From NCBI GenBank assembly GCA_016871995.1, contig VHBL01000002.1, forward strand, positions 132,708 to 164,707: 32,000 nucleotides of DNA. The letters are read 5' to 3'. Below, in pieces: positions 1 through 32,000 of the stretch. Every line of letters begins with the position of its first letter. Position 1 is the first letter of the stretch. Source of the DNA: Nitrososphaerota archaeon. Lineage in GTDB: Archaea > Thermoproteota > Nitrososphaeria > Nitrososphaerales > UBA57. The notes under the pieces are model-generated. The model was not told the origin of the DNA and ran no database searches. It saw only the letters and a list, made by a program, of their open reading frames with translations. Position numbers and translations under genes: made by a program.

Positions 1-1
1 G

Positions 2-757
2 GACATCGAACCTACGAAGGTAGTTCAGGCAGCAGCTTATGGAGCCGAAATAGTGGCTATAAAGGGGACTTACGACGATGCGAACAAGCTTGCGACACAG
101 GCTGGCGAGATTTACAACATAGGCGTAGTCAACGTGAATCTGAGGCCATACTATGTTGAAGGTTCAAAGACACTTGGCTTTGAAGTATGCGAGCAGCTAG
201 GATGGAAAGCCCCCGATCATGTGATTGTCCCAACGGGAAGTGGTGCATTGCTCTGCGCATTGGGCAGAGGTTTTGACCAGCTCAAAAGTGTAGGTTTGAT
301 CAGGGAGAACAATGTCAAGATTACGAGTGCACAACCCTACGGATGCTCACCAATTGTAGATGCGATAAAGAAGTCTACCGATGTAATAGACCCTGTAGAA
401 AGGCCCAATACTATTGCAAAGAGCCTTGCCATTGGAGAGCCAGGAGACGGTATATATGCAGCAAGAACAGTCATGGAAACCAAAGGCTTTGGCGAAAACT
501 GTACAGATGAAGAGATTGTTGATGCGATAAAATTGCTTGCCAGCACCGAAGGGATCTTTACAGAGCCTGCAGGTGGAGTAACGATAGCAGTTCTGAGAAA
601 ACTTATCGGCGAAGGAAAAATAGATGCTGGTGAAACTGTAGTGTGCTATGTAACGGGCAATGGCCTGAAGACTCCAGAAGCAGTTTCAGCGCCAACCACA
701 AAACCCATCGCCATTGACCCGAAGATCGAAGTACTTGCGCAGATAATCCGAAGGTGA
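2..757 (+). CDS. thrC: Threonine synthase family (fold-type II PLP enzyme), C-terminal ~250 aa; the 5' end lies outside the window
   Basis: The frame is open from nt 2, so the listed GTG at 53 is internal. The translation (..HVIVPTGSGALLCALGRGF.., ..CYVTGNGLKTPE..) looks like the C-terminal half of ThrC-family enzymes. Only a 4-nt gap separates it from the next gene. Confidence 0.8.
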   Translation, partial: DIEPTKVVQAAAYGAEIVAIKGTYDDANKLATQAGEIYNIGVVNVNLRPYYVEGSKTLGFEVCEQLGWKAPDHVIVPTGSGALLCALGRGFDQLKSVGLIRENNVKITSAQPYGCSPIVDAIKKSTDVIDPVERPNTIAKSLAIGEPGDGIYAARTVMETKGFGENCTDEEIVDAIKLLASTEGIFTEPAGGVTIAVLRKLIGEGKIDAGETVVCYVTGNGLKTPEAVSAPTTKPIAIDPKIEVLAQIIRR

Positions 758-761
758 AAAC

Positions 762-1043
762 ATGGCAGCAGTTAAAGTGATAGTTCCAGCAGTACTGTCG
801 AGCAGCACAAAAGGCGAAAGAGAAGTCAGCATTGCAGGGCAAACAGTTTCGGAGATAATATCTCTTCTTGCCAAGAAATACGGGGAAACTTTCGAAAGGA
901 GAGTTTTAGATCTGGATGGGAAGCCCAGAACGGTGCTGAACTTTTACGTCAATGGAAAGAATATCAGGTTTCTAAATGGGTTTGAAACCCAGCTCAAGGA
1001 TGGAGACGAAGTCATGCTGTTACCTGCAGTAAGCGGAGGATAG
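762..1043 (+). CDS. MoaD/ThiS-family beta-grasp sulfur carrier / ubiquitin-like SAMP-type protein ending in Gly-Gly
   Basis: 93 aa. The C-terminus ..DGDEVMLLPAVSGG is followed directly by a stop, the classic MoaD/ThiS/SAMP tail. The gene is tightly packed between the thrC-like and E1-like genes. Confidence 0.8.
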   Translation: MAAVKVIVPAVLSSSTKGEREVSIAGQTVSEIISLLAKKYGETFERRVLDLDGKPRTVLNFYVNGKNIRFLNGFETQLKDGDEVMLLPAVSGG

Positions 1044-1046
1044 AAG

Positions 1047-2162
1047 ATGTCGTTTACAGATGAAGATCTAGAAAGATACTCGCGTCAAGTAGTGCTTGAG
1101 GACATAGGATTCGAGGGACAAGAAAAAATCAGGAATTCTACCATTACAGTAGTGGGTACTGGAGGGTTAGGAAGCCCTATTGCACTCCAACTCACGGCGA
1201 TGGGCATAGGAAAGCTCAGGCTCGTAGACAGGGATGTAATAGAGATTTCAAACCTGCACAGGCAAATACTCTTCAGCCCAGAAGATGTAGGGCTACCAAA
1301 AGCCGAAGTCGCAGTCAAGAAACTGCAGAAGCTGAACCCAGATGTAAAGTTCGAAACGCTGACATCATCACTCAATGACGACAGTGCAGAATACATCATA
1401 AAGGGTTCAGACATAGTGATCGACGGTTTGGATTCTATCTATGCTAGATATGCATTGAATAGGGCATGCTTGAAGCTTAACATTCCATATATATTCGGTT
1501 CTGCGATAGAAACTACAGGCTCAGCATCAACCTTTATTCCCAAAAATACTCCCTGCTTAGAGTGCCTGTACCCGAATTTGAGGGATGAGGACCTGCCAAA
1601 GTGCGGCACCGAAGGTGTGCATCCATCAGTACTTACTGTAGTTTCAAGTGTCCAAGTATCCGAAGCTATAAAATTGATAGTTGGGAAAGAACCGAGCCTT
1701 GCGGGGAACCTGTTCTACGCTGACATAAGAGATCTAAGCTTCGACAAAATCAAGATCGCAAGGCAGCCTGACTGCAAAGCCTGCGGCAATAAAGCCAACA
1801 TTTCAGAACAGGTACTTCCTCGTAAACTGGTCGAAGAAATCTGTGGCAGAGAGCGCGGCAAGTCTGTCCATGTCATAACCCCTAAAGAGGATTTGCAATT
1901 GGATATTGCTAAGGTAGCGAGGGACCTGAACATACGAAACCTCAGGATACGGGCAATTGGAAATCATGGAATTACGTTCTCTTACGATCCAGAAATTAAT
2001 GTAAGTTTGGTAAAGAGCGGCGTCGCTACGGTAGTAGGTGCGAATACGGAGCAGAGAGCGCTAGAAGTCTTCGATGACTTGGTGGTATCTGGCTTGAAAA
2101 CCCCGCTGAACAAGGTAGACCCTAAATTTAATGTGGTTCTTGCGTCGTTAGCACACAATTAA
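1047..2162 (+). CDS. E1-like adenylyltransferase (ThiF/MoeB/UbaA family) with a ~120-aa non-rhodanese C-terminal extension
   Basis: Contains RYSRQVVLEDIGFEGQEKI, the nucleotide-binding VVGTGGLGSP motif, NLHRQ, and two CxxC pairs (CLEC, CKAC) typical of the Zn site. The extension spans nt ~1791-2162. Confidence 0.85.
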   Translation: MSFTDEDLERYSRQVVLEDIGFEGQEKIRNSTITVVGTGGLGSPIALQLTAMGIGKLRLVDRDVIEISNLHRQILFSPEDVGLPKAEVAVKKLQKLNPDVKFETLTSSLNDDSAEYIIKGSDIVIDGLDSIYARYALNRACLKLNIPYIFGSAIETTGSASTFIPKNTPCLECLYPNLRDEDLPKCGTEGVHPSVLTVVSSVQVSEAIKLIVGKEPSLAGNLFYADIRDLSFDKIKIARQPDCKACGNKANISEQVLPRKLVEEICGRERGKSVHVITPKEDLQLDIAKVARDLNIRNLRIRAIGNHGITFSYDPEINVSLVKSGVATVVGANTEQRALEVFDDLVVSGLKTPLNKVDPKFNVVLASLAHN

Positions 2163-2266
2163 GACGTAAAACCCCAAACTATTCTGTAGTGTTAAATGGC
2201 TCTTGCAGACAGATTAGTCCGTTCCTTGGCTTTTCAAGTCGATGTCGGAGTTGCCAATTTGCCAAG

Positions 2267-2318
2267 CTAACCAGTTATAACTCTCATGATCTCTAACCAG
2301 TTATAACTCTCATGATCT
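2267..2318. repeat. Perfect 26-bp tandem duplication (2 x ctaaccagttataactctcatgatct)
   Basis: Read directly: 2267-2292 is identical to 2293-2318. It overlaps the 3' end of the minus-strand ORF 2267..2770. Confidence 0.95.
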
Positions 2319-2770
2319 AATTCTTTGCCTATCGCCTGCCTAATTTGAATCAAGTCTATCCATCGCATCTCGAATCCCGAGGTAGGGACTACCAAGACTG
2401 CTTTGCCTATTCCTGCCCGCAGTCTTTTTACGATTTGTTTGTTTCGACTCTTCCGTTTAACATGAGCTATCCTTTTCTTTAACTCTTCTATGGCTAATGG
2501 ATTAGGCTGGAGATCCCCGACCTCTCTTATGAAAGATTCAACTTCTTCGAGTGTTTGCTCTGTCGGGCCAGCTAGAACTTCATCATAGCTGCTCACAAAA
2601 AATTTGACATACTCTACCAAGTCTCTCTGATATTCCTCGAAGAACTTTTTGTCAGCTTGTGATAGAAGACCATAGAGGTACTTTTCAGAAAGATCGACCA
2701 TTACATTTTGCAATTTATTAAACAAACGAAGGGGGAATGAGGGTCTTCTCTCCCTCGACGTTTCTGCCAA
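2267..2770 (-). CDS. Hypothetical protein (167 aa from TTG 2770; start uncertain, internal ATG at 2701)
   Basis: Long ORF with no family recognised. Its last 17 codons read the 26-bp duplication in two different frames. Confidence 0.45.
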   Translation of the reverse strand: MAETSRERRPSFPLRLFNKLQNVMVDLSEKYLYGLLSQADKKFFEEYQRDLVEYVKFFVSSYDEVLAGPTEQTLEEVESFIREVGDLQPNPLAIEELKKRIAHVKRKSRNKQIVKRLRAGIGKAVLVVPTSGFEMRWIDLIQIRQAIGKELDHESYNWLEIMRVITG

Positions 2771-2854
2771 ACCGATGATAGATTTGATTCCCTGTCTAGG
2801 GGCGCTCCGCTAATATTCGACAACTGACGAATTTTTTCCAATCTATCTAACTAG

Positions 2855-2862
2855 TTTATATA
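2855..2862 (+). promoter_or_regulatory. TATA-like box (tttatata) ending 22 nt upstream of ATG 2884
   Basis: An AT-rich octamer at the spacing expected for an archaeal promoter with a very short or absent leader. Confidence 0.4.
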
Positions 2863-2883
2863 GAAAGAAAAAAGCTCGCGCTC

Positions 2884-5237
2884 ATGATACGACAGATAAC
2901 TCTGTTAAGTCTGATTGTGGCAACGATCCTACTAACTTCAACGTTAATGGCAGCACTAATCCCTCGTGTGAACGCTTTTGATCCTGGCGGTCCTCCAGTT
3001 GGAGGAGCAGCTCCAACAGTTGCTACCGGCAACTGGGAATGGATAAACTACCAGCCTACTGGAGGTAGTTATAGTCCTCAAACCCAGATAAACAAAGATA
3101 ATGTACAATATCTAGAAACGAAGTGGGTATATCCGTATACCGCGCCTCCAACGCCGTCAAAGTTAGGACTTTGATTCCCCAGCAAGGCTCAGGTGCTCCA
3201 GTTATTATCGTAGATGGAAATGTATATGTGCTCATGAACGACCATAGGATCCTTGCGATCGATGCCGGTACTGGCAAGCTCATATGGAACAACACCTATG
3301 GTACGACTTTTGATGCTGTCGGCGAAGCTGCAAAATACCCATTCTTACAGCCTCCCCTTCTGCATGGTCATGCTCTTAACTACTATAGAGATAAGGGTTG
3401 GCTCATTGGGAGCTCATTAGGCTCTTGCAACCTCTACGCGGTAGATGCTAAAACGGGCATAACATCATGGGTCCTAAGGACAGAGCAGATTTGTGGTACT
3501 GTTGCGGAATTAGGCGATCCCACAAAACTGGTTGGAAAAATTCCTGACTTTCCTGGTGCAGGCGCTCAACAGCCTTCTGGTTTTCCCGAACCTGGAAGTC
3601 TAGGGAATCAAGGATTTTACAGCAGCCTTGGTACTCATCCTCCAGTGTTCCTGGGCAACATAATGTTCTTTCCCGTGGCTGGTGCGAGTGGCCAAGGAGG
3701 TAGATCATTCGTTACAGCCTTCGACATGACCGATCCTCAGAATCCAAAGCGATTATACAGGACATTTACGCAGGGTCCAGCTCAAGGAGATCCTAACTGG
3801 GCGATAAACCAATGTAAAGCAGTAGGAGGAAATGGCTGGTACTTTGAATATCCAAAATTCCTCGAAAGCATTAACTATCCAGCAAGAGACAGGGACCCAA
3901 CATATCTAGCAACAAAATGTACAGATGTAGCTGATGATGTCGTAAAGAACGACGGAATAGACATGGTTCCAGGTTCTCCCACCTTTGGAAGAATGCATAC
4001 ATCCAGCCAAGCAGGTTCAGCGGTATGGGGTAACTATCCACTCGATCAAGAAACTGGCATTGTCGCGTTAGGTTGGGGTGACCAAGGACCGTACACGAAC
4101 TTGACAAACAAACATGGCCCAGGTCTTCATGGAAGTGGTTATACAGCACATGACGTCAGAACGGGAAAAATGGTCTGGTGGTTCCAAGCTGTTTTACGCG
4201 ATCTATGGGACTATGACTGCTCGTGGGGCGGGATAATTGGGCAGGTTCAAGGAAAGAAGGCATACATCAAAGGTTGCAAGGATGGTATTGTTCATGCATT
4301 AGACTGGTCGACAGGTAAGCCATTCTGGAATTATGACGCTCCCAGCATCCTTAGAGGAGGGAACAACATCAAGACGTACTATGGTGTTGGAGCAAACAAC
4401 AGGCCAACTGATCCAGAAGCATGCTGCAAATTGACAAAGGCAGACATGGGCAAGCCATGGATGACTTACCCGCTCAAAGACCCGTTTGTACAGAACTGCT
4501 ACACCGTTTGTCTGGAATCCGACTTCGCTTATGACGGTAAGCGGATTTATGTCGCAACGTTCAACAATATGGGCACTCATCGCGTGACTAATGTCATAAC
4601 CTTCGGTAACTCGGGAGCAGCGGTTCCAAGAGCAAACTTCCCAGACCAGACTTTCACTGTAGATTCAAACATTGATGCCGTAGATGTGAATACGGGCAAG
4701 AGGGTTTGGTCATATAAGATCGATACGTTTGGTTTCAGGGGAGGTGTTATGACTACTGGAGGAATGGTTGTAGTCTATGCCGCTGATGGAAACCTGAAGT
4801 TCCTCGATGCAGAATCTGGCAAGCTGTTGCATGAAAAAACCTTCGGCGTTCCAGTTAGCGTCATGCCTACTATCGGGGCTGACAAGAATGGCAAGTACAA
4901 GATCTTCGCACACGTGGGTGGTAGTGGAGGCTTCCTTTTCAGTCAGGCTGCAACCACAGCAGGCAATCTAATGGCATTCGGTCTGCCTGACAAAATCCCA
5001 CAGCCCCAAGTGATTACCAAGGAAGTCATCAAAGAAGTACCAAAGGAAGTCATAAAGGAAGTCATCAAGGAAGTAGTCAAAGAAGTACCAAAGGAAGTCA
5101 TCAAGGAAGTAGTCAAAGAAGTACCAAAGGAAGTAACAGTAGAAACTATCAGTCCTATTTCGTATGCAGCGATAGGAATCGGTGTAGTAATGATAGTCAT
5201 ATCAGGAGTACTGTTCAGTAGAAGGAAGAAGGCATAG
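2884..5237 (+). pseudogene. PQQ-dependent dehydrogenase-like 8-blade beta-propeller, secreted and C-terminally membrane-anchored (paralog 1), frameshifted near 3139-3140
   Basis: ORFs 2884..3174 and 3123..5237 are collinear with the single 787-aa ORF 29636..31999. The frame changes right after ..ETKWVYPY. Removing 2 nt gives ..YPYRASNAVK.., matching ..YPYRDAVEK.. in the paralog. Also present: a signal-peptide-like N-terminus, PQQ-repeat motifs (AIDAGTGKLIW, DLWDYD), and a C-terminal TM segment plus RRKKA. Confidence 0.8.
5019..5138 (+). repeat. 12-nt coding tandem repeat, 10 units encoding (K-E-V-I/V/P/T)
   Basis: Encodes KEVIKEVPKEVIKEVIKEVVKEVPKEVIKEVVKEVPKEVT immediately before the C-terminal TM helix. 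Confidence 0.95.
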
Positions 5238-5259
5238 TACTAGATCGTCAGATTAGGAG

Positions 5260-5325
5260 GGGGTAGGTGTATGGTTCCATGGGAGATCCATGGACGCTAG
5301 CCGAGTCATGAAACACACCTGCCCC
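5260..5325 (+). repeat. Nested inverted repeat / structured element just downstream of the paralog-1 stop
   Basis: An 11-bp outer stem pairs 5260-5270 (ggggtaggtgt) with 5315-5325 (acacctgcccc), including one G.U pair. It encloses a 7-bp hairpin, 5276-5282 with 5288-5294 (tccatgg / ccatgga). Confidence 0.6.
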
Positions 5326-5460
5326 ATGCCAATCTTGATTAAGTTTCCTTCAAAACTGATAATCCTTTAGTTAATGGAAATCCCGAACAACCTGCTAGGC
5401 AGATTTAATTAATTAGTAATGGTAGAACAATCAAACAATCTTAAAGTTAACAGCGTAAAC

Positions 5461-5627
5461 GTCAATCATTGACATAGCAGATGTTGACGAGATTCACGAA
5501 TAGATAAAGAACCTACCGACTTCCGCAGGGGTATTTGATAAAATTGACCAATAATAGATCAAGATTACGGTCAATTCTTAATCATTCTATCATCCTGATA
5601 ACGCTGTTTGACTGGTTGTGCTGTCAA
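5461..5627. promoter_or_regulatory. Cluster of TTGAC/GTCAA motifs arranged as three inverted pairs in an AT-rich spacer
   Basis: GTCAAT-c-ATTGAC at 5461-5473, gTTGAC at 5483-5488, ATTGAC 5543-5548 paired with GTCAAT 5570-5575, and TTGAC 5608-5612 paired with GTCAA 5623-5627. Confidence 0.35.
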
Positions 5628-5762
5628 AAGATGGTGGCGCTAGCTGACAAAGGCATATTTCGGCATGATATCCCTAGCCAAACAAAGAGGAAATTGTTTA
5701 ACTATTCTCCAATACCTTCCTAGAAACTTAACTTTAATAGCCTGAAGGAACTATATCAAATC

Positions 5763-6386
5763 ATGCAATCCTCTTTAGTTTTGAAGGGAGCAGAAGAGCT
5801 AATCAAAGAGCAGCTAGGATCTGAAGCTAACCCTGAAGCAAAGGTTAAGGTCTATGCCTCTTATTTAGCAGATAGATGCACTCAGTTATCAGGGGAAACA
5901 TGGACTTCTAAGAACTGCACAAACTCTTTGCGATCTTACGGGCTTTGGGATAGCGAACAGTTTCCAACGTTGCAGGGTAGATATGGTTTCTATGTTTTAG
6001 TCTCTTTGAATGACCTAAAGCAATTGGACTTATGGGATTGCTATGTATGCAATGGTAAAGTCAAAAGGGGCTCGGCTCGGGAGCATATCTTTGAATGCTG
6101 GATAGAAGGGGTTTCCTGCTTTAATTGTAATACGGTTGTTAAGTCCTATGAAGAGCTAGTTGAACATAGAAAAAATTGTCAGGTTTCTTTTATACCCTAT
6201 AACTATGGTAATTGCCCTGCCTGCAATGCGAAAATAAAACTATCAGAAATGAGAAGGCATGTCAATCAATGTGAAGATATTCTATCATGGGAAGAGCCTG
6301 AGCAACCTAGCACAAAGGAAACAGAAACCCCTAGCATAATCGAAGTTGAAAAGCAAAGCACCGTAGAAGAGTTAGCTAAGGTATAA
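5763..6386 (+). CDS. Hypothetical protein with three tandem C2HC zinc fingers (C-x2-C-x11-12-H-x3-C)
   Basis: The fingers are CYVCNGKVKRGSAREHIFEC, CFNCNTVVKSYEELVEHRKNC and CPACNAKIKLSEMRRHVNQC. A TATA-like tttaatag sits about 23-30 nt upstream of the ATG. The gene is convergent with the integrase. Confidence 0.6.
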   Translation: MQSSLVLKGAEELIKEQLGSEANPEAKVKVYASYLADRCTQLSGETWTSKNCTNSLRSYGLWDSEQFPTLQGRYGFYVLVSLNDLKQLDLWDCYVCNGKVKRGSAREHIFECWIEGVSCFNCNTVVKSYEELVEHRKNCQVSFIPYNYGNCPACNAKIKLSEMRRHVNQCEDILSWEEPEQPSTKETETPSIIEVEKQSTVEELAKV

Positions 6387-6388
6387 AG

Positions 6389-7666
6389 TCAGGAAGGCAG
6401 TTTTACAATAGCTTTCCCGTTGGGAAGCTCTCTAACATAGTCCCAACCTTCGTTGATGTATTTTTCAATCTCTGAAGTACGGATAACCTTTTGACTTGAT
6501 CCGTTCTTTGTCAGCTTTGCTAATACCTTATGCTCTGCCTCTTTGGACTTCCTTTCAATCCCCTTTGTGAGTAATTCGTTATATTCGTCAGCATGTAGCG
6601 AACTAACATCAATATTCAATAGCTCCTCTTCCGTATATCCTGCAGATCGAAGGCTTGTCTTTATGAAGGCCTGAATAAACGCATTACTGTCTTTAGTGTT
6701 AATCTCCCTTATCGCTAGTTTGGGAAGAGCAATTTTGTAAGAGTCCCTTAGCTGATCTTCCGTTGGCCTGCTATATGCACCGGCAGAGCTTCCCCTAGGT
6801 ACATGCCCTAAGAGATAGTCAACCCAATTTAACGGGATCCCTGAGCCTTCTAGGATAGTTTGAGCTCTCTTCCTTAGTATATGGGCATGAAATTCCTTCA
6901 ACCCTTTAGCTTTAGCATTTAACCCTACCTTGAAACCCAATTTAGCGATCCTTGTCATTGTGGTAGTTGGAGCTAGAGTCTTTCCGTTCTTTGTGATAAA
7001 TAGAAACGAATCGTTCGCAATCTTCTCCCCTAAACTCTGCCTCTGCTTGAAATAGTCCCTGATCGAATTAACAGTATCTTTGCCAATGAAAGCAACATAA
7101 GGGATATTCCCCTTTGTGATCCTTGCAGGAAACCTAACCATGCAGGGAATGTTATTAGCTTCATAATCGGCTCTGATATGTCCATACTTGAGCTGCAGAA
7201 CTGAGCCTATCCTAGCACCTGACTCTATCAGGAAATACAGAAGGGGCCTTAATGCCTCTTTAGCAATGGTGCATAGTTTGAAGAGCTCTTCATTGGTTGG
7301 GATCTTTTCAATCTCCCTCTTAGGAGGCTCTCTTTGGATTGAAACCTCCAGGGGTAAATGGTTCGCTTTATAGAAACTCTTAACCCAAGCTGCTAAACTA
7401 TCCCCTCCCTTTGTGTTATTGGCAAAGGCTTTCAGGTTATCTTCTGCTTTGAACCTGACTTTGACATTCTTTGATAAGACTTCCCTGCTCCTCTCTTCTA
7501 TGAGCTGATCGGGATTTTTGCCTAAAGCCTTCTCATATCTATACAATCCATACAGAGAGTTCCGAACCGTGTTTCTTGAATTATTGCCTAATTCGTTGAG
7601 CCATGTTTGGACTGGAGCATATTTCCTTAGTCTATCGTACTCAGCCTTCAGGTTGACTTGCCCCAT
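6389..7666 (-). CDS. Tyrosine recombinase / phage-type integrase (425 aa)
   Basis: The C-terminal catalytic region reads ..FHAHILRKRAQT..LLGHVPRGSSAGAYSRP (an H-x-x-R .. LGH .. Y pattern). There is an extra ~100-aa tail ending ..EGWDYVRELPNGKAIVKLPS. A TATA-like ctttatata lies ~25-30 nt upstream. Confidence 0.85.
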   Translation of the reverse strand: MGQVNLKAEYDRLRKYAPVQTWLNELGNNSRNTVRNSLYGLYRYEKALGKNPDQLIEERSREVLSKNVKVRFKAEDNLKAFANNTKGGDSLAAWVKSFYKANHLPLEVSIQREPPKREIEKIPTNEELFKLCTIAKEALRPLLYFLIESGARIGSVLQLKYGHIRADYEANNIPCMVRFPARITKGNIPYVAFIGKDTVNSIRDYFKQRQSLGEKIANDSFLFITKNGKTLAPTTTMTRIAKLGFKVGLNAKAKGLKEFHAHILRKRAQTILEGSGIPLNWVDYLLGHVPRGSSAGAYSRPTEDQLRDSYKIALPKLAIREINTKDSNAFIQAFIKTSLRSAGYTEEELLNIDVSSLHADEYNELLTKGIERKSKEAEHKVLAKLTKNGSSQKVIRTSEIEKYINEGWDYVRELPNGKAIVKLPS

Positions 7667-7723
7667 ACCTTAGGGTAGGTTTTGACAGTATATAAAGGAA
7701 GATATTTCATTAGCATAAATTAA

Positions 7724-9944
7724 CTATTCAGTATCAATGAACTCGCTCGCCTGAGGAGGCTCAGGTGAAAGGCCCTTCCTCTTCCTGATGTCGGTTATGA
7801 GCGTTGGCAGTATTGATGCTGGAACCTGAGACCAAGCCTTGAAGTGCGTGTTCCATAGAGCCTTGCCTGCTGTCGCACCTCTCATTATTTCGGAAAGGTC
7901 GAATGTTTCTGATGCCGGAACCTCTCCTTCTACAATGGTCACGATTTCCTTCTGCTCAACGTTCAGCATCTTCCCTCTTTTAGATGAGATCACACTTGCT
8001 ATTGCACCAATCTGCTCGGAGGGACATTTGACTTCTATGCCAAGCATCGGCTCGAGGAGGGTAGGCTGTGCAGAGAGCATACATCCAAGAATGGCCCTCC
8101 TTGAAGCTGGCATTAGCTGGGCGTATGTTCTGTGAGCAGGGTCTTCGTGGGGAACATAATGATGCAGAATTACTTTGACACCTCTGCAGTATTCGCGCGA
8201 CAGTGGCCCTTCTTCCATAACATCCTCAAAGCCAGATCTTATGGAGTCCATTGATTCCTGCAGGTACTGTACACCTTTTGTGGCATCTAAGAGCATGTTT
8301 CCTTTGTTGTCTATTGTAACGACGCTCTTTGCTTCGTCTGAATCCCATCCCAAATCTCTTAGTGTCTTTGCAAGCTGCTTTTTGTCTATGTTTTCGTTGA
8401 TCTGACCAGTTCTGATTAGTTCGACGATGTTGTCTGGCAATGCTTCTACGCGCATCAGTATCTTGTTATGTCTATTTGGAGACTTTGACATTATTGGTCC
8501 AGCCTTTCCTTTTATTGCCTCCCTGTAGTTGATCAATGGCCGTGAAGTCATGATCTCTAGACCTGCTTGCTGTATAAGCGTGGTAGCTATTTCCAAATGT
8601 AGAACTCCCATGCCCGCGAGGAGCATTTCTCCAGATTCTTCATCAATCTTTACGACAAGGTTAGGGTCTTCGATGCTAAGCTTTCGTAATTCTTCAACGA
8701 GCTTTGGAAGCTCCTTCGGATGCTTCGACTCTATAGCTATTGTAACTACTGGCTCTGAAACGTACTTTATGGCTTCGAAGGAATATACATCTTTGATCGT
8801 GGAGATGGTCTCCCCTGATCTTGCATATTCTAATCCGAGTAGTGCGGGGATATTCCCTGCCGACATCGTGCCAATAATTTCCCTAAAAGGCCCCATGTAC
8901 ATGTTTACTGACTGGATTCTTCCCTCCCTCTTTGCCCCGAGCAAATAGACTGAATCACCATCATGCACGGTCCCCGAGTATAACCGCCCTGTAGCCACAA
9001 CACCTGCCTGAGGGTCAACGACTACGTTGGTAACCATCATGACTATGGGCCCGTTTTCGTCGCACGCAAGAAGGGCCTTGCCGACTTCGCTGTTTAAATC
9101 ACCCTTCCAGATTTTTGGAATTCTATAAGCCTGTGCAACATGTGGGGGAGGATGGTGTTTGACGACCATGCCGAGAACTGCTTCGTGTAGGGGAGCTTTT
9201 TCTGACAGTTCCTTTACTCCATCTTCAGTGTAAGCCTTGTAGATGTCTGCAAATTTGACACCCTTCTTACTTGCTATGTCAAAGTTGAAGCCCCAGCGGT
9301 CTTTTGCCGAGCCAAATGAAACGGTACTAGTTTGAATGCTTACCTTCCATTTTTCCTTGTACTCTGGCTCTGCATAAGCATCGATAAGAGCATTGAAATC
9401 GCTGACAATATTTGCCAACCAAGCCTGCATCTTGTCCGGGGTAAGTCTGAGTTCCTTTACCAGGCGATCGATCTTGTTGATATAGAGGACAGGCCGCACC
9501 CTCTCCTCAAGTGCCTGCCTCGTTACTGTCTCTGTTTGCGTCATCACGCCTTCTACCGCATCAGAAACTACGACAGCGCCATCAATGGCCCTAAGACTTC
9601 TGGTCACCCTCCCTGTAAAATCTATGTGCCCGGGGGTATCGATCATATTGATGACGTATGGTTTTCCCTCTTGTTCGTAGTATAGAGTAACGTTAGCAGC
9701 TTTTATCGTCATTTGACGTTGCTGTTCAAGTGGCATAAAGTCTAGAGCAAGGGCTTGACCAGCGACAGAGGGGCTGAGCATACCGCAAGCAGCCAAGAGG
9801 CTGTCGCTCATCGTAGTCTATTCGGCTGAGAGAGAATCTCGCTCAGTTTCCGTGATCTACGTGAGCTATGACCCCAAAGTTTCTGATCTGGTCTCTGTTC
9901 CCGATGACCTTCATTACTTCTGTCGTTGACTTGTACTTTGGCAA
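7724..9944 (-). CDS. fusA: Translation elongation factor aEF-2, interrupted by a 28-nt insert in the P-loop (exon 1 9848-9944, exon 2 7724-9819 under the splice model)
   Basis: The 695-aa ORF is EF-2 without its G1 motif. Upstream, TTG 9944 (preceded by an aggtg SD-like sequence and an in-frame TGA) encodes [32 protein letters not shown], followed by AAC TGA. Removing 28 nt gives a 731-codon ORF with [15 protein letters not shown]. Confidence 0.85.
9820..9847 (-). other. Candidate bulge-helix-bulge (BHB) intron in the aEF-2 pre-mRNA (28 nt; 9819-9846 is an equivalent boundary)
   Basis: Inner stem 9846-9838 / 9834-9826. A 3-nt bulge AAA at 9849-9847. Central helix 9853-9850 / 9825-9822 (3 Watson-Crick pairs + A.A). 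A 3-nt bulge AUA at 9821-9819. Outer helix 9861-9854 / 9818-9812. Cutting after the second nt of each bulge restores the frame and the P-loop Lys. Confidence 0.6.
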
Positions 9945-10185
9945 CCTTCACACCTGATATGACTCTGCGACTCTAAGACTCGCTATATATCTTTACCAGC
10001 CAAACTACTGCTGATATACATGCATGACTCCCCGTATAGGGGCCTCTGAGTTTTGCTACTAGGAGGGGAGGAGTGATAAAATGCAAGATAGAAACTTGTC
10101 GATATGAGGTACTGTTAATTTTTGCCTTCCGGGGTGTCTGGAGCGCGATTCTAAGGGTATTGTAAGCAACTTCACCAGAACTCAG

Positions 10186-10410
10186 CTACATCGACATTGC
10201 CTCGTACACCCTCATGCTTGTAATTATCGGGCAGCCCTCAGCAATTTTTAGGGCTTCGTCCATGCTTTCCGCATCGATGATTGTGTAGCCCGTTATTGCT
10301 TTTTTATTATGTGGAAGTTGTTTGACACCACCTGACGTGATCTCCATTCCGGGCCCAAACGGATTACCACTGTCAACTATGTGGTCTTTTATTGACTTAA
10401 ACCATCGCAT
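10186..10410 (-). CDS. Small YciI/YCII-like protein, apparently lacking the usual N-terminal ~35 aa
   Basis: 74 aa. The tail ..VDSGNPFGPG..ITGYTIIDAESMDEALKIAEGCPI..VYEAMSM resembles the C-terminal two thirds of YCII-related dimeric alpha/beta-barrel proteins, judged from memory of the family pattern. Confidence 0.4.
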   Translation of the reverse strand: MRWFKSIKDHIVDSGNPFGPGMEITSGGVKQLPHNKKAITGYTIIDAESMDEALKIAEGCPIITSMRVYEAMSM

Positions 10411-10450
10411 CCTTTTTAGAAAGTAGTTTACTCATCCATTATGAGCACTA

Positions 10451-11779
10451 ATGGTTCTTGACAAACTCAGGGAGGGGTTACAATCAGCGATAAAGAAACT
10501 TGTCGGAGCTGATACCATAGACGAAGAAACAGTAAGGGAGTTTGTCAACGACCTTTTCAAAACTCTTCTGCAAGCTGACGTTCAGGTCAAGCAGGCAGCC
10601 GCAGTTACAGAGAGGGTAAAGAAGCGGGCCCTAGAAGAAAAGCCTCCGCCGGGGCTGCCAAGGAAAGATCACATCGTAAAGATTCTGTACGAGGAGCTTT
10701 CAGGCTTTCTTGGCACAGAAGGCAAGTTCGATTTACCAGCAGAGAAACTCAGCATAATACTAATGATGGGCATTCAGGGCAGCGGTAAGACAACGATAGT
10801 TGGAAAACTTTCCAGGTTCTTGGTCAAGAAAGGATATGCAGTTGGCGTTGTATGTGCGGACACCTATCGACCCGGTGCATTGGTGCAACTCAGGACGAAT
10901 GCGGAAAAAGCAGGCGTAGAAGTTTTTGGGGATGAAAAGGAGAAGGACGCTGTCAAGCTTGCACGATCAGGAGTCGAGCATTTCAGGTCTAATGGCAAGA
11001 ACGTCATAATTGTCGATACTGCAGGCAGGCACAAGGAGGAGAAGGGGCTGCTCGATGAAATGAAGACGATCTCATCGAAGATAATTCCAGATTATACTCT
11101 GCTTGTAATTGACGGGACGATAGGTCAGCAATGTTTTGCGCAGGCAGACGCATTTCACAAGGCAGTCCCTGTCGGAGGCATCATTATTACAAAACTCGAT
11201 GGTGCTGCAAAGGGAGGGGGTGCACTTGCAGCCGCAGCCGCTACAGGTGCTAGAATTCTCTTTATAGGCACAGGAGAACGGGTTGATGACCTAGATTTAT
11301 TTTCGCCGACTAGGTTCGTCGGAAGGCTCCTCGGAATGGGCGACATCAAGGCACTACTTGAAAAGGCAAAGGAGCTGGAGGCTGAAGCAGACGAAGCGAA
11401 GCTGCAGAGAATTGTCTCTGGCAAGATGACGATTGACGATCTGTATTACCAGCTAGAGCAAGTACGCAAGATGGGCTCCATCCGCAAAATACTCGAACTA
11501 GTACCGGGTTTCTCAGGCGCAGTCAAGGATGAAGATATGGCTGGGATTGAGCAGAACATAGACAAGTGGAAGTTCATAATACAGTCGATGACCAAAGAAG
11601 AACGTGCCGATCCTGATATCCTGAACTCTTCAAGGATGAAGAGGATCGCAAAAGGCTCAGGAAGGAATGAAAAGGAGATTAAAGACATGTTGCAGCGCTA
11701 CAAGCAGACGAAAACGGTATTGAAGGCTACGAAGGGCAGGGGAATGCGGCAGATGCTGAGAAGGCTACCAACTCAATGA
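10451..11779 (+). CDS. srp54: Signal recognition particle protein SRP54
   Basis: Contains MVLDKL.., GIQGSGKTT, DTAGRH and TKLDG GTPase motifs and a Met-rich C-terminal M domain. Confidence 0.95.
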   Translation: MVLDKLREGLQSAIKKLVGADTIDEETVREFVNDLFKTLLQADVQVKQAAAVTERVKKRALEEKPPPGLPRKDHIVKILYEELSGFLGTEGKFDLPAEKLSIILMMGIQGSGKTTIVGKLSRFLVKKGYAVGVVCADTYRPGALVQLRTNAEKAGVEVFGDEKEKDAVKLARSGVEHFRSNGKNVIIVDTAGRHKEEKGLLDEMKTISSKIIPDYTLLVIDGTIGQQCFAQADAFHKAVPVGGIIITKLDGAAKGGGALAAAAATGARILFIGTGERVDDLDLFSPTRFVGRLLGMGDIKALLEKAKELEAEADEAKLQRIVSGKMTIDDLYYQLEQVRKMGSIRKILELVPGFSGAVKDEDMAGIEQNIDKWKFIIQSMTKEERADPDILNSSRMKRIAKGSGRNEKEIKDMLQRYKQTKTVLKATKGRGMRQMLRRLPTQ

Positions 11780-13005
11780 AAGTCGATCCTTCAGTTCTCC
11801 AGAAGGCAGAGGCTATACTATCAAAGTACACACTCTGCAATTCGTGCCTAGGAAGGCAATTTGCACCGAGGAAAGATGAACAGATAGAACTCGCAGAGCA
11901 GATTAGGAAGAGACTCGGGATGGAGGAGCCTGAGCGGTGCAGCCTATGCGGGGGGATCATCAATGAGATCGATAGCACAGCAGAAGATGCCATTCATGCT
12001 CTTCGTGAATACGAATTCAAAACATTCCTTATTGGAGCAAGCATACCCCATTCGATCATAGAAAAGGAGGATTCTTTGAGAGCAGAGTTCAAGCTCAAGG
12101 GAGGGTATTCAGTCAAAGTAGAAATTACGAGCGCCTTGGCAAAAAGAATTGGAGCGACTCTGAAGAGAAGATACGATGCAAGAAACCCCGACGTCGTAAT
12201 AGTTGTCGATCCGATGGGGAAGTTTCAGACAATTACTCCGCGCTCATTGTTCGTAACTGCTAGATACTCCAAGGCAAAGCGTGGAATACCGCAGAAGCGG
12301 GCAAGATGCTATGATTGCAATGGTAGAGGATGTCCTACCTGCTCTTGGACCGGTTTTGCTGATGAACCCAGTGTTGAATCTGAGCTTGCAAATTATTTGA
12401 TTCGAATATTTGGCGCAAAGAAGGCTAAATTTTCGTGGATCGGAAGCGAGGACGATAAAAGCTTGGTGCTAGGCACTGGCAGACCGTTCCATGCAGAGAT
12501 AATCGAACCTAAGAAGCGCAGTGCAGCTGCGGCAAGGTTCTGTACAAAGCTTAAACACGGGATCGCATTAGAAGGAGGAAGCGTACTAAAAGAAAGACCG
12601 CTACCAGACATATCTTTCGAGCTCCTCACTGAAGTAAATATAGAAGTTGCAAAGCCAGTCAAGAAAGCGGACCTCCTGAAGATTGAAAAAACTTTCAAAA
12701 ACGTTGATGCGAACCAATACTCTCCAAACAAGATGAAGTTTCTGACAAAGAGGATATTTGCACTCAAGGCTGAACAGGTTTCATCAAAAAGGTTCAAGGC
12801 TACAATAGAGTGCGAAGGTGGCACCAATATCAAGAAGCTGGTGCAGGGTAATCATCTGGAGTTCTCTCCCAGCATTTCCGAAGTGCTGGGCTATGAGTGC
12901 AAGGTAGATGCTAAGAAGCCATTTGACACCCTGAATGTCAAAATTGTAGAGAAGATAGTCAGAGAACCACGGCTAATACGTGCAGAAACTATCGCGGAAG
13001 GCTAG
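11776..13005 (+). CDS. pus10: tRNA pseudouridine synthase Pus10
   Basis: N-terminal Zn-ribbon pattern (CNSCLGRQF .. CSLCGG), a second CxxC pair (CYDCNGRGCPTC), and the ..LGTGRPFHAEI.. core. The ATGA start overlaps the srp54 stop. Confidence 0.75.
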   Translation: MKVDPSVLQKAEAILSKYTLCNSCLGRQFAPRKDEQIELAEQIRKRLGMEEPERCSLCGGIINEIDSTAEDAIHALREYEFKTFLIGASIPHSIIEKEDSLRAEFKLKGGYSVKVEITSALAKRIGATLKRRYDARNPDVVIVVDPMGKFQTITPRSLFVTARYSKAKRGIPQKRARCYDCNGRGCPTCSWTGFADEPSVESELANYLIRIFGAKKAKFSWIGSEDDKSLVLGTGRPFHAEIIEPKKRSAAAARFCTKLKHGIALEGGSVLKERPLPDISFELLTEVNIEVAKPVKKADLLKIEKTFKNVDANQYSPNKMKFLTKRIFALKAEQVSSKRFKATIECEGGTNIKKLVQGNHLEFSPSISEVLGYECKVDAKKPFDTLNVKIVEKIVREPRLIRAETIAEG

Positions 13006-13721
13006 GCCACGGGAGGTGCAGGAATCTTTTCCTGCTCGACCTGTCCGTCCCTGATGAATATGATCCTGTCAGTCTCGTTTGCAATCTCAAGGTTATGCGT
13101 TATGATGATTATCGTCTTTCCAGTTTCCTTGTTAAGTTTCTTCATCAACTCCACTATCGCTCGGGTATTCTTCGTATCCAAGTTTCCCGTAGGTTCATCA
13201 CCCAAGAGTATTGCAGGGTCTGTAACCAGCGCTCTGGCAACAGCGACCCTTTGCTGCTCTCCCCCGCTCATTTCCGAGGGCCTGTGACGCATCCTCGCTC
13301 TGAGGCCAACAAGTTCGAGCATCTTTATTGCCCTTCTCCTCCTTTCATCACTTGATACGCCTCTTATCGCAAGAGGGAGTTCAACATTCTGCAGGGCGTT
13401 CAGCCTTGAAATCAAATTAAAAGATTGGAAGATGAAACCTATCTTCTTGTTCCTCAGCTCTGCGAGCTTTGCACCGCTCAGGGTAGTCATGTCAATTCCG
13501 TCTATGAAGAGCTTTCCACTGGTAGGTATGTCCAGAGCGCCAAGCATGTTCAGCAATGTTGACTTTCCGCTGCCAGAAGGGCCTACTATTGCAACGAACT
13601 CTCCTTGGTAAACCTTCATGCTCAGACCGTCTAGGGCCGTAGTTGCCACGCCTTCGCCAGAATATATCTTGACTAGATTCTTAGCCTCAACCACGGCCCT
13701 CCTGTTGTTTGGCGCTGCCAT
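13002..13721 (-). CDS. ABC transporter ATP-binding protein (MacB/LolD-like ATPase)
   Basis: Walker A GPSGSGKST, signature LSGGEQQRVAVARAL, Walker B ILLGDEPTGNLD. No FtsX-type permease gene is adjacent. Confidence 0.9.
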   Translation of the reverse strand: MAAPNNRRAVVEAKNLVKIYSGEGVATTALDGLSMKVYQGEFVAIVGPSGSGKSTLLNMLGALDIPTSGKLFIDGIDMTTLSGAKLAELRNKKIGFIFQSFNLISRLNALQNVELPLAIRGVSSDERRRRAIKMLELVGLRARMRHRPSEMSGGEQQRVAVARALVTDPAILLGDEPTGNLDTKNTRAIVELMKKLNKETGKTIIIITHNLEIANETDRIIFIRDGQVEQEKIPAPPVA

Positions 13722-13817
13722 CAGGAGATTCTGGAATCGAGACTGATATAGACCTTTTTCAAGCAGGATTCAGCTCAAGGAACCAATATTAAGAGCACGA
13801 GTGGAGATGGATGGTAG

Positions 13818-16541
13818 TTGAAGGAAAAGGACATTCTGCGGGAGAAGTTCTCCTCGGATCCGAAAAAGTACTACGAGGTCGAGCTCTTCAGGAGCAAGGG
13901 CTTCGAAAGGAAGCAGTGCACCTCCTGCGGAAGGTTCTTCTGGACGTTGGACCAGAATAGAAAGGTCTGTGCGGAGCAGCCCTGCCAGCAGTATGAGTTC
14001 ATAGGAAACCCCCCAACATCCAAGAGGTATGATTACATAGAAACTTGGAAGCAGGTTGAAAATTTCTTTGTCAAGAAGGGCCATGCAAGCGTTGCAAGGT
14101 ACCCAGTAGTATGCAGATGGAGGCCTGATTTGTTCTTTACCGTTGCATCTATAGTAGATTTTCAGAGGATTGATGGAGGGAGGGTAACGTTCCAGCTGCC
14201 AGAAAATCCGCTGATTGTGCCCCAAATGTGCTTAAGGTTTAACGACATTACCAACGTTGGTGTGAGCGGAAAGCACTTCACGTCCTTCTGCATGATAGGC
14301 CAGCATTCTATTGCTGATGAAAGAGGATACTGGAAAGACAGGTGCGTCGAACTCGATTATGAATTGCTAACTGGACCATTCGGGATTCCTGCAAAAGAGA
14401 TAGTCTGGATGGAGGATGTCTGGCTTGGGTATGGAGCCTTTGGATACGCCCTCGAATACCATGTCAGGGGAATAGAATTGGGCAACGCTGTGTTTACGGA
14501 ATTTGAGGGTTCCCCGAGCGATAATCGGACGATGAGCAACAAGGTCATAGACATGGGTGCCGGCCTTGAAAGGTTCAACTGGATAACTCAAGGAACGCCT
14601 ACAGCTTACGACTGTGTCTTCGGGCCTGTAGTTAGTCAACTGGTTGAAAAGTGCGGAGTAGAGTATGATCACCGTCTATTCAGCCAGTATTCGAAAATTG
14701 CTGGCATGTTAAACCTTGACGAGGTTTCAGACTTGTCATCAGCAAAGAAACAGGTTGCAGCAAAACTTGGAATTACCCAGGAAGTTCTCGAGCAGAAGAT
14801 AGGGCATTTACAGGCTCTGTATGCAATAGCTGACCATTTAAGAAGCTTGGTATTTGCAATCTCAGATGGAGGACTGCCCAGCAATGTGGGAGGGGGGTAT
14901 AACCTCAGAGTAATATTAAGGAGGGCTCTGGGCTTCATCAAAAAGTACGGATGGGATCTAAAGCTTGAGGAGATTGCCGACTGGCATATTAACTATCTCA
15001 AACCTCTCTATCCAGAGCTAGAAGAGCATAGAGACGATGTTGCAACTATTCTAAGGGTTGAGGAGAGAAGATATGCCAATGCAGAAGAAAGGACTTCGAA
15101 GATAGTCGAAACTCTGAAATCATCAAACAAGGCAGTAACCGAAGAAGACCTGATAAAACTCTACGATTCAGAAGGCATAACGCCCGAACTGCTCAAGGAG
15201 AAAGGACTTCCAATTACCATTCCTGACGATTTCTATGTCAAGGTAACTGAAAGACACATGGTGCAGAAGCCAGAGGAGGAGAAGGCCAAATTTAGCACTG
15301 ACGGTCTGCTTCCTACAAGGCTGATTTACTACGAAGACGGAAAACAGGACACGCAGGAGTTTGAAGCCAAGGTTCTCCGCATATTTGATGGAAAATATGT
15401 AGTTCTGAACCAGACGGCAATGTTTGCTAGGGCAGGGGGGCAGGAGCCTGACCACGGAACGTTAAACGGATGCGAAGTTATTGATGTCAGCAAATACGGA
15501 GACATTGCAATTCACACAGTAAAGAACTGCAACTTTAAGGAAGGTGAAACTGTCAAAGGTAAGGTTGACTGGCATAGGAGAAGCACCATAATGAGGCATC
15601 ATACCGCTACCCATATAGTAAATGGAGCGGCTCAGAAGTATCTTGGCTCTTGGGTCTGGCAGCACGGAGCATTCAAGGACATAGACAAGGCAAGGCTAGA
15701 CATCACTCATTTTGAGCATCTCAGCGACAAGCAGGTTGAAGATATAGAGAAACTTGCCAATACGGCAGTCCAGATGAATTTACCTGTCATCAAAGAGGTT
15801 CTTCCAAGAAGGGATGCAGAGAAGAGATACGGCTTCCGAATATATCAAGGCGGGATAGCCCCGGGAAACAACGTCCGAATAATCAACATCAAGGACTGGG
15901 ACATTGAGGCATGTGGCGGCACTCATGCCGAGAATACGGGGATTATTGGTCCAATCAAGATAACTAAGGCAGAAAGAGTGCAAGATGGAACAGAGAGGCT
16001 TGAATATGTTGCTGGAGAGGTTGCAGTTGAATACGTGCAAAAGCAGGCTAGGCTGCTTTCAAGTATTTCGCAGAGTTTGGGTGCACAGCCTGAAAGGCTA
16101 GTCGAAGCGATCAGCAACCTTAAAGAGCAGTACGAGGAATTAAGGAAGAAACAGAAAAGCCTTACAAAAAAGACGGCTTCACTTTTAGTAGATAGAATCC
16201 CTGCATCTGCAGAGAAGATCGGAGGGACCTTGGTTTATGTGAGTTCAGAGGAGGGGATGGAGGACGACTTCTATGTTGCTGCAGGGGAAGAGGCGATATC
16301 CAAGTTCCCTAACCTTGTGTACCTTGGAGTTGCTAGTATTGATAAGGCAAGGCTATTCGTCTTCTGCGGTAAAGAAGCTCGGAATCGTGGAATAAAGGCT
16401 GGAGATCTAGTAAGAACGCTTGCAAAGACCTTTGGTGGCTCTGGCGGAGGGGATGCGAGGTTTGCTCAGGGCGGAGGTTCGAAACAGGCAGATGTGCAGG
16501 CCATAAGAAGGGAAGCCGTAGAATTTGTAAAGAAAGTGTAG
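13818..16541 (+). CDS. alaS: Alanyl-tRNA synthetase (archaeal type)
   Basis: 907 aa with an N-terminal ..FERKQCTSCGRFFWT.. motif, the HHTATH editing/Zn motif, and a C-terminal GGGD..AQGGG DHHA1-like end. The TTG start is forced by the in-frame TAG at 13815. Confidence 0.95.
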   Translation: MKEKDILREKFSSDPKKYYEVELFRSKGFERKQCTSCGRFFWTLDQNRKVCAEQPCQQYEFIGNPPTSKRYDYIETWKQVENFFVKKGHASVARYPVVCRWRPDLFFTVASIVDFQRIDGGRVTFQLPENPLIVPQMCLRFNDITNVGVSGKHFTSFCMIGQHSIADERGYWKDRCVELDYELLTGPFGIPAKEIVWMEDVWLGYGAFGYALEYHVRGIELGNAVFTEFEGSPSDNRTMSNKVIDMGAGLERFNWITQGTPTAYDCVFGPVVSQLVEKCGVEYDHRLFSQYSKIAGMLNLDEVSDLSSAKKQVAAKLGITQEVLEQKIGHLQALYAIADHLRSLVFAISDGGLPSNVGGGYNLRVILRRALGFIKKYGWDLKLEEIADWHINYLKPLYPELEEHRDDVATILRVEERRYANAEERTSKIVETLKSSNKAVTEEDLIKLYDSEGITPELLKEKGLPITIPDDFYVKVTERHMVQKPEEEKAKFSTDGLLPTRLIYYEDGKQDTQEFEAKVLRIFDGKYVVLNQTAMFARAGGQEPDHGTLNGCEVIDVSKYGDIAIHTVKNCNFKEGETVKGKVDWHRRSTIMRHHTATHIVNGAAQKYLGSWVWQHGAFKDIDKARLDITHFEHLSDKQVEDIEKLANTAVQMNLPVIKEVLPRRDAEKRYGFRIYQGGIAPGNNVRIINIKDWDIEACGGTHAENTGIIGPIKITKAERVQDGTERLEYVAGEVAVEYVQKQARLLSSISQSLGAQPERLVEAISNLKEQYEELRKKQKSLTKKTASLLVDRIPASAEKIGGTLVYVSSEEGMEDDFYVAAGEEAISKFPNLVYLGVASIDKARLFVFCGKEARNRGIKAGDLVRTLAKTFGGSGGGDARFAQGGGSKQADVQAIRREAVEFVKKV

Positions 16542-16550
16542 AGATCAGCC

Positions 16551-19430
16551 TTGCCGATAAATTGGGATTCGATTCAGGACAAATGGAGAAGGCGATGGTC
16601 AGACGCTAAGATTTTCGAAGCAAATCCAGATCCTGCTAAGAAAAAATTCTATATTACAGTTGCTTACCCATACCCAAATTCTCCTCAGCATATAGGGCAT
16701 GGAAGGACGTACACTCTAACAGATGTCTACGCCAGATACAAGAGGATGCAGGGCTTCAACGTGCTGCTGCCTATGGCATTTCATTACACGGGGACGCCAA
16801 TACTTGCGATGTCGAGGAGGATATCAGAAGGAGACCCAGAACTTATAGATACGTTCAGAGAGATTTATGGAGTTTCTGATGATGACATAAAGAAGCTCGG
16901 AGAGCCTATCAACATAGCAAGGTACTTCCATCAAGAAATCAAGAACGGGATGATCGAGATAGGATATTCGATGGACTGGCGGAGAGAATTTACCACTATT
17001 GACCCACAATACAGCAAATTTATCGAGTGGCAGTTCCACAAACTTGCAGAGAAAGGGTACATTACAAGAGGGAGCCATCCTGTAGGCTGGTGCCCGAAAG
17101 ACGGAAATCCCGTTGGCCAGCACGACACTGTTGGCGATGTGGAACCTGAAATCGGGGAGTACACCCTTGTAAAGTTCGACCTTGATGGCTATATCATACC
17201 CACTGCGACATTAAGACCAGAGACTGTCTTTGGAATCACAAATGTATGGATCAACCCAGATGCGAAATACGTTAAGGCAAAACTAGGTAATGAAAAATGG
17301 GTTATTGGTATGGATGCGATACCCAATCTCGAAATTCTTGGTAGCAAGATCACAATAGAGTCGGAGCATACAGGCAGTGAGTTCATCGGCAAATATCTTG
17401 TAAACAGGTTTACAGGCGTGAAAACTGTTATTCTGCCTGCAAAGTTCGTCGACCCGAAGAACGGGACAGGGATCGTGATGTCAGTCCCCGCTCATGCCCC
17501 ATACGACTTTCAAGCGCTAGAAGACCTGAAAAAGGATTACAAGTTCCAAGACATGCTCAAGAGCATAAACTCTATCGTGATAATCTCTTCCGAGAAGTAT
17601 TCTGGTATACCTGCAGCGGAAATAATCAAGGAGATGGGCATTCAGAGACAAGACGATTCTAAACTGGAGGAAGCTACCCAGCAGCTATACACTTATGAAT
17701 TCAGCCTTGGCAAGATGCTCCCGAATACCAGAGAATATGCAGGCCTAGGCGTGCGGGAAACAAGGGATAAGGTCAAAGCGGAGATGCTGAAGACTGGCAA
17801 GGGAACGACTCTCTACACCATAATGAACAGGCCTGTAATCTGCAGGTGCGGAACTGAATGCAAGGTCAAGATTTTCGAGAATCAATGGTTCATCAACTAC
17901 GGCGATTCGAAGTGGAAGGAAACTGCAAGAGAATGTCTTGCTTCAATGGCCTTCCTGCCAGAAGACATAAGGCCCGAATTTCAGTACACTGTGGGATGGT
18001 TAAGAGAGAAGGCTTGTGCAAGGAAGTCTGGGATGGGTACTAAACTTCCATTCGATAAGGAATGGATCATAGAAAGTCTTTCAGACTCGGTAATCTACAT
18101 GGCCTATTACACAATAGCAAGACTCCTGAACCGAAACAAGATAGCTGCAGAACAATTGACAGACGAATTCTTCGACTATGTTTTTCTTGGCCAGGGTGAT
18201 GCTGGAAAAGTTTCAGGAACGACAAAAATAGAAAGAAATGTTATAGAAGAAACTAGGAAAGAGTTTCTGTACTTCTATCCTCTTGACAGCAGGCACTCTG
18301 GCAGGGATTTGGTGCCTAATCATCTGACCTTCTTCATCTTCAACCATTGCGCAATATTTCCTAGGGAGCTTTGGCCCAAGCAGATAGTCGTCAACGGGTC
18401 AATGCTGATGGAGGGGAAGAAGATGTCGAAATCCTTTGGGAATATCATCCCGTTAAGGCAGGCAATAAGATCGTATGGAGCGGACCCTCTAAGAGTTTCG
18501 ATAATGGCTACTGCTGAATTGCTGCAGGACGCGGATTTTGGCAGAGACCTTATCAGAACCTTTACAGAAAGATTGAACAGGTTCTATTCTGTTACACAGG
18601 AGGTTTCGCAGGCGTCAGATATTGAAAAATCGAAACTCTCTGTTGCAGACAAGTGGCTGCTGAGCAGAATCCAGAGGACGATAGCGCTCGCGACGGAAGC
18701 CATGGAGAAGCTAAGGGTCAGAGAAGCTCTACACCATATAGTCTACATACTGGATCAGGATATTGCATGGTACCTTAAGAGAACTGCCAGCCCAGAAAGC
18801 GTGAAGGATTCTGTGCTGAAGTACGTCGTTCAGGCGAGGGTTAGGATGCTCGCACCGTTTGTGCCATATATCTGCGAAGAAGTATGGGAAATGCTGGGCA
18901 ACAGGGATTTCATTGCTACATCTCCGTGGCCTAAAGTTGATGATACGCTATCAGATACGGTTGCTGAAGAAGCTGAAAGTCTGGTCAAGAATGTCTTGGA
19001 TGACGTGCAGAACATACTGAAAGTTACCAAGATGAGTCCGAAGAAAGCGATCCTCTATACGAGCTCGAAATGGAAGTGGCAGGCTTATCTGACAGCGATT
19101 GAGTTAGGAGAGAAAGGAGAATTAAATGTTGGAGCTTTGATCAAAACTCTGCTGAAGGACGAATCGCTGAAGAAAAAGGCGAAAGAAGTATCAGGGTTCT
19201 CCCAGATCCTGGTTGAAGAAGTTTCTATAATGGCTGCTGGCATGAAGAGCAGAAGGAAGGAACTGGGCTCTTTAGATGAAAAACCAGTCCTCCTTGACGC
19301 AAAGAGTTTCTTTGAAGCTGAACTGGGGTGCGAAGTTCAAATTTACTCTGAAGATGACGCTACAATATTTGATCCTAAAGGCAGGGCTGCAAGGGCTAAA
19401 CCATACAGACCTGCGATATTTATTGAGTGA
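16551..19430 (+). CDS. leuS: Leucyl-tRNA synthetase (archaeal type)
   Basis: HIGH-type motif PQHIGHGRTY and a KMSKS motif (GKKMSKSFGN); 959 aa. The TTG start comes 3 codons after the in-frame alaS stop. Confidence 0.95.
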   Translation: MPINWDSIQDKWRRRWSDAKIFEANPDPAKKKFYITVAYPYPNSPQHIGHGRTYTLTDVYARYKRMQGFNVLLPMAFHYTGTPILAMSRRISEGDPELIDTFREIYGVSDDDIKKLGEPINIARYFHQEIKNGMIEIGYSMDWRREFTTIDPQYSKFIEWQFHKLAEKGYITRGSHPVGWCPKDGNPVGQHDTVGDVEPEIGEYTLVKFDLDGYIIPTATLRPETVFGITNVWINPDAKYVKAKLGNEKWVIGMDAIPNLEILGSKITIESEHTGSEFIGKYLVNRFTGVKTVILPAKFVDPKNGTGIVMSVPAHAPYDFQALEDLKKDYKFQDMLKSINSIVIISSEKYSGIPAAEIIKEMGIQRQDDSKLEEATQQLYTYEFSLGKMLPNTREYAGLGVRETRDKVKAEMLKTGKGTTLYTIMNRPVICRCGTECKVKIFENQWFINYGDSKWKETARECLASMAFLPEDIRPEFQYTVGWLREKACARKSGMGTKLPFDKEWIIESLSDSVIYMAYYTIARLLNRNKIAAEQLTDEFFDYVFLGQGDAGKVSGTTKIERNVIEETRKEFLYFYPLDSRHSGRDLVPNHLTFFIFNHCAIFPRELWPKQIVVNGSMLMEGKKMSKSFGNIIPLRQAIRSYGADPLRVSIMATAELLQDADFGRDLIRTFTERLNRFYSVTQEVSQASDIEKSKLSVADKWLLSRIQRTIALATEAMEKLRVREALHHIVYILDQDIAWYLKRTASPESVKDSVLKYVVQARVRMLAPFVPYICEEVWEMLGNRDFIATSPWPKVDDTLSDTVAEEAESLVKNVLDDVQNILKVTKMSPKKAILYTSSKWKWQAYLTAIELGEKGELNVGALIKTLLKDESLKKKAKEVSGFSQILVEEVSIMAAGMKSRRKELGSLDEKPVLLDAKSFFEAELGCEVQIYSEDDATIFDPKGRAARAKPYRPAIFIE

Positions 19431-19501
19431 TTACACAATATCTCATATTTTTTCTTGCATTCTTATCAAAAGAGCATAAATAATCTGTAGAAATTTCTTT
19501 G

Positions 19502-20119
19502 ATGGACTATTTTGCAAGTAATGTGCAATACCTTGCTAGAAGTTTTAGATCAGGCGTCATTATGATTAGCGAGCCCTCAAGGTTTGTAGATTCGTTGGAA
19601 CTTGGGCGGCACGTGCTTTTATGCTACGAAGAGCCAGAGTGGGCCCGTCACTTAGAGTTCCGTATAATTGAAAATGGACTGCTAGAAGGTGAGCACTGCG
19701 TTTACGTTTCGATAGAAGATTCGCCAGAGTTTATAGAAAGCCAGATGGAAGATTACGGGATAGATGTGAAGGGTTTCAAGAAAAAGAAGATGCTTCACAT
19801 ACATAAAGTTGCCAGCCCTATTGATGCAAAGAGCGACCTTCCGACAATAGGCGATGTTCTGTCTAAAGTTCCAAAGCCGTACAGGCTGGTTGGAAGGACT
19901 TACAAACTAGATTCACAAAAGAAAGTCAAGGCTAACCTGGACATTGAAAAGCAGGGGAGTTTCGCAGCTGCGAAATCAATAATGTTTGTCTGTTCATACG
20001 ATATGGGCGACATAGATCTCGATCTGCTGCGGCTATGGCTCCCGAGTGTAATGAAGAAACACCATGACGTTATCTTTGCTCCTCGCACAGGTTTTGGAAT
20101 CGGCATTCCAATGCGGTAA
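19502..20119 (+). CDS. MEDS-domain-like protein (putative sensory/regulatory)
   Basis: ..HVLLCYEEPEW..FRIIENGLLEGEHCVYV.. and ..FVCSYDMGDIDL..HHDVIF fit the MEDS pattern. ATG 19502 is preferred over TTG 19499. A TATA-like gcataaataa lies ~20 nt upstream. Confidence 0.5.
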   Translation: MDYFASNVQYLARSFRSGVIMISEPSRFVDSLELGRHVLLCYEEPEWARHLEFRIIENGLLEGEHCVYVSIEDSPEFIESQMEDYGIDVKGFKKKKMLHIHKVASPIDAKSDLPTIGDVLSKVPKPYRLVGRTYKLDSQKKVKANLDIEKQGSFAAAKSIMFVCSYDMGDIDLDLLRLWLPSVMKKHHDVIFAPRTGFGIGIPMR

Positions 20120-20155
20120 TCAACTTATAAAAGAAAACTGACGCAGAACTAACTG

Positions 20156-21025
20156 ATGCAGAAAAATCTGAATCAGCCCTACAAAGTCATCAAAGGGAAT
20201 CGAGATAACACGATTTCGCTATACCTTATGGATTGCAATAGGGGCATGAAGGAGGTTATAAAAAAGGGAAGTGTTGATGTCGTGGTTACATCCCCTCCAT
20301 ATAACATAGGAAAAGAGTATTCTACTCATGGGGATAATCTGCCCCGCAGAAGCTACCTAGCTTGGATGGAAGAAACAGCGATTAATGTAAAACGCATCTT
20401 GGCAGAGGATGGATCTTTCTTCCTCAATGTTGGGAATACCCCTCGCGATCAATGGATAGCTTGGGATGTAGCACAAGCAATAAGGAAGCACTTTGTCCTT
20501 CAGAACCTTATTCACTGGGTGAAGTCTATTGCAATCAACAAATCAGATGCTGGAAATCATCCGAATATCATCGCAGATGTTGCTGTCGGGCATTTCAAGC
20601 CTATAGTCAGCAGCAGATTCCTGAATGATTGTCATGAGTACATTTTTCATTTTACAAAATCTGGCAATGTTAAGCTGGATAAACTAGCGATTGGAGTTCC
20701 GTATCAGGATAAGACGAATATTGGGAGATGGAAATCGGCAAAGCAAGACAGAAGGGACAGAGGGAATGTTTGGTTCATGCCTTACGAAACTATCCAGAAT
20801 AAAACCCAGCGGCCGCATCCAGCAACTTTTCCTGAAAGGCTCCCTGAAATGTGCATCAGACTGCATGGCATAAGTAGCGGCCTATTGGTTCTTGACCCGT
20901 TCCTCGGGATAGGTTCCTCTGCAATTGCTGCGCTACGATTGGGCGTTTTATTTGTGGGATTTGAGATAGATAAAGGATACATGGCTGAAACTATAGATAG
21001 GCTTTTTGCAATAGGGCGTGATTAG
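20156..21025 (+). CDS. DNA methyltransferase, N4-cytosine/N6-adenine beta-class (SPPY motif), no adjacent endonuclease recognised
   Basis: Motif [11 protein letters not shown] is N-terminal and the AdoMet motif [15 protein letters not shown] is C-terminal, the beta-class order. A TATA-like cttataaaag lies ~22 nt upstream. Confidence 0.8.
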
Positions 21026-21047
21026 AAATTCAGATGGACTTTGAGGA

Positions 21048-21135
21048 AGCCCCAGGCGAGGTTTGAACTCGCGACCTGCTGCTTACGAGGTTCGGCTACA
21101 AGATCAGCCGCTCCACCAGGCTGAGCTACTGGGGC
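21048..21135 (-). tRNA. tRNA-Thr (anticodon CGU) with a 14-nt BHB intron at 21091-21104 (non-canonical position 30/31)
   Basis: Manual cloverleaf: acceptor GCCCCAG/CTGGGGC, D stem GCTC/GAGC, T arm GCGAG-TTCAAAC-CTCGC, discriminator U, CCA not encoded. After removing ATCTTGTAGCCGAA the anticodon arm is GCTGC-CTCGTAA-GCAGC. Confidence 0.85.
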
Positions 21136-21144
21136 ACTCCGAAA

Positions 21145-21184
21145 CTTAGAAAATTTTTGAGTTTAAATATATACGGGGGGAGGG
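21145..21184 (-). promoter_or_regulatory. tRNA-Thr promoter module: C-run + TATA (ccctcccccc-gtatatattt-aaactcaaaaa..ctaag)
   Basis: The TATA-like tatatattta ends 28 nt upstream of the mature tRNA 5' end. The same module recurs at 29445-29477 and 29505-29524. Confidence 0.5.
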
Positions 21185-21198
21185 TACCCATAGAACTA

Positions 21199-22374
21199 CT
21201 ATTTTCCTTGAACCAGAGGCAGAAACCTCTTTAGCTCATTAGTCGTTATAACCTTGAGTATCTTCAGGACGCTCTTCAAGCCTAGAGCCTTCATGAGAGC
21301 AAAGGAATGGAAGTCGAAATCTCCTTCAAGCGACAATGATTCGAGAACTTCCCCAGAGGAAGCCATGGATGCAAAGATTTCATCGATGTGCTTGTTCTCA
21401 AGTTTCTCGAAGATCCTCCTTACCTGCAGTGTAACTGAAAAATCCCTCCCGAACATCGAATCCCACTTTTTCTGATACTCCTGAAGGTATCTGTCGTCTG
21501 TTAGCATAATTGCTCTTGCAGATGCCTGCCCAGCAAGTATACCTCCGACCCCTCCGCTGTATATCCCGCCTGCAGTAGTAGGTTTCGTCTGGCCAGCAGA
21601 GTCTCCAGCACTGACAACATGACCATCGACAAAACTAGCCAGAGGGCCTCCGACGACTATTGGCGCTGCGATCTTCTTTACGACCGTAGCCTTCTTCCTC
21701 TTCACGAATTCGTCAAGGGCCCTGAATGGATTGATGCCGTCGCCAGCCACGCCCACTTTGGCAGTAGTTTCATCAATTGGAATTACCCACGAAAAGAAGC
21801 CGGGGGAAACCCTCTGGTCAAGATACAGCTCAACCTTGTGAGTGTCAAACCATGTTCCATGAACTTCGTATTTGGCTGCCTGAATTACACCATTTCTCCT
21901 CTTCTTTATCAGAGAACTGCAACCCATAGCATCAATAGCAATCTTGCATGTCGCAATCCCTTCATTAGTTTCGACTTCAACCAATTCATTCTGTTTTACG
22001 CCAGTCACTGCTTTTGAAATCTTGATATCGCTGCCATAGCTCCTCGCCGTAGATGCGGCACCCCTGTCAAACTCTGCTCTGTCAAGGACGACGATCTTCT
22101 GCTTCCTAGCGTCTATCTCTATCTTTGTCCCGTTTGGAGAATACAGCAATGCTCCATTGATGTAATTCTGAACCGCCCTCTGCTTTGGAACTATCCCCAA
22201 AGACGTTATACCTTTTGTGCTGACAAGGCCGTCGCACTTTTCAGGCAGACCAATTTCATTGTGCTCTTCAAATACAGTAACTGAGAGGCCTGTAGCCGCA
22301 ACCTCTCTGGCCGCTAACAGACCAGCTATGCTGCCGCCCATCACTATCACATCATAGTCTGCATCTACACTCAA
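21199..22374 (-). CDS. Geranylgeranyl reductase family FAD-dependent oxidoreductase (archaeal lipid saturation type)
   Basis: N-terminal YDVIVMGGSIAGLLAAREVA dinucleotide-binding fold, ..PEKCDGLVS.., ~390 aa. The TTG start is forced by an in-frame TGA 3 codons upstream. Confidence 0.8.
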   Translation of the reverse strand: MSVDADYDVIVMGGSIAGLLAAREVAATGLSVTVFEEHNEIGLPEKCDGLVSTKGITSLGIVPKQRAVQNYINGALLYSPNGTKIEIDARKQKIVVLDRAEFDRGAASTARSYGSDIKISKAVTGVKQNELVEVETNEGIATCKIAIDAMGCSSLIKKRRNGVIQAAKYEVHGTWFDTHKVELYLDQRVSPGFFSWVIPIDETTAKVGVAGDGINPFRALDEFVKRKKATVVKKIAAPIVVGGPLASFVDGHVVSAGDSAGQTKPTTAGGIYSGGVGGILAGQASARAIMLTDDRYLQEYQKKWDSMFGRDFSVTLQVRRIFEKLENKHIDEIFASMASSGEVLESLSLEGDFDFHSFALMKALGLKSVLKILKVITTNELKRFLPLVQGK

Positions 22375-22419
22375 GGCAGCTCAAAGCTTATTGTATGGCA
22401 CTTTTAAGGTATTCAGGAC

Positions 22420-22779
22420 TTGTCACAGGAGTTCAAGCAGGTAATAGCAGTTAGAACCGATATCAAGATGGGCAAAGGAAAGTTAGCGGTTCAGGTAGCC
22501 CATGCTGCGGTAGAAGCATCGTCAATAACGAGGAGCAGGAATAGAACATGGCATGATAGATGGAAGGATGAAGGGCAGGCAAAGGTTGCTGTAAAGGTCG
22601 GCTCCCTTGGGCAGCTTCACGAATTAAAAAGACTGGCGGAGAAGCTGGACCTTCCAACTGCAATAATCGAGGACAGAGGGCTAACTCAATTGGAGCCTGG
22701 TACTACAACGTGCCTTGCCATCGGGCCTGGGCCATCCTCACTAATAGACAAGGTTACTGGAAACCTGAAACTGCTTTAG
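22420..22779 (+). CDS. pth: Peptidyl-tRNA hydrolase, archaeal Pth2 type
   Basis: [26 protein letters not shown] .. [17 protein letters not shown]; 119 aa. The TTG start is forced. Confidence 0.9.
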
Positions 22780-22788
22780 GGCGTCTTT

Positions 22789-24012
22789 TTGCAAGAAATA
22801 GGGATCGAATGCTATGCTACAGACTCTGCAGGAATTGGCGGCAAGATCAGAGTATCAGCAAATGATTTTGACGTCCAAGAAATCATAGATGATAACATTC
22901 TAAATTCGATAAAGAAGGTATATTCCCAGCAGAGGCTTGCAATATTCACTCTTGAAAAGGAGAATATAGACAGCGTGCATGCAGCAAGAATAGTCAGCAA
23001 GATATTCAACGCAAAGGTCAGAATACTCGGGCTCAAAGATTCCCGCGCCCATACAACACAATATCTTGCTGTGCGCGCGGCAAGAAACATGCAGCCACAA
23101 TTGACTAAAGGCGGCATTAAGCTAGGCCTTCTGGGCTATACGGATGAAAACTTCTCTCCTAGAGCTCTTTTGGGCAATATCTTCAAAATCTGGATCAGAA
23201 GCGTTGCAAATGCTGGGCAATCGAAGAGATATCTTGAATTACTAAAAGAGTCTTTTGAAGCAAGGAAGATACCGAACTTTTACGGAGATCAAAGGTTCGG
23301 AGCGACCAGACCTATTACGCATCTGGTTGGAAGGGCACTTGCGAACGCATCTTTTAGTGATGCCGTAAGAATTCTAGTGGCTGGAGAATCGCCCAACGAC
23401 AGCGCCCAAGTTTCTGAAGCAAGAAAATCTTTTACAGACGGGAGACTTGAGGAAGCTCTGCAAAGTTTTCCAGAAGGATATGACATAGAAAGAGCGCTTA
23501 TCCAATCTCTGATCGAAAAACCAGATGATTACGTTGCAGCACTAAGAAAAATCTCGTTAAGAATCAGGAGGCTGTTCTTGGCAGCATATAGCTCATATGT
23601 CTTCAACAAGGTGCTCTCAAAGGCTATCGACAATAAAGAAAGTTTAGGAGCTAAGGAGGGCGACATATCTGCAGGCCTGTTCCCAGATTACCGCATATCA
23701 ATTCCCTCCGTCCATAATGGCAATAAGCCAAACATGATCCCTATGGTACCCACTTTAGGCTACGGATATTACCCGCGAAATGGAAGGTTTGATAAGATTC
23801 TGCAGGATGTTATGAAAGTAGAACAAGTTGCTCCAAAGATGTTCTATGTCAAAGAGATGCAGGAAACTAGCCTGCGCACAGGGTTAAGAGCCGCACCGCT
23901 TTTGGGAAAGGACCTGACATATCAAATATCCGATTCTGACGCATTCATGAAGTTCTTTCTTGTCAAAGGAGGCTATGCAACGATTCTGCTCAGAGAAGCC
24001 ATGAAATCGTGA
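22789..24012 (+). CDS. truD: tRNA pseudouridine synthase TruD/Pus7 family
   Basis: ..GIGGKIRVSANDFDVQEI.., KDSRAHTTQ and NFYGDQRFG motifs. The TTG start is forced by an in-frame TAG 4 codons upstream. Confidence 0.85.
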   Translation: MQEIGIECYATDSAGIGGKIRVSANDFDVQEIIDDNILNSIKKVYSQQRLAIFTLEKENIDSVHAARIVSKIFNAKVRILGLKDSRAHTTQYLAVRAARNMQPQLTKGGIKLGLLGYTDENFSPRALLGNIFKIWIRSVANAGQSKRYLELLKESFEARKIPNFYGDQRFGATRPITHLVGRALANASFSDAVRILVAGESPNDSAQVSEARKSFTDGRLEEALQSFPEGYDIERALIQSLIEKPDDYVAALRKISLRIRRLFLAAYSSYVFNKVLSKAIDNKESLGAKEGDISAGLFPDYRISIPSVHNGNKPNMIPMVPTLGYGYYPRNGRFDKILQDVMKVEQVAPKMFYVKEMQETSLRTGLRAAPLLGKDLTYQISDSDAFMKFFLVKGGYATILLREAMKS

Positions 24013-24888
24013 TCACTGCAGATAGTATTGATCTTTATCGATTTTGTGCTCAGGGACACCGACGCTGAGCAAGTTATCCTCTATGCCCATGCCTATCTTG
24101 GCGACTCTGCCTTGTTCATCGCGACCCTTACCATTGATAAATGTAGAGCTGCCACAGATGGTGTTGAAAGCATACTTCCAATTCGGCCCTGCATGCTTCT
24201 CCAGAGTGTTTTCCCCTTCTGGCCAGAACCTCCCGCTCCTGAAGATTATTTGTGAGTCGTCAGACTTTGGGATAACATCGGGAGTTTCCCTCGTTATTGT
24301 AAAAACAGCCGTGAAATCCCTAGATTTCTTGACAAGTTCCTTGATTCTTGAAAGGTAGATGATGTCGCCAGTTGTTTTGTTGCTGTCAAAGACAGTAATT
24401 CTGGTCTTCAAGTCTTTATCGAGCTTGTAGCGCATCAGGCTCATAGTAGAGGGGATTCCGCTCCCCGCAGACCAGCAGCATATCTCGTTTTCATTTCCTT
24501 CAAAGAGTTTCTTCATGAACTTGCCTTGAGGGCCATCGAGGGTGCACAAATCGCCAACCTTAGCCTGCTCCAAGAAGTACGGCGCAAAGACTCCTCTCTC
24601 GCTCTTTACCAGAAGCTCGATATGATCTTTTTCGGTAGGAGAAGAAACTGCTGAATATGCCTTTCTTTCTTTTACTCTGACAATCTTGCCACTCCCTACA
24701 ATCCCTTTGACCTTCGGGTCGTACTTCAAACTTTCAGGGCGTTCTATCTCTGATTCAAGCATGAAAAATGCACCTGGCATATAATCGAATAAGCCCTGTG
24801 AATTGCCAACCGGGACGAAGACACACGCTTTTGAATCTTCAGTTTCCCTTGTTATCTTCTCTATTCTAACGGTGTACTTTTGCGGCAA
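24013..24888 (-). CDS. Ferredoxin-NADP reductase-like FAD/NAD(P)-binding oxidoreductase
   Basis: An RKAYSAVSSP (RxYS-type FAD motif), GPQGKF, and a degenerate NAD-binding segment WSAGSGIPSTMS; 291 aa, TTG start. Confidence 0.65.
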   Translation of the reverse strand: MPQKYTVRIEKITRETEDSKACVFVPVGNSQGLFDYMPGAFFMLESEIERPESLKYDPKVKGIVGSGKIVRVKERKAYSAVSSPTEKDHIELLVKSERGVFAPYFLEQAKVGDLCTLDGPQGKFMKKLFEGNENEICCWSAGSGIPSTMSLMRYKLDKDLKTRITVFDSNKTTGDIIYLSRIKELVKKSRDFTAVFTITRETPDVIPKSDDSQIIFRSGRFWPEGENTLEKHAGPNWKYAFNTICGSSTFINGKGRDEQGRVAKIGMGIEDNLLSVGVPEHKIDKDQYYLQ

Positions 24889-24949
24889 TTTTTCGACCCT
24901 GCTCCAAGATGGACAAATAAAACAGTTTCTTAATCGTCTACCGTTTTAT

Positions 24950-25396
24950 TTACGCCAAAGCTTTTCTGAAGTTTTTATCAGATGTTATTACTGGATTAAC
25001 AGGATCTGCCAAGATAACTTCGTACCAGAGATGCTTCCCGTCTTTGTGGACAAAATATGAGCCAAGAACCTTCATGTTAGGATATTTCTCTGCTACTCTC
25101 CTTTCAGCAACTTGCTGCATGTTGACATTCGCTCTCATCCTAGTGACTCCGAGGTGTTTAGGCCTCCTCCCAGCCACAGGCCTCTGCCTCCTCATTCCTC
25201 CCCTTCCTACTTTAATCCGTACTACTGCGATGCCCTTCTTGGCCTTGTACCCCAAGGCCCTCGCTCTCTGCAGCTTCGATGGCCTGTCTACTCTCACAAT
25301 TGTTCTCTGCCTTCTCCATTCTATAGCTCTGGCTCTGATGTCGCCATAGGAATCTTTGGTAATCTTCTGCCAAGTCTGCTCGATGTGCCTGTACAT
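24950..25396 (-). CDS. rpl15e: 50S ribosomal protein L15e
   Basis: MYRHIEQTWQK..RVDRPSKLQRARALGYKAKKG..GRRPKHLGV; 148 aa. Confidence 0.95.
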   Translation of the reverse strand: MYRHIEQTWQKITKDSYGDIRARAIEWRRQRTIVRVDRPSKLQRARALGYKAKKGIAVVRIKVGRGGMRRQRPVAGRRPKHLGVTRMRANVNMQQVAERRVAEKYPNMKVLGSYFVHKDGKHLWYEVILADPVNPVITSDKNFRKALA

Positions 25397-25402
25397 GTTT
25401 CG

Positions 25403-26092
25403 CTACCCTCCAGAAGTTGTTCTGCTTAAACTTATCTTATGCTGCGCTTTCAGGAAGGACGGTATTTCGTAAATGCTCTTTATGTTGTAGTCAGAACGTC
25501 CTTTTTTGGGAGAATCCTCCAGCATGGAATTTCTGAGCATGATAGTTGTCATGCCAACCTTTTCTGCCGTCTCTATCTCCATTTCGTATCTGTCTCCAAC
25601 ATAGGCGCAATCCCGTAGCGAAACATTAAGTTTCTTGGCGATATAGATGTACGGCTCTTCAGACGGCTTGAGTTCAGTTTCTGTGGAAGTTGCCATAATA
25701 TCGAAAGTTCCCTGCGAAATTCCAAGCGCTTCTAATATCTTCCCAACCAGAGGACGGCCTGTATTGGTCAGCAATCCTAGCTTGTAGCCCTTTGCCCGTA
25801 ATTGCTTAAGCATCTTTGCAAGCTTTGTGTCCTTTTTGATGAGTTCTTTGCATGGTACCTTAGCAGCCATTGTAGTGTAAAATTGCGATCTAGAAACTCC
25901 CATCAGCTCTACTCTTCTTGTAAATCCTATAGTGCTCTTTCTTAGCTCTGACATTCTTGCTGACACATCGCTATTCGAGATTTTCAGAATCCTTGACAAA
26001 ATAGATATGGCATACTCGTTGTATGCATCATAGTATCTCTTAGAAGCGTTAATCGTACCATCCAGGTCAAAGATTATCGCCTTTATCGCCAT
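25403..26092 (-). CDS. HAD-superfamily hydrolase (phosphatase-like)
   Basis: Motif I IIFDLDGTI, motif II LLTNTG, motif III/IV ..AYVGDRYEMEI... ATG 26092 is preferred over the upstream TTG 26104. Confidence 0.8.
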   Translation of the reverse strand: MAIKAIIFDLDGTINASKRYYDAYNEYAISILSRILKISNSDVSARMSELRKSTIGFTRRVELMGVSRSQFYTTMAAKVPCKELIKKDTKLAKMLKQLRAKGYKLGLLTNTGRPLVGKILEALGISQGTFDIMATSTETELKPSEEPYIYIAKKLNVSLRDCAYVGDRYEMEIETAEKVGMTTIMLRNSMLEDSPKKGRSDYNIKSIYEIPSFLKAQHKISLSRTTSGG

Positions 26093-26157
26093 TTTTATTC
26101 GCAAAAAGTGCCTTACTTATATTAGGCTTAAAGCATGGCCATCATAGTGTAAAGCAT

Positions 26158-27360
26158 CTGATAGCAGGTGTCATAGGGAAGCCTAACACTGGCAAGTCCA
26201 CATTCTTCAATGCTGCGACTCTTCTTAATGTTGCAATGGCAAACTATCCCTTTACAACAATAACGCCGAACCTTGGCGTTGCGTATCTTAGAGTCAAATG
26301 CATACATCAAGAGCTTAATGTTCTAGATAACCCTCAAAATTCTCTGTGCGTTGAAGGAACCAGATTAATCCCCGTGAAACTTGTGGATGTTGCAGGGCTA
26401 GTACCTGGAGCCTCCAAAGGAAGAGGTCTGGGAAACAAGTTTCTTGATGACCTGCGCCAAGCAGACGCTTTGATTCATGTTGTAGACTCTTCGGGCTCTA
26501 CAGATGCGGAAGGAAAGAATGTCGAAGCTGGTAGCCACGACCCTCTGGAGGACATAAGCTTCGTAGAAGAGGAGTTTGATTTATGGTTGGCGGATATTGT
26601 GAGCAGAGATTGGGCTAAGATTGCCAGAGCGGCGGAGGCAGACAAGGGTAAATTCTTGCAGATGCTTTCCGAAAGGCTCAGCGGTTTATCCGTAAGACAA
26701 GAGCAGATCATAGTTGCTTCGGATAGATGCGCTCTAAAGCTTGACAAAGCTCTGCAGTGGAATGGCGATGATATCAAGCAGTTCTGCAGTGCATTAAGGC
26801 AGATTTCAAAACCCTCACTAATAGCAGCTAACAAAGCTGACCTACCTACAAGCAAGGCCAACATCGAGAAACTGCAAAAAGCGGAAAGACTTGTAATTCC
26901 TACTGCTGCAGAAGCAGAATTGTTGCTTAGAAGAGCATCAGAAAAGGGCTTGATACGCTACCTCCCGGGTGACAAGGACTTTGAGATTGTTGGAAAGAGC
27001 ATGTCTCCGCAGCAGACCAAGGCGCTGGAACTCGTGCGCGAGAGGGTGCTTTCTGCTTGGGGCTCTACTGGTGTGCAAGAAGTGATCAATAGCGTTTATC
27101 TTAGCCTGCTAAAGTGCATCGTAGTCTATCCTGTTGAGGATGAATCAAAATTCTCCGACAAGAAGGGTAATGTCTTGCCAGATGCAAGAGTTGTCCCGTT
27201 AGGTTCGACTGCTAAAGACCTAGCATATTCCATCCACACAGATCTAGGAGATAGTTTCCTTTACGCATTGGACGCAAAGACTGGAATGAGACTTGGTGCG
27301 GAGCATGAGCTGAAGAATTCTGATGTCATTAAAATTGTATCTACTGGCAGAAGGGGCTAA
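26158..27360 (+). CDS. Obg/YchF-like P-loop GTPase/ATPase with a C-terminal TGS-like domain; true start unresolved
   Basis: The in-frame sequence [20 protein letters not shown] (G1) precedes the first canonical start (ATG 26236). Also present: YPFTTITPN (G2), [10 protein letters not shown] (G3), NKAD (G4), and the end ..[12 protein letters not shown]. The 26158 (CTG) start is only a placeholder. Confidence 0.8.
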
Positions 27361-28007
27361 GCTGCCACAGCTTCTACTGCTTCCTCTTCTTCCTCTGGAG
27401 GAGCATTCACAGTTTCGCCTGGCCTTCGGATGAGTTTGGTCTTTCTTATCCCGACCTTTCTAACCTGACTGATTTTCTTAGCCGCTTCTTGGATGCCAGC
27501 AGCGACCTTCTCTTCAACGACTTCTTTGCAGAACAAATTGTAATTCAGTTCTTCGGTCTTCTTGCGCACTATTTCGTCAGCTGCAAGCCTGAGCGCATGC
27601 TTCTTTGAAGAATTAATTCTACCTTGAGTGAAAACAACCACATAGACTCTCACTAGAAAACCATCTTTTGTCTGGTAATCTCTGATAAAATTCACCATGG
27701 ATGAGCCTCTTCTAACCATGCTCCTCAGGTACTCCTTTGAGTATTCGTGGCCCTTCATTATTGTCTGGGCTTTATTCTCCCCAACCTTGTCTATCTGGAA
27801 ATAGAGTTTGATGGCATACTGCTGGGGATCCTGCTTTTGCAGATCAAATAGCGTGGTTTCTACAACTCTCCCTATGGCAGTTTCATCAGTAGTCAGAGGG
27901 ACGTAAGCTACAGGTGTATTACCAAACGGTGTTGGGGCTTCTATCACTACCCACTTCTTTTCACGCCATTTGTCCTTGATCTTTGTTCTGGTCTTTGCCT
28001 TCGGCAT
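27357..28007 (-). CDS. rps3ae: 30S ribosomal protein S3Ae (eS1)
   Basis: ..DKWREKKWVVIEAPTPFG.. and ..IGRVVETTLFDL..; 216 aa with an acidic tail. Confidence 0.9.
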   Translation of the reverse strand: MPKAKTRTKIKDKWREKKWVVIEAPTPFGNTPVAYVPLTTDETAIGRVVETTLFDLQKQDPQQYAIKLYFQIDKVGENKAQTIMKGHEYSKEYLRSMVRRGSSMVNFIRDYQTKDGFLVRVYVVVFTQGRINSSKKHALRLAADEIVRKKTEELNYNLFCKEVVEEKVAAGIQEAAKKISQVRKVGIRKTKLIRRPGETVNAPPEEEEEAVEAVAA

Positions 28008-28047
28008 TTTACCGACCTACCTTAAAGAGGGATGGATATAAGCCGTG

Positions 28048-29295
28048 CTACAGCTGCCAAGATTCCCCGTACTTTAGCTGCTCTTTCGTAGGCTCGTCTA
28101 TTTCAATTCCCATGGCTTCAAGGGCATTTTTTGCAACTTGGTCATCAATGTCCTTTGGGACATCTATAGCCTTCTTTGCCATAGACTTTCCTTTTTCGTA
28201 AATTCTTACTGCGGAAAGCAGTTGGTTCGAAAACGACATAGACATGACTTCTGGAGGGTGTCCTTCTGCAGCGACAAGGTTCGCAATTCTACCCTTCCCG
28301 ATAAGATACACCTTCTTCCCGTTCGGAAGCAGATATTCATCCACGTTGGGCCTGACTTCTTTGACCGATTTCGCCATTCCATTCAAACCCTTGACATCTA
28401 TTTCTACGTCAAAATGGCCTGCATTGGCGAGTATTGCCCCTTCTTTCATGCTTTTGATGTGTTCTGTCCTTATGATGTGTGTCTGGCCTGTAGCAGTGAT
28501 GAAAAAGTCGCCAATCTTTGCAGCCTCTGCCATCGGCATGACATCAAAGCCATCCATTCTTGCCTCTAAAGCCCTTATCGGGTCGACCTCCACAACTGCA
28601 GTCAAGGCACCCAAGCCTCTTGACCTGGTAGCTATGCCTCTTCCTACCCATCCATAACCGCAGACAACAACATTCTTGCCAGCCATAAGAAGGCTCGTAG
28701 CCCTTAAGATCCCGTCAAAAGTGCTCTGACCTGTCCCATATCGATTATCGAACAGATGTTTCGTTTGAGCGTTATTTACCGCGATTATGGGATAGCGCAA
28801 CTGGCCCGACTTTTCAAGTGCTTTTAACCTGATTACTCCTGTAGTAGTTTCTTCGGTTCCCCCGCGAGGTTTAAGGCTCTTGAACTCTTTTTCATCGTGG
28901 ATTGTAGCATGGGCATCGCAACCATCATCCATGACGACTTCTGGTCTGCCTCTCAAAATTTGCCTGATACAGTCCTGATACTCTTTGGGATTTTCCCCTC
29001 TCCACGCAAAGACATGGACACCTTGAGAAGCCAAGTAAGCTGCGACATCGTCCTGTGTCGATAGAGGGTTTGCAGCTGCAAGGTAGACATCTGCCCCTAA
29101 TTTTTTCAGACCCATGACGAGTACGGAGGTTTCTTTTGTAACATGCAGGCAGACTGCTATAGGCGCTCCGCCAAAATTAGATTTTTTTGCTGCATTCCCT
29201 ATCGTCTTTGCTAGAATTGGCATATGGTTGTAGGCCCATTGGTACTGCTTGGCCCCGCTTTTAGCGAGAGAAGCGTCTGCTATTTTGCTCTTCAT
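28048..29295 (-). CDS. ahcY: S-adenosyl-L-homocysteine hydrolase
   Basis: ..DDGCDAH.., TEETTTGV, NNAQTKHLFDNRYGTGQS, and the NAD-binding GYGWVGRGIA; 415 aa. Confidence 0.95.
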   Translation of the reverse strand: MKSKIADASLAKSGAKQYQWAYNHMPILAKTIGNAAKKSNFGGAPIAVCLHVTKETSVLVMGLKKLGADVYLAAANPLSTQDDVAAYLASQGVHVFAWRGENPKEYQDCIRQILRGRPEVVMDDGCDAHATIHDEKEFKSLKPRGGTEETTTGVIRLKALEKSGQLRYPIIAVNNAQTKHLFDNRYGTGQSTFDGILRATSLLMAGKNVVVCGYGWVGRGIATRSRGLGALTAVVEVDPIRALEARMDGFDVMPMAEAAKIGDFFITATGQTHIIRTEHIKSMKEGAILANAGHFDVEIDVKGLNGMAKSVKEVRPNVDEYLLPNGKKVYLIGKGRIANLVAAEGHPPEVMSMSFSNQLLSAVRIYEKGKSMAKKAIDVPKDIDDQVAKNALEAMGIEIDEPTKEQLKYGESWQL

Positions 29296-29423
29296 TTCTG
29301 AACGCCTTTATACACTCTGAATTTAAGGCTTATGAGTTGAGATATTATTTGGCCTTTGACCTACCGTGAGCATAGTCACCTGGTTAACTTCTATGGACGG
29401 GGGTTAGAATATGAAACCAAAAT

Positions 29424-29524
29424 TATCCATGTGTAGCTACTAGGCCCCCCTTTACATAAACTCAAAAAGTGACTAAGAAAACCTATCCCATGTGCAAAAA
29501 GTATCCCTCCCCCGTACATAAATA
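29424..29524 (+). promoter_or_regulatory. Two ~38-nt direct-repeat units (TATCC(C)ATGTG - N - CCCCC - TACATAAA) with a 60-nt period in the ahcY / PQQ-like divergent spacer
   Basis: Unit 1 is 29424-29460 and unit 2 is 29484-29524. An inverted partial copy (cccccgtccata on the minus strand) lies at 29392-29403. Confidence 0.45.
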
Positions 29525-29635
29525 GGCATGGGGTGAAAATTTCAGATGTTTTCCTTGAAGATGTAGATATCGCGTATTCACAATAATCTGCCTATATTTG
29601 CAAGGCTTATTAACAGCCACAATTCTTGCCAAGTC

Positions 29636-31999
29636 ATGACTCGACATATAGTCCTGAGTCTGTTTGTGGCGGCCATACTATTAGCTTCAGCGCTAATGGT
29701 GGCACTAACACCTCAAGTACAAGCATTCGACCCTGGTGGCCCTCCAGCAGGAGGAGCAGCACCAACAGTTGCAACGGGCAACTGGGAGTATGTCAACTAC
29801 CAACCAACAGGAGGCAGTTACAGTCCTCAGAACCAAATCAACAAGGATAATGTCCAATACTTGGAGACAAAATGGATCTATCCATACAGAGATGCGGTAG
29901 AAAAGACCACATGGACAGGGGTCCAGCGAGGTTCGGGAGCGCCTGTTATCGTAGTAGACGGTACAGTATATGTTCTGATGAGCGACAGGAGAATACTTGC
30001 CATAGATGCACAAAATGGCAGGTTGATATGGAATAATACATACGGCTTGACTTGGGATGCAGCGGCAGAGGTTGCAAAGTATCCATTCCTTCAAGGGGCA
30101 CGTGTGCATGGACATGCAATAAACTATTACCGTGACAAGGGTTGGCTTATCACTTCATCTATAGGCTCGTGCAATCTTTATGCTGTTGACGCAAAAACTG
30201 GAAAGACGGCATGGACTTTGAAAACTGAACAGATATGCGGCACAACTGCTGAATTCGGTGACCCATCAAAGGGGATTAAAGGAACTTTGGACATCGCTGG
30301 TTACTATTCCAGTATACACACACATCCTCCTCAATTCCTTGGCAACATAATGTTCTTCCCAGTTGGTAGTGCAAGCGGTGCAGGCGGGAGAGCATTCGTA
30401 ACGGCTTTTGACATGACTAATCCCGCGAACCCGACAAAACTCTATAGGACATGGGTCTTCCCTCCAGCTTCAGGCGATCCTGACTGGGCAATAAAGCAAT
30501 GCAATGAAGCAAATGGCAATGGATGGTACTTTGAGTATCCAAGATACCTCGAATCGATTAACTACCCAGCAAGAGACCGTGCTCCAACGTACCTTGCGAC
30601 AAAATGTACTGATGTTGCAGCAGATGTTGTCAGAAACGACTGGATGGACATGGTTCCTGGTTCGCCAACATTCGGCAAGATACACACAGCAAGTGCAATA
30701 TCACCAGTATGGGGCAACTATCCAATTGATCCTGAGAGTGGCATCGTAGCAATGGGATGGGGTGACGAAGGGCCATACACTAACCTGACACACAGATATG
30801 GACCAGCTATACATGGTAGTGGATTTACAGCTTTTGATGTCAGAACTGGCAAATTAGTATGGTGGTTCGATGCTCTAACAAGGGACCTATGGGACTACGA
30901 CTGCTCATGGGCAGGCATCATAGCAAACGTTCAAGGCAAGAAAGCATTTCTTAAAGGTTGCAAGCATGGGATCGTCTACGCACTTGACATGCTAACTGGC
31001 AAACCATTCTGGATATATGACGCACCAACTATAATCAGAGGCGGAAAGAATATCCAGACATACTATGGTGTAGGAGCAAACAACAGACCAACTGATCCAG
31101 AAGCATGTTGCAGAATGACTAAAGCAGATATGGGCAAGCCATGGATGAACTATCCAGCAAAAGGACCAATCGTCCAGAATTGCTACACTGTATGCCTTGA
31201 ATCTGACTTTGCATACGATGGGAAGATGGTCTATGTGGGTACGTTCAACCAAATGGGAACTCACAACTTTGGAAATGTAAGGCCATTCGGTAACAATGGT
31301 GTCGGTGGCACTCCAAGGACCGCATTCCCACAGCAGACTGAATGGATAGTCGATGCAAACGTTGATGCTGTAGACGTCAATACAGGCAGGAAAGTATGGT
31401 CTTACAAGGTAGAAAATGCAGCATTCAGAGGAGGAGTCATGGTTACTGGAGGCATGGTCGTTGTCTATGCTGCAGATGGCAACCTGAAGTTCCTAGACGC
31501 TGCGAGTGGTAAACTATTGCATGAGAAGTTCTTCGGTATCCCGGTCAGCGTCATGCCCACCGTGGGGGCTTCGAAAGACGGTAAGATGAAGATATTCGCC
31601 CACATCGGAGGTGGAGGAGGTTTCTTGGCTGCAAATAGCGCCGAGCTTGCAGGTAACCTAGTAGCCTTCGGTCTCCCTGACGTAATTCCACAACCTGCGG
31701 TCATAACAAAAGAAGTCATAAAGGAAGTACCAAAGGAAGTAGTGAAAGAAGTCATAAAGGAAGTGCCTAAAGAAGTCATAAAAGAAGTACCTAAAGAAGT
31801 GATCAAAGAAGTTCCCAAGGAAGTCATAAAGGAAGTGATCAAAGAAGTACCTAAAGAAGTGATCAAAGAAGTCATCAAGGAAGTACCAAAGGAAGTAACT
31901 GTAGAAACTATCAGCCCTATCTCATATGCCGCAATTGGTATAGGAGTAGTTCTGGTAGTAATATCAGGAGTACTGTTCAGCAGAAAGAAGAAGGCATAA
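29636..31999 (+). CDS. PQQ-dependent dehydrogenase-like 8-blade beta-propeller, secreted, with a (KEVx)16 stalk and C-terminal TM anchor (paralog 2, intact)
   Basis: Signal-like N-terminus MTRHIVLSLFVAAILLASALMVALTPQVQA. N-terminal quinoprotein signature ..GNWEYVNYQPTGGSYSPQNQINKDNVQYLETKWIY... Repeated A-x-D-x-x-T/N-G-K/R-x-x-W blades, DLWDYD, and a TM helix + RKKKA at the end. Confidence 0.85.
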   Translation: MTRHIVLSLFVAAILLASALMVALTPQVQAFDPGGPPAGGAAPTVATGNWEYVNYQPTGGSYSPQNQINKDNVQYLETKWIYPYRDAVEKTTWTGVQRGSGAPVIVVDGTVYVLMSDRRILAIDAQNGRLIWNNTYGLTWDAAAEVAKYPFLQGARVHGHAINYYRDKGWLITSSIGSCNLYAVDAKTGKTAWTLKTEQICGTTAEFGDPSKGIKGTLDIAGYYSSIHTHPPQFLGNIMFFPVGSASGAGGRAFVTAFDMTNPANPTKLYRTWVFPPASGDPDWAIKQCNEANGNGWYFEYPRYLESINYPARDRAPTYLATKCTDVAADVVRNDWMDMVPGSPTFGKIHTASAISPVWGNYPIDPESGIVAMGWGDEGPYTNLTHRYGPAIHGSGFTAFDVRTGKLVWWFDALTRDLWDYDCSWAGIIANVQGKKAFLKGCKHGIVYALDMLTGKPFWIYDAPTIIRGGKNIQTYYGVGANNRPTDPEACCRMTKADMGKPWMNYPAKGPIVQNCYTVCLESDFAYDGKMVYVGTFNQMGTHNFGNVRPFGNNGVGGTPRTAFPQQTEWIVDANVDAVDVNTGRKVWSYKVENAAFRGGVMVTGGMVVVYAADGNLKFLDAASGKLLHEKFFGIPVSVMPTVGASKDGKMKIFAHIGGGGGFLAANSAELAGNLVAFGLPDVIPQPAVITKEVIKEVPKEVVKEVIKEVPKEVIKEVPKEVIKEVPKEVIKEVIKEVPKEVIKEVIKEVPKEVTVETISPISYAAIGIGVVLVVISGVLFSRKKKA
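31709..31900 (+). repeat. 12-nt coding tandem repeat, 16 units encoding (K-E-V-I/V/P/T)
   Basis: KEVIKEVPKEVVKEVIKEVPKEVIKEVPKEVIKEVPKEVIKEVIKEVPKEVIKEVIKEVPKEVT, in the same position as the 10-unit array of paralog 1. Confidence 0.95.
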
Positions 32000-32000
32000 A

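Follow-up and report, generated by a model that had tools for sequence, protein, structure and literature searches.

A predicted 28-nt BHB intron inside the GTP-binding motif of the EF-2 gene of a Nitrososphaerota archaeon

How a cell could produce a working translation GTPase from a gene whose GTP-binding motif is broken is the question raised by the locus described here. The window, meaning the whole stretch of 32,000 nt (32 kb) that was analysed, comes from an archaeon related to the ammonia oxidisers, in which a 28-base RNA hairpin breaks up the essential EF-2 gene inside its GTP-binding motif. To our knowledge, endonuclease-spliced introns within archaeal coding sequences have been confined to a single gene family (cbf5) for more than 20 years. 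The reading preferred here, which is drawn from comparison of sequences, is that the 28 nt at 9847..9820 of the minus strand are in all likelihood a BHB intron of the EF-2 pre-mRNA. If this is true, EF-2 would be the second archaeal coding sequence to need such splicing, in a different phylum and in an essential, highly expressed gene whose catalytic P-loop is split.

Anatomy and fold of the interrupted EF-2 gene

The EF-2 frame on the minus strand is broken after HVDHG plus an A at 9848. The features concerned are as follows; here and below, ^ marks a junction, and H, h' and h are the central, inner and outer helices of the BHB fold.

9983..9994, minus strand: BRE/TATA-like box AAAGATATATAG, a putative archaeal promoter ~40 nt ahead of the TTG start
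9848..9944, minus strand: EF-2 exon 1, with a TTG start, 32 codons and the first nt (A) of the Lys33 codon
9820..9847, minus strand: predicted 28-nt BHB mini-intron, A CUGAGCGAG AUU CUCUCUCAG CCGA AU
7724..9819, minus strand: EF-2 exon 2, AG of Lys33, then TTMSDSLL...; equivalent to 698 codons with the stop (7724-7726) counted
9854..9866, minus strand: 5' strand of the outer helix h, in exon 1, codons A27-H31
9806..9818, minus strand: 3' strand of the outer helix h, in exon 2, codons K33-S37
9850..9853, minus strand: 5' strand of the central helix H, ACGG, in exon 1; partner 9822-9825
9822..9825, minus strand: 3' strand of the central helix H, CCGA, in the intron; invariant in 7/8 lineages, ACGA in lineage L170
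9847..9849, minus strand: 5' bulge AAA, predicted to be cut between 9848 and 9847
9819..9821, minus strand: 3' bulge AUA, predicted to be cut between 9820 and 9819
9826..9846, minus strand: inner helix h' and loop, CUGAG-C-GAG / AUU / CUC-U-CUCAG

As described in a first-pass annotation of this DNA, the gene opens at TTG 9944, breaks at AAC TGA and resumes in another frame as a 695-aa remainder. This 695-aa ORF (7724..9811) begins MSDSLL, and in the unspliced frame AAC UGA provides an in-frame stop at the start of the intron. Deletion of the 28 nt (9847..9820) gives CAC GGA AAG ACT ACG ATG and restores both AHVDHGKTT and HGKTTM, which bears out the frame repair proposed earlier; the joined ORF is 97 + 2096 nt, or 730 codons plus stop. 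The insert had also been placed inside the P-loop Lys codon, and this placement stands in a refined form: it follows 32 codons and 1 nt, so that the intron lies after the first nt of the Lys33 codon (A^AG), in phase 1. The predicted spliced junction reads GAUCACGGAA^AGACUACGAUG, and the spliced 730-aa product aligns end to end with the solved aEF-2 8hl1 (E = 8e-255), gap-free at the junction. A/T boxes resembling the putative promoter were also read ahead of exon 1 in the sequences of relatives.

The MFE fold of 9806-9867(-) matches the helices and bulges that had been drawn for the insert and its flanks. It has a free energy of -23.9 kcal/mol (z = -4.5), a stability reached by none of 200 shuffles, and the BHB fold is kept in both the MFE and the centroid structure of a 266-nt context. 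The inner stem is formed by 9846-9838 / 9834-9826, whilst H consists of three Watson-Crick pairs (CGG/CCG, 9852-9850 / 9825-9823) and A9853.A9822, the fourth 'pair' being A.A as had been noted. At this insertion point, termed site B, h' comprises 8-9 pairs and h is a 12-pair exon-exon helix; the two bulges and central helix of a BHB element are present in relaxed form, not with the strict four Watson-Crick pairs. The motif alone is uninformative, since the window shows no enrichment of BHB patterns over shuffled sequence: a generic scan for a minimal pattern of 3+4+3 pairs returned 2103 relaxed matches, against 2300-2450 in shuffles, and 284 strict ones, against 297-324. An ORF-fusion filter applied to BHB excisions across the window left 293 matches, 9847..9820 among them, and is therefore too unspecific to nominate other interrupted genes; a covariance-model search of the window for further copies of the element found none. 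In combination with exact repair of the frame, with conservation, with covariation and with the freezing of synonymous sites, the motif goes far beyond chance.

Inserts at two sites in Nitrososphaerota ef-2

Inserts at site B were found in eight lineages, this one and seven others (77-100% aa identity), with lengths of 28, 29, 30, 30, 31, 30, 31 and 29 nt; as they belong to one clade, the eight sequences are not independent observations. The closest relatives had been missed by the metagenome scan and their contigs were fetched individually; groundwater and hot springs were the sources of the contigs. Site B was realigned with a covariance model, and the three intron types (site B and the two described below) were compared by a junction-anchored table, because MAFFT alignments misregistered stems with 1-nt bulges as well as the intron types relative to one another. 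The site-B junctions, GG AA^A ... CCGA AY^A, are alike in seven of the eight lineages, the exception being L170 with ACGA, in which H has only two Watson-Crick pairs and is missing from the MFE fold. In the relatives the 3' bulge is AUA or ACA, and the 5' bulge is unpaired in the MFE fold of every site-B lineage. Four differing yet complementary stem sequences exist among these inserts. Paired cells make up 94.8-96.9% of the site-B alignment, as opposed to 23-41% when the partners are slid; in the inner stem 93% of cells are paired and three pairs have changed on both sides across lineages, and the covariation score was reached by none of 500 shuffles. The outer helix is paired at 12/12 positions in 8/8 lineages; at intron-free loci (n=145) the number of pairs averages 9.0 and never exceeds 11. 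The introns of L001 and L169 are identical (31/31), whilst identity over the 300 nt upstream of them is only 84%; the L001 assembly also has an unexplained in-frame gap of ~120 nt after the intron. Alignment with the EF-2 genes of relatives, which had been suggested as a check on the original proposal, thus confines the insert to a single clade, where the stem has undergone compensatory changes, and it is missing from 147 of 163 other Nitrososphaerota loci.

In other Nitrososphaerota lineages the P-loop is uninterrupted and BHB inserts are found 11 codons upstream, at Asn22 (site A; 17 loci). These inserts are of two types. In type i, H is UUCG/CGAA and adjoins the exon sequence AUU CGA (10 distinct sequences); in type ii it is CAGG/CCUG and adjoins AUC AGG (2 distinct sequences), so that H differs between the types in step with the Arg codon of the exon. 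Both types show the strict form, with a perfect 4-bp H and 3-nt bulges in all 12 distinct sequences, and in type ii h begins after one U.U mismatch. The predicted spliced junctions are AUUCGAA^AUUUUGG and AUCAGGAA^UUUCGG. The site-A introns are independent of those at site B and belong to other clades. There are at least three insertion points within 33 nt of the EF-2 gene (Asn22 phase 1, Asn22 phase 2 and Lys33 phase 1), which implies that such introns can be gained repeatedly and held for long under RNA-level selection. The upstream form is very probably present in cultured Ca. Nitrosocaldus, as judged from protein N-termini only; closed Nitrosocaldus genomes encode SPC34446.1 (Ca. Nitrosocaldus cavascurensis) and WP_269459694.1.

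The archaeal splicing endonuclease cuts after the second nt of each 3-nt bulge. It had been proposed that this rule yields exactly the frame-restoring junction, and it does so here and in every one of the 20 distinct variants (28, 29, 30 and 31 nt), giving HGKTTM or IRNFG. All 20 also have an in-frame stop (UGA, UAA or UAG) no more than three codons from the 5' junction. In the site-B clade, 9 of the 10 helix codons are frozen at synonymous sites, compared with 28/459 elsewhere (p = 4e-10), and in the site-A clade 5/11 are frozen, compared with 12/330 elsewhere (p = 6e-5). As a cross-control, each clade varies freely at the site of the other, and in random intron-free groups 0.6 of ~10 helix codons are frozen. 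Synonymous freezing is found only around each clade's own intron.

A predicted splicing route and its alternatives

The proposed route would begin with the pairing of exon codons A27-H31 with exon codons K33-S37 as the outer helix. ACGG and the CCGA of the intron would then form the central helix (three Watson-Crick pairs and A.A), and the remainder of the intron would fold as a 9-position hairpin, leaving two 3-nt bulges, AAA on one strand and AUA on the other. EndA, which in TACK archaea would be of the broad-specificity (alpha-beta)2 type, would cut each bulge after its second nt, and an RtcB-type ligase would join ...GGA A to AG ACU..., generating the P-loop Lys codon and a normal 730-aa EF-2. 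Translation of unspliced mRNA would stop two codons past Gly32 (AAC UGA). EndA and RtcB are the presumed enzymes and splicing would probably be efficient; neither gene lies in the 32-kb window. Among the 120 nearest database protein clusters, no near-identical full-length (spliced) protein and no intron-free allele was found.

A tRNA gene in the window bears on the nature of the endonuclease.

21048..21135, minus strand: tRNA-Thr(CGU) gene with a predicted 14-nt BHB intron (21091-21104) at the non-canonical position 30/31

This gene was resolved by enumerated excisions and hand reading, as ARAGORN mis-folds it with or without intron mode. Its intron has H = CGGC/GCCG and bulges UG^A and AA^C, and the earlier statement that it obeys the same geometry and cut rule as the EF-2 insert was confirmed, at 14 nt and position 30/31. 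The non-canonical class of tRNA introns is processed only by (alpha-beta)2 or epsilon2 endonucleases, and the endonuclease of TACK archaea is the (alpha-beta)2 one, equipped with the specific loop (PMC5829648). The relaxed tRNA-Thr intron points, indirectly, to a broad-specificity splicing endonuclease in the host. The window also includes an integrase island, for which att repeats were sought and none found.

A pseudogene, an assembly artefact and ribosome hopping have each been weighed as accounts of the break and rejected. Disruption of one EF-2 copy by a small insertion, with a functional EF-2 elsewhere in the genome, would agree with the N-terminally truncated gene (695, 690 or 685 aa) given by gene callers and public annotation and with the extra ~120-nt gap in L001, and a second copy could lie beyond the 32 kb of genome that is visible. 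However, the 695-codon ORF is unbroken in all lineages, and both exons are under purifying selection: dN/dS against relatives is 0.03-0.05 for exon 2 and 0.10-0.17 for the 32-codon exon 1, which would otherwise be useless. Such selection makes a second copy very unlikely. In addition, the insert has been kept with compensatory changes over a divergence that saturates synonymous sites, the flanking codons carry an extra RNA-level constraint, and a second EF-2 was found on none of the fetched contigs; a pseudogene is considered highly improbable. The evidently metagenome-type source assembly and the odd gap in L001 might raise the suspicion of a sequencing or assembly error, but same-site inserts differing in sequence and length are present in nine independent assemblies that stem from separate projects (Logan, ENA, JGI, NCBI) and the site-A form in 17 further loci. 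An artefact is refuted by this independent recurrence, and its probability is practically nil.

Bypass of the insert by the ribosome, through hopping of the phage T4 gene 60 type or programmed frameshifting, would leave the mRNA unspliced, and a stop directly after the break followed by a stable hairpin is superficially like the gene 60 take-off site. Yet the Lys33 (A^AG) and Asn22 (A^AU or AA^U) codons are absent from the DNA and arise only by exon joining; there are no matched take-off and landing codons, the triplet ahead of ACU ACG being UAG; and conservation falls on what defines an endonuclease substrate, namely both bulges, the 4-bp helix and also the pairing between exon 1 and exon 2, which would not survive a translating ribosome. 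Frameshifting would add ~9 residues inside the contiguous GxxxxGK[ST] motif, leaving bypass as improbable as a pseudogene. It is also very unlikely that the intron is removed by a route other than the tRNA-splicing endonuclease, be it as self-cleaving or self-splicing RNA or by another nuclease. The departure of the site-B central helix from the canonical four Watson-Crick pairs could be taken in favour of such a route, but the introns of cbf5 are 'relaxed' too, and it is a hetero-oligomeric endonuclease that cuts them (PMC2738675, PMC10485636). Moreover, only BHB-substrate features are conserved, the BHB rule alone predicts the junction at three insertion points, and Rfam finds nothing at the insert, its only match in the window being the tRNA. 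Inserts of 28-31 nt are far too small for group I or group II self-splicing introns, with their ribozyme core of hundreds of nt, and these were rejected as candidates. An intein, which would need an in-frame ORF translated along with its host, Cys/Ser/Thr at +1 and HN at its end, was also considered and rejected, 28 nt not being a multiple of 3 and a stop standing at the second codon.

Known systems, origin and annotation

In the literature up to 2026, the only archaeal mRNA BHB introns found were those of cbf5 (coding) and HVO_1309 (5' UTR), which agrees with the first-pass annotation's view of cbf5 as essentially the sole known coding-sequence case (PMC7714728, PMC10485636); a 2023 review counted two archaeal mRNAs with such introns in all and expected more. 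Like the predicted BHB intron of EF-2, the cbf5 intron of Crenarchaeota (Desulfurococcales, Sulfolobales; Watanabe 2002, Yoshinari 2006, Yokobori 2009) is small, tRNA-intron-sized and situated within a coding sequence. Relaxed BHB motifs are the norm for cbf5 introns (PMC2738675), and the introns of both genes are patchy, lineage-specific and a cause of gene mis-prediction (PMC2738675, PMC10485636). The TACK host of cbf5 introns is expected to have a hetero-tetrameric, broad-specificity endonuclease, as is the host of the EF-2 intron. The two cases differ in that cbf5 encodes a pseudouridine synthase and here the gene is that of the translation GTPase EF-2, and in that the cbf5 intron belongs to Crenarchaeota and the EF-2 intron to another phylum, Nitrososphaerota (Thaumarchaeota). 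Unlike cbf5, EF-2 has at least three insertion points within 33 nt and an invariant catalytic motif that is split. Splicing of cbf5 has been demonstrated by RT-PCR and in vitro cleavage, whereas that of EF-2 is predicted from sequence comparison.

The HVO_1309 element of Haloferax volcanii (Schwarz et al. 2020) is likewise a BHB element of an mRNA and a substrate of the splicing endonuclease (PMC7714728), but it lies in the 5' UTR, where the reading frame is unbroken, and its euryarchaeal host has an alpha2-type enzyme; the EF-2 insert breaks the frame. Non-canonical archaeal tRNA introns (not at 37/38; hBH, HBh', BHL) resemble the EF-2 element in size, bulges, cut rule and presumed enzymes. 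In contrast to these, the EF-2 element lies in an mRNA without a tRNA body, and the exon strands of its helix are also bound by the protein code. Outside the Archaea, the splicing of XBP1 and HAC1 by IRE1 and RtcB is also spliceosome-independent and removes a very short, frame-changing mRNA intron (26 nt in XBP1), a structure-specific endonuclease making the cuts and RtcB-type ligation following (PMC13149111 and general knowledge). That system relies on IRE1 and twin stem-loops and is stress-regulated, whilst the EF-2 intron shows no sign of regulation. P-loop inteins are likewise selfish insertions that sit where an essential NTPase has its most conserved motif; an intein, however, is translated and removed as protein, whereas the 28-nt EF-2 element has a stop codon, and its removal must therefore be from RNA.

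In sister lineages, the EF-2 gene is host to an intein (HVDHGK^C...HN^TT) whose position is only 2 nt away from that of the site-B intron. The P-loop intron could be a relic of the repair of an endonuclease-induced break near the intein homing site; alternatively, it could be kept for immunity, as it destroys the target of the intein homing endonuclease. The site-B and type-ii introns have common ACUG...CAGCC ends, a likeness that hints at possible transposition. EF-2 synthesis might also be gated, in an XBP1/HAC1-like manner, if a 28-nt intron that breaks the frame has to be spliced out of the first 100 nt. A reading that joins these ideas, and is on the whole unlikely, would have mobile BHB mini-introns land again and again at the 5' end of Nitrososphaerota ef-2, in no fewer than three separate events within 33 nt, combined with an intein-linked origin or upkeep and gated EF-2 synthesis. 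The predicted intron also raises the question of how mRNA splicing proceeds under coupled transcription-translation when the substrate helix is made of the mRNA's own codons.

In public annotation, the EF-2 of affected lineages appears without its GTP-binding motif (695-716 aa), in some cases as 'Elongation factor G' or 'partial'. Of the 120 nearest protein clusters, roughly one in four is affected by these truncated calls, which matter both to annotation pipelines and to phylogenies that take EF-2 as a marker.

The interrupted EF-2 gene and the tRNA-Thr intron

The nearest named matches of the window are Nitrososphaerales MAGs, and its source is a Nitrososphaerota (Thaumarchaeota) relative. 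Its EF-2 gene starts on the minus strand at TTG(9944) and runs ...AAC TTT GGG GTC ATA GCT CAC GTA GAT CAC GGA AAC TGA, and a 695-aa ORF (7724..9811) opens at MSDSLL in a frame differing from that of exon 1. The first-pass annotation had proposed that deletion of 28 nt would mend the gene, and removal of 9847..9820 does restore the EF-2 frame (CAC GGA AAG ACT ACG ATG). The resulting ORF of 730 codons (97 + 2096 nt) aligns end to end with the solved archaeal EF-2 8hl1 (E = 8e-255), gap-free at the junction. As exon 1 comprises 32 codons and one base, the intron splits the P-loop codon for Lys33 behind its first base (A↓AG), a position referred to here as site B. The triplet UGA at 9846-9844 is the in-frame stop of this intron. 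The bulge-helix-bulge (BHB) fold drawn earlier for insert and flanks proved to be the minimum free energy (MFE) structure of 9806-9867(-), at -23.9 kcal/mol (z = -4.5), and it persists when 266 nt of the transcript are folded, in the MFE as well as in the centroid structure.

Features of the candidate EF-2 intron and the tRNA-Thr intron (H, central helix; h, outer exon-exon helix; arrows mark predicted cuts)
9806-9867, minus strand: MFE structure, from the outside in, of exon-exon helix; A9853 unpaired; CGG/CCG; AAA bulge 9849-9847; hairpin 9846-9826
9822-9819, minus strand: AAUA, unpaired, 3' side of the same structure
21091-21104, minus strand: tRNA-Thr(CGU) intron at non-canonical position 30/31; H = CGGC/GCCG; bulges UG↓A and AA↓C; h = GAG/CUC

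The sole tRNA of the window (21048-21135, minus strand) was called 'tRNA-???' by ARAGORN; taking out 14 nt (AUCUUGUAGCCGAA, 21104..21091) leaves the perfect anticodon arm GCUGC/CUCGUAA/GCAGC of a tRNA-Thr(CGU). On manual reading, this intron has a loop where the inner intron helix h' is expected, with no inner helix. Relaxed, non-canonical introns require an (alpha-beta)2 or epsilon2 endonuclease, and TACK archaea carry such an enzyme (PMC5829648). The 3' end of the tRNA-Thr intron (AGCCGAA) resembles that of the EF-2 intron (CAGCCGAAU), a likeness too short for a homology call. Within the 32-kb window, no genes for the tRNA-splicing endonuclease EndA or the ligase RtcB were seen.

Insertions at Lys33 and Asn22 in related EF-2 genes

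A BHB motif by itself would not justify an intron claim: the minimal pattern was no commoner in the window than in shuffles, and an ORF-fusion filter applied to BHB excisions was rejected as unspecific. Gene calls for the 13 closest EF-2 clusters (87-100% identity) all give proteins of 685-695 aa with starts after the P-loop. The comparison with related EF-2 DNA that had been suggested revealed eight distinct lineages with an insert at the identical position, the most divergent (locus L170) having 77% aa identity; the insert lengths are 28, 29, 30, 30, 31, 30, 31 and 29 nt. The 5' end is GG AA↓A CU... in all eight, and the 3' end is ...AG CCGA AU↓A or AC↓A GACUACGAUG, with the exception of L170 (ACGA). 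The inner stems diverge yet stay complementary (CUGAGCGAG/CUCUCUCAG, CUGAGCAAG/CUUGCUUAG, CUAAUCCGAG/CUCGGUUAG and CUAGGCGAG/CUCGCUUAG), and single-sequence folds share a common architecture, with a weakened central helix in L170. The A.A mismatch noticed at first reading replaces the expected fourth pair of the central helix in 8/8 lineages, L170 having also G.A; the BHB motifs of cbf5 are likewise relaxed (PMC2738675), and a hetero-tetrameric endonuclease accepts relaxed motifs (PMC5829648).

EF-2 was uninterrupted in 147/163 loci of the first retrieval rounds. In a further 15 loci of those rounds the P-loop is intact, and the Asn22 codon of IRNFG, lying 11 codons further upstream, is split by an insert of 28-31 nt (site A); together with two loci retrieved later, these make up the site-A set. 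Two forms were distinguished, with ten distinct sequences in type i (inner stems of three unrelated families) and two in type ii. In both, the central helix consists of four Watson-Crick pairs, the intron strand fits the local Arg codon, and a cut after the second bulge nucleotide repairs the reading frame in every case.

Insert forms at site A
Type i: exon AUU CGA A↓AU; H = UUCG/CGAA; bulges AAA (or AAU) and UAA/UGA
Type ii: exon AUC AGG AA↓U; H = CAGG/CCUG; bulges AAA and UGU/CGU

The public EF-2 calls of the cultured genus Ca. Nitrosocaldus (SPC34446.1, GBC73310.1, WP_269459694.1; P0120-P0134) all miss the true N-terminus: that of N. cavascurensis (SPC34446.1) is 695 aa long and starts MSDSLL, and others start MAHVDHGK (705 aa) or are MAG calls of 716 aa. 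Back-translated, PNDFG equals CCGAAUGAUUUUGG, the type-i 3' junction present in locus L088. Judged from these protein N-termini, the pattern would fit a type-i intron at Asn22. One of the records bears the name 'Elongation factor G'. Truncation consistent with one of these introns was found in ~30/120 of the nearest EF-2 clusters.

In one site-B locus, L001 (JACPBJ010000148.1, 455-475), exon 2 breaks off after three bases and resumes, still in frame, at NVTLYYEQEG; the ~120 nt for the remaining P-loop and switch I are absent. No microhomology was found at this gap, which may reflect misassembly, variation within the population or a dead copy.

Selection on the RNA and rival explanations

In the site-B alignment, 94.8% (MAFFT) or 96.9% (covariance-model realignment) of cells are paired, against 23-41% in a slid-partner control; three inner-stem pairs show both-sided changes and the covariation score was reached by 0/500 shuffles, figures that are not probabilities because the eight sequences form one clade. 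The 12-pair outer helix, being exonic and invariant, was examined by other tests than covariation. It is 12/12 paired in 8/8 site-B lineages, compared with a mean of 9.0 and a maximum of 11 in 145 intron-free loci. When only codons with an invariant amino acid were counted, synonymous variation in the site-B clade was seen in 431/459 codons outside the helix but in 1/10 within codons 27-37 (p = 4e-10), and in the type-i clade frozen codons numbered 5/11 versus 12/330 (p = 6e-5). The two clades serve as each other's control: A27-T35 are frozen and codons 15-26 variable in the site-B clade, and I20-F23 are frozen and codons 27-35 variable in the type-i clade; in intron-free groups drawn at random and about equally divergent, the mean is 0.6 frozen codons. 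The introns of L001 and L169 are identical over 31 nt, whereas the upstream 300 nt are just 84% identical. Taken together, these results constitute strong evidence that the helices defining the endonuclease substrate are under RNA-level selection.

The codons for AHVDH and KTTMS (9806-9866) are on average 9/12 complementary in the 145 intron-free Nitrososphaerota loci. This high background shows self-complementarity to be inherent in the P-loop coding sequence, a near-palindrome that may have predisposed the site to BHB intron acquisition.

In 20/20 intron variants an in-frame stop (UGA, UAA or UAG) follows the 5' junction by no more than three codons, retained while its sequence varies. Unspliced EF-2 mRNA would thus give only a 24-33 residue peptide, and the stop may limit its translation.

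Stops by site
Site B: AAC-UGA/UAA/UAG
Site A: ...GCU-UAG, GUG-UGA, GUG-UAA, CUG-UAG, CUG-UAA

That the interrupted copy is a pseudogene is very unlikely given dN/dS values of 0.10-0.17 in exon 1 (32 codons) and 0.03-0.05 in exon 2; in the deeper pairs, synonymous sites approach saturation. A sequencing or assembly artefact can be given almost no weight, as assemblies made independently, and coming from four sources, have the insert as well. Ribosome hopping or frameshifting past the insert is also highly improbable: the Lys and Asn codons arise only when the exons are joined, the triplet ahead of ACU ACG is UAG, and all residues modulo 3 are represented among the insert lengths. A self-splicing intron was rejected, the insert being too small and the Rfam match being to tRNA only. 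The preferred reading, a spliced BHB intron, invokes a mechanism that is already known; new are the gene, the phylum, the fact that insertion occurs at several points, and the interruption of a catalytic motif. Judged by sequence, the candidate introns have all the defining BHB features, in relaxed form at site B. The protein database yielded no spliced EF-2 product, and no paper connecting BHB introns with EF-2 was found in the literature searched; beside their own 5'-UTR case HVO_1309, Schwarz et al. 2020 (PMC7714728) report cbf5 as the only additional archaeal BHB intron.

Other insertions in and beside ef-2

Three related EF-2 proteins (P0021, P0054 and P0062; 75-79% identity) carry a ~540-aa intein with LAGLIDADG and intein-splicing Pfam domains directly after the P-loop Lys (HVDHGK↓CVSG...VVHN↓TT), 2 nt downstream of the site-B intron. 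One might speculate that the introns are mobile, or linked to the intein homing site.

Casposons are published as integrating at the ef-2 3' end in Thaumarchaeota (PMC6563490). In locus L011 (OY969807.1, 5190-6030), a ~830-nt insert comes after an intact EF-2 and ends in a copy of the last ~33 EF-2 codons (SVPTNMLLPLV.EIRKRKGLAPEPPNPAEFIDKE, then the stop), and this insert is a small integrated element re-creating the 3' end of the EF-2 gene. Its first ORF presumably resembles an AbrB/SpoVT-type antitoxin. In the window, ~5.5 kb separate the EF-2 stop (7724) from ThiF (1047-2162); ThiF-ThiS-PALP genes abut ef-2 in relatives L081, L167 and L168, and in L164 the tyrosine integrase of this ~5.5-kb island likewise adjoins EF-2. 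No att repeat was found at the window's island, for which integration of an element at the 3' end of ef-2 is the probable origin.

Contents of the island
2200-7700: tyrosine integrase (6389-7666, minus strand); zinc-finger protein; PQQ beta-propeller protein; unknown ORF

The putative island has on its edge a 26-nt unit in exact tandem duplication (2267-2318; CTAACCAGTTATAACTCTCATGATCT x2), overlapping the end of an ORF at 2267-2770 (minus strand). The PQQ-propeller ORF (3123-5237) carries nine repeats of 12-nt period (AAGGAAGTCATC-like; 5006-5149), encoding K-E-V-x, at its 3' end.
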